A stretch of 64,000 nucleotides of DNA from Yuukianura sp. NJ FZ-2021. Taxonomy: Eukaryota. Position 1 is the first letter of the stretch, and the number at the start of each line of letters is the position of its first letter. The position numbers and the translations under genes were made by a program. The notes beneath the pieces were generated by a model. That model made no database searches and was not told the origin of the DNA. It worked only from the letters and a program-made list of their open reading frames with translations. Location of the stretch: the NCBI GenBank assembly GCA_046563655.1, contig CM102289.1:4836001-4900000 (forward strand). Reading direction: 5' to 3'. Shown here piece after piece: positions 1-64,000 of this stretch.

Positions 1-808
1 CATCAATGTCTTCCGTATCTCCGAATAATAGCAATGCGTCTGTATTTGTTCGAGGGCGTTTCGACGGTACCGGTGGACGGATGTTATCTGGTATTCCATC
101 GGACAGAAATCAACACTTACGTTAACTCCAAATACCAACAATTGCTCAAAGAGGCTGAAAAGTTAAATAAAATTGGTGCTTTAAATTACTAACCTTTTTC
201 TAGTCTTTTGCTACTGTATCGATGCATAATTCCGAAGGTATACTCCAGTTCAGCGTTCTTCAGCCTCGTCGAAGAATACCTATTCGACTGGAATAGTTCG
301 AGAATCAAACAACTTAATTAATAAATCCTGGACAAACTTTGGAGGAGTGTTGGAGTCGACGAGTCGAGTACTTGTTCAACTCAACTTTAGTTAGGTACAA
401 ACCAACAAATACAAGTAACAATTCATTGAATGCTTGGGTAATAAAAATAAATCCCAGTTTCCCATTGCTTTGCTATTGATTCCTTTCCTTCATTCCTTTC
501 TTACTTTATTAACCGCCCTTGATTTGACATTCGCGGTTTCTTGCATTTGTTCATGATGGGTTTGGCAAGGGTGGCGTGAATGAGTTTACTAATCATTAAC
601 TTTCATAAATTCCATTTACTGACAACTATCTAAATCATATTATAGTTACAATTACCCAGTTAATAGTTGCAGAGATATTTAGAAATTTCCATAATTCATA
701 CCAAAAAATATTCCCCTTCAGTTCAATCAAGGTTCTGAGTAGCAATCTGCAACCATTTATTTGAAAAAGAATGTTTTGTGTTTGGATAATAAATTACTAA
801 AGAGGATT

Positions 809-2722
809 TCATAGTGGATCAAACTGAGAGCCTCGGAGCGTATGCATTTTAGAGGAAGAGATTCCTTCATCCTCGTTACTCATCGAAATTTTGGAAACGT
901 ACTCTGGATTTGTGGCCAGTTTCTCATTCATTTCGGCCAAACGCTTGTTCAGTTCAACACAGACATCAATCTAAAGGAAAACAAAAGGACATTAACAGCA
1001 ATAGAATCCAAAATGTTGCTCATATGAAACGGCCCAATGATGGAGTTACCTGATTTTCAATCTTGCGCATAACCGTTGCATTATTGTATTTTTCCTTGTT
1101 GTCCAGAAATACGACCATCCCATCCTTCTGATTGATCCTGGCGTAAATCTCTCCATCTTGAATCTGAGATTGTGTTGCGGGTGAAGTAAGTTACAAAGAG
1201 CATGTTAAATTCTAGATTGCGTCTTACCATGTATAGAATCAATTTCTCTGCCTGCAAAGCTCCGCCAGGGAGTTGAACTCTTGAAGCCAAGTCCACCAAG
1301 CTTAACGTCAGAAACGTTTTCGTCAATCGCTTAATATTCAGTTTCGTAAGAGCTGTTTTTACTTGCTTCACGAGTCCAGTGTTGATGTCCCTGGAATGAA
1401 AAAGAAGGTGCGGATTAAACATAATAACTTTACGAGTACTTACCTGAGATCACAGAACTATAGGTTCTTCTACTTGTTTTATGCATAGCATACTTACCTG
1501 CGAATGACTTCCATGTGACGATTAATAACGTTATGGAGTTCAGTCGGATTGTGCGTTTGAAAAGCTGTAGCTATCTCATTGTAAGCTACTGCGTTCGGCT
1601 TCAAAATTCTATGCAAACATGAAATTAAAAATCAATTAATCCGATTGGTAAACTCAAGATTTAGATATACATATTTTCAAGAATATAGTTTTTACCTATT
1701 TACTGTTTGAAGGGCACATTTGGGTGGTTGGGGAACTTCGCCGCAATTGCACAATGACAAAAGTACAAACTTTTTGTAAGCTTCAAGCATAATATAAGAA
1801 AGTGTAGCTGCTGGTACTCGGAGACATGCTTCAAAGAAGAACAGAGCCTCCTTGTACTTTCTGAGTGCTGCGTAGATCATTCCTCCATAATAGAAGTAAA
1901 GTAGCAACTGCTTCCCATCACTTCCCTTCATCTAACGTTGTTAAGTTAAAATTCGAAATTAAAACCCCAGACCGTTTTACTTTGTTAATTGGCATACTTT
2001 GGTTAATTGACTCACGTCTGAACTGAAGCTTTCAATATCGTCAATCAGAAATGGCAACGCTGCCCTAAACGCCAATGAATCCAGACAGACTTGCAGAAAA
2101 ATCGGATGGAGGCTGGTAACCTGCTTTGTGCTCGTTTGTAAGCCGCGAATGAGTGTTGATAGTGGTTGAATTATCAAGATTGACGCCTGTCGGGCTGAGA
2201 GAACGTCAGCAACCCTTTGGAATAAAGTTACCACTGAAACAAACAACAAAAAGAGTTAACTTTACGTTGATAGTTATATTCTTTTCGTTTTCACGCCATT
2301 TTAGTCCTTACAAATTGTAGGACACATGCGTAGCAAGTTGAAGTCGGCGTTGTTGATGAATGCTTTCAGAGGAGCCAAGTAAGACTCTGCATTACCCGCC
2401 ACGGGAAATTCGGGTGAAATAGCCTTAGCTGCAAAAAGGGTCAACGTTCCCAGAGTACATTCCGCTCGATGACTCAGCTGAGCAAGAGCGTTGTCTAGAA
2501 TAGCCCATTGTAACTTTGAAAGGCTATCAACGAACTTCGGCAAGTGCTCAATGTAGTCCTTTCCAGCCCCAGTGACAACGTTTCCTAAACAGAAAGAACG
2601 CTAATTCGTATACAATTGAACACATGAAATCCAAAACTGATTCGAGGTTATCCTTTACCCATACCTGCAGCATAAACGTCGCCGAAATTCCTTGCATTTT
2701 GAACGAAAGTCTCTATCGACAT
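809..2722 (-). CDS. CSN3: COP9 signalosome subunit 3 (multi-exon)
   Basis: Exons give MSIETFVQNARNF..., LLLYFYYGGMIYAALRKYKEALFFFE...IMLEAYKKFVL and GLVKQVKTALTKLNIKRLTKTFLTLSL (PCI domain). TGA at 809-811; GT-AG introns. Confidence 0.9.
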
Positions 2723-3883
2723 TTTGGTACCTGGAATAAAAACGATCCCGGTATTTTAAATATGGAGTTAGACTAACAATTTCCTCACTCGAAGTGAGCC
2801 ACTTCTCCATTCATAAATTATTTTGATGTTGTTACCAAATTCGGGCGCAGGATAAAGAATTATTGAGAATAAAGCCTTAGGAAATTATTGATGACAAAGC
2901 TTCTTCCAATGAATGTGAATTTACGACTGCCCAGGACTCACCGCTAGCAGTACTACTCGATCGCTTTCCTCAAGATTTGTGAACGCAATTCGAAAAATCT
3001 TGCAGTTGCATTCACAATGTAATACCAACCTATGGTAGTAAGTTAACGAAGACACTCTCTCACTTTGTCAGTTTAGAAAAAGACAATTTGAGGGCCAGAC
3101 TAAAACTCTGGTACACCTTTTTGCAGAACATAGCAGACAGAAATATCGCATTCCTAATCCTGAGACAACTCAGACTTTAATCTTTGAAGATTCCGGGCTG
3201 AAAATTCTGGGGAAAAAGCGAAAATTCTCACCCTGCGTCCGCAGTCTTCTAAGATTAGTCATTCATTTCACTATGTGTAGTTACTCTCACTTACATATAT
3301 CAGGGTCTCACTAAAGATTGGACTGCGGATTCGTCGGATTTTAGCGCACTTCAAAGAACTTACGCACGCACAGAATGTGTAAAACGGTAATTACAACGTT
3401 ATTTGAGCCTTTAACAACCTAACCTAACAAAACAAAAGAAAGAACTATTTTGAGAAAAAAAAATTAACATATTCCCTAGTGGTGAAATTGCAATTTTCCA
3501 AATTTTCTATAAATTCGTAACTTTTGAATGGGCCAAAAAAATATTTTTTTTTCGTAGTCAGAGGTCAGAGGGTAAAAATAAATACAAAAATCGGAGTACT
3601 AAAACTAAATTTTTACCCCAACGCTTATAAACGAAATATAATTTTTACCAGTGTTCCGAAGTGAATTAAAACAGTTGCTTTATGCTTTATTGCTTGATTT
3701 TGCTTTTAAAGCAAATATTATCTGACTCCTTTAGTTGTGTCCATATTAAGTTGGTGTAAACTCTAACGTATACGTATGGTACACATACGTAAGACATACA
3801 TGTATATGAACTTCGCACCTGGCAAGATGCAAGAAGGCTGACGAACTCCCATGGCTTTTATTTGATAAGAAAAGAATTCCACA

Positions 3884-4567
3884 TTACATTACATTGTGTA
3901 TTCCCAATCTAAAGATATCATGTTGACAGAAATATGCTCCATCGGGAGACTGACGCAAAACGAACGTTTGTGAGAAAGTGTGTGGTGGGTCATCATCCGT
4001 CTGTAATCATAAAAAGTTAACGGCGTCAAAATTAATAAATCTTAATAGGGCCTTGGACGAGAATTCTTCCTAAGTTTTCTACTGGAAACTGCAAACTAAT
4101 TTCTTAGTACCTTGAGTTGACCAATAACATTGATAAGAATTCCGCCATCGAACATAGGTTGACAATCTACTGCTGTTACCAAGTGTTGAATGTTCTGGAA
4201 CGTGAGCGACTGTTTGAAGGAAAAGAACAAAAACAAATTATGAAACTTGAGTTCAGAAAACAATTTGGTGGCAGGGAGTAATAAGGATCAACATACCCCA
4301 AATTTCTCCAGGATTTTGGCACCGCCTTGGCATTGTTGCCCTTCGAATGACATCAACGAATCCGTTGGCTTTGAAATGAGTATTACACATGAGTTTAAAT
4401 CAGTTGAAAACAAATTATTAATTCACAAGTTTAAATGACACAATCTTTCTTACGTGATAGAGGGCCAGGAGATTCTGTCTATTCACGGGGTCATCAAATC
4501 TCGCATAGTACTGCTGGGTGAAGGACTTGCCAATGGCTTCGTACTGTGGGTTGAACTGCGTTGCCAT
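3884..4567 (-). CDS. Ntf2: Nuclear transport factor 2 (4 coding exons; not in ORF track)
   Basis: Manual splice: MATQFNPQYEAIGKSFTQQYYARFDDPVNRQNLLALYH|PTDSLMSFEGQQCQGGAKILEKFG|SLTFQNIQHLVTAVDCQPMFDGGILINVIGQLK|TDDDPPHTFSQTFVLRQSPDGAYFCQHDIFRLGIHNVM*. Confidence 0.93.
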
Positions 4568-6330
4568 GGTTTCGTAGCCCTTCTTATAGATTCTAAACTA
4601 GAAGATTCTAAATTAGCAATCGCCGAAAACACAGATGACTCAAATCGTCAACGGAATTTGGACCTTGACAGTGGGGATACACTAATCCTATGAAAACTCG
4701 TCACGAACGTTGTGGACACATGTGCATACACTAAAACTCTGACTTCGCCGCGACTGAGCTCAATACTAAATTGTGAGTGTAGACGGTTGAACGGGAGTAG
4801 CAGTTGAATAGATTTTATAATGGACAAAGGAAACAATACGTATTAATAATTATTACGTCATTAGTTAATGATTAATGCCCAATAAGCTCAGCCAAAGTTT
4901 AATCAATTCAAATTACAGTTATATGTAGACCGCCTCGCCTTGCAATTTTTTCCGTTTGAATAAGTCAGAAACTGACTCTCGCATATCCCTGCTAATTCAA
5001 TTCAATTGTACGAAGTCGATAATTCAAAATCAGTGGATTCAGAGGATTGGTGCTCCTACACTATCTTTCGTACACGTGTTTCTTTCTTTCTTTTCGTTCT
5101 TGTTTGTGTAGGGACATTGTTTATCATGGTTTGCATATTTTATAATTACTAAAACTAAATGAGTGATTTAGTGGAATACAAGGCCACAATGAGTTCGTAT
5201 GATAGACATTGCATTCAGTGGATAAGTGGTTCCAGAAGCATTGACATAAGACATCGTACTCTTGGCAATGGCATTGGCAATAATTTCAACCGAACTTCGC
5301 GTTCCCAGTTTCAACGGTGGTTACAAGCTTCCGCAGGTTGGTTGCTGGTTATTTTCGTGGTTTCACATTGCTGATGGCATGATCATCCAAATGAAATTTT
5401 CTTAGTTTAATTAAATACTTGGCTAAGATTAGATCATGCAGCGCTTGATTTTAATATGTGGTTCCAGAGGCCACGTCTCATACTACAGTAAAATACCTTC
5501 AACCATTCGGGTTACCCTAAAGGGCGGCCAGCGGCTTCGATAGATGCCGGTCTGGTTGCCCATGCCCATATGAAGTGAAGACAATGACAAGTAGTATAAA
5601 ATAAAAAAAAAATTTTTGGATTGGCTCGTGCATTCGCTTGCAAACGTAAACGTGAGACTCCATTGACGCTGTACTTCCTCACTTTTTTTTCTGGAATCCA
5701 ATCCAACACTCCTAACTTGAACCTAAGGCTAGGAACTTCCGGCGAGTTGTTTAAAAAAAAATAGATACAACAATAAATTTGTTGAATTCGAGGCGGGGCT
5801 GTGGTAAATGGAGTCAAACTCCAGCTTGTAAAGCTGCTTTAAGTGTTTGCTGATATATAAGTCCATAAGTCCGATGAAGCCGAATCCGAATCCACCATTT
5901 ATTGGACTGAATACCTTTTATATGAATGAGTTATTTTCTGTAATTCTCAGTAGTGACTTTCTAGAAATATCCACACTGGCGACTTAAGTCGGTTTGTGCG
6001 GTTTTGTTATATGTGGTCTGTTTTCCATAGGTTGTCGGCTTTATTAGTTTGTGGTGGTACGACGCTATTAAAAGTGTCAATGAATAGCAGTGGCCTGCCA
6101 CTGACACGGATGTTGTCTTTATTTTCTGATCTTTGGACTGTGATGACGAGTCAGTTTTCGCTAGAAGAAAGTCGTAAGCTGACCATGTTCAGAGATAATG
6201 GTCGCGTCTAACCTCCACAATCCAAACCAAAAATGATTCAGAAGGTTGCTGGCTTTTTCCAAGCAAACATCTTATCGAAACTCTCTGCTGAAGTGTCTTT
6301 TAAAAATACATTTTGAACCTAAATGAAAAC

Positions 6331-8792
6331 ATGTGCCCTGAAGTGCCCATGCCCAGTGTAATAAGTACCCGAAAACGGAAAAGAACGTTACCATCGTCAC
6401 GGATTTCTAATTTTAGCGATGCAGCAGATTCGCAAGCGTATTTTCGTGTCATTGAAGCAGAGACTGATCAGCCAGTGAAGTTGAAGCGAAAAATAGCACA
6501 TAAGGGAGCCAAATTTTGCTCAAAGCGCAGCGCCCCCTCCGAAGGATATTCGCAATACTTTTTCCGATTTTTAATGAAAGTGCTCAGAATTTCACTTTCA
6601 CTGAACTTCATGCGGGGTTACGCTTGGTGGTCGAACATGGCTGGTTGGCGACATGTCTCTAAGCGAGAAGTCCTGCTCCGACTTCCCACGATTTGCAAAA
6701 AGTCTTTTCATTATTACAGTTTACGAATTTCGACTTCTCGAACAGCCAAGTTCTTTTTAAAAATTAGACGCTATGAACAGGGTAAGTAAGGATAATTAAG
6801 AAGTATACTGTAGTCGTTGCTCGGTTAAACTTTAAATCGTTAAATTTGTGTTAAATGATGTAATTTCAACTGTACAACAGAATTACATACCGAAGCACTG
6901 AACTCACTAACATAATTTATTTAAATTTTTGCAGGTTCCACTAATAGCTGGTATCGGAATCAAAGTACAACGACTAATTCAAGTTCTTCTAAATTCAATG
7001 GAAGCTCATCATCCAAGCTCAAGATCCCATTTTATAGTTACTTCCGCTCTTTGAAGTGGTTCCCAATACCACTTTCAGTTGGATTCGCACTTGTAGCGTA
7101 TCAACACTATGGTCGGGTTCTGCGTCGTGCCAAAGCGGGTCAGAAGACTACGCAAGAAGAGTCAATTAACCAAGACTGGGAAGTAAGAATCCATTTCATA
7201 CGAGATTTATTCAAATTTTTTGCGCTATGGTTTTTATAATGGTCTGGTCATAATTCTCATATTTTATTCTACAGATCACTTGTTACCGTAAAATTCCTTG
7301 GAATTCGTTTTCCAGAGCTTGGGGTTGGATAAACGACTTCACTCTACCTCATTGGACTCGTCGCTACGTACTTGGATGGTACTGATTTTTAAATAGATTT
7401 TTTTTTAACTTTATAGAAATACTGAAGTTTTCTGTTTCGAAGAGGAGATTACTGTTAGTGGTAGTTTTAATTTTGATTTACTGATGTAGGTACGCCACTG
7501 CCTTTCACTGTGACCTTGGTGAAGCTGAAACTGATGACTTGAGAGCCTACAGAAACTTAGGGGAATTTTTCAGACGTAGTCTGAAGGATGGAATGAGGCC
7601 CATACATGTCCAAAGTCCAATTGTAATTCAGTTCATAACTAAACAGAAGTTGACCTAAAAACAGTGTTTTTTTAAATAATGGATTTATCTAATCGTTGTT
7701 TTCCTTTTCTTCAAAATACTTTAGGTTTCTCCAGCTGACGGTACAGTTCTTCATGTTGGCAGAGTAAGCTGTGGTGTGATTGAGCAAGTAAAAGGAATAA
7801 GATATTCCCTCCAGACTTTTCTTGGTCCCCACCACAGATCAATGATGGTAGCCGAAGAGTCATCGAAGCCCTCGTGTCCGAGTGATGACAGTTACGTATA
7901 CTGTTCCCGGTTACTCAAAAATCCAACGAATGGTTTGTTCTACTGCGTAGTCTACTTGGCACCAGGAGATTATCACAGATTCCATTCTCCGGTTGACTGG
8001 CAAATCCGTTTTAGACGACACTTCACCGGTATGCAGCTTTTTCGTATTTTTCTAGGTTCTGCGCACAGTACAACCTCCCTTTTAGCAACTTTCCTCTGAT
8101 TGGTTGGTTGGGACGAGAATACCGTAAACTCTGTAATTCACGGCTACCTGAGACCAAGCTTGATCATTTGATTTGAATATAAACTTAAGATTTATCCAAA
8201 GGCTTTGTTACGGCTTTGAGTTAAGTTGCAAAACGAGGGGTTGTCCTGTAATTTAGTTTTTCCATTTGCTACTTATTATGATTCTGATTTACAACAATAC
8301 AGTATTTGTTTTTTGTTATAGGCGAGCTACTTAGCGTCAATCCTTCCATAGCCAACTGGATTGGCGGTCTCTTTAGTTTAAACGAGAGAGCAGTGTACAC
8401 TGGAGAGTGGAAACACGGGTTCTTTTCAATGACTGCAGTAGGTGCTACCAATGTTGGCTCAATCAGAGTTTACGATGACCCGGTAACTACTTATTCAAAG
8501 AGAAAATTTTGTGAAACGGTGCAATCAAAATAATTTGTGTTTCTATTCCTAGTCACTCCAAACCAATATCAGAGGCCTGCAAAAGAATTCCCAGGTTGAG
8601 CAAGTTTTTGGAGAACCGATAACTCTAAGAAAAGGCGACTGTTTTGGTGAATTCAATTTGGGATCGACAATTGTGATTATATTTGAAGCGCCGAATGACT
8701 TTAAGTTTTCCTTGCAACAAAATCAACGTGTCAAGGTTGGCCAAGCCTTCATGGACATTGGCAACGACGCAGATGCGAAAGCCACTTCCTAA
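6331..8792 (+). CDS. Pisd: Phosphatidylserine decarboxylase proenzyme (start uncertain)
   Basis: [56 protein letters not shown] and the [10 protein letters not shown] (LGST self-cleavage) motifs. TAA at 8790-8792. Confidence 0.92.
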
Positions 8793-8976
8793 AACGATGC
8801 TCAAATGTGCCTTCGCGAGACTCAACCTTGAAACCTTTGTCGTTCTAACGGAAATCGCTAATTCTTGGAACAAGATCGCACATTAAACTATCAACGTAAA
8901 CTATAAATGTTATGATCGGTATCTCATTATCTCATTTGACATCAAAATGTTTATTATTCTTCATTCAATTTGCTTG

Positions 8977-10573
8977 TCAGTTGAAAAGGGAAGAAAAGAA
9001 CACAGTTCGTTTAGTTTTGTAACATTTTCGTACGTTCCATTGTTTCGACAGAAGTTGACGCAGGAGTTGCCTCCCCTTCTTCCCGTAGTAAGCCTTGTTT
9101 TCTTTGTCGGAAATTAAGGTTCTCGGAACGTGAAGTCCACCGTGTCGTTGACCGTTTTGGTCTTTCGCAATCAGTGTACCATGCTCATCGACTGTCCTGC
9201 TGAGTTGCATACTATTGATCATCACATAGTCGAAGATTTGCTGTAACAACAGAAATTTGAATTTTTTTTATAATTTCAATTTGAGACAAGGACAGAACAA
9301 GTGAAAATTGAGTGTGTTTGAACGAACCCGAACATTTTTCTGCGTCACAGCCGAACATTCAATGTAGTTTTTAGCCCCGATTTTTCCACTGAGACGAATT
9401 GCCCTTGATTCTGACACCGGTGATTTTCCATCTTTAGATAACTTCAGCAACACCTTTTACGAAACAAAAACAAAGTTATTTCAGAAAATATGAAGAATAG
9501 AATATGATAAGAGTGCCAGTTCTTCTGCTACGTTTCGTGTATTCTTCTATTTTATAACTTACGGTTGTGTTTGAGCGTAGATCTGACTGTGTCCCAACGA
9601 GGAACAGGGAGATCGCTTGGTGATCTGTATGACGCTGGATTTCGGGAAGCCATTTTCTCATCACAGACTGGAAGGATGATGGAATCACAACACTGAAGCA
9701 CAGAATGAAGACATTGGCCTCATTGTAGCACAGGGGTCGCAGTCTGTCTAATTCTTTCTAAAAAAAAATAAAAGATTGAATTAACGATAAGATCAATGTT
9801 ATGATTTAACGTTGAGTTAGCGGTTGAAGTAAACTGTAGTGATTGTCGTTGTCGCCGTACAGTGTTGCCACTCAGCGGCTACATTTATACATTCAACCTA
9901 TAAAGTTTAAGTTGGGTTTTTTCATGCCAATCAAACCTCAACCTCACCGAACATAATTTAGTTGCCATCGTGGCGTAGCCACGCACTGTAGCCACAAAAA
10001 AATTGCCGCATTGCCAACACTGTGTGGCTACAACAACAATCGTTTTAAGCAAGGTCTGTGGAGGAGGTTTTCTTAACGGAAAACAAACAAAACAACAATT
10101 TTCCGTTGTCAAGGAACCTTGGTTTTAAGTTTACTTCTGTTGAATTTTCCATTGACTTTTACCTGTCCACCGGTGTCTATGATTTTGAGAACGATTCTGT
10201 GCTGGCGTCCACAAGCGTCCTTCACCAGTCTCTCCGCTACAAATTATTTAAAATTTCAAAAGTTAAATTATTTTCTAAGACATCTTTTAAAAAAATGGCT
10301 GCGGTAAATATTCATCTGCTTACCACTGTAGTCCTCTCGTGTAGTGGGTTCATACGTCTGTGGAAATCCGCCGCTAGGTGCAATGTAGGTTTTTGCAATG
10401 CAAGATTTGCCAATTTGTTCGTCTCCCAAAACTACGCAGTTGATATCCACAACTTGATCGTTGTCGATTTGAAATGATGGGGACTGAGGAGGGGTTGGAA
10501 GAGTATTTGGCAGAGACACGTCCTGCAATTGATTCTCAACTGGAATATTGACCTCGTTGACCCTTGGGGACAT
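8977..10573 (-). CDS. Atypical Rho-family GTPase, RhoU/Cdc42-like
   Basis: Pro-rich N-terminal extension; CVVLGDEQIGKS, YEPT, IIDTGGQ, LDRLRPLCY, GTQSDLR and YIECSAVTQKNV across five or more exons. Confidence 0.82.
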
Positions 10574-11494
10574 TCCGAATGCCAAAGTATAGGAAACAAA
10601 AACCTCCAATTGAAAAAATGGAGTCACTTTCAAAACATTAACATTTGAAATTGTAAGTTATAAGTTAGTTGGTACTTTCCATTTAAGGATACAACAATAT
10701 ATTAGTGTTTTGTTGTAAGAAAAGTTATAAAGCGCTATAATATTTTATGATTGAAAATAAAATAAAAGGGGAATAAAGCAAAAAAGCAGTGGTCAGCCAG
10801 TCGGCCTGTTCGGATCAACAGCTAGAAGCCAACTGACTTTTCCGTCATCCTCATGGTCCATGGTCCATCATGGTCCATGATCTAGGATTCATGGATGGAT
10901 GTAAACTTTCAGTGCAGTACTTGGTTGGTTAATGGTTATGCTTTAGGGGTAAGTTTAGTCGCTAGAAAGTCCGAGTCCAGTGGCAGACTAATAAGCAAAT
11001 CCAAGATAGAGTTTTACCTGTCCTGAGTAATTCAATTAGGAATTATCGTAATTCCCAAGGTTATGTGAATCTTATTCAAGTAATAAGTCGAAAAGCTTGT
11101 ATTCATCCAACAGTGTCACATATTTTAGCTTCACATAAAGTTCCATACACAATGTAAGATCATGTGTACGAGCAGTACAGTAAGTTGTTGCTTTCTAAAG
11201 ATACCGCTACGGCTTTAGACGTAGTATGTTCATCACTCACGTGATTAAAGCATGGCCGAATTAGTGATTTAATCCTACAGAACTAAAGCTAAAGGTTGAT
11301 TGCAGCAAGTTAAATCTTAAATCGATTAAACTGATAGTTGTGTTGATGCTTGTTCAATTGGCATGAGTGATTGATTGCGTTCGGCTTCTTTTTAAAAAGA
11401 CTTCAGAAATTAAATTGTTAAAAAAATGTAAGGCAAAAGAATAAAGAAATTATTAGAATAATAAAAACTGAATTTTGGGAAATTATAATTTAGT

Positions 11495-14400
11495 TCAGTT
11501 AGTAATATTTCGAGGTGTGACGATGCAGTAGAATGGTTTGGCTGTGTTGGTTATTCCAGGATCAGGGACAATGGATAGTAGAGGGTTGACTGGTGAGCGG
11601 CTGAACGTGTAGCGTTGCAACAACGCACATATAAACGTGAAAAATATCACTTTCGCCATGGGATACCCAGGGCAATGTCGTTTTCCTAAACAATAAAGAA
11701 ATTGTACAAATACTTTTAAAAATGTCCAGTATATATAATTATTTGTGCAAAATTAACTTTTCAAAACTGTTAGTCATATTATCAAATAAAACTATGAAAA
11801 ATTTGCATACTTCAATTGATAATAGTATTACCTCCGCCAAATGGGAATATTTTCTCAGCGTTGACAATTTCGTTGTTTTCATTCAGAAATCGTTCTGGAC
11901 GAAAAACTTTAGGGTCTCCCCAAATTTCTTCGCTCATTTGCACTACAGTAAAATTTAGGCCGCATAGAGTTCCCTATTTTAAAGTTTACAAAAAAAAAAT
12001 CAAAAATCAAGTTCATTGCTATAATGACAGTAGAAATACGAATATTGTTATTGTGAAATAAAATTAATTAATCAGCTATAACTAAAATTAACACAATAAG
12101 TAGCAAAAGCTACTTTAAGTTCGGATCATGTCTGTCTGTCTGCCCGAATCAATTATTTCAGAAACTAATGCCCGGTTTCATTTTGGTTTTCACTGATCGC
12201 CATGTCACGACCCGGACTACATGATGTAGTCTACATCATATTGAGTATGGTCCCGGTAGCTCAACTCCTTTCGGGTCAAAGGTCAAGGTCCACTGGTTCT
12301 ATCTCGATAACATGAAAACTGACTTGCCCCGCACGCAGGACTTTCTAGTTACGTTCAGATTGTTTCAGAAAACTGCCTGCCTTATTGCTGAGCTATTATT
12401 TGCCTTATTGCTGAGCTATTATTATTATGTGTGGTTTACAACCGGTTCATTGTAATAAAGAAATACTTTAAATATCTTAATATCATTAAACTTATTATAA
12501 TTTAGGAAAAAACATTAGTGTTTAAGCACCTGTTTTACGTTGTAATTCCCAATTTTAGTATCGCGGGAAGCCGTTCTTCCATTCACGGGAACAATGCAAG
12601 CAATGCTAAATTATTTTTAATCAAATCCAAAATTCAATTAAATTTCATAGATTTTGTTTGATGCATCGCACGTTGTTAATTTTTTGAATTTTATGCATTT
12701 GTGAGAGTAGTAAGGTCATCATTTGATTCGTAATCTCACCGTAAAACCTCCAGCATAACTGCTTCGGTATACCGTAATCTAGTGACAATGTTTTTTAAAA
12801 ATCTTTTCTCCAAAATTTTAGTTAAAAAAAAGTTGTTAAAAAAGCTCACTTTGTTCTGTCTCTTATGCTTGGCGTGCGTTCAGCGCCCAGAACTGCATCA
12901 ATTTCCTGTTGAACCTTCTCCTGTACGTGTGGAAACTTAGTTATATACAGAATTGCAAATTCCAAGGAGTTTGACGTTGTGTCCAATCCGCTAAATCGTA
13001 AATTTCATAAAGTAAAAAACGTTTTCCAAATTGTACACATTGTTTATGGGGAACTTACATGTTTACGTACATGGTTACTTACGTTTTTATGAAATTACGT
13101 GTTAGGGAAATTACTTGCTTAGGGAATTCATGTTTATCAAATCTCATGTTAACTTTTGAAATTACCCAAACAGCAAATCGATGCAAGTGACTTGAAGTTG
13201 TTCATCTGTGAATAGTGTATGTGGATTCGGTTTTTCTTCGTCAATTTTTTTGAGAAAAACGTCAATGAAATCATTTTGAACGTGTTTGTAAGCCTCTCCT
13301 TTTTTTCGTTGTGCAACAATAGCCTAAATCAAGAAAGTGACAATAAAAACGTAAAAAATTAAAAGACAATTCCACAATTTTTCACGCTCTTTTGTAGATT
13401 ACATTCAAATAATCGTAGCAAATACGAAGGCTGGGGCGCTTCGCTTTCAACGGCGAGCATCCTGGAATGTAGCGCAAAATCGGAAATGCATACTCTGGAT
13501 CTACACCTTTTTGCACGAACAGAAAAAAAAAGTTGACAGTTAGCACCAGTAACATATGGTAAAATACAGAAATGCAATTTTGAGTTGTTTTTGAATTATC
13601 AAAAATCCGACTGACATATAAAATTAGGACAATTGAACGGGCAAGTCCCAGCAAGCATCCGCAGCAACTTAAATTTTGATAAATAAGGTAATTGGTAAGT
13701 CAGTTAACCAACAATTAGTTACCAACGTTGATGCGTGTAATGTCTTCAACGGCATGAATGAGCTGTTCAATTTTGGGGTCATACTGTTCGAAGCGACTTC
13801 CAGCGACAATTTGCCATAAAACATTGAAAGTGGATACTTTAAATCTGTGTTGCATAAAAACTTGGTTCGGATACGCTGACGCTAGTCGTTCTGCGTCAAG
13901 ACTTTTAAATAATTCTGTCAGTTCATTTTCAATCAAGGCCTCAGATGTACGTAACTGTCCATATCCAAGACCCGCAAGACCTTGTGCAACGAACTTTCGC
14001 ATTTGCCGATGACTTTCTCCACTGCTCCAAACCAAACCTATAAGAATACATAGCAAATTCAAAAACGTAAAAAAAATTCTTTATATTTCGTTTTATTTAA
14101 CTAAAACTAATCTACATTATACTACCGCGTTGTTCAGCGAAAGTTCAGCATGGGTTGAGGTCAAGGGTTAGATTGGGTGCTTTGATCTTAACATGAAAAG
14201 TCTAAACTCTGATTAGCAGGTCTGCAAAAAATATTTTCTTAAATATTAAATATTTTTATATTTGAAAAAAATATTCCGCCATTTTAAAAAATATAAATAT
14301 TTTTCTAAATTTTTGGCTGTTTTTGAAAAATAATCAATATTTTTGTAAATATTTCGCCATTTTAGTGTTTTTCAAACCAAAATTTTGGTATATTGGTGAT

Positions 14401-15374
14401 GATTTTCTCCCGTGGTTAACAATTTTTTCTTTTTCAACCGATCAAGAAACGCCAAAGGCATCTTTGAACAAATTCGGCATCTAGTTTAAGCCAAGCAAGA
14501 AAATGTGGTACAGGTACAGAAATACTCCAAATTCCGGTTGCGCTAAAAGTATCAGCTGATAAATTAGCAAATGCCAACTGAATTAACGTGGTTTCAAGTT
14601 ATAATTTTGTAAATATTGACTTGGTTAGTAAATATTTACTTAAATATAGTGCCAATTTTTGGTAAATATTTCAAATGTATATTTTGAGGGTTTTTAGTAA
14701 ATATTTTTTGCAGCCCTGCTGATTAGGAAGGTTGAAATGGTCTGGGGCGAAGCCCAAGAAGATTGCGAAGTATTGTGGTACTAAATTACAATCTCACCCA
14801 AATTTTTGGAGAGTGAGTACTCCTTAAACTGTGGGTGGTCTGGATAGCGGTTCGACCAATCAGGAGAATCGATTACTTCCTTAATTAACGTTGGATCTTC
14901 AGTTACCACTATAGAAATAAATTTAACATTAAATAAATTTTTGAATTTAAATAAAGTGTTAAATAAAGTTTAAAAAAATAGTTTCCTGCTGCAGCTCCAT
15001 CGTCACTGGCTTTAATAGTTGAGTTTTTTTTTAATTTGCGTTATTTTAACTTACTCAATTTATGAACACAGGTTCCAGCGAACACTGTTTTTCCATATTT
15101 TTTGCACATGCGCTGCAGACGCTGATAGTGTGAACCATTTAGTCCGGCAGCAAATGCCAATTGAAGTGTACTGCCAATAATTGGTAACTTGTACGGACCT
15201 AAAACATGTAACTAAAAATGTGATAAGATTTAACAACATTTGTACAATGTTCCAAAATCGTGACGTACCTGGAACATAATTGTGACGTTTGCGCTCAACT
15301 TCTGTTTTCCAAACATACCAAATTGTGTAAATAAAACAAAGAATTCCTCCTCCGCCAATTAGAAATTGCAACAT
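11495..15374 (-). CDS. Cytochrome P450, CYP2 clan-like
   Basis: N-terminal TM anchor, GLVWSSGE..RQMRKF, I-helix DLLFGGLDTTS, K-helix EVLR, FRPERF and heme motif PFGGGKRHCPG. TGA at 11495-11497. Confidence 0.88.
14217..14718. mobile_element. hAT-type MITE in a P450 intron
   Basis: TIRs CAGGTCTGCAAAAAATATTT / AAATATTTTTTGCAGCCCTG; perfect 8-bp TSD CTGATTAG at 14209-14216 and 14719-14726. Confidence 0.85.
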
Positions 15375-16935
15375 GACCTTTTAAAATTAGCTAAAAATTT
15401 GAGTAAAACTGGTCTACGAAAGAAGCTAAAAAAGCTTTTACACTAGCACAGCGTACGGTAGCAATTTGGCAAACTTGGGGCTTTTGGTAATGAAATGACA
15501 AGCAAGAGAGAAAGCAAAATATTGAACTAAATGAAACCGTACTTCTTATATATGTAGCAGGTATTTTAGGTACCTACAATTCCAACTTTTACCGGAAATT
15601 GAAATTTGCCATTTCGTCGCCGCGATTTGATCTCTTGATATGCATTGTCTTTATTGTTTCATCTGATTTAGTTTTTTGCACCATATTTTTTTTTCAACTC
15701 ATCATTCCCAAAATAAATAGGTGGTTCACCCAACGATTCAAATCATAAGTCAAGTTTTTAAATACTGTTTGTAACGGCTCAAGACATCCGAGTCTTGTGA
15801 GAGTCGAGCTAATTAAGTTATCTCGTTTCTTTGTCACCAATTCAATAGTGTGTTCTGAGGTAATTAGAAATGTAATTAAGGTGTGATTTTCTTTTGTGAA
15901 TTTTTAGTTTAGATCTTAACTTCACCTAACCTAATTAGCCTAAATTTAAACCTAGATTAATTGCTCTATTCTTAATAAATATACATCTGAACCTTGTTTT
16001 AGCTTTATTTAATGAGACATGATGTACCATTCACATCAAAGTCACATTTTTCTTATAAAGTAGCAAAAGTAGTCTACTACTGTATGTTTTCCGCTGTATT
16101 TGTCTGTCCGCCTGCTTGTGACTAACTCTATAGCCATACTTCCCCCTGAACGAATTTTAAATGTATGCAAATATAATTTCACAAGGTAGGGCGTAATTAT
16201 TCGGTTTCCAGTTCTAAGTTCTACCGTTAGTTTACACTTTTAGTTTACTCATTACTCCTAGGTCAAAGGTCGCCTCTATTTTGAGTAATTGAGTTTGAGT
16301 AACCCATGTGAAAATTGAAATCCAACCAAAATATGGCGGAGGACTTTAGACGAGTTACACTTACACATGAATACGGAAATGAGCAGAGTTTTGAATCAGA
16401 AGTTGGCACAAGTTCTGAGTTCGATGTCCAATTCACTGTTCTTTATCATTTTCATGTCCATAAACAAGCTCTAAAAACGCTTCGGCTTCGTATTACCTAC
16501 CGGCTGAATCTGAAATCCGTGTTTTAGGGAGACTCTACTATTTTCCTTCTGATTTTGATTTTAGGTTGTTTATGTTTTTACAAGTTTTCTTTTTATAAAA
16601 ATATAACAGATGAGTCAATAATTAATCAAGTTTAAAGGTTGTTTTTCTTGAAGCTAAAAGTATTCTAAAAGGTTATTTGGAAAATTCGACAGTTGCAATT
16701 ACAAATCGTCATCGTCCCGTGCCCTTTCCATAACACCAAGGACAAGGAGTAATCGGTATCCTCTTTACTGGCTGGGCTGGGCAAGAGGTCGCGACGAGGA
16801 CGACCGCCTCGTGTACCTACTATTGGTAGGTCAAGGTCAGGAGATCGTCTCGTCGACGTCAGTCACGGTCTTCGGCAGATAATACAGCAAATGACAAGCA
16901 GAACGTTTATATCAAATGAGCAAGAATAATATAAC

Positions 16936-17690
16936 ATGGCGATGGCTGAGATGGACCATATTTACTCTGAATACATTCGAGGAATTCTTTTGAATGATAT
17001 TCTGGAAACAGAACTTCAGTCTTTGATTTCGGTAAGTCACTGCTGTCAACTGCGTTTTTACTGTCTCCTTTCCTTTAATTTCTCACCTCAGGTTTATTTA
17101 TTTCTAGGCAAATTCTGCAACCAATCTGCAAAGCATAGCTGATAATCTAGTGACAGAATCTGTTGACGATACGTTTCATCTCATGAATTCCGAAATTCTT
17201 GCACTGGCCGAAGATATAGAAAGGATGGAGAGTTTACAAGAGAATTTAATCGAGATGATCCCCAGAATCATGTCATTGTCATGGATGGTTGCCCTCAATC
17301 AGATTCAACATCTCCTTCACCAAAGAACGTCAACGATTCCAGTTGAAAATGGAGCTTGTGGTAACATGGATATTTGTGGTCTCATCCAATCCAGTGATAC
17401 TACAAACGAACGCGACGACTCTCCAACGGTGTACAACCTCAAGGGCTTAGAAGAATCATATCAGCTACTTGAGACTTTCGATTTGTGCTGTTCAGGGTAA
17501 GGGGTACTTTTTGTCACTTACCATTCGTTACAGCTTCCTTGTGTAGCTAGTTGTGAACGTTCAACTTAAGTGTTGGTTTCTTTAAATTACAGGGCACGCA
17601 CAACTGCTAGAGATATGAACAAAACACTACTCAAATGTATTTCGTCTATCATTTCGAGGGTGACTAAAGGCAGCATGCGGTACGGTTAAC
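16936..17690 (+). other. Hypothetical spliced ORF or decayed gene
   Basis: ORFs 16936-17142 and 17150-17500 can be joined by a GT-AG intron. The upstream same-frame sequence (containing RRGRPP) is interrupted by TAA at 16927-16929. No family recognised. Confidence 0.3.
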
Positions 17691-18431
17691 CCGTTTCAAA
17701 TTGATGTCGACAGTGGATAGAGTTATTTAGTCGATCTAAGATGATAAAGGACAGTTTTTTAGAGTTAAATGGAAAAAATCCGCAACACGGGTAAAACGGT
17801 TGCCTGTTCCGAAAAAAAAGCATTTAGTACTAATTTCATTATTTGATTCGAGAGGTTGGTATCTCCTCTTTCCATTTTCCAAGTCATTTTTGCTTCCGAA
17901 ATAAAAAAAAACGATATCAAACTTATTTTGGTTGAAAGTCTTCCCAGATTCATTAATTGGTAGTTTTAAAATATGAATCGGTTGGTTGAATTGAATTTTG
18001 AATTGTTTATAGTGTATGCGTCATTTTCATATGAATCTGGAACTGCTGCCACCATCTATGGAGAGTGGGGTCAGTTGAGTGAAAGTGTTTTCGAAACAGT
18101 AGAATAAATGATTTGGACTCTTTTTGACTAAGGACTCATACGTGTTGACGTAAAGTTTTATTAGAGTCATTGTAATAGTCGCTCAAAGTTACCACTTTAT
18201 TGCCACAACAGATACACATACTATGTGCAACTTATGTTGCATTGCAACAGATTTGGTTTTTTTTATTCTAATAAAACTAAAAATGGCTACACAAGTTGCT
18301 GTCCAAGCGTGTCCACAATAGCTGTACTGCGCGGCTACAATGATGCTTGCTATACCTTCCGTCAACCATAATTTGTGCTTCAACCGTGGTGCTCAACTGA
18401 GGGATGGTTTTCCCATTCTGTAACCTGCCAT

Positions 18432-18447
18432 ACCTCTTTTCCTTTCC
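18432..18447 (+). promoter_or_regulatory. Polypyrimidine TCT/5'TOP start site of RpL40
   Basis: CCTCTTTTCCTTTCC about 120 nt upstream of a ribosomal protein ATG; typical of ribosomal protein gene initiators. Confidence 0.6.
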
Positions 18448-18557
18448 ACGTCGGGAATAGAATAAGTCTGTTTTTAGCAGATCCGAATTTAGTTGGATTG
18501 ATTTAGCGTTAATCGATCAGTTATTAATCGAAAAGGAACACTGTTCCTTCTAATTAA

Positions 18558-19105
<548 letters not shown>

Positions 19106-19771
19106 ATTCGGACGCGGAAGAAGGCCAGGAGACAAGGCGAACATTCGTTTTATGTTTCATATTTGTAATATCTTCCCTTGGTTTCCATTTCTGGTGACTA
19201 CAATAAATCATTCTGATCTACAGAGGTACCAACGTTTGTCTAGTAATACACACTGTGCAATTTTGTTGAACGCTAGCGTGTAGGTACTAACTTTTCCAGC
19301 CCATCTATTAATAGGCGTTTCCCTTCAGTTTCTTTTTGCATAGCGTTGGTAAGGTGCGGAGTTGACGTAACCTAAACCTTCACCTGGGAAGCTTTTCCGT
19401 TTTCGCAAAATTGTCACCATCTTTTTTAATTATGTCATTTCTAGTTACTAACTACAAACTTCTGGAAGGAAGTTTTAAGTTCTAGAAGTTTAATGTTTAA
19501 GACTTTTAGAAGTCGTCAATTAGTGCCGACAGTAATGATTTGTTTCCCAACTGCGTGGAGCTAGTACGTCAACGTTCTTGTTACTCTGCTATCTGCCTGT
19601 CCGGGTAGCTTTTACACCGACGGACTTCTTGTTTACATTTTAAATCAAAAGAAAGAGTTAGATGGTAGAGGATAAAATTTCGAAAGAGTGGATAAATCTT
19701 TGAAAGTGCTTTACATTTACTTTATTTATTTATTAGTGTTACCTTTTCTAATTTTAGGAATTACATCGTAA

Positions 19772-20594
19772 ATGGAATCTTCGAAGGCAGAGAAATTGAA
19801 GCAAATGCTCTTGAAGAAGAAGGAATGTGACCGGATAGCAATGGATGTCGTAACGCATCTTATTGATCCCAACGTTGACAAGGAGTATTTACTGCAAAAG
19901 GTATTGCAGTCGTCTGCTTTACTTCAGTGTTACCAACTCAACTCCGAAACGCTAATACTAAGATTTCCGTAGCTAACATTTGGATTCCAATATGTATAAA
20001 CCATACGTTTGCAGATGCACTAACGTATGGTTCAGTTTATAACTTTGTGTTGCTCTTTATGTCGCGGAATTACGAATACGGTTTAATTTTTGGGGTTACA
20101 TGTTGCAGGGTGGGCTGATACATCCATCGCATTGGGACGACATCGTAGAAGAGAGGAGAATCACTGGAACCTGTGGCTGGGTCCTTTGTGCTGAGCGTCT
20201 TTCCACACCTCCTAAGCAGAAATATATCATTCGAAGGAACAAAGTGCTGGATATAACGGAAAGAAAGGTACGGAAGGAAATATCAAATGATTTATGACGA
20301 GGAAGCAATGTTCAACTTGTAAATTATTTATAGAGTTACTGCAGTTCCCAGTGCTATGGAGCGTCTCAGCACTTCCGAAGACAAATTCCCGATTCACCTC
20401 TTTGGCTCAGAGACGAAGAACCTTCACCCGTCATGGAGTTGGTTGAAGAAAGTTCAAAAGCTAAGGTGTCCCTGGATGGGCTGGAAGTAAGGCTGACCAC
20501 GCTAGATCTTGCCTCATCGTCCTCGTCCGATTCAGATTCCGACGCTGAACGTAAGACGAAACAAGATATGTCTAACCGTGTTGAGGATAATTGA
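19772..20594 (+). CDS. RPAP2: RNA polymerase II CTD phosphatase RPAP2/Rtr1 family (short form)
   Basis: DDIVEERRITGTCGWVLC...KYIIRRNKVLDITERK|SYCSSQCYGASQHFRRQIPDSPLWLR, the Rtr1/RPAP2 zinc-finger signature. Confidence 0.85.
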
Positions 20595-20989
20595 CAAATT
20601 ATTATGATTTGTTTCTAAGTTTTAGTTTCTGTGGATCTTTGTTTCGCGAATAACGTTCGTTTCGTAATAGTAATTCGTTTTCCAAATGTTTTTAAAAATC
20701 GAATTTATTTTTTGGTTAGGTATGTATTTCTTTGTATAATGATTGTATTTAAAAGTGTATCACAAAGGCCCAAAAGTAAACCTTCACGAAAAGTAGGAAA
20801 AGCGATTTTGGTTCTAAAGAAGCTTAATGTTATAGTTTATGTTTGGTTAGGATTAGGATGCATCAAAATTTCAATTTTTAGTAGCTCAAAGTTATTGGTT
20901 TAGTTGAAAGTTGGATATTCAGTATTCCTGGGAATTAGGGGAGCAGAATCTCGAAATTGGATAAGTGAAAGTGAAATGTCTGATTATCT

Positions 20990-24787
<3,798 letters not shown>

Positions 24788-26257
24788 ATTGACGATTTGA
24801 AGTTAACTTGTGATGAAGAATTATACAAAGTAGTTAAGTTTTAGATTTTGAACGAATTCAACGTTTAAGCTGACTTCAGTTGCAATTTCGCTGCTGTTCC
24901 TCCCTGTTCAGAAGCTGAAGACGAACTGAAGCAATTGAATTTTGTAAAGGAACTTTGATTGTTTGGTCCACGAGAGGAGCGTCAGCAGTGTCCTCCCATG
25001 TCCCTTATCTACGATAAACAAAAATCAGTTTAGACACAACGAACAATGAATTTACTTATAGCCCGAAGTCAGCTTCATTTCTATTTTAGAAAAACCATTG
25101 TCTAAAAGTCTAAACAAAAGCGTTCACAACAATATTTGTGGTTCAAAATAAAACGTAACTAGAACAAGAATTTAACCCACGTTTTTGGATTTCCCAAAGT
25201 CTTAAGGATAGAAACATTGCCTTGCTAGGATTAGACGTTTAACTGTCACTCGGACCATACGTCAGTGCCATTTTATCTATCACGTGAGGTGCCCCACTTG
25301 TCAAAATCTTGTCCATAATCCTCCCGTAATCTCGGCATTTCTATTTAACGGGTAGTAGATTACCGTTCAAATGACGTTCATTTTACACGTAACCTTTGAA
25401 ACTTACGTTTATTAAAATGTTTTAATGATGAAACCAACAACGCCATCAACACACTAAACTACTTTCAGACCGCAAATACTAATTGATTCTACAACATGCA
25501 TGGCGTTTGCGATTGCTGACGCAATTCTTCGATCTTGATTCTTTATGTGTTGCAGCATGAACTTGTTCAAAACCCACTATTTTGAAGTTCAAAAATCCAT
25601 TTTTGGAATCCATTTTTGCTTCGTTTCGTTGCATTGACATTGACATACGATCCCAATAATTTACTGCTTATTTTTGTCGACAAAAAATATTAGACAGGAC
25701 TTGGATACTCAATCCAACTAGTCAACAACATTCCGAATTTAAAGTGAAAAGACGCTGGAAGTGAAAGTGCAACAATGGATTCTGATTTGCACATAACAAA
25801 TATGATTTTCATAAAACAAAATATGAAGATGTACATAGAATTTTGATTCTATATAGTACGCATAGAATTGAATCGTAAAATTGAATTTGAATACATTTTG
25901 TAAATCGATTATTTGGCTTCTCTTTAGGAATTACTTTCTTCTGTTCCTAAGTCGAAATTTTGTACGTACTCCACCACTTTGATTTTACAATTCAACAGCA
26001 GGTATTTAAATGTAAAATCAAAGTGGTTGGAGACCGTACATTTCGATGTCGAAATCCTTGAGTTGTGTAGCCTAGTTTTTGTTGCAGACTTGCAGATGCT
26101 GCCAATGTCTTTTGTTCCTTGATTGCTTTAAGTTAATGCTGCCTAATAACTAAATCACGAATTAGAATTTTAAAATTAACTGCCGATGAAAAACGTTGCC
26201 GCCATTATCAGCGTTGTAGTTTCGCGCCCTTAGGGAATACATTGCAAAACGAAAAAG

Positions 26258-26513
26258 GGTTCCATGCCATTGTTTCAAATGAATTGTTTCAAATACGAAA
26301 TGTTTCAAAAAAAAATTGTTTCAAAAACCTAATTTTCATATCTAAACCTAACCTAACCTAACCTAAAATTACATAACTAACCTAAACTTAATTATTTTAA
26401 TCCAAATTAACCTAATCTAAGCCGTAAACCCTAAACAACTGGTGTTTTGAAAAAATTTTTTTTTGAAACAATTCGTATTTGAAACAATTCATTTGAAACA
26501 ATGGCGTGCTCCC
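26258..26513. mobile_element. MITE with long TIRs and 9-bp TSD (Mutator-like)
   Basis: About 60-70 bp inverted arms built of TGTTTCAAA / TTTGAAACA repeats; flanks ACGAAAAAG at 26249-26257 and 26514-26522; internal (AACCT)n. Confidence 0.75.
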
Positions 26514-27782
26514 ACGAAAAAGAAACTTTAAAAAACGGGATAATATCTTTAGTTGAAACGAAACTTATTCACACCTAAAATATTTTCTTTTTTTTAAATA
26601 AACGCTAGTCCTGTGGATGAAAAAGATGTTTACAAAATGGACTTACGAAACGATAGCCACACAATAGGGATTGAGAGAAAGAAATTAAATCGATGTCAGT
26701 GTCACCCAATTGTTTCACCATCACCATAAAACTAAACTTGCATTAAATGAATTCACACTTTTCATGATTTATGATTTACAATTCGCCGAGCACCAGTGGA
26801 ACACTATTTGTCAATTTAGGTGTGAAAGTGCCGGACTTTGCAAATTACCCGGGTTTCCAAGTGAGTCTGTGCTATAGTGTTCCGCTGTAGCCAAAATAGT
26901 CTGAAAGAGCTAGGGTTACTAGTTCGTAAGCAAAAAAATAATCAATAACCGCACGAATTAATATGAACGTGTATGTTATAAGTAAATTTTATACCAAATG
27001 CCGAGGAGTTGCTAAATGGAAAGCAAAAAAAAATGGTTCCAATCCACAATTGGCTACATGATTAAGTTTACTAATTAAAGTCAAATTGTGGTTTAGAAAA
27101 ATTTAACAGAAGTCGTTTAACCTTGAGACAACTAATTTAACAAACGGAACGCTATTTTGGCATCTGCTTCCTGAACATGAAATGGTGCATATCCGTTTGC
27201 ATACCACGACCACTGTAAGAACGAGTATCTGATGTATTTAAACAAATTATTTCTAAAAAGAATCAATTAACTAATACACTTATCTACGCTTTAACCAAAA
27301 TAATTCTTTAGGATCTCATCTACTTCTAAAAATTTGAAATCCAAAAAAAAAAAAAAATACGGCCTGTGGGAAGCGAACCTCCCAGAGTTCAGAATTGTGT
27401 AAGTCAAGAGCTCACAGGCCTACTTTCCGTCTTGAAGAGTTAAAGACTTGAATCTGTAACTGAATCGAAAACAACCATATCTGCTTTCTATTTTCGAAAA
27501 AATTTTGTAAGCCAATGTCAACGTCAACATCAAGTTGTAAGCGCCACCAATACCACATACCAGGAGTCGAAGCTGTCTTACCAACTTGCCATTCTTCCGT
27601 CAGATGTAGCGAAACTTACTTCATAGAATTCACAAATAAAATGAAATTGAGAAAGTAATGGATTTACTTACATTTTTCCGAAAAAGTGTTTTGCCAATTG
27701 AAGTGAAGTTGAACATAAAGCTTATAATAAATTATGTTTTAACTTAATTCAATTAAGTAAGTTCAAGCAGCCATGGACAGGG

Positions 27783-28230
27783 TCAATTGGCCGAAGGAGA
27801 ATCAATGGACATGTCTATTAAATCTACATCATCTCCGGAGACATTTTCGGCTTGAGTTGGCGTGGCAACGGTCACTGGAGCATGCGACGCAGCTGAAGGA
27901 CGTGCTTGGGTTGACGTGGATCCTGTACCTCCAGTCTGCGCATTACGACGAGAACCTACGATAACAATTTTTTTTAAATAAACATTTGAAAGTTGAAGTC
28001 TTTTGAAAAGTGTAATTTTTAAAATGACCAGTAGCGGTGGAAGCAGTTGAAGGTCGAGAGGTGGTTGTCCCTTGGAATCCACTTCGCTCTTGTCGGATTA
28101 ATTTTTTGGCTTCCTCAATTCCCGTGCAAGCAGCTAGAATTGCTTTCCGTCGATCAGCCTTTTGTACAAATTCAATTTCCTGCATATCTTCTAGCTTCAA
28201 CTCAATCCTCGTAGGACTTCGACGAATCAT
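27783..28230 (-). CDS. CDC26: Anaphase-promoting complex subunit CDC26
   Basis: N-terminus MIRRSPTRIELKLEDMQE matches the CDC26 signature MLRRKPTRLELKLDD; low-complexity tail; head-to-head with SYF2. Confidence 0.8.
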
Positions 28231-28544
28231 AATGCTGTAGTTTAACAAAAACAAATAGCTTTTCAACAATTAGCCATGCAGTAGTTCGGCAAAAAATTAA
28301 CCTAACCTAACTCAATACTGAAATTCATAAAAGTTTCGCATAGATAAGGAAATGTCTTCGCGTGCTCCACTCAAAGCCCATTTCACAGCGCGAAATTTTG
28401 GGTTTGAATTCAGAGAGATTGAAAGAAAATACGCAAATGATAAATGAAATTCAAACTTTAACATTTTTTGCATTTTGAATTGCCTGGTTCTGTTCAGTGC
28501 GTAATTAATCAGTGATTTCTTATCCTTACTTAAATCGATTCAAG

Positions 28545-30331
28545 ATGTCCGACGATGGGAAGGCTAAGCAGGCTGAAAGGATGAAACGGCTCAAGGAACT
28601 TCACTTGAAGAGGGTAATAAGCAAGCTCTAAACATTTACAAGATGCAGTTTAATGATTCAAATCGGTTGATTTTTCACGTTTCTTACCGTATGTCTGTTA
28701 GTCACTGATGATTTGTTTGTAACAGTCGCTTTTCTCGAACTATAATAATCGATAATCCAGAGATGGAAATGCGTTGCACACCATCAGCTGAAACTTACTC
28801 GGATTCTTTTGTTGTAATAGAATGAGGCGCGAAAGTTGAATCACCAAGAAGTTCTGGAGGAGGAACGAAGGGCTAAGCTGCCATCAAATATTGAAGCTCG
28901 TCAACGTCGTGCTCAATGGATTCTGGATGACGAAGAGAAACGTAAAAAATGTACTGACGAAGGATTGGATTACGATCGCATGAAGCTACTGTCTGCCCAA
29001 GCAGATGAAGAAGATAAACTTCAACGTCTTAGAGCCAAGAAACGAAATCCAGATCAAGGATTCAGCAACTACGAAGATGCGACTGTCCGTCAGCACAAAC
29101 GCCTCATTTCCAACTTCAAAGTGGACATGGTTGCCTATGAAAAAGAAAAGGAAGCTCTTGGCGAGGAGACATTTTATGCTGGTCCAGAGTTGTTATGCAA
29201 TAAAGTGAAATATTTCAGAAGTGAAATTTTCACTGAAATAAAGCGCAAAAAAGTGCAATGCAAAAAAAGGTTTGAGTGAAATTAACAACACCATCCTTTG
29301 TTGCACCTTTACTGCACTTTATTGCATTTTTTTCAATTTTGCACTTTTTTGCGTTTTTTTGCACTGCAATGCAAAAAAAGGTAACTGAAAAAAACGTTAG
29401 TGAAAAAAACTGATTTTTCTTGCTTCGCACACTATTTTCCGTTAAATCTTAACGACAAGTTATGCTTAACTGGATTACCGCATTAAAAATTATAGTTCCG
29501 GATGTCGCAGTTAGCTTTTCCACTCCTCCAAGACCGGGGAGACTTACATTCCTTACGTCGGTGTTTAGCCAATTCACCGATGAAATCAGAACTTATGCAC
29601 TAAAAAGGTCAATCTGAAGACTTTCAGATGTGCTTATGTACTGATATACCATTAATGTACTTCACTTAAAGTTAACATATATATGGTACATAAATATTAC
29701 ATACATTGGCATTGGCCGTATTTGACCTTCAGTGACCTCGGCCATGTCAGAGGTTAACATTCCGTTTACCCATTCGAAGCCCCCCTTTAGATAAACCAAA
29801 GAGGACCCCCTTATAGGCGGGAATTTGTTAATCCATTTACTGCTTACATAGCACCTACTAACCGGTTTATTTCACTTTTCATTTAATTTCAGTATTTTTC
29901 ATTTAATTTCATTTTTTGCGGGTGCAATGAAAAATAACCGAAGCAAGGTGCAAAATAACAACACCTTCCTTTGTTGCACCTTTATTGCATTTATTGCATT
30001 TTTTTCATTATTTGCACTTTTTTTCAGTTTTTTGCAGTGCAATGCAAAAAAAGCCCACTTGGTGCAATTTATACAACTCTGTGCTGGTCGGAACACGGTA
30101 GTTCAAGGAGCTCATAAGGATACACCAGAAGCAATCGATCGTATGGTGTCGGATTTGAATAAACAAGTGGAGAAGAGAGAGAAGTTCAGTCGTCGTCGTA
30201 TGCATAACACGGAAGCTGACATTGACTACATCAATGAAAGAAACATGAAATTCAACAAGAAGTTGGAACGATTTTATGGTCAGTACACGAATGATATCAA
30301 GCAGAACTTGGAGCGCGGAACAGCGATTTAG
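28545..30331 (+). CDS. SYF2: Pre-mRNA splicing factor SYF2, interrupted by a transposon in coding sequence
   Basis: [26 protein letters not shown]...[12 protein letters not shown]...[11 protein letters not shown]...[37 protein letters not shown]. Confidence 0.93.
29185..30081. mobile_element. Non-autonomous hAT-type element inserted in a SYF2 exon
   Basis: TIR CAGAGTTGT...ACAACTCTG; perfect 8-bp TSD TGCTGGTC at 29177-29184 and 30082-30089; internal direct repeat of about 100 bp (about 29283-29380 and 29955-30053). Confidence 0.88.
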
Positions 30332-30793
30332 ATAACTATCGCTGAATCCTCGAAAAGTATTTTCGTGCGTTTAAGTTGAATTCCGACTAAATTTTTATCA
30401 ATTTCCAACACGTACATTAGATAACCCTCGGCCGTACTTTTTTTTAGACTATTGTAAAATATTGATTGTTAGGTCGTAATTTTGGTGTTAGTGAAGTGGT
30501 TTTATTAAAACTGTTGCGCAATTCCACGTCCAAATGTACTGAGGACGTCATTCGATTGACCTTTTGTTAGAAATGAAGAAAAAACGCAAGTAATAACTGT
30601 CGTTCGTTTTAATTATACAGAAGAGAAATCTGTGTGTCGTGTTTTACATAAAATAATTTTTAAGTCTGGAGGGATAAAATATAACGTAAAAGTAAATATG
30701 GAATTTAAAGCACCCGAGCGATATAAATCAATGGTTCAGTTTCAGTATTACAAATGAAAGTTAAGCACCCCGCACGCACAGTTTGTTTAGTTT

Positions 30794-33313
<2,520 letters not shown>

Positions 33314-34964
33314 GTTCTCAACCTTTCTGAAATTTGGTACAAAGAGGTTCCTCATTTTAGTTTGATTTTTGTTTGTTCTGACGCCTGTAGAAAACTACTC
33401 TATCGGTATCCAAACCAAGTACTGTTTTTTTGTCAGAAGTACTCGAAAGCTTCTGTTCTACTAAAATTAATTAGAGTAACTGTACTTGATCTGTCGACAG
33501 GTAGATGAAGAGTGAGTATTAATACAGTTTGTTCCAGTGTCAATATCATTTGTCTGCTCTTCAACAGCTAATCGAGTGGTGTTGGAATTCTAATCTACCT
33601 AAGCATTTACGAAGTGTGATAAGGACGATTAATTTGACACGTTTTAAGCCTAACTGGACATTCCCGATTCTCCGCTGATTTCATCATCACAAAATTCCCA
33701 AATTCACAAACTGCGATTCAGTCATTTGAAATCCGAAAATAGGCATTGTTCAATTGAGGTGATATGGAACCTTGACCCGTTGGTCTCATGAGGGGATGAC
33801 TCTATTTCCAGATTCGATCACTTTGTAAAATCCCAGTTTTCATTTAGTAGCTTAAAAACTTCAACTCAAACCTTTAAACTCTAAATTGGAAACTTTCCAA
33901 TTTTCTCCGAAAGTCAATAATATCAATATCACATGAGGTTTAAATCCCCAATTGTTGCTACGTCAAGTACTAACGCTGCGGAAGGACAATCCGGTACGCC
34001 AGCCATTGATCATTTGACTTCCTCTCACTATCACCTTCACCAAAATCCATAAACAATTTACGTCAAAAATTAATTCAAACTCAATCCACTTATTAGATGT
34101 TAACACATCTTTGGTTGTTAAACTTAAACCTGACAACCTGAGTATACATAAAAAATGTAAACGTTCAAACCATAAAGTGAATAAAATTTGTCAAACCTGG
34201 TTTTAATTAGTTTCCTTGGTCAGAGGTCACCTCCGTGTTGGTCCGTCGGCGTATGGTGACAAAACCAGCCTGTCAACGTCGTTGACTGTCGCTGGAAATG
34301 TCACCTCTATCGAATTGAATGAATTCAGAGCATCTGGTAGTTAACTCAATGGAAAATAGAAGTTTATGGAAATCGGAGTGAAGGAATATCCCCAAAAACA
34401 GCTGGGTGTTTTTTATTACCCGGATGGTGGTAAACAACTTTAGGTTTCGAATACGTTGCGCAACCAAAGTTTTAGCGTTGTGCCAAAACCATCATTAGCA
34501 CGTCCTTTAACTTTGAGTTAATTGGTAATTAAACTACTTTTCTATTTTTCTATAGACTACTCCTTCGCTTTCTAATTGTCTATTGTCTCATTTTTAAAAC
34601 CGTAAGGGCACTCCCTACTTATGCTTATCGGATGACGGGTTCCGTTAGGTACATAACGCCACTTTTAATTTTGGCGTGCCTACAAGCCATGTCTATGCCA
34701 AAACTGTTCCCAAAAGCGAGGACAGGAGAGGGTTGTTTCAAGATAAGTGCGAATTTCGCATTTTTTTAAAAAAGCAGTTCGTATGAAAACCCTTCAGATC
34801 CACTCATCGTCGTTTCTTATGAAGTTCTCTTTTTTTTTTTAGCTTTTGTGCTTTTTTTTAGAGATGAATTTTCTGGCTCCAAGAAAAGATCCATTTGCAC
34901 AGAGTAGGATCTTATGGTGTGAGCTTGGACTTGTATGAAATCCGAACCTGTTCCAGTAACCAGC

Positions 34965-35036
34965 TCCCATGTGGTCTAGTGGTTAGGATATTCGCCTCTC
35001 ACGTGAATGGCCGGGGTTCGATTCCCCGCATGGGAA
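34965..35036 (+). tRNA. tRNA-Glu (CTC)
   Basis: TCCCATG/CATGGGA acceptor stem, A-box TGGTCTAGTGG, anticodon loop CT-CTC-AC, T-loop GGTTCGATTCC; oligo-T Pol III terminator at 35041. Confidence 0.93.
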
Positions 35037-35356
35037 TAACTTTTTGTCAATTTTTAATGCAATGCTTAGTCAATGTTTTTGAGATTCCTTTTGAAGAGAT
35101 TAGGCTCCGGAAAATCAACGGGTTCGATTCCCTCGCATGGGAATACAGCTTTTTATCATTTTCTAAAGTAATGGTTGGTAAATTTTTGTTTTTGATATTC
35201 TTTTTGAAGAGTAGAACACGTTTATTAGGGCGCAGACAATTTGGAAGTAGGATCCGATTTTGAGCGGGAGTGAGTTTAGTTTAATAATACAGAGGCAAAA
35301 ATTTTAAACTTGTTCTTCACTCTTCCATTGACGCGCCTCTATTAAAACACTATTTA

Positions 35357-36209
35357 TTACCGGAATAATTAATAAGTTTTAAGTGACCCAAAATTCAATT
35401 AATAGTGATCCCATTCGCAAGTGTCACTGTTGCTTTCTTCAACCAACTGTGCCCACTGTAGTAATAACTTGGCATGTCAAAAAATATTCCAGTCATGGCA
35501 ATAATATTTGGGTTGGAAATTTTATTCGTAACAGCGAGGTTGGAAGTGTACATGACGAACTCAACAAGCTTCTCAAATAAAGAATTTGGATCTTTTTGAG
35601 CCAACGACGTTTTCTTTCTCAAACCGAGGTCATGGCGCTTTATAAATTTTTGTAGCCAACCACTGCTGGCCTGAAATTCGCTTGTTTGAAGCACTGCAGA
35701 GTAGACTTCCCTAGCTTTCACACGAATAGATTTGAAGGAGACACTGCTGGTTGGTGCGCTGATTTAAAATCCAATCGTAAACCATTTTGTCTGCTTTTTT
35801 AGAAAGTCGTTTTCTCGAGTCGAAAGCTAAAATTAGTTAAATTTTTACCGATTTTATCCTTTTGCTTCAGCCAACTGAAGACTTGTTTTCGGTGTACTCC
35901 GAAGTGAGCTGCGGTACCATCCGTGGTATTAGTAGAAGCGTACTGAACCACTTTTAACTTTAAAACTGAGATCAAACGATCGTCTTTTAGTTACACCATT
36001 TTTAAAACTTGTATTTAAGTGCTACATTTTGATTTGAGTCAAATTAGCAACATAGAAGTTAAACAGATGATGTCACTTTGCTCTAGGCTCTGCTTTAAAC
36101 TCAAGTTAGCTACCGCGCTTATATCGCAATTTGCCCCCGCTGAAACCGCGCTTGCATTAGAGAATGCGCTTATATTAGAATACGCGCTTGCATTAGAGCA
36201 TTTACGGTA
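35357..36209 (-). mobile_element. Degenerate pogo/Tigger-family DNA transposon (transposase pseudogene)
   Basis: Fragments KRRSFDLSFK..VVQYA...AAHFGVHRKQVFSWLKQ (HTH), FQASSGWLQKFIKRHDLGLRKKT (CENP-B HTH) and IIAM-TGIFFDMP (eroded first DDE block). Frameshifted. End TTTACGGTA with subterminal GCGCTT repeats. Confidence 0.8.
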
Positions 36210-36828
36210 ATGATAATACAGACGCAAAAATTTTAAACTTGTTCTTCACTCTTCCGTTGACAGCCTCCACTATCCACCGGCACATTGTTAAGGGCTGTTC
36301 ATACCGGACCACTAAGATGGATTTTCCATCCACTGGACGACAATCCAGTCGTTCACACCAGATTTTATCTTATTTTTTCAGCTGTACGGCACATTTTGCA
36401 CAAAAGTTGCACATCGTGCACGATTTCCAACGACAAGCATGTAAAATGTTTGGAAAACTTTTTTTTTTTGCTGGAGTGGCTGAAAACGTTTTTTTTAAAT
36501 TTTTCAATATGGATGTTTTATTAGGGTAATTTGAATCACAATCGACATATATATGGCTAAAAATTTATATTGCACTTTTTCAAAAGTTTAAGCAATTGTA
36601 AAAAACGACGCTCTGGATTGGAGTTGAAATAATATGAGCTCATGGTCCGATTTGGTTCCTCCGGCTTTTGACACATTCGACTGTCCTCAATTTCGATGAA
36701 TATAAAACTCCTGATTAGTCGATGTAAAATTTAGTCTCTTTTACCATCACAACTTTTCCTGACAGACCACAAAAAAATTGAAATTAAAGTTTTACTGCCA
36801 CAGATAATTTACAGTTACAGTTTTAGCA

Positions 36829-38096
36829 ATGAAAGCCATTTGTTACTTTTTGGTTTTTGCCTTATTGGCAGGAATAAATGCTGAAGACGTGAGGACAACC
36901 AAAATAAAAATTAAAAAGAAAGTTGTCTATTCAAAGCGTTTTTGAAATTTTGATTAATTTTTGTAGAAATGTAAAACTGCTGAGCAATGTGAGGGAATTT
37001 TGAAAATGGAGGACATTGAAAATGAGTCCATCAAAGCCTCCTGCAACGCCGACACGGCAAACGGCACTTGTCTCATTGGATACTTCAAAGTAATCACTTT
37101 TTGCATTTTTTTTATAAAAGGATTTAAATTTGTGAATTAAAAGTTAATTTTGTAAATTTGGAAGGCAATTACAGTTAACTACTTTGCGGATCCAGTTGAT
37201 CCGCCCGGAACGAATTGCACAAAAATCGTTACTTACAATCGTGAATACTCATATAGATGTCTGATTAGCACCAATGAAATCGTACGCCAGTACCCCAAGT
37301 TCTTCGTTCGAGATCTAGGCACTCAATTTTATGAATTTTTGGAAAACATTCAAAGTTTGAATTTTGCCGTATTTACGTTTCGTCTTTTGATCAACAGACA
37401 TGTACCTCTGCAAACAAATTTATGGCAAGAAAAAGTTGACGTTTTTGACCTGTGCTGGAACGGTCACGGAAACTGAACTCGCTAAAAAAGAAGCAGGAGG
37501 AGAAACTGTGGTGCGAATTTTAAAACCAGCAAAAATATTTTTAAAAACTTTCCTAGAGAAAAGTTCTTTTGGGTTCATTTTTGTTTTTGTTTTTTTTTGA
37601 AAAAGATGCCGACTACGGCAAAGTCAGGATGTGTGACAGTGAAAGAGTGTGACAAAATCTTGACACACGATGACCTCATAAAACCCGGCATTTTCAAAGC
37701 CTGTATTAACATTTACAAAAATTGCACGACGGTTTGTGATAGAGCTTGTAGCTTCTCCTATGCAAAGGTTCAAATGTTTCCAAAATTCTTGTTTTAAAAA
37801 TGTGTGTTTTTTTAATTTGTTTTAAAGATGTGTTTTTTAAAATACTTTTAAAACGTAAGACGAGTATGTACAACGAGACTATGCGTATTCCGAATCCCCG
37901 CATTTGCAGTCCACCCAATGGAAAAAAGGAGCAGAAGATTGTGCGACACGCATGCGTCGAGCGATTCAAGCAAGTTGCAAACGTGCTGCTGACGAAGCAA
38001 GACACTTCGGTTTTTGATCCTCCTGGCTTCATTTGCAATTCTGAAGGGAAGAGACACATTGCTTGCGTCAACCAATTCAGCGATCGTCCATCGTGA
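36829..38096 (+). CDS. Orphan secreted Cys-rich protein with two related modules
   Basis: Signal-like MKAILLLFGFCLIGRINAE. Exons with C-x4-C modules (KCKTAEQCEGILKMEDI / GCVTVKECDKILTHDDL). Candidate GT-AG junctions are in frame. Confidence 0.6.
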
Positions 38097-38755
38097 CTTC
38101 GAAAATGACTTCCTGCAACATCAATTTCAACCAAACATTTCAATGGCATTTAAAAATTAAAAACGTAAATACTTTTCCCACTGTAAACTTTCAAGCAGCA
38201 AAAAAAGACTTTGGCTCTTCAACTGTTTTATTGGAAAATTGGAAGCATTATGAAATTGCAAAAGCGTAGGAAAATTGAATTTCGGGCTAATGTAAAAGTG
38301 TAGAAATAGACTTATGGCGGCACGAGCCTCCAGATTGCGGAAGCTGTAGTGGAAGGTTAGGCTGTTTCTCCTGCGGTCGTAAAGTTTTACTTTGATACCC
38401 TCGATTCCCGGATGGGCCAATTGTTTAACGGTTTTCTTCTGCAGTTTTTGTACATTTTACAAAAAGGCATCATGGGTAATTACCGGAATGCAAAATTGCA
38501 CCATAATTTTGCATCGATATTTTTTCGTCCACTTTGACCTCAAATGTTGAAAGTGAAATTGAAAATTAAACAATGGAAATTTTTGGCTGATTGAACAAAC
38601 GAGCTTTCACTTTTGACGTTCAATACAAACGGTTTAGAAACTTTTTAGACCTTTAAACGCGAGGAAGATGACTCCGTGTCAAACGAAAGGAAATTTCAAA
38701 GTTTTTCGAAATTTATTTTTCATTTTCTCTGTCTTTTTTTCAACTTTACCCTTCA

Positions 38756-40725
38756 GCTTTACGTCCAATGTCACTAATAACTTGGACAACGTTTCTTGGG
38801 TCAAATTCTGTCGAGGTCAGCATAAGAAAGTGATTCACACGCAGAAATGCACGAAAGGAATCGAGTTTCATCGCGATTTGAATCTGAGTTGCGTTTGCGC
38901 AAAAGGAGCGTAAGTTTAAATGTCACACAAAACAATTTTCGGTAGCATATTTTCAGTTGATTTTTGTGCACTTTAGTTGGGTTCTGTTTTCTGACGAAGG
39001 CTGTCATCCGGGTAATTCGTTTGAAATTGTCTTTGGAGTTGGAAACTGTTTCAAAATACAGAGGAAGGTTTGTTTAACTTGAGGTCACTCTTGATTAAGG
39101 TTAACTTAAGTCAAATATTTAGATTACGCGATTCGTCAGTCTTGCATCACTGGACACTGGATCATCTTTTCTGATTGGAAATGACATCAAATCCAAACAT
39201 ATTTCAGAAACAACACAAACGTCAAAAGTTTTGGAACTTTTAAATTCCAATTCCAAAATAGAACCATCTGACTTTTTCCAATCGCTCGTTTGCGAAAAGC
39301 AGATTGCTAGGCTGCGTGAACAAAACAAAGCGCCATCTTTGCTGATTTTCAAATTTGGAAATGCAACAGTCATCTCGAGCAGCTTCAATTCTCTCGTTTG
39401 TAATCCGAAATTTCGGGAAGCCGATGTGCTAAAACTCCGTCCAGGAAACCTGTACTTCAACAACAGTAAGCGAAAAAAATAGGAAATATCAGTTTTCTAC
39501 TCTTTTTATAAAAATTTCGTCAATTCATAGAAACTTCTCTAACCTCTAGAGCACACTGCATCTCCTGTTCGAAAGTGCAACCTTCAGTGTAAAAGTCATG
39601 CGCCTCACGACAAAAGCGAAAAGCACGCCATTGCAAAGCGAGCGATTGAGAAAGGCCTTGCGCATGCACCTCCTACCCAGCCACAAGATTCAACCAACGA
39701 GGGCCTTGTGCAAGCCAAACAGAACGACGCCACTGCTGCTCTCCTGCGTCAAAACAACGCCTTTCTACTCTTTGGTACGCAGGCCCATTTGAACGTATCG
39801 AAGCATTGGATTCTGCTCCAGAAGGCAAACAAGATCCTCAAACAAGCATGTCCGATGGACAGATCCATTCAGGACTCGATGGTACGCATGTTCAGATACT
39901 TGTTTGCACGGTTCGGAGATGGACGCCATGAGCCCAGAGAGTACTTGGAGTCAGAGTCCAGATTGACCAAAATTATAGAGTTGCTAGAGAGATGTTCAGC
40001 GGAAGCGAAAAAAATTGAATTCAAAGTCGGGCCGCCAGAAGCTTGTGAAAAAGACAAGAAAGTTGTGGAGGCCACAATCATTAATCGGACAATTACGGTA
40101 TCAAACTTGAGTGCAAATGAGTTCGGTTTGGGTCCAGACGAAGCGTATTCAAAAAATCAACATGACGTGCACATTGAAGCCATTTGGAAAATGATCAGTT
40201 TCACTCACTACTTTTGCTCGGAATATTTTTTCGCAAATCTATTCGAACACAGTGCGATGACACAAATGCTCCTTGGATTTTTAGGAGAGGACGTTTTATA
40301 CAGATGGTGAAGTCAATCATAAATTAACTTTTTTTATGTCGAAGTTTTTTTAAACACGGTTCAAAATTTGCATTTGGTGATTTTAGGCACAACCCGGAAG
40401 TTGCAAACAAAGGCTTCTATTCTATTTTCAATGCCAAGAATTCACTGGAAAAATACATGGAAGGAATTGACATTTGTGTGGGCATTGCTAAAAAAATAGC
40501 AATTTACCCCGTGTGGATCAAAAGACCGGGGACACCGAAGTCTGAAAAAGGGAAACAGAGAAGGTAATAAAAACTCGTAATTATTTTTACGATAAAAAAT
40601 TTAAAACAAACTTTGAATTTTATTTTTTAATTTTTAGGAAAAGAGCAGCAGAACAAATCAGGTTAAACAAATGTTTGAACAGTTTGGGCGAAACGGGACT
40701 CGAACTTTGTCCAACTTCTGTTTGA
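38756..40725 (+). CDS. Hypothetical multi-exon protein (5' end uncertain)
   Basis: Spliceable ORFs 39231-39482 and 39708-40310 plus exons 40386-40563 and 40638-40725. No family recognised. Confidence 0.5.
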
Positions 40726-41066
40726 AATAACCGTAGATGTCCAAATAGTACGCATGGTATACTAATTCTTTTTGGGGGTCAAAGGGTGGTGTGCTATTTG
40801 GAAATTTATGGTACTCAAACATGTTTTTCATATTTTCATCAATATTTGAAGAATAGACCAAATGATTAAAACAAAAATATTCATAAAAACTATGATTACT
40901 AAGCTTTCACGATAAGCGAAAAAATTGGATTCCTTTTTTGAAGATTTATTACCTCTACGAAACTAAACTTTTTTTTTTAAAGCAAGGCTTTAAAATTAAA
41001 GTTTATAGTATTTGAACAATTTTTGACGAATTTGTTTTGCGTTAGGTTAAGCTAGGTCGGTAAAGC

Positions 41067-41872
41067 TTAACCACCAAACAATCTACTAATAGGACCACTA
41101 ATAGGACCACTACCGAGACCACCAACGACACCACCAACTAGGTGTTGTCTGACGCCCGTTCTTACTGATGCAAGGCCTTCTAATAATCCAGAATTTTCGG
41201 TTTTATACTGCTTTGAAGGGTATTTGTACCTTGCCCCAAATGGTACCACATTTATTTGACCCCACATTCCGCCGTGACAGTTGATTTGACTTGGTCCAGT
41301 TGTATCACAGTGATAAGTCACAGTCTCCTGTTTTAAAATTTTAAAAACTCATGTTAGGATTTCAAGCAAAAAATTATGATTGGTTAGACTATTTTTTACG
41401 TACAACTTTGTTAAAAGTCTGTCTATAGACATATCCAGATTCTTGATACCCTGAAGTGAATAATCCCAAATTTTTCTTTGATTTGTCATCAAGCCATCTA
41501 CATTTGTCCTCGTAACTGATTGATCTCGTCACGGTGTGAGGGACTTTCATAGCGTGATTAATGATGTGTCCAACCTCCGCATATGCCCCTGAAAAATCAA
41601 AGGTCAGCTATTCAAAATTTGTTTTGACCTGATTGGGCTGTTAAAAATTACATTTCCAGACGACGGTGTCTCCCACATTGATTTCTTGAAATTGAGGATC
41701 ATAGGTCAATCCAGGTCCAACGATTACAGTAACCTCGTTACCGTATCCCAACGCTGTCAAAAATTTTAGGCAAAAATTGCAAAACGAATTTAAACTTTTG
41801 TTGTCCTGTAAACTTACATGGACTTGGTGCCAGAAACACGAAAAGAGCAACCACAATGCAAGGAGTTTTCAT
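41067..41872 (-). CDS. Secreted single-domain cupredoxin-like protein, copy 1
   Basis: 4 exons: MKTPCIVVALFVFLAPSP|SLGYGNEVTVIVGPGLTYDPQFQEINVGDTVVWK|WAY..PHTVTRSISYEDKC..FTSGY..|ETVTYHCDTTGPSQINCHGGMWGQINV; TATA at about 41952. Confidence 0.78.
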
Positions 41873-43720
41873 GGTTTTGCGAAACTGTGAAATAAGTTAA
41901 TTAATATTTCAGCGGTCGCAGTTGTCTAACGCAACACTTTCAGGGTCGTGGTATATATAACAAATTCATATCGGGCTCCTTGGCGGAACACTCCATTTTA
42001 TGATTGCTTTAATTGGATAATTGCATAATCGCATTCACCGCTGGAAAAGAGGTGGTTCTATGCATCTAACAGAAATGCATGTCGAGCAGTAACCACTTTG
42101 GATGTGGTTACTGCTGTCAAACCTTCGCGGTTTCTATTCACTGATTTCTTAATTAGAGGAATTGAAGAAAAAATGAAGAAAAAAGAAAAAATGGATTTCC
42201 TTACTTCTTCAGTGCTTCAAGTTTGGAGTTGAGATCGAATTTCCGAACTCGAACCTGACCATTTTCCTTTGTTCGAAGTTCGAACGTGAGTCAAAAGAGT
42301 TCGAACTTACAGGTCAATATTAACAAAATATCCAACAATGTATGAATTTCAACCAAAATCCAAGGATATTGCCATACATAGGAAACTGTATTTCAAATAT
42401 GGATTGCGAAATTGATCGCCTCAAGATTTTTTTCAGTGCCCATTGTGTTTGCATTTTACAAAAGGTTCTAAAGTTGGAACTTTACTCTTCGGAAGTTCAA
42501 ACATTTCATTTTGGGTCCCAAGTCCCGACCTGAAGCACTAGTTCTAATGAGTGCCTTGTTTGTGAAAGGAAGCGTTTTTTTTATGGTGAAAACTAAAGGT
42601 TTTCGCTAGGTTATGTTAGGTGGCTGTGGAAAAAAAAAAGGTTTTCCTTAATCATTTGCTGGAATTGTTAGAAAAAGCGGACTTAAACTCTGCTCTCGCA
42701 GTCCATAAAAAAAGAGGTTGCGCTGTTGCGCATTAAGATGAGTGCCCAAGGAAATACGTTAGGAAATCAAGAGGCCTCTAAACATGGCAAGGAACGTTTG
42801 AAAGCAGTGATATTCCAAATTTGCAGTGGTTACACACTATAACCAATAAAACTGATTGCACGCAGTGGTTTGGCAACGTAACATAGTATATGCTTTAGTT
42901 TATCTAAATTCTTTTCCAAATTGATCAAAGTTACATAAATTATTGCTCGAAATATATTAGCGGAGATTTTAGGCACAAGATGGAAGTTGCAAACAAAGGT
43001 TTCTAGGCAATTTTTAATGTCATAATGAATTGCACTGGCAAAAGAAAGTATTGACATATGCGTGGTCCTTGCTAAAAAAAAATGCTTAAAAATAAATTTC
43101 CCCCGTGTGGTTTGGATCAAAAGATCGGAAAACCGAAGTCCGAAAAAGAAAACAGAGAAGGTAACAAAACCTCGCAATTATACTTGCTCAAAAAACAACT
43201 TTTAGTTTTAGTTTTTTAGGTTTTTGATTTTTAGGAAACTAGCATCAGAACAACTCAAATGGGTGAAGAGGGACTCGAATGTCGTTTGAAATACCCTAGA
43301 TTTCCGAATACTACAAATGCTGTACTAATTTTCTGACTGGAGGGGGTCAGGGGGTGTTCTATTTGGAAATTTACGGTATTAAAAGCTACAAATTATTAAT
43401 TTTTTCAAAATTTGAAGGAATGTACCAAATGATTAATACAACAATATAAAGAAAAAATTCAATTAGGCTACACACGATAAAAAAAATGAAATCCTTTTGA
43501 AAGATTTACACATAAAGATTTATTAAATCAATGAAACTAAACTTATTTTTTTAAAGTAAGATGTTTTATAATTAAAATTCATAGTTTGAACAATTTTCGA
43601 CCAATTTTTTTACGTTAGCTAGGCTATTTCTGAAAAGCTTAACCAACCCAACCAGAACCACAATATTTCTCCCTAAAGCGTCATCTTACTGATAGAGTAT
43701 ACCTTCTATCAATCCAGAAC

Positions 43721-44437
43721 TTACGTTTTAGACGTAACATACTCCTTTGAAGGGTATTGGTACTTTGCCCCAGACGCCACCACATTTATTTGACCCCACA
43801 TTCCCTTTTTACAGTTCAGTTCAGTTCGTCCAGTTGTATCGCAGTGATAAGTCACCGTCTCCTGTTTTTCAATTTTAAAAAGTCATGATAGGTTTTCAAG
43901 CAAAAAATTATGATTGGTTAGACTAATTTTTACGTACAACTTTGTCAAAAGTATGTTTAAAGACATGTCCAGATTTTTGACGCCCTGAAGTGAATAATCC
44001 CAATGCCTCCTTTGTTGGGCCATCATGCCATTTACATTTGTCCTCGTAACTAATTGATTTCGTCACGGTGTGAAGGGCTTTTATACGGCGCGTACGGTCA
44101 CCGATCCAAGCCTTTATATATGCCCCTGGAAAATGAAAGGTCAGCTAAGGTGAACTAATAAAAGTCAGCTATATCTAAATTTGTTTTGACATGATAATGG
44201 TGTTAGAAATTACATTTCCAGACAACAGTATCTCCCACATTGATTTCTTGAAATTGGGGATCATAGGCCAATCCAGGCCCAACGATTACAGTAACCTCCT
44301 CACCGTATCCCAACGCTGTCAAAAATTTTAGGAGAAGAATTGAAATAAAATGAATTCAAAATTTTTGTTCGTATAAACTTACATGGACATGATGCCAGAA
44401 AAACGAAAAAAGCAACCAGGGCGAAAGGAGATTTCAT
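43721..44437 (-). CDS. Secreted cupredoxin-like protein, copy 2 (C-terminal tail truncated)
   Basis: Same 4-exon structure; LHTVTKSISYEDKC and YHCDTTGRTELNCKKGMWGQINV. Premature TAA at 43721-43723; the paralogous stop lies at 43639. Confidence 0.72.
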
Positions 44438-44554
44438 GGTTTTTTTTTGAAGATCTGAAATAATTTTTTTTTAATATGTGAGAGGTCTAACCTTGTCTAA
44501 CATCACACTTTCAGGTTCGCGGTATATATAACAAATCCATATCGAGTTCCTGGG

Positions 44555-45016
44555 CGGTTCCAGGTGATACGGGCTAAACCAAAAAAGGCTACTCAAAAGG
44601 CGCTACTCCATAATTGACTACTTTTAATAACGACTACTGTAATTAAAGTAAATTTACTGCTATCTTCCCCGTTTTAAACCTCGTCATTTTAGAAAATTGT
44701 ATATCGCATGAAAAATCAAGACACCTTTGTAATTTGCCTCAGATCATCAAAGATGCCATATATCTTTGGTATTGAAAGCACTAACCACAATTGGCAATTA
44801 AATAACCTAACGCCGCGCCCTCGGTGCGGAGTGTAAACAAGGAGTTTACTTTAATTAAATTAGCCGTTATTGAAAGTAGCTCTTACTGAAAGTGTTCCCT
44901 GTTGAAAGTAGCCATGATTGGAAAAGCCTTTATTTATTTTGCTGTCTTTGAGTAGCCCATATTGGAGTAGCCCTTTTTGAATAGCCCTTTTTGATTTAGC
45001 TCTTATGACCTGCTAC
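44555..45016. mobile_element. MITE inserted just upstream of the TATA box of cupredoxin copy 2
   Basis: Long imperfect TIRs CAGGTGATACGGGCTAAACC... / ...GATTTAGCTCTTATGACCTG; absent from the paralogous promoters of copies 1 and 3; degenerate flank duplication GTTCCTGGG/GTTCGTAGG. Confidence 0.75.
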
Positions 45017-46315
45017 GTTCGTAGGCGGAACATTCAGTTTTAAGATTGCTTTAATTAGCTAATTGCATAATCGAGGTGAATCTACACCTAATTGAAATAT
45101 TGGACACCTAATTCTCAAACGGCGTAACCACATTAGACCAAGTTACCTTCTCGGTTTCTATTAACTTGATTACATTAATTAGGTAATTAATTTAAACGCA
45201 AATTAAGTTACATTAGTACCGTATTTCCTTGCCTCTAATAAGCGCGTGGACTGTGGTTTTCCGAAAGAGTTTTTTCTCGTGAAAACTGAGGATCTCAGTT
45301 ACTGTATAAAGTGAATGTTTTAAAATATAGAATTAAAGTCTACTCTTGCAGGCCTTGAGAAGATTTGAAACTGCATACGCAAGTGCCAATAAAAAGCAGG
45401 GAAGTGCGTTAACTGAAAGTTACCACTCGTAAAGCAACATTACCATTTGTCTCATTTGCTAGGAATGGGCTAAATCTCAACAATTTTGTACTTTGAGGTT
45501 AACGAAAAGCAAAACCTTATTACTTTTTGTGAGGCACGTGTCAAGCAACGATATATTCCAAAGGTGGTTACACACTATGGAACCAATTTGAAACTGATTA
45601 CACATGATTTCGAAAAGTAACTTAAGCCTTGCTTTATCTTAATTGTTTTCGAAAATTACCAAAGTTAGAGAATTGCTCGAAAAAAATTTAGCGGAAGAAA
45701 CTGAATTCATATTGGGGCCGCCAAAAGCATGCGAAAAATAGATGAAAATGTTAGACGCCAGAGTCATTAATCGCACATTTACGGTAAAACAGAAAAAGTT
45801 GAGTGCTAATAAATTGGGGTTTTCAATCGTATTCTGAAATATAATTAGTGTGTATTTGAAAAAAAAATTAAACGAGCGAACCTAATAAAATTTAAATTTT
45901 AGCAGCGACACCGGTGCGGTCAAGCAAACGTTTTAACTTTTTAGGTGAAACTGTGCTTTCACTTTAAAGTACTGATGTTTGAAGTATCCGCTATTTAGCC
46001 ACACGTTTTACATTTTTAGCCCACATTTAGGCATATTTTAGGCAGCACAGAATGATTTTTTTTATTTTCAGAAGTTAAAAACTTTTCCAAAACTTAATTA
46101 GGCTGGATTGAGGGCGGGTAGTTGTCAGGTAGGAATTAAATTAAATGAAAAAGCGCTTGCGGTTTTTAGTAAATTAAATTAAAGGAACACAAAAAATATT
46201 TTAGTTGGAAAGTCTTGGCTGTATGAATATTCCAACACTACTTCCTGGAGCACAAATGATGCCGACATATTCCCAAATTTGAATTTCTCACTGCATTCTG
46301 TAGCATTTTGTTCAA

Positions 46316-49120
46316 ATGTCTCAATTTCTTTTAATTTTCTTGTTCATTTGCAACTGCGTTTCACAGGAAACGGATCTAGTAAGTGAATCGATTAACTTAA
46401 GCCCTTTTAAATTCTAATGTCTTAAATTCAATTTTAAGGTCAAAGGTCAACCATTTCATTTTTGATTTCAGGAAATGTTTCAGATGGAAGGAGTTGACTG
46501 GGAGGTTTTCGAAGGGATTCCGCCGTCAATTGACAAATCTAAATTGGAATCTTTTGAGCTAAGCAAAGTCAATTTGGACACCAACGTTTTACTAAGAGAA
46601 CTAGAGCAGTGTCCAAATTTGAAAACTCTGAAATTGACCAATTTAAAATGGAACGGGCAGTTTGAATCAAAAATTGAGCTTCCGAACCTCTCAAGCTACA
46701 CAGTCGTTCTGCCCGAAAGCAGACCATGCGCATTCAACACCATGACAGACTTCATGTCCATTCTCTTCTTCATTCCTGTCAAAGACATGTCACGTGGACG
46801 GGCCAAAACTTCCTGGATAAAGTCTTGGAAACTGGACAGTCGCTTTGAGTTGATTCACATCGCATGCGCCGTAGAGGAGTCAGACGCAGCAGGTTTCATG
46901 GACGAAAAACCGCGGGCACCAGAAACGCTTGTGCGCATCTCCACTGGACAGGATCTGATTGTCAACAATGTCCATTTTGATCTTCTGGAACATCTTCTAG
47001 GCTATGAAGATTTCATCAAGATTAGCTTCACCAGAAGCTATCTCAATGTCGCCCTTATTGAAAAGCACAAGCTGACTCTCCTTGAACTCACATTGGATAA
47101 CATCGACAACTTGAAATCAGCACGGGAGTTGCGCAATGTTCTCGTTGTTGCCCAGTACGTCAAGTACTTGGAAATGAGTCTCAGAATTCCCAACTTACGA
47201 TTTGACCTCTCACTGTTTGATTCTCGAAGTCTCAAAAATCTGCGCGTTTTTAATCAAAACAACGCTTTAGAAGTTTATGGAAACTCGACTTTTTATAAAT
47301 TGAGTCACATGGAACTCGGAAGTTCCGGGAAAGGAACTATGCTCAACACGGTTCTGGTTGCACCGAAACTCAAAAGCCTCAATTTGTACAACGCCTACTT
47401 TTCTCGCGTCGTGAATGCCAAGTTGGGAATGCGGAGTCTTAAAACGCTGGAAGCGTTTACATGTGGCGAAATGAGTATTGATATCAGTTCTCTACCATCA
47501 GAATACCTCAACCGAGTCGAATTCGAATCCTACTCAAGAGTATTCCAAAGTGAGCAGACATCGTACTTCCCAAAGGTCAAATCTGTCAAGATTGATGCCA
47601 GTTGTAACCTGGACCCGTCATTTGTCAACAACTTTTCAAAAACATTTCGCAACGTACGCAGTGTCATTTTCACGGGTTCAAGAACTACGAAAATCTCTCC
47701 TCAACTTTTCTTTCAAGTTTTGAATACTTCTGCCGTTTATTTCGCAAGTCGATTCAATCGACTTCACTTTCGAAGCCTTGACCCCTCTGAGGTCACTGAA
47801 GATGAAAAGAGGGCGGAACAACTTTTGACGGAATTTGGCGTACCGGAAGACTATTCTCCGCCTGGAATAATTTTGATTCGAGATTCCAAATATGCGCAAT
47901 GGAGTTGGTCTTATGCAAAAATTTCAACATGGGACAGGTTTTTGAATTTCTTTTACCCCATTTCCATTGGGGTAATATGCGCCTTTGGACTGGCGGGAAA
48001 TATTTTGACGACGATTATTTTGTTTAAAAAACCAATTGAGAGTTCAACAACGTGCATTCTACTTTGTCTCACACTCTGTGACTTTGTAATGATTTGTGCC
48101 ACAATTAATCTGATACCGTATTCACTTTCAAATGGATTTCGATACAGAAACAAAATACCGCATCACATTTTCCCGTCTGACCTCCTCTTTCGGCATTTGG
48201 AAGTTGTTCTTTTCTATCCCATAAGAAAAACGGGTAAAAAACAAGAAATTCTTTTAAAATTGGAGTGATTTCCAAAAGAAAATCTTTTTTCTAATTTGTA
48301 GCATACACGGGATCAGTTTACACCACGGTGTTGATAACTTATGAACGGTTCATTGCCGTTGCATTTCCATTGCACGCCAAACGGCTCGTGTCAATCAAGA
48401 GATCCAACATCTACTGTGCCATCATTCTCATATCGGCCGTGATTATCAACCTTCCGCGATGGTTTGAATCTTACAGTTTGTATGACACGGACAAGTCCAG
48501 AGGTCATTTTTCAGAAGTGAGTCTTCTGAGCTCACGTGACTATCGCAAGTACTATCACGGATGGGCGTGGACAATCATCATCTACATCTTACCGGTTGTC
48601 CTAATTGCCAGTTTCAATACAACAATTTACTTCAAGGTATTTAACAGCCGAAGCTGCGCAAATCTCACTTTAGAAAATGTTGGGATTTTCAATTTTTATT
48701 GGTTTATTTTAGGTGATGTTTGCGACAAGAGAGCGTCTTCGAATTAGTTCGAGCGGCGGGAGGGCGCCATCTACAGGCGTGGACATGAACCTGACTCGGA
48801 TGCTGATTTGCCTAGTGCTGGTTTTTGTGGTGCTGAACCTAGTGAGTGCAGCGATTGCACTGTACCACACTTTGTTTGAATTCCACATCGTGTCGTTTTA
48901 CTGGGACAAGGAAAAGGACATGTCAGAGATAGAAGTCGTCGCCTGTCTCCCTGTCCTCATCAACTCCGCTGTCAACTTCATAATCTACTGTGCAATGGGC
49001 CGGAAGTTCAGACAGGAGTTCATCAAACTGTTCCCAAAGAGGCTCGTCGCACTCTGCCGCAAAGCACCACACTCAACCAAGTCACCCAGACCTTCCGCCA
49101 TCTCTACTACACACTCCTAG
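46316..49120 (+). CDS. Signal peptide + LRR-like ectodomain + FMRFamide-receptor-like class A GPCR (about 855 aa)
   Basis: Exons 46316-46378, 46472-48233, 48302-48636 and 48713-49120. CPNLKTLKL / PKLKSLNL repeats, then FGLAGNILT, TGSVYTTVLITYERFIAVAFP, NLPRWFE and INSAVNFIIYCAMGRKFR. Confidence 0.85.
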
Positions 49121-49261
49121 GTCAACGCTATCAAATCATAGATTTAATGTAATTATCAACTTTACTCATGCGCAATTTGTCAAATTTGAGATGTGTGAAA
49201 ATAAAAATAGAACACAAATACTAACATGTCAATTTGAGATGTATCTCGCCTAATGCGCTTT

Positions 49262-49402
49262 TAAATATATAGTATATATTTAAAAAATATATATAGTATA
49301 TATTTAAAAAAAATACATAGTATATATTTAAAGAATATACATAGTATATATTAAAAAAAATATAGTATATATTTAAAAAAATATAGTATGTATTTAAAAA
49401 AA
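49262..49402. repeat. AT-rich minisatellite (about 23-bp unit TATATAGTATATATTTAAAAAAA, about 6 copies)
   Basis: Directly visible tandem array downstream of the GPCR. Confidence 0.85.
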
Positions 49403-49847
49403 ATCGAAATACGTTGAAATATTTGTATTTTTAACATTAAGGGCATGGTAAAATCAATACATATTTTTTTGTCGAAATCTTTTTTTTCAAAATTTTTATG
49501 TTCAAATTTTTCATTTTGGGATAACTTTAGGCACAACCTAGAAGTAGCAAAGAAAAGCTTCTGCATCTGTGGTATTTTTTAATTCAAAAATTCACTGGAA
49601 AAAAAATTTTTTTTTCATCATTTTCATCAATATCTGAAGGAATAGTTATTAACACTTCACCGCTATTCACGATAAAGGAAAAAAAAATTAAATTTCTATT
49701 TAAACATTTGTGAAGAAAGATTTATTAAATTCATGAAACTAAACTTTTTTTTCAAAAGTTAAGTTTTTGAAATTAAAATCCATTGTATTTCAACAATTTT
49801 GACCAATTTTTTTACGTCATGTTAAGCTAACTGTAAGTCGTTAAAGC

Positions 49848-50610
49848 TTAACCAACCCAACCAGAACCACCCAACAGGCTTCCTAGAACGTTTGATTTCA
49901 TTGATTGAACATTTTCCATCACTCCGAAATCTTCCGTCATATATTGCTTTGAAGGATATCGGTACTTTGCCCCAAATGGTACCACATTTATTTGACCCCA
50001 CATTCCGTTTTTGCAGTTCAAACTAGTTGGCCCAGTTGTATCGCAGTGATAAGTCACAGTCTCCTGTTTTTAAATTTTTAAAAAGTCATGCTAGGTTTTC
50101 AAGAAAACAAAATTGATTGGTTAAGGCTAACTTTTACGTACGACTTTGTTAAAAGTCTGTCTATAGACATATCCAGATTCTTGATACCCTGAAGTGAATA
50201 ATCCCAAATTTTTCTTTGCTCTGTCGCCAAGCCATCTACATTTGTCTTTGAAGCTGATTGATTTCGTCACGGTGTGAGGCACTTTCACACCGTGAGCTCC
50301 AGTCTCCAAATATGCCCCTAAAATCAAGGTCAGCTAAGGTCATCCTGTTCAAAACGTTTTGACCCGATTATGTTATTGGAAATTACATCTCCAGACGACA
50401 GTGTCTCCAACATTGATTTCTTGAAATTGGGGATCATAGGCCAATCCAGGCCCAACGATTACAGTAACCTCGTTGCCGTATCCCAACGCTGTCAAAGATT
50501 TTAGGAAAAATATTGAAAAATTAATTCAAACTCTTTTTTTTTCGTGTAAACTTACACGGACTTGGCGCCAGTAACACGAAAATAGCAACCACGACGCAAG
50601 GAGTTTTCAT
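49848..50610 (-). CDS. Secreted cupredoxin-like protein, copy 3
   Basis: Same exon structure; PHTVTKSISFKDKC and YHCDTTGPTSLNCKNGMWGQINVVPFG. Confidence 0.78.
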
Positions 50611-51234
50611 GGTTTTGGAAAATCCGAAATCACTTTATTGAATATTTCAGTGATCGCAGTTGTCAAAAGCTACTCTCAGGGTCGTTGTATTTATAGCAAA
50701 CTCATACCTGTTCCTATGCGGAAGATTCAATTTCAAGCTTCATTTAATTGATAACAATAATAATAATCATAATTTAATTGGTTAATTGCATAATCGGATT
50801 GACCACTGCATGCAAAGTAGGATAAGGAGTTGGATCTTCACCTAACACAAATATAGGTGTCAAATGTAGTAACCGCATTGTGGTTACTATTGTCAAATGT
50901 CCTTGGTTTCTATTTACATGATTTTTTAGAAAAATTGAAAAAAATAAATGGAAAGAAAATTACTGTAGTTTTAAACTTACATAGTACCGTGTTTCCTTGC
51001 CTATAATGCTCGCATTGTCTACGAAAGGAAGAGTTCTCCAGAAAACTAAAGATCTTCATCGCTAATTATATGCAGGAATTGTTTGGGAAAGAGATTGGGT
51101 ATTATAACGTGAGTTCCAACAAAAGGCAACGGAATGCGGTAACTTAAAGTAACGTGCACTACCCTATTCTTATTCTTTAGGAATTTCAAGAAAGCTCAAC
51201 CATTTGTGTTGTGAAATCATCGTCCGAAAGTTGT

Positions 51235-51375
51235 GCTCGTCGCACTCTGTCGCAAAGCACCACACTCAACCAAATCACCCAGAACTTCCGCCATCTCTAC
51301 TACACACTCCTAGGTCAACGCAACCCAAATCATAGGCTTAATGTAATTATCACCTTTACTCATGCGCAATTTGGT
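51235..51375 (+). repeat. Duplicated 3' end and 3'UTR fragment of the GPCR gene
   Basis: Near-identical to about 49042-49180 (GCTCGTCGCACTCTG...CACACTCCTAGGTCAACGC...CATGCGCAATTT). Confidence 0.85.
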
Positions 51376-51423
51376 CATAAAGGTAAAATAAATTATTGTA
51401 AACCTCCCTGTGTAACTCTTAGT

Positions 51424-54400
51424 TTAGGGAGTGTAGCCTGGGGGAAGGCGCAGCAGGAGGTTGGTGTTTGTTGCGTCGACGCAAGTAGGTTTGTGCTTAA
51501 TGACTGCGCAGAAGGTGTACTCGTTCCGAGAGCATTTGGTGTGACAGGGGTCGCCACAGACCCCGTGGAGACACGCCAGATTTTCGGGACAGTCGTGGTC
51601 TCTGAAGCACTTCGGAGTACATGCAGGAGGAATTCCGTTGTAGCCTAAGAATTAATTGCGAAATTTTGATTTTTGCAAAAGTATTGATTTTTTTAAGATA
51701 GCAATGAATTTGAACATGCCTGGGAGGCAGTGACACACTGCCCTTTGTCGACTGATGTGACAGGATGCCATTGTGCCGCAAGCTTAAAACAAAAAAACAA
51801 TGTTACATGATTTCTCAAGATTTTGAGCTAACTGTTTGGTGAACTTACGGCTGGGGTCACATGGGGTTATCTGTCGTCGATTTACCAAACTGTAAGGCCC
51901 TGGATTGTCAAATGCATGAATGCAAAATGTTAATTTTGGTAAATAATTTCAAAATTCCCACTCGTTTTAAAATCGGAAGTTTTGGGGAATACCTGTGTGC
52001 CCAACTGTGGCATTTTTCTGTTCATCAGATGAGAAACAACGTTTCCATGGTTGACCTACATTTGGACACCAGCATGTTGCCCGATGTCGCTTGGCTTCGC
52101 ATTTTGCCCCAGTGTGCATTGCACATACATGGTTGCACGGACTCACGCAACTTTTGTGCAACCCGCAACTCATGTCGTCCGGACAGTCTGCATCCGTCTC
52201 ACACTCATCACCCTCAACTACAAAGTTTCAAATAGAAAAACTTCTACTGCAAAACCAAATTTTTACTTTTTATGTTGAATTTGATCTTTTCAAAATTTAC
52301 ATGGAGGTCTTGGTGGCATTTTCGAGCAGTAGTAATATGGGTCCCCACTCCAGCCTGAGGGGCAATAGCATGATGGGATGTGATTTCGAACTGAAACCAA
52401 AAAATTACTTAAAATATTCAAAAAGTTACTAATGTTATTAAAATTTTGAGACGAAGAAAATGTAAACTTTTTGTTTTTCTTACTGATGCACTCTGCTCCG
52501 TGACCACAAGTGCCCATGCAAGGTGACTGACAGCGCATGCTTATGCAACTCTCGGTCGATGGACATTGCGTGTCGTTGAAACACCGTGCCAAGTTTTCAG
52601 GTGGTTTTACTTTGACGCAGTTGACAAAACCATCACCTTCGTAGCCTAGTAAATACAATATTATAATAATAATTTAAATAATATAATTAAAATAATAGAG
52701 TTTACCTTTGAGGCATTTGCAAATTGGTTCAGAGTTTTCTACTACGCAGACGGCATTGCTTGTGCAGTGAACTGTGGTGCAAACGTGGACGCAACGTCCT
52801 TTGACACACGTCTGATCGCTTTTTAAGCACTCATCTCCCGATGCACAAGCACGACAATTTGGTGGGTTTCCAACCTGTACAATTTTTGAAAAAATATTGA
52901 ATTTTTAAAAAACTTTTCAAAAAAATTGATCTGTTTACATGTCCTTGCAAGCATCGGCAAACTGGGCCAATGGTGGATTCGATACACTGAGAGTTCTGGC
53001 CACAAATTCGATTAGGATCACGTCCGCAATAAGAACCTTCAACATTTCATGTAATATGTTTGAATGAAATATAATTAAAACTATAAATTAAAATGTTGTG
53101 TATATATATGTTGGATATGTGTTGAGTTGAGTAGGCTAGTCAGTTACCACTGTTGAGCAAACAGTTTCCATCGTCGGCTGCATAGGTGTTGATTTCACAG
53201 GAACATTTCGGTTTGTGTTCATTCACTTCGCATTTCTTCCACAATCCCTTGCAGAATCCAACACATCTTGACAAAAAATAGAATAAAAAATTCGCACAAC
53301 TTTTTCTAACTTGTATTAAAAAAATTGTTTTGAACACACGGATCTCTGCAGTAGCCATTAACACAAGCTTCCTCCCTTTTGCAATCAACGTCCAAGTTAC
53401 AGCGAGCGGCAATTTCATCTGTTACACAAAAGTTTCAAATTTTTAAATTCAAAATTCTGAGACGTCGAAGATTGAGAACATTTTAATGTCACCTTCCACT
53501 ACAGCTGCGCATGTGTCGAATGGATTCCCAGTGTAACCTACAAAGTTATCAAAATGAATTTCAAAATTCTCAAACTAAAACTTTAGTGAATTTAAAAAAA
53601 AGAGTATTTTATTTGAAAGTACCTGGTACGCAGACGCATGTGGCGTGATGGCGTACTACCCAACACTTAGCATTTGCCCCGCAAGTGACACCTTCACATG
53701 GATCTGTGCATTCGTTCTCTTTGCAAGCAAGTTCAGGAGGACACAGTTCATCATCGTTGCAAACGGCAGCTATTTAAAGTACCTTCTAAACTTGCAATAT
53801 CATCGCAATAAAACATTTAGCATGTAAAACATTTATTTATACCTTTGCATCTAAAGAAAGGATCACCTACGAAAAATGAAGAAATATCGTACAAAGCGTT
53901 TTGAAAATTTTATGAAAAGCTTTATTAGTGTTTTGGTACTCAGTCAGCAGAAAGTTTCTTCGAACCTGTAAATCCTTTCATGCATCTGCAAACTGGAAAG
54001 TGATTGATCACTTTACATTCAGCTCCCACTCCACAAATTCCTACGATCCAAAACGATTAAGTTACGTTTATTACAGCAATTTATGATATTTGTGTACCCT
54101 TCAGAAATTGATGATAAAGATACACTTACCAACACATGGGTTTTTACACAAGCCTCTAAAATTCAACCAAAAGTTAATTATAATTTCAATTCTTTAGTTC
54201 AGATAAAAACGCTGATTTTACTTGACACATGAAAGATGCGTCGGACAGTCAAGATTCTGAGCACATGAAAGAGGACGACATTTTGGAGGAGCGCTAGAAA
54301 ATTCCCAAAAAAGTGATTCTTCCAAAAAAGATTTTCAAAATTTTTCCAAAGCTTAAGCTCTCCGTATATTAATTAATTAAGTATTACCCAATGTGATGAG

Positions 54401-54789
54401 GTTGACATGCGCAGAGCACTGTTTGTGACGAGCTGTTTCCATATTTCTCTGCACTCGACGTGACCTTTGTGCTCTGGTATCTTTTGAGTCCTCTGCTGGA
54501 AAGTACCCTCGGGGGAACCTCCGCCTCTTCGTTCCACGGAAATGATTCTGAATCTTCGCTTCGTCGTTTTAAATTTCCAACTTCAAGGCACTGGCTAAAC
54601 GGTCCTGCAAATTTTTCAAAAAAAAAATCTCTTCTATCAACACAGTTTTTTGAATTTACACCGAGTAAGGTTACCACAAACGCCGGGATCTTGGCAAGGA
54701 GGAGATTTTCCAGCCCAAACACCAACAATTGTCCAGGAAAGCAGAACTGCACTGCGAATTGCAAAAACGAAAAATTTACTGAACTTCAT
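51424..54789 (-). CDS. Secreted EGF/DPY-repeat (dumpy-like) protein, many small exons
   Basis: Repeats such as CFNDTQCPSTESCISMRCQSPCMGTCGHGAEC..RNHIPSCYCPSGWSGDPYYYC and GDPF motifs; signal-like N-terminus; TAA at 51424. Confidence 0.75.
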
Positions 54790-55552
54790 TTTCGAAAATT
54801 GTAAAATTTGAACCTGGATTGAAGTGGTGGTTCAGCCACCAAACACCAAGTAAAAGTGGACGTAAGATCTGATTTGCTCTTGAGTAATTTCCTTAACTAA
54901 CTGGGAATAATTTGTAGTGGAATAACAAAACCGGTTAGAGGTCAAAACATGTTTCAAAGTTATTGAACTCCACTTCCGTTGAAATCCAACTTCATTTTCA
55001 AGCCTTACTCACACAAAAATTCATGCATGGCTTACCGAAGTATCTCTCAAAATAGTTATATTTAAAGTAATGACACTATTTTTTCTCATTTATCGTCTGT
55101 TCTTGTTTTCGTTTGCATTTGTGAACGAATAAATCAGTTTTGAACAATAATGCTGTCATTTGTTATTTTACAAAATGCTGAGCTTGACCATTTTAATGCT
55201 ACTGAAAATGTCCAAAATGGAATTGATATGCCTGTGTGAATTGGGCCATCGTCTTGCAAAAATGTTTATCTTAACCGAGTTGTAGAAAATGTGTGAAAAG
55301 TATATAAAAGACGCAAAAAAAAGTCAAAGGTCAAGTAGACTTTGTGGATATTCGCTAGTTTACGAAGTTTAAAAAAAAAGACCTAATCTCAAATACCATA
55401 TCCAAGCGTCTTAAAATGCATCGTCAGCACCCCATGACTCACTCCATATCCGAAATTGCAGTGTAAACTGCGACCGATTTTAGTCATCGTCTACCACAAT
55501 CAATTTGGAGCTAGGCAAACTCGTCACAAAGCTTCTAATAATTCAAAAGAAA

Positions 55553-56277
55553 ATGTCAAAAAGGTGATTTGAAATTTTAATTTACTTCACCTAATTACTA
55601 ATCAATTAATTTTAGATTCAATTTAATTAACTGTACTGAATTTACTCTAAAGCGAGCAAGTACAACAGTTTCCTGTTCTGAAAAAACGAATTTACTTGAT
55701 TGGCACACAGTCGAGTGGAAAGACTACGTTGGCCAAAGAGCTCCAACGTCACTTTGGTCCTTCCGTTCCACTTTTGGAAGAAACAGCGCGAAAGGTTTTT
55801 CGAAAAAACGGGTATCAGGCACACGAAATTGAAAGTTCGAGATGCATCGAGATTCAGGGGAAAATTATCGAGGCTCAGTTTGAAGCCGAAAAGGAAGTTT
55901 GTGCCAAATACGGTCACCAAAAGCCTTTCATTTGCGACCGAACGGGAGTGGACGCGTTGGCCTACGTCAGGAAGTACTGCCCACTTCCAGATTTGGACAA
56001 ATGGAGCCAGCTTATAGACATGGCGGTGTGGCAGGCGTTACATAAGAGGTACAGAGACACTGACAACGCCGTCGTAGTATTGGTTCAGCCTGCGCGTCAA
56101 TTTTTGAAAAACGATGGAGTTCGACTGATGCCCAAAACGTTTGAAGAGTTGGAGGAACTTCATCAAGTTTTTGTGGAAATTTTGAACATGTTCGAAATTC
56201 CTTTTCAAGCAATTGAAAATGACTGTGTTGAATTGGAGGAACGAGTTCGAAAAGTGGTGAATTGGGCGAGCGAATAA
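55553..56277 (+). CDS. P-loop nucleotide kinase-like protein (AAA_28/NadR-type)
   Basis: Short first exon ATGTCAAAAAG|gt, then RIYLIGTQSSGKTTLAKEL, LLEETARKV, ICDRTGVDALAY and DGVR. Confidence 0.78.
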
Positions 56278-56456
56278 GAAGACAGATTTATGAAAATCTG
56301 ACAGGTATACTACAAAAAATTCCACATTTTATAAATGAAATTGTGTTTAAATGTTTAAAAAGTTTAATACCTATATGGTTCAGAGAGCAGCTACGATAAC
56401 AAAAATTAATAAAATAACGATTTTATTTCGTAAGAAATAAATCTCAAGATATAAAA

Positions 56457-57468
56457 TTATAACTGATTTGCTGAAAATGCGAAATGCAATATAGCTAAGG
56501 CGACAATGAGTAAAATTGGCGCGCTTTTGAAATTTGGCGTTCCGCTATAAGTCGGGATATATTCTCTGTATGGTTTTACTCCAAGACATTCCTCAATACC
56601 GACAATTCGATATCCAGTGGTCGAAATGTAGTCTATGACCTGTCGTGTCAAATCGACAGAAATCGGAAGAGGATCATGCTGGAGGGAAATGTACCCTGGA
56701 GTGTCTTGTGGAACTGTTCCTTCCAGAGCGTTTTTGAAAAACTCGAGACTGTTGGTCACATCGAGTTTCCAATCTTCACTGTCAATGCACCAAAGAACAA
56801 CGTCATATCCAAGCTCGTCGTGGACAATGTAGCGGACATTGTCGTCCATTTCTCCGTTTGGAGGGCGAAAGAACACTGGAGCCACGCCTAAGATTTCACC
56901 CAGTTTGTCATATAAGAGGTCCAACTCTTCGTGAATTTTCTCTGAAGTGGCTCCGACGAGTGGATAATGTGACCAAGTATGAGAGGCGATTGTGTGACCC
57001 TGGAACAAAATGTTTTATACTTAGAAACCATGACCTTTGACCTTTGGTAGTAAAGAAAATTTCAACTAAAAGTTGTTTCTCACTTCGTCGTAGGCCCTCC
57101 GGACAACGGCTTGAGTGACTGGTTCGGTCAGAAATGGAGGGTAGTTGGCTCCATTGAGAAAGAACGTAGCAGAAACGTTTCTCTGTTTGAGCAAATCCAA
57201 CACCAGTTCAGTTTGACCTACGTTTACACCGTCATCTACAATCCCATCACAAAATTAGCAACATTAGCAAACAATAGCAAACGTTAGCAATCAATGTTCG
57301 CTTACCGAATGTCAAATGTATTGTTCCGTTTTGAATGCAGCGCCGGTAAGTCCAAGCGGTATCGTTTGGATTGGAACAGTATAAGTATGAATTCCTCTGT
57401 TGTGCGCAGACGCCATTGAAAACCATGAACACGAGAAACAGGCAAAGAACTATTGCTTTCGAAGCCAT
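56457..57468 (-). CDS. Secreted, probably GPI-anchored CE4/NodB polysaccharide (chitin) deacetylase
   Basis: Signal peptide; LTF|DDG, ATFF, GHTIASHTWSH, FFRPPNG, DSEDW, ISLQHD and EECLG; hydrophobic C-terminal tail; two introns. Confidence 0.9.
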
Positions 57469-58159
57469 TTTTTTAAAAAATATTTTCTCTAACCAGGAAT
57501 CAACTGATAGCAAACTTTTGTTTGTAAAAGTAGGGAAGAGGACCCAATATTTATGTAAGTGCACCACTTCCAGCGTCATTCATTTGATCTCTTTATCTTG
57601 TTTAAACGTCAATTGGCAGATTGAAAATTATTAATACGTCACAAGCGGATTTCAATTGTGCAGAAAAATTCCGTAGATGTTGATATCAATAGAAAGTGCT
57701 GATGACAGAACTTCGTTTCAACAGTTAATAGTTAGTGAGAAAATATGCTTTGTAATATGATAAAGTTCATAATTTTATGCAGGGTGTGTGGGTAGTGTAC
57801 CTAAGTACTATTACTCTTATTTTATGATTAATGTATGTCTAATTACTTTTTTTTTGTCTGCAATTAATTACTAACAATTTCGTATCAATTAACACTGCTG
57901 TACTAGGACGAAAAGTTATCAACTGCCATACCACTCTGAGACAAGCGACTTAAGCTGCATAAAACGCGGGAAAGTTCTTCATTTGAAAATGCCGCAATTG
58001 AAAAAGAGAATCGAAAATGTGATGAATTGATTTTGTTTTGTTTACATTACTTTCTGTTTTTGGTGGTTTCGGTTCTCGTTCATCGTTTTTCGTGTTCGTT
58101 TAACAAATTTAGTTGGTTATTTTACTACTTCCCTGTCAGGGTTTGGTGTAGTACTAACC

Positions 58160-61100
58160 ATGAACAGCTCTTTCAGAAATTCGTCCTTCAATTCTGTTGC
58201 AAATACGAGGTGGTTCAAGTCAAACTATAACACTTATTACTTGCCTTACTAAAACTTTCAGGATGTGTAGAAGCAACATAAATTGATGTATGCAAATGTT
58301 TAGTTTCAGCGCCTTCAATGCTACCAGCTTCAATACAACCAGTACCAGAAGGCGACGTACAGACGTGGATCCAATAATAATTAGCGAGGATGGAACTTTT
58401 TTACTGGAGAATTTTGGTTCCACGCTGCCGTCCATGGTTCGCGTTGCTCTAAACAAAGTGGATGGTACTCAATTGACAGTTTTTAATGTTAAACTCTTAT
58501 ACATTTTTGCTTGTGGTAAAGTTGTACAGAGTGTTATAGGGTTTACTTTATAATTTCAGATCCAGCGAACGTTTCTTTTCGGTTAGATCGCAACGGATGG
58601 GCTTGGCTGGTGTTTAAACGACAATTGTACATTTGGAGATATGCACTTGATGCAGCGAAAAGGTCAACGGTGCCTTGTCGTGAACTACTTCTACCTCCCA
58701 GCGAGCTGTTTCATCATGCTAAACTGATTAACGTCCTCACCACTTCGTCACCTCTTCCTGCTTGCATTGCAGCAAGTCCAGAAGGTCACATCACTTACTG
58801 GCCCAATATTTCCAACGAGTCCGCCACAGTGTCTATAAATGCCGATCTGCCAGTAAGTTATCAAGTAATCAACCCTAAATTTACCATATTTTTAAAGTAA
58901 AAGTGTTAACGATACTTGACAGGGGCAGGAGTGTGACTCCCTAACGTCAGTCTGGCCTCTGGGATGCGTCCTAGCCACCACCAGTGCAACTGTTCTCCTC
59001 ATCAAACCCGGGTCAGCAGCCAAGCCATCATTGCTAGCCATCAGCCTCAATTCTGGATCCAAAGGGTGGTTGGGAGGACTGACCAAGCGGATGTCATACT
59101 TGGTGCCAATGGGGACTTCTGCTATTGAGACGGTAAGTGCAGCTCAATTCGGATTTGAGTTCAAGTGACTACAATTTGTGTTTAGAAGCGAGCCAGTGTT
59201 GCTGCGTCATTTGTGAAAGATGATGCCCGTTCGACTCCCAGAAACCTCTATGTTTTGGCTGGAACTCAGTTTCAAGTGTGGTCTCTGTCTCCCGACGGCC
59301 AGCAATGTACTTCTGATCTCAACATGCACGATTTGGTTCGGAAAAAGTTTCAAGACCAGATTTGGGTAGGTTTTAGTTATAAGTACTATTATTATTTCTG
59401 AATTCGTTTCATCGTTTCATTGGCAAACCTCAGTCACATGTCTTTATCTTAATTCGTATAGAATGAAGACTCTGACTCCCGTGGAATTCAGGTCTGGCTT
59501 CTGGATATCCAGGCTGATGACACCAAACGAGTCAAAATTTTGGCTGCAAGTGTTAACCGTTCAGAAAACGACGGATTCGTTCACTATGGGATTCGTGAGT
59601 TTCCTTCTGATCTAACTTTCCATTAAACAGTTTGGAAAGTTAATCTGGTGATTTTTTTTTCATTTTATACATATAGTAACGTTCGTCGGAACTTCCAGTC
59701 GAATTCGAGAGACGATGGAGCTGCAATTGGTTAACTACCACAATGAAAAGGCCAATGGCGAGGAAGAGTCGCTTTTTGCTTGGAAGCTTCTTATTACTGC
59801 TCATCTGTCTTTTATGATTTCACATGATAGAATTCTCGTGATTGGATCAGGTTAGTCAACTTACCAAGTAGACGAATCAAGCATGCATATGTTTATATTA
59901 CATTAAACATTTTTTGTGGAACATAGACGACAATTCGGTTGATTCCATGTCATCTGATCGTGCTGGAGGAGTGTTTATTGGATGTGGAAATTCAACAGAA
60001 AGCATGCCATGTGTCTTCACGCAGAATCTTGGTCTCACAATTATTCGTCCAAACCAAGCTTCTGAGAGCTTCTTGTGAGTTTACTGCCTTACTTAATTGT
60101 TGATTTGCACTGACAGACACATTAACATCTTTTTGCCAAACTCAGACCGTATTTAGAAAGTTGTCGCGATTGATTTGCAGGATGCAGGACAGTTTCTTGG
60201 ATGTTAGAGTTCCGGACCATTTGGCTTTATCCATGACTCAACATAATATCCAAGACCTTAGTTTCAGTGACGACAGCGTGAATCGCTACAAATCTGCGTT
60301 TCTACATTATTGTGTGAAACGTCACGAGGAAAGTGTTGAAGTACTCACGAGCCTTTTTCCAATGAATCAACCGTCTCTAACTCCAAATGACCCTATTGAC
60401 GCTTGGACCGTTGCCCTATGTGAGAGACTCATGGACGATGTTCCGACTACAGATCCACGCTGGGCTGCTACTTTTGGACGCACTGGTAATTCCATTTTTT
60501 TTTTGAAAAATCAAAGAAGCATGGTCGTATCATCTTAATTTGTTTTTATTTAAAGATGCGGAGGATCCACTGGGTATCAAGTCAAAGATGCTCATCAAAA
60601 ATTTGTTGGCGGATAAGAAAAGAGCACTGGAACTATTTTTTTCATTTCTACGTGTAACAGGAATATGGCAAAGGGTACCTTCCATATCATGTTTTTTAGT
60701 CTTATTAATTTTAGGTATAAGAATAAGTAAAGTTAAAAGTTCATTTTTTTTCCAGCTGAGTGGAATTCTACAGAAAGATGAAGTTCACGCGACTGGCAGC
60801 GTTTTGTACAACTCTTATGAAAAAATTGGATTCGCCATTGCTTTGCACATGCTCCAAACCGAGTTAGTTTTTCCAATTTCCATTTATTACAATTTCGAAA
60901 CAAAAGATTTTTAGTTTTATTTGTGCTGTTGCAGAGGGCGATATCGCAAATTGCTTGATCCAGCGATCAAATCAATTGTTACGGTTCGACAAGAATCACG
61001 TCCACATTCCGGCTTGTCTTTCAACGACATTTTTTTCAAAGATATTTCACGTGTACACCAAATCTTAACGGCTCTAACTCAAATGGAAGAAAACGTCCTC

Positions 61101-62681
61101 CAAGGAAACGATCCCAAAACCGTCCTGGAGTCCATCTCACTCACTTCCGAGGTGATTCTTGTCGTTTTCTCGGAATTACATCTTCTTCTCGGAAGAGAAT
61201 TTGGACAAATTCGACAAGGATACTTTGTCCCTCTACTGGAGCATCCTTCCACCGAAGGATATGTCATGACGCCTTGGTTTGTCCAATCGCACTGTTACGA
61301 AGCTCTGGTCAAACAAACCGAATTTCTTGTGAAGGCAAGCGATATGGCTGAAACTTCTGATAGTCGTCTGGACATTTTCAAACAGCTGGAGCAGATCACA
61401 GACATAATTTTGGATGGACTTAAAGTTGAAGTGGAGAGTTTGAAAGGCTCCAGTCGCTACAGTCCCAAGTTACTTGAATTTGAAGAAAAGCGGGCTTCAC
61501 TGCTTCGGAATTTAGTTGCTTTGGATTCCATCGGAGCCATTCCATTGGCCGAGAAGTACTTGGATTTCAATATTCTTGTATCGGTGGCCTACGAGCAAAA
61601 CAATGTGGAAGTATTTCACGATTTTTTTGAAAAGTACTATGAACTTGGATTTCCAACTTTTACGTTTGCTTGGTTTTTGAAGCAAAAGAAAGATGTAGAA
61701 CTTATTGAGCGTTTCAGCCGATCCAAATATGCTTCGCTTCTCTCGGACTTCTTGAAGGTATTAGACATTTAAATTTTAAAAATATATAATGTTATATAAA
61801 CTCAGTTTTTTTTAATGATGTTTTCTGTACTTTTAGGATTATCCAAATATTGGGTGGCATCATGCGGCCTTGAGTGATGATTTTTACGGGGCTTCTAGAA
61901 CTTTGGCATCGCTGGGCCACAGTGAAGAAACGAGTTTGGATAACCAGAAGTTTTTGTTTTGTATGTCAAAACTTGCGCTTCTGGCAACAGGAACTGAGAA
62001 TGTCGACGAAGACAGGGAGGCATTCGAGGAATTGAACCGGAACTTGGATATTATTCAGTTTCAAAATGATCTTCCGGATGAAGTGCTTGACACTCATGGA
62101 CTAACTAAATCAACCATGCATGTCCTCACTCCTTCTCAAATAATTGACATGTACACTTCTACCAACTCACCGGACTTGGTCAGTTTCTGGAAAGCAGCCT
62201 CGCTGGCTAAATACATGCCACCGGACATTCAAGATGAGAAGAGGCAAGTTTCGGTTTGCCCTTATTTTTTTTATTCCGTTTTAATTTTTTAATGTGTTAT
62301 TTTATTTTAAGGTTTTATTAAGGTTTATTTGTTCATTTAATTTTCCAGACTCCTGATTGTTGCTCGCGCAATTTTATGTGATCCTTGGGAGGAATGGGAC
62401 ATGGACCACCCTCTGGATGTCATCGTTCCATCAATGCTGTACAGATTCTTGTCGCTGGCAATTTCGAACGGTAAAAAGTTAAAGCAGTCAGTTTAACTAT
62501 AAAATAGAAAATGAATGCGATTTTTTAAAATTTATTTTCAGGAGAATGTCTGGATGATTACTTCAATTTACAAGAATTGAGTGAATTGGACATTCTTGAA
62601 GATGTTTTCAGAGCTGGAAATGGCAAATATTTGCTAAAAGCTTGTGAAGAATCTCTTCGTGGAGATGAAATGGAAATGTAA
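58160..62681 (+). CDS. Nup133: Nucleoporin Nup133
   Basis: FGSTLPSMVRVAL, GWAWLVFKRQLYIW, AASPEGHITYWPNI, DDVPTTDPRWA, LAEKYLDFNILV and MSKLALLA; TAA at 62679-62681. Confidence 0.88.
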
Positions 62682-63094
62682 TTTTCATAAACTAGATTAA
62701 GCGTAAGCTGCACAGTTTAAGATAAATTAATTTTTGGTATTAATTAAATTAATCTAATTTGGAAATACTTCTCGACAGTATGCATTTTAATTCTATTTTA
62801 TTTAAAGTTGAGGTTTTTATTTCCTGAATTTTTGCGTCCCTTCGTGGTTTTTTATGGACAGCAAACCGAAAATAGGTCGACGGATGGATTGTTTTGGCTC
62901 AAAAGTTTTGAGCCAAAACCAATTAAGTGAAAACTTAAGGAAATGAATTTAGTCATTTTTTGGAAGGGAGTTTGACATCGTATAAAAAATTGATTGTGCC
63001 AAATCAAAGATGAAAATGGTGAAGCTGCAACTAGAGTGTTTAGTACTAGCAGCCTTCGCAATTTTGGAAATCACTGGAAATGTTGGGGCTAGTA

Positions 63095-63944
63095 ATGGCG
63101 AAAGGTCACAAAGAGGTCATGTTATCAAAATCCTCAGTACAAATACACGTTCTGGATTTGTAGATGTAGACAGTTTTGGTAATTAAAAAATTCTGAATTC
63201 GAAATCGAAAATTGAGTTAAAGAATTAAGTGAATTTCATTTTTGTTTAAGCGAATAGTCCACACGGAAAGGCGGCGTTGGACAGGAGCGTTGTTCCAGAC
63301 AACATTTACCATGGAGCTCTTCAAGCCTACGGAAAAGTGTATGACTTCATCATCGACAAAGGAATTCTTATCTCTGACGAAGTAATCAACATTTAATTTA
63401 ACTAATTCCTAATTAAATTAAGTGATTAAATATAATATTTCTATTTGTAATTTTTAGGCTAAATACTACAACGAAACGGACCCGATTTGGATTGATGGTG
63501 AATTTCGGACGACCAAAACCGAAGCGGAGTTCCTAGCATGGCTTGCAAAACAACAGGAAAAGAATTTTACGTAAATTGAAATGAACTATGGAGTTTACGA
63601 TTAACTTTTAACATTACGAAGCTTTCAAATTGTTTAAGTACTATAAGTGTAATTTGGTATTTTGAACTTAGGGTCACGAGTTATCGGCTGGCGGATAACA
63701 ATTGTCTTACATTTGTGAACAAAGCTGTCAAGTTCCTCGGAGGAAAAGAGCCGAAGAAATTGTGGAAACTCAGACAATTTGCTTTGAACAAGTACTTTTT
63801 TTTAATTTAAAAAAAAAAACAATCTTATTAATTAGTTTTTAGAATTTAGAACATGTTAAACAATTGGATTTTTTCAGCCGAAGAAATATGGACGTTATGC
63901 AAGCCTTGTACCGAGCATGGGCACCTTCAGCTGAAAACGACTAA
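63095..63944 (+). CDS. PPPDE/DeSI-family peptidase-like protein (not in ORF track)
   Basis: Manual splice: SVQIHVLD|FPHGKAA...NIYHGALQAYGKVYDF|...TTKTEAEFLAWL..|..SYRLADNNCLTFVNKAVKFLGG; His and Cys dyad present. Confidence 0.68.
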
Positions 63945-64000
63945 ATAAAACAACCAGTGCAAAATCGGAAATAAATTCTGTTTTCATCAACTGTATAAAC

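Follow-up and report, generated by a model that had tools for sequence, protein, structure and literature searches.

The question raised by this locus is whether a transposon lodged in the last coding exon of a SYF2 gene is on its way to becoming an intron, as the first-pass annotation had proposed, or whether it represents an ordinary insertion that has damaged one of two coexisting alleles. Based on the window (the whole 64-kb stretch of DNA analysed here), on related proteins and genomic loci and on contigs from DNA sequencing runs, the locus is best explained, with a probability of about 0.7, as a recent and polymorphic insertion of a hAT-like MITE, leaving a truncated or weak SYF2 allele that is covered by an intact one.

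The interrupted SYF2 gene

Exon 1 of the gene (28545..28613, + strand) begins with ATG, comprises 23 codons and ends at the donor AGG|GTAATA; in three related proteins (P0002-P0004) the same 23-residue start region is fused directly to the start of exon 2. Intron 1 (28614..28820, + strand) is a GT..AG intron of 207 nt in phase 0, whose acceptor falls on the identical codon boundary in three genomic relatives (L002, L004 and L005). Exon 2, the last of the two SYF2 exons on the + strand, is the one interrupted: the part upstream of the insertion (28821..29184, + strand) holds 121 codons plus one base, and the part downstream of it (30090..30331, + strand) runs to the stop codon TAG at 30329-30331. 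The upstream half of the protein matches positions 2-80 of the 154-position Pfam SYF2 profile PF08231 (E 5.6e-16) and the downstream half matches positions 87-154 (E 8.4e-32), the two stretches adjoining on the profile. The C-terminal half is additionally similar to human SYF2 chains from 18 spliceosome entries (E 3.6e-31). By its domain and its full-length architecture, both of which are present, the host gene is SYF2.

Removal of the inserted element together with one copy of its TSD leaves the frame open without a break as far as the stop at 30329-30331, and the intact SYF2 so obtained has 224 aa, equal in length to its three closest relatives. The first-pass annotation had described an 897-bp element plus TSD whose removal restores the frame, and the coordinates, the repeats and the Pfam halves all agree with that description. 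It had also placed a stop within the unspliced reading, and we find this TGA in frame at 29277..29279 (+ strand) as the first stop encountered if the element stays. The unspliced insertion allele is thus predicted to encode a product of 175 aa that has lost the C-terminal half of the SYF2 domain. This product would consist of the 144 N-terminal SYF2 residues followed by 31 element-encoded ones, with the most conserved C-terminal 80 residues missing.

The relatives of the gene give a consistent picture of the state before insertion. The proteins of the best 120 relatives are without exception (120/120) continuous at the insertion site. When both SYF2 halves were compared with these by BLAST, 1-4 residues lay between the matches in 119 of them; the remaining one has 39 residues between its matches, with the extra residues upstream of a still-continuous motif. 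Residues derived from the element are aligned in none of the best 120 relatives (query coverage ≤88%). At the level of DNA, five of five metagenome loci (52-84% identity) are continuous across the site, and the genomic loci L002, L004 and L005, which share the boundary of intron 1, have an exon 2 without an intron. The octamer TGCTGGTC, which flanks the element on both sides, occurs once in L002, at the homologous place. With all relatives continuous at the site, the ancestral exon 2 is understood to have been long and uninterrupted, and the insertion splits a conserved motif, ...FYAG|xNT.... Among named SYF2 proteins, that of Orchesella, a springtail, is the closest (73.5% across the two parts), and closer relatives reach 86-94%.

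Anatomy and class of the element

The inserted element (29185..30081, no strand assigned) is non-autonomous and hAT-like, has 897 bp and lacks a transposase; its GC content of 35% compares with 38% in the window. It is bordered by two 8-bp copies of the TSD TGCTGGTC, the left at 29177..29184 and the right at 30082..30089 (neither with a strand), and it ends in perfect 9-bp TIRs, the left one, CAGAGTTGT, at 29185..29193 on the + strand and the right one at 30073..30081 on the - strand, where the + strand reads ACAACTCTG, the exact reverse complement of the left. In the 64-kb window the TIR 9-mer has two matches, found only at the element ends, for 0.61 expected. A count of two is reached in 14 of 100 shuffles, which makes the 9-mer weak when taken alone, and the transposon call is therefore based on the combination of the TIR, the identical 8-bp flanking duplication and the restored frame.

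The interior is rich in repeats. A module of about 100 nt is present as two direct copies on the + strand (29279..29380 and 29952..30053, the latter including the candidate acceptor discussed below), which are 81% identical without gaps and 90% over 103 columns by BLAST. For the hexamers GTGCAA/TTGCAC/ATGCAA/TTGCAT the element gives a count of 17, where the window predicts about 1.5; TGCAAAAAA is found three times compared with 0.01 expected, and GTGAAA and TTTTTTGCA four times and twice, respectively. The hexamer AATAAA at 29199..29204 (+ strand), 15 nt inside the element, and another at 29237 may possibly act as premature poly(A) signals. The transcript of the element is predicted to fold at -245.1 kcal/mol (z -9.49), a value equalled by none of 20 shuffles, and in this predicted fold the pairing of TIR and TSD closes the whole element and joins its ends. 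A search of 29100-30200 against Rfam gave 15 weak hairpin-type matches, which we discarded as chance, since they lie on MITE palindromes and far below the gathering scores (at best 25.4 bits vs 88).

Coding capacity is slight. The element holds no ORF longer than 72 aa, and a Pfam search with the nine ORFs inside it, at E up to 1, returned nothing reaching the cutoff and no transposase remnant. Mobilisation of hAT elements depends on a transposase that combines BED, DDE and hAT dimerisation domains; among 100 ORFs of the window as a whole, a hAT domain is absent. BLAST of the element against the 64-kb window recovered just the element itself and its internal repeats, with no further copy. Contigs that carry an element terminus do, however, continue into flanks unlike those of SYF2 (loose ends at 29188-29212 and at 30081; record 17 of run X4), and such shared termini within unlike flanks indicate that the genome has further copies of the element, or sister families of it. 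As to class, the element is a MITE: it is 897 bp long, non-coding and AT-rich, it has TIRs, it sits in a gene and further copies are indicated.

The superfamily is assigned from structure alone, by which the element would belong with hAT. A TIR starting with CAG is a hallmark of hAT elements. An 8-bp TSD is described for hAT (PMC3942097) and is present here, with TGCTGGTC on both flanks. The TIR length quoted in the same source is 10-25 bp, and the TIR of the element, perfect for 9 bp, falls one base below that range, identity beyond it requiring gaps. Subterminal repeats are a further structural mark of hAT elements (PMC3942097, PMC10368747), and serve as transposase-binding sites in Hermes, Ac and Tol2; short subterminal repeats crowd both ends of the element, so that this feature is also present. 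The Hermes BED motif AAG[TC] (PMC10368747) occurs four times in the left 100 nt, compared with 1.1 expected per strand, and twice in the right, a weak enrichment that we take as a lead only. The TSD, with G as its second and T as its seventh letter, does not match nTnnnnAn, the target preference reported for the Hermes/Ac group (PMC10368747); the pattern is a preference only, from which other hAT groups depart (PMC10368747, PMC3942097). By description, the closest likeness is to the hAT MITEs of Drosophila (Mar and the BuT2-derived elements), with which the element shares size class, short TIRs, an 8-bp TSD and the non-coding interior: the BuT2 MITEs are described as having 532-927 bp, a TIR of 12 bp, an 8-bp TSD, no coding capacity and signs of recent mobilisation (PMC3942097).

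Candidate splice sites and the proposed intron gain

The case for intron gain made in the first-pass annotation was built on a phase-0 donor near the left end of the element, a T-rich acceptor near the right end and a frame open from there through the TIR. All three are present in the sequence. The candidate donor AAA|GTGAAA (29205..29206, + strand) is in phase 0 and agrees with the consensus at four of seven positions, having no G at -1 or +5. The candidate acceptor TTTTTTGCAG| (30036..30037, + strand) has 14 pyrimidines among the 17 positions upstream. Downstream of the acceptor, from 30038, the frame stays open as far as the stop codon of the gene, the same frame being open over the final 230 nt of the element. 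Splicing between these sites would add 72 nt, that is, 24 codons, in agreement with the roughly 24 extra residues stated before. A second in-frame route, said to delete 5 aa, is likewise borne out, with GT at 29182, AG at 30100-30101 and 15 nt of coding sequence removed.

The value of such motifs depends on how often they arise without selection. The element contains 33 in-frame and stop-free GT..AG pairs, and at least one pair of this kind is found in 1000 of 1000 dinucleotide shuffles of it (median 11), so the mere existence of an in-frame pair is no more than chance would give. The pair 29205/30037 stands apart from the rest: by a crude match count it ranks first of the 33, and a score as good is reached in 1 of 1000 dinucleotide shuffles, while the seven pairs in reverse orientation all fall short of it. 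The donor at 29205 is, at the same time, located in a predicted stem and within a subterminal GTGAAA / AAGT motif that recurs, and the acceptor at 30037 belongs to a repeated TTTTTTGCA / GTGCAA subterminal motif. As pieces of subterminal repeats, these splice-like motifs are understood as a by-product of transposition signals.

Furthermore, the geometry of the insertion is unfavourable to splicing without consequence. Among the nine registers in which the inserted 905 nt could be removed exactly, none begins with GT and ends with AG. All 33 in-frame routes alter the protein, the 25 that were detailed spanning changes from -84 to +288 nt. In the absence of any exact GT..AG removal, canonical splicing must alter the conserved motif, and cryptic splicing could not restore the original protein. 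The candidate intron of 833 nt is also some 8-12 times longer than most introns inferred locally (68-102 nt), these being unverified ab initio models from neighbouring genes of the window. One of the locally inferred donors, GTAAAA, also has no G at +5, which suggests that weak-looking donors like GTGAAA may work here.

We have weighed on this basis the reading in which an intron is being born at the site, GT 29205 with AG 30037, or a different in-frame pair, being used to give a full-length and nearly neutral SYF2 with about 24 additional residues. The rank and rarity of the best pair, together with the open frame through the right end of the element and a predicted TIR/TSD pairing that draws the ends together, argue for it, as does the documentation of transposon-derived introns in many eukaryotes (PMC9860276, PMC12130899). 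Against these points stand the polymorphic state of the insertion beside an intact allele (see the following section), the impossibility of exact removal, the placement of 24 extra residues inside a motif that is continuous in every one of the best 120 relatives, the poor consensus of the donor, the excessive length compared to local introns, the location of both sites in predicted stems and the sufficiency of subterminal repeats to explain the motifs. Taken together, these make the birth of an intron unlikely, though it is the alternative that survives best. Partial in-frame splicing that would rescue function appears similarly unlikely, and we would be a little more reserved about the specific version in which a young intron is segregating, with the hAT-like MITE spliced via AAA|GTGAAA and TTTTTTGCAG| and a working SYF2 carrying the 24-residue insert. 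If splicing in frame did take place, the locus would be a segregating example, in an animal spliceosome gene, of how transposon-driven intron gain begins, and a transposon-derived intron could then be observed before its fixation, an opportunity that is seldom available.

Regarding how the element might work within a transcript, the closest precedent is that of maize Ds/Ds1, hAT elements in exons that are removed via cryptic terminal sites. Wessler is said to have described Ds1 as alternatively spliced from exon sequences. The likeness consists of a hAT-type structure in a coding exon, of candidate motifs about 20-50 nt from the termini and of a removal that would be inexact and protein-altering; the difference lies in the animal (arthropod-like) host. 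Beyond the CAG start of the TIR there is presumably no sequence relation to Ds. Ds and Ds1 are reported to be biased toward supplying donor and/or acceptor sites near their termini (PMC5395267), a tendency that counts in favour of the birth of an intron.

Empty and filled alleles of SYF2

The evidence that decides for a polymorphic insertion comes from contigs of four DNA runs mapped on 28500-30400. Runs X1, X2 and X4 are from one sample, possibly the source of the assembly, and X5 is from a second, related organism. An exact empty site with the joint 29176>30082 is found in all four runs (3/3 of the one sample, X1, X2 and X4, and 1/1 of the second organism, X5). The joint skips 905 bases, corresponding to the 897 of the element plus 8, and the 8 letters of ambiguity at the joint are the TSD. 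The contigs concerned have 961 nt (X1), 104 nt (X2), 7061 nt (X4) and 1380 nt (X5). Intron 1 is retained in those of X1, X4 and X5, and for X2 in a contig over 28503-28978; the longest records in the DNA runs reach 403 kb and 275 kb. With intron 1 unspliced and contigs of up to 403 kb, the empty-site contigs are DNA and not spliced RNA. That none of the nine registers of the 905-base skip is GT..AG likewise identifies the empty site as a DNA allele.

The empty-site contig of X1 differs from the window at two of 817 aligned bases, 28973 C>T and 30124 A>G, both in synonymous third positions. These linked substitutions show the empty site to be a separate haplotype that encodes the same protein, and not a product of excision. 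The filled state is no less real. Two stretches of the element, of 487 and 360 nt, are matched by X1 contigs without a difference; a 59-nt contig of X2 crosses the left junction (29155-29213), also with 0 differences; and other X2 contigs stop exactly at 29184, as a two-way branch predicts. The left-junction contig has 30 + 29 letters on its two sides and so falls just short of the bridging rule of 31 letters per side. The presence of the empty site in DNA contigs with linked substitutions implies that the insertion is polymorphic and that an intact SYF2 coexists with the interrupted one. Either the individual sequenced is heterozygous or the sample is a pool in which the insertion segregates, two situations that contigs cannot separate. 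In X2 the filled junction contig has a value of 51.9 and the empty one of 58.8, which is a mere hint of similar abundance; the use of depth as allele frequency was rejected as unsound for contigs. The choice of the filled haplotype by the assembler nevertheless suggests that it is not rare in the reads. The X5 contigs (about 5x) leave 29332-29971 uncovered, and at such depth they are silent on the presence of the element there.

A heterozygous insertion or an intact copy of SYF2 had been named beforehand as one half of what would count against intron gain, and the empty-site DNA in four of four runs is evidence of that kind. Of the intron-gain claim, there stands the part that places a hAT-like element in a coding exon of SYF2 with in-frame candidate sites in its ends; the part that made it an introner, or an intron at birth, is not supported in view of a polymorphic insertion, 0/9 GT..AG registers, a candidate intron of 833 nt and motifs derived from repeats.

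The sequence of events that we propose is that a non-autonomous cut-and-paste transposon of hAT type entered the last coding exon of SYF2 recently and on one haplotype. It is this insertion haplotype that the assembly displays, and the insertion is not fixed. The insertion allele is most likely loss-of-function or weak, and its tolerance may be ascribed to the intact allele that covers it. The fate of the transcript is inferred; cryptic sites in the element ends may remove most of the element from some of the transcripts.

At the level of contigs, a locus duplicated very recently would look like an allele. The empty-site contigs might represent a recently duplicated second SYF2 locus, or alternatively a precise somatic excision, with the insertion itself being fixed. 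Besides the inability of contigs to assign a locus, the occurrence of three different empty-site haplotypes among runs filed under one sample could be read in this sense. The empty-site contigs, however, share intron 1 and both flanks with the window and, in X1, differ from it as little as noted above, and the second organism has the empty site too. Excision by hAT elements normally leaves footprints. The empty site is exact and has no footprint, and the linked substitutions argue against its origin from the haplotype of the window. We consider both the duplicate locus and the excision to be very improbable.

Introners, as found in Micromonas, Aureococcus and many other eukaryotes, constitute the closest class for the idea of intron gain, and they resemble the present insertion in being MITE-like DNA elements with TIRs and TSD within coding sequence. 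Surveys describe introners with TSDs of 3-9 bp and with TIRs in a share of the families (PMC9860276); the class is defined by many near-identical copies annotated and spliced as introns, often with one splice site from the TSD (PMC9860276, PMC11282704). The element in SYF2 differs in being present as one copy in the window, in being polymorphic and in having no exact GT..AG register. The main texts of the surveys PMC9860276 and PMC12130899 leave hAT and arthropod unmentioned and mention copepods once; the main text of PMC12130899 likewise contains no mention of Collembola or springtail. A true introner family, that is, a MITE lineage routinely landing in exons and spliced from them, with the SYF2 copy as a recent example, would be in keeping with the further copies that, in both the sample and the second organism, carry this terminus at other loci, and with the GT-containing and T-rich/CAG motifs in both orientations of the ends. 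In contrast, the 64-kb window contains the element just once, the terminal 23-mer of the element has 0 matches in the metagenome contigs, and the TSD does not complete an exact intron as it does in the introners described (PMC9860276, PMC11282704), so that membership in such a family is given a smaller chance still. That a chimeric read or a mis-assembly placed the element in SYF2 is scarcely credible, for although in X1 and X4 the empty form has the better long-contig support, the two junctions bear the perfect 8-bp TSD that marks real transposition, and the left-junction contig of X2 and the breaks of X2 contigs exactly at 29184 also speak against an artefact.

The polymorphic MITE insertion, as the preferred reading, can also be set beside the MITE-derived introns of Fritillaria borealis and of euglenids, whose inverted ends pair in RNA and whose borders are TSD-like (PMC11282704), and whose non-canonical ends are removed by specialised or altered machinery (PMC11282704). 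The predicted fold that closes the element by TIR/TSD pairing is a point of likeness. Unlike those introns, the exact 905-base skip is here found in DNA contigs that keep intron 1, and it represents an allele rather than RNA processing.

Lastly, the locus has importance even when read as the ordinary event of a recently active MITE family striking a coding exon while an intact allele persists. It provides evidence of a hAT-type family that is now, or was recently, mobile in an arthropod-like genome, and it constitutes a clean case for asking how often the ends of transposons serve as splice sites. For annotation it holds a warning: SYF2 is broken in the reference haplotype. The insertion haplotype is tagged by C at 28973 together with A at 30124, and these two positions serve to recognize it in transcripts as well.

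SYF2 haplotypes and the architecture of the inserted element

The haplotype that carries the 897-bp hAT-like insertion in SYF2 exon 2 differs from uninterrupted SYF2 also within the coding sequence, where codon 29115-29117 reads TTC (Phe) in the window as opposed to ATG (Met) in the empty-site contigs (DNA contigs with uninterrupted SYF2) from X4, a run of the sample, and from X5, a run of a second organism. In protein comparison, the nearest SYF2 relatives have Met in the corresponding column, and the closest of them has Ile. Because Met is thus found in both sets of empty-site contigs and Met or Ile in the nearest relatives, the Phe is understood, from sequence comparison, as a derived amino-acid change also present on the insertion haplotype. 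The runs filed under the one sample together contain at least three SYF2 haplotypes, which suggests that individuals were pooled.

Within the element, a module of ~100 nt is found in direct orientation near both ends (29279-29380 and 29952-30053), additional to the inverted termini. The end architecture, comprising direct modules together with inverted termini, is asymmetric.

Genes flanking SYF2

Downstream, a PAPS synthase gene on the minus strand (30797-33155; APS kinase, PUA_2 and ATP-sulfurylase exons) is arranged tail to tail with SYF2, its end lying ~470 nt beyond the SYF2 stop; its inferred introns are short (~75-81 nt). Upstream, ~275 nt separate the SYF2 ATG from a minus-strand ORF (27946-28269) with a weak match to the APC subunit CDC26 (E 8.5e-05; 23.8 bits, slightly under the cutoff of 24.5). 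The two are oriented head to head and may have a promoter region in common.

Other features of the window

A fragment bearing a Tc5/pogo transposase HTH domain (35398-35763, minus strand, E 8.9e-09) represents a second DNA-transposon relic, unrelated to the SYF2 element. Further along, a plus-strand open frame of 600 aa without Pfam match (46466-48265) is followed directly 3' by a rhodopsin-family 7TM exon (48295-48744), with a likely intron of 68 nt between them; the frame may belong to a GPCR whose N-terminal region is large. Gene density is high in the remainder of the window, with COP9 subunit 3, phosphatidylserine decarboxylase, a Ras-family GTPase, a cytochrome P450 and GFAT (GATase and two SIS domains) within 1980-24014, and an AAA_28 protein, a polysaccharide deacetylase and Nup133 located beyond these.

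Follow-up and report, generated by a model that had tools for sequence, protein, structure and literature searches.

A probable receptor gene joining an LRR solenoid to a divergent class-A 7TM domain, most likely independently of the LGRs

Introduction

LGRs are the textbook case of class-A GPCRs with an LRR ectodomain and, to our knowledge, no others have been described. A locus in the window analysed here (the whole stretch of DNA, 64,000 nucleotides) was originally predicted to encode another such combination, an LRR-like ectodomain fused to an FMRFamide-receptor-type GPCR. It raises the question of whether the two parts belong to one protein and, if so, whether their junction was inherited from LGRs or is new. 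Our analysis suggests that the locus is, with good probability, an intact gene under purifying selection for a membrane receptor with its N-terminus outside, in which an LRR solenoid is followed by a hinge and by a divergent class-A, peptide-receptor-like 7TM domain. As part of the same explanation, the receptor family would be small and poorly sampled, and its whole ectodomain and TM1–TM2 would share one exon.

Structure of the receptor gene

The receptor gene comprises four exons on the + strand (46316–49120), and its spliced CDS of 2568 nt encodes 855 aa plus a stop. All three introns are GT-AG, with lengths of 93, 68, and 76 nt and phases 0/1/0, and an in-frame TAG lies four codons 5' of the ATG at 46316. 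Its features, with P0001 residue numbers and the basis of each assignment, are as follows.

46316..46378, + strand: exon 1, start codon and 21-aa hydrophobic leader, a putative signal peptide judged by eye; ends in phase 0
46379..46471, + strand: intron 1, 93 nt, gtaagt...tttcag (sequence)
46472..47761, + strand: first part of exon 2, predicted LRR solenoid, P0001 residues 1–430, about 16–17 strand/helix turns (AF2, Foldseek, VIA, family profile)
47762..47926, + strand: exon 2, hinge between LRR and TM1, P0001 residues 431–485 (family alignment, AF2 secondary structure)
47927..48233, + strand: end of exon 2, TM1 (GN), ICL1, TM2 (LxxxD), ECL1, and top of TM3 (YPIRKT); ends in phase 1 (hydropathy, AF2 helices 486–519 and 525–559, TRH receptor match)
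48234..48301, + strand: intron 2, 68 nt, directly 3' of the YP(L/I)xKT(G) motif; position kept across the family
48302..48636, + strand: exon 3, TM3 core with ERF, ICL2, TM4, ECL2, and TM5 with its Pro and Tyr present (Pfam 7tm_1)
48637..48712, + strand: intron 3, 76 nt
48713..49120, + strand: exon 4, ICL3, TM6, ECL3, TM7 (NSAVNFIIY), basic C-tail, and TAG stop

As had been predicted, the leader exon is spliced in phase 0 to a 1.76-kb exon (junction 46378/46472, GT-AG), and the peptides named in that prediction, CPNLKTLKLTNL, SLKNLRV, PKLKSLNLYN, GNILT, ITYERFIAV, NLPRWFE, and NSAVNFIIYC, were all found. Exon 2 (1762 nt) lies within a 600-codon stop-free frame, the longest of the window, where the runner-up among 50 ORFs of at least 110 aa reaches 285 aa. 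This exon encodes the LRR ectodomain of about 465 aa and continues through TM1 and TM2 as far as the top of TM3. The claim that a single exon runs from the LRRs into TM1–TM3 needs one correction, as the TM3 core with ERF is encoded by exon 3 and only the beginning of that helix by exon 2. TM3–TM5 are on exon 3 and TM6–TM7 on exon 4. No second or decayed copy of the receptor gene was found within the 64-kb window. The neighbouring ORFs (n = 21, Pfam scan) are ordinary eukaryotic genes, and an Rfam scan of the window returned one tRNA and nothing else.

Conservation of the locus and its family

An orthologue, L001, was the single locus returned by the search with a 2-sequence alignment. It lies on a 4146-nt metagenome contig and matches the window gene in its four exons and their phases, with a product of 839 aa. 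Compared with the window protein, 49.8% of residues are identical across 466 ectodomain codons and 68.1% across 320 7TM codons (64% for exon 3 and 70% for exon 4); pN (0.32 for the ectodomain, 0.20 for the 7TM) lies below pS, which is saturated at about 0.81. Exon 1 of L001 is a 26-codon hydrophobic segment in the same place, and its exon 2 contains no Met before codon 65. In a close relative about 96% identical (run X4), the eight indel rows fell in intron 2 (six), intron 3 (one), and the 3' UTR (one), and none in the CDS. Across codons 22–855, 12 synonymous and 2 non-synonymous changes were counted among the 40 listed of 99 differences, at a contig depth of 4–5.

The same architecture was recovered in L001 and in at least nine further database ORFs that join this ectodomain to TM1–TM2. 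In the family search, whose matches were all unspliced ORF calls, 9 of the 16 representative matches align to the ectodomain or hinge, and 8 of these 9 carry TM1–TM2 in the same ORF; P0021 adds TM3–TM5. Word-index protein searches returned P0004, P0004 together with the LRR protein P0020, and P0021. Since there was no correctly spliced, named protein among the family matches, the family is probably undescribed and from a poorly annotated animal lineage. Some matches have short N-termini. P0019 is one of these, and its 7TM type may occur without an LRR in the same ORF; P0015 and P0010 are short-N-terminus class-A GPCRs that match TM1–TM2 and have a TM7 without Pro (NIVIY and NFLFY, respectively).

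The ectodomain-bearing relative P0007 stops before TM1, which would suit an artefact or a pseudogene in which LRR and 7TM are not translated as one product. Such an origin is nevertheless extremely improbable: the LRR and the beginning of the 7TM lie in a single exon without a break, comparisons with L001 and the close relative show an ectodomain frame that stays open under purifying selection, and eight of nine ectodomain-bearing relatives run on into TM1–TM2. The original argument that the fusion is not an artefact of gene merging is borne out by the single exon, by intron positions kept in L001, and by recurrence in the further ORFs.

The LRR ectodomain

The AF2 model of the ectodomain is a solenoid with a pLDDT mostly of 85–94 in the ectodomain blocks (P0001 model overall 74.5, pTM 0.69), interrupted by a low-confidence insert at P0001 residues 103–117 and 137–146. 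When this model was searched with Foldseek, 17 matches were obtained at E ≤ 1e-3, headed by a Roco LRR, TLR13, and internalin A, and the best 25 rows of a VIA search were all LRR proteins (Z 12.7–15.9). The paralogue P0013, only 21% identical, also gave an LRR-like model by AF2 and structure search, with Z up to 17.0. Both structures are predictions built on shallow alignments of 10 and 11 sequences, and folding, like the Pfam scan, was performed on exon pieces rather than on the spliced 855-aa chain. AF2, Foldseek, and VIA agree on the predicted solenoid, and by its modelled fold the ectodomain would belong to the LRR superfamily, whose hallmark is a right-handed solenoid of 20–30-residue strand/turn/helix repeats.

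At the sequence level, the family profile matched LRR proteins among PDB sequences (PSKR1 4.4e-9, FBXL2 2e-5, and LRRC8D 1.3e-4, and also FBXL17 and COI1), and the family member P0005 scored 29.3 bits against Pfam LRR_At5g56370, above the cut-off of 27. The window ectodomain itself stayed below every Pfam LRR cut-off, reaching 14.1 bits against the same model. The resemblance of the repeats to F-box-type LRRs that had been noticed by eye is therefore echoed by P0005 and by the matches to FBXL2, FBXL17, and COI1. With the ectodomain as query, every ESM Atlas lead stayed below 0.9, and these leads were of LRR and FNIP type. When hydrophobic residues were put through a crude autocorrelation, no significant period emerged, 180–552 of 1000 shuffles reaching the observed maximum; therefore the LRR call rests on profiles and folds, not on LxxLxL strings alone.

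The mature ectodomain (about 484 residues) contains five Cys with no cluster at either flank, and neither LRRNT nor LRRCT was matched by Pfam in the window protein, in keeping with the predicted absence of Cys caps. The hinge contains a helix and short strands, along with a conserved GVP motif and a Trp (Trp479) that hardly varies in the family, and it may act as a coupling element between the LRR and the 7TM.

The 7TM domain

The exon-3 piece matched Pfam 7tm_1 (PF00001) at 37.7 bits (cut-off 30.5, E 2.1e-9), and the corresponding value for the relative P0021 was 42.6 bits. The only Pfam matches of the window 7TM pieces were 7tm_1, Srx, and Serpentine_r_xa. The seven hydrophobic segments, together with the basic character of the inner loops, are consistent with an extracellular N-terminus. 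Among the matches listed, the nearest solved 7TMs were TRHR, CCR1, NMUR2, NK1R, NTSR1, and CCR7; in searches made exon by exon, the family profile over TM1–TM2 gave TRHR at 5e-8 and NMUR2 at 6.5e-4, and TM3–TM5 gave NK1R at 1.6e-4 and NTSR1 at 1.9e-4, all weak matches (E 1e-4 to 1e-8 at best). ESM Atlas returned generic 7tm_1 clusters for the exon-3 query (best 0.94), with Mollusca as the commonest taxon. By its sequence, the window 7TM is a divergent class-A receptor domain of a peptide-receptor-like kind.

Several landmarks of class A are missing in both the window protein and L001. TM6 (MLICLVLVFVVLNLVSAAIALY) contains neither Pro nor Trp, hence no CWxP, and the lack of the usual TM6 Pro noted in the original prediction is therefore repeated in the orthologue. 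Phe stands at position 7.50 in place of the NPxxY Pro, and the TM3-ECL2 disulfide is absent, with Val at 3.25 and no Cys in ECL2. TRH, NMU, neurotensin, and NK1 receptors keep CWxP, NPxxY, and this disulfide. Because the CWxP motif, the NPxxY Pro, Cys3.25, and an ECL2 Cys are all lacking, G-protein coupling cannot be assumed. The protein could accordingly be read as an LRR membrane protein with an adhesion-like, co-receptor, or arrestin-biased role, its 7TM no longer coupling to G proteins, a reading to which the persistence of these losses in the orthologue lends some weight. We regard it as unlikely, since N1.50, D2.50, R3.50, P5.50, Y5.58, N7.49, and Y7.53 are retained (numbering aligned by eye on GN in TM1, LTLCD in TM2, ERF, ILPVV in TM5, and NFIIY in TM7), the 7TM is better conserved with L001 than the ectodomain (68% vs 50% identity), and the ordinary class-A receptors P0015 and P0010 also lack the TM7 Pro.

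The more specific label of FMRFamide-receptor type was upheld in part. In a Pfam scan that took in 5 of the 10 known LRR-bearing relatives, two of the five reached Srw (P0008 with 26.5 and P0013 with 25.0, above the cut-off of 22.2), and P0012 remained below it with 18.4, whereas the pieces of the window protein gave no match at E ≤ 1 to Srw (PF10324), a Pfam family that takes in FMRFamide-receptor-like proteins as well. Four of the seven matches restricted to TM1–TM2 (P0009, P0014, P0017, and P0019) were above the cut-off. Srw is described in the text consulted as a nematode chemoreceptor family resembling FMRFamide receptors (PMC4862687), and in a table of insect GPCRs the InterPro Srw signature also appears on capa and pyrokinin receptors (PMC8660763). 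As Srw is reached by only part of the family and its signature is shared with capa and pyrokinin receptors, we describe the 7TM as peptide-receptor-like class A and not as an FMRFaR orthologue. The likeness to Srw/FMRFaR-like receptors lies in TM1–TM2 of P0008 and P0013 and in the NSxxNFxxY form of the window TM7, which is that of P0010; those receptors have short N-termini, in contrast to the LRR ectodomain of the window protein, which is below the Srw cut-off.

Relationship to LGRs

In the window receptor, as in LGRs, a signal peptide (putative here) precedes a large ectodomain of LRRs, which a hinge connects to a rhodopsin-class 7TM, and this common architecture could mean that it is a very divergent LGR (class A delta group) whose LRR-7TM junction was inherited rather than newly made. 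LGR4 and LGR5 ectodomains do appear among the VIA matches (Z 13.5 and 12.0 for the window model, 14.4 and 12.5 for P0013), and LGR5 was reached by the family profile at E 0.057. These matches concern the LRR part only, in the profile search as in the fold search, and rank below those to generic LRR proteins. No 7TM of an LGR, glycoprotein-hormone, or RXFP1/2 receptor was among the PDB matches listed for the three 7TM pieces, weak as those matches are, whereas TRH, NMU, neurotensin, NK1, and chemokine receptors were present. LGRs have a Cys-capped LRRNT and a Cys-rich hinge, both absent from the window receptor, whose LRRs are irregular and of a mixed F-box/At5g56370 and SDS22-like type. LGR ectodomains are spread over many exons; in the window gene the entire ectodomain occupies one exon together with TM1–TM2. 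Judged from these comparisons and from the matches listed, descent from an LGR is very unlikely, and the architecture most likely arose independently of the LGRs, that is, of the glycoprotein-hormone, relaxin, and R-spondin receptors.

Discussion

We propose that the short hydrophobic leader would take the cap-less solenoid of 16–17 turns across the membrane, where the conserved hinge of about 55 aa would tie it to the 7TM. The fast-evolving LRR would bind a ligand, probably a macromolecule such as a protein; the hinge, with its GVP motif and the nearly invariant Trp before TM1, and the YP(L/I)xKT motif at the top of TM3 could then relay the change to the helix bundle, which would signal inside the cell via the kept R3.50 (ERF), Y5.58, and N7.49/Y7.53. 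The receptor probably works much as LGRs do: the LRR would capture the ligand, and the hinge would relay the signal. The TRH, neuromedin-U, neurotensin, and NK1 receptors, which give the best, although weak, sequence matches to the 7TM, lack an LRR. Toll-like receptors and plant LRR receptor kinases offer an analogy only: they too use a large extracellular LRR solenoid as a sensing module, and ectodomains of TLR and PSKR1/RGFR1 are among the fold and profile matches, but their output passes through a single-pass anchor with a TIR or kinase domain, in contrast to the 7TM of the window receptor.

In the literature searched, no account was found of an Srw/FMRFaR-like 7TM that carries an LRR ectodomain. 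The text of a survey of Srw orthologues (PMC3963977), searched by term, does not mention LRR, leucine, or N-terminus. One table row gives LRR-superfamily and relaxin-receptor signatures for an insect GPCR that has FMRFaR as its best Drosophila match (PMC8660763).

On a more tentative view, less likely than not, the receptor would belong to a single-lineage multigene family of convergent LRR-GPCRs. Fast-diverging LRR ectodomains of a cytoplasmic F-box type would have been brought to the cell surface, where they would serve in pattern recognition or chemosensation of macromolecules coming from microbes, food, or conspecifics, with G-protein output. If an LRR solenoid was joined a second time, independently, to a peptide-receptor-like 7TM, this would be a clear example of convergence in domain architecture, and also a natural experiment in how a large ectodomain couples to a helix bundle without the canonical switches CWxP, the NPxxY Pro, and the disulfide. 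If the tentative view of a convergent LRR-GPCR family is true, the family would represent Toll-like sensing wired to a 7TM.

A four-exon gene joins an LRR ectodomain to a seven-transmembrane domain

The gene begins with an ATG at 46316, with an in-frame TAG four codons upstream, and comprises four exons.

46316-46378, + strand, exon 1: leader
46472-48233, + strand, exon 2: ectodomain, TM1, TM2 and the top of TM3
48302-48636, + strand, exon 3: ERF motif of TM3
48713-49120, + strand, exon 4

All three introns (93, 68 and 76 nt; phases 0, 1 and 0) have GT...AG borders, and the spliced CDS of 2568 nt encodes 855 aa. Exon 2 is contained in a stop-free frame of 600 codons, the runner-up among the 50 frames listed for the window being 285 aa. 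Each peptide string quoted in the original prediction was found in the gene. The single exon proposed there to run from the ectodomain into TM1-TM3 does cover the ectodomain, TM1 and TM2, but it includes only the top of TM3, and the ERF motif lies on exon 3. The source is a compact animal genome with 38% GC, and the neighbours of the gene are ordinary housekeeping genes.

The end of the gene (49042-49179; the final 79 nt of coding sequence and 59 nt of 3' UTR) is repeated 2.2 kb downstream at 51235-51373, with 93.5% identity over 139 nt; no part of the rest of the gene was found at this copy. Loose contig ends at 49042/49044 and 49179, present in both sequencing runs that gave contigs matched to the gene region (X1 and X4), fit the repeat boundary. 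Just past the 3' end, 49240-49400 is occupied by an AT-rich, imperfect tandem array with a repeat unit of ~20-25 nt (tatagtatatatttaaaaaa-like). Elsewhere, a tRNA gene (34965-35036; Rfam, 63 bits) adjoins an ORF encoding a Tc5-transposase HTH domain (35395-35763), and two ORFs lie tail to tail, each in a long single frame that is unusual for the otherwise intron-rich window.

55651-56277, + strand, AAA_28 ATPase ORF (9e-23)
56457-57014, - strand, polysaccharide deacetylase ORF (1e-13)

Profiles and predicted folds identify the ectodomain as an LRR

The ectodomain is a poor LRR on sequence alone, whereas profiles and folds are clear. Its best Pfam match, LRR_At5g56370, scored 14.1 bits, under the cut-off of 27, and its hydrophobic residues showed no significant autocorrelation. 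Against PDB sequences, a 10-member family profile matched the LRRs of PSKR1 (4.4e-9), FBXL2 (2e-5) and LRRC8D (1.3e-4), followed by ANP32, LRRC23, FBXL17 and COI1. The AlphaFold2 model of exon 2, built on a shallow alignment, had a pLDDT of 74.5 and a pTM of 0.69, with ectodomain blocks mostly at 85-94 and ~16-17 strand/helix turns of solenoid type. Foldseek returned 17 matches at E<=1e-3 with this model, Roco LRR, TLR13 and internalin A ranking highest, and in the Foldseek-independent VIA search all 25 of the 25 best rows were LRR proteins, the matches including LIC11098 (Z 15.9, 349 aligned, rmsd 4.2), LRRTM2, FBXL2 and SDS22. The AlphaFold2 model of the paralogue P0013, only 21% identical, showed the same fold (Z up to 17.0; shallow alignment). 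The mature ectodomain has four N-x-S/T sites and just 5 Cys, and Cys-rich caps are absent. Together with the FBXL-type profile matches and the paralogue P0005, which exceeds the LRR_At5g56370 cut-off at 29.3 bits, this agrees with the cap-less, irregular LRR originally proposed.

The fusion is conserved in relatives

Searching 1.84 billion representatives with HMMER returned 16 matches, none of them a spliced, named protein. Nine align with the ectodomain or hinge, and eight of these continue into TM1-TM2 within one ORF, P0007 being the sole one that ends before TM1. The TM-bearing ORFs stop a few residues past a conserved YP(L/I)xKT(G) motif, the site of the window gene's phase-1 intron. We interpret them as ORFs called without splicing on genes that share this intron. 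A tenth relative, P0021, continues through the intron position into TM3-TM5. The 4146-nt metagenome contig L001 carries an orthologue of 839 aa with identical four-exon layout and phases. Its first exon is hydrophobic and 26 codons long; its exon 2 has no Met until codon 65, yet is conserved right to the acceptor site, so that an upstream leader exon is required. The ectodomains of the two proteins share 49.8% identity, compared with 68.1% for the 7TM and 19% for the leader. At synonymous sites pS is ~0.81, which is saturated, and pN amounts to 0.32 for the ectodomain and 0.20 for the 7TM. The X4 DNA contigs, from a ~96%-identical relative, differ by eight indel rows (six in intron 2, one in intron 3, one in the 3' UTR), none in the 2568-nt CDS. 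In 40 of the 99 difference rows (contig depth 4-5), 12 of the changes in codons 22-855 are synonymous and 2 non-synonymous, compared with 2 and 6, respectively, in the leader exon. The gene is real and the LRR-7TM fusion is conserved: its presence in L001 with the same exons, in the eight ORFs and in P0021 bears out the earlier view that it is no merging artefact.

At 46247-46448 (exon 1 and flanks), a minority X1 contig (depth 67.7 of 206.6) has 12 differences (46277-46372) identical to those of the X4 relative, a pattern suggesting that the signal-peptide exon exists as two divergent haplotypes; of the eight altered codons, six are non-synonymous. A further match, P0019 (150 aa), has the family TM1-TM2 signature (RMRSSTS, LYPLNKIG), but only ~30 residues ahead of TM1, and is either a relative without the LRR or a copy with its ectodomain on a separate exon.

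The class-A-like 7TM domain has no LGR-type 7TM among its listed matches

Hydropathy shows seven segments, and basic residues gather in the predicted inner loops and tail, consistent with a topology in which the N-terminus would lie outside the cell. When each exon was assigned separately, exon 3 reached 37.7 bits for Pfam 7tm_1 (cut-off 30.5) and also passed the Srx and Serpentine_r_xa cut-offs. The Pfam family Srw, which also covers FMRFamide-receptor-like proteins, was not reached by pieces of the window protein. Its cut-off was reached by two of the five LRR-bearing relatives scanned (P0008 and P0013); among the seven TM1-TM2-only matches, Srw was the sole family above cut-off in P0014, P0017 and P0019, and the top-scoring one in P0009. 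A passage of PMC4862687 describes Srw as a nematode chemoreceptor family resembling FMRFamide receptors, and in a table of PMC8660763 capa and pyrokinin receptors also bear the InterPro Srw signature, which is therefore not restricted to FMRFaR. The FMRFamide-receptor-type label is supported only in part: P0008 and P0013 reach Srw, but the window pieces miss this family and it is unspecific, so that peptide-receptor-like class A is the safer description. P0009 and P0010 each contain two class-A 7TM units per predicted protein, with the TM7 form NSxxNFxxY in common, and are probably tandem genes fused by the gene caller.

Among the matches listed, all weak, the closest solved structures were the TRH receptor (5e-8), then CCR1 and NMUR2 for TM1-TM2; NK1R, NTSR1 and V1aR (~1e-4) for TM3-TM5; and CCR7, bradykinin and orexin receptors for TM6-TM7. 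No LGR-type 7TM was among those listed for any piece, and LGR5 was found by the family profile through its LRR part only (E 0.057). These weak, exon-by-exon matches are in keeping with the non-LGR 7TM of the original prediction. The domain keeps N1.50, D2.50, R3.50 (ERF), P5.50 and N7.49/Y7.53, and is without CWxP, the NPxxY Pro and the TM3-ECL2 cysteines; L001 agrees on all kept and missing motifs.

The architecture is that of LGRs, but their usual Cys caps and exon structure were not found, nor was their own 7TM type among the matches listed exon by exon. Its two halves resemble an F-box-type LRR and a peptide-receptor or Srw-like 7TM. A literature search returned no description of such a receptor, and in the text of the Srw-orthologue survey PMC3963977 a term search found neither LRR nor N-termini.

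Proposed mode of action

The leader would export the LRR solenoid, to which a ligand would bind. By analogy with the LGR hinge, two obvious candidates may link the ectodomain to the helix bundle: the conserved hinge, with a GVP motif and the nearly invariant Trp479 directly before TM1, and the family-wide YP(L/I)xKT motif at the top of TM3. The bundle may signal through a G protein. Sequence change is faster in the ectodomain than in the 7TM; ectodomain identity to the window protein is 53% in P0004, the ORF of the L001 orthologue, and 21-29% in more distant members. This fast divergence suggests that ligand specificity may have diversified in the family.
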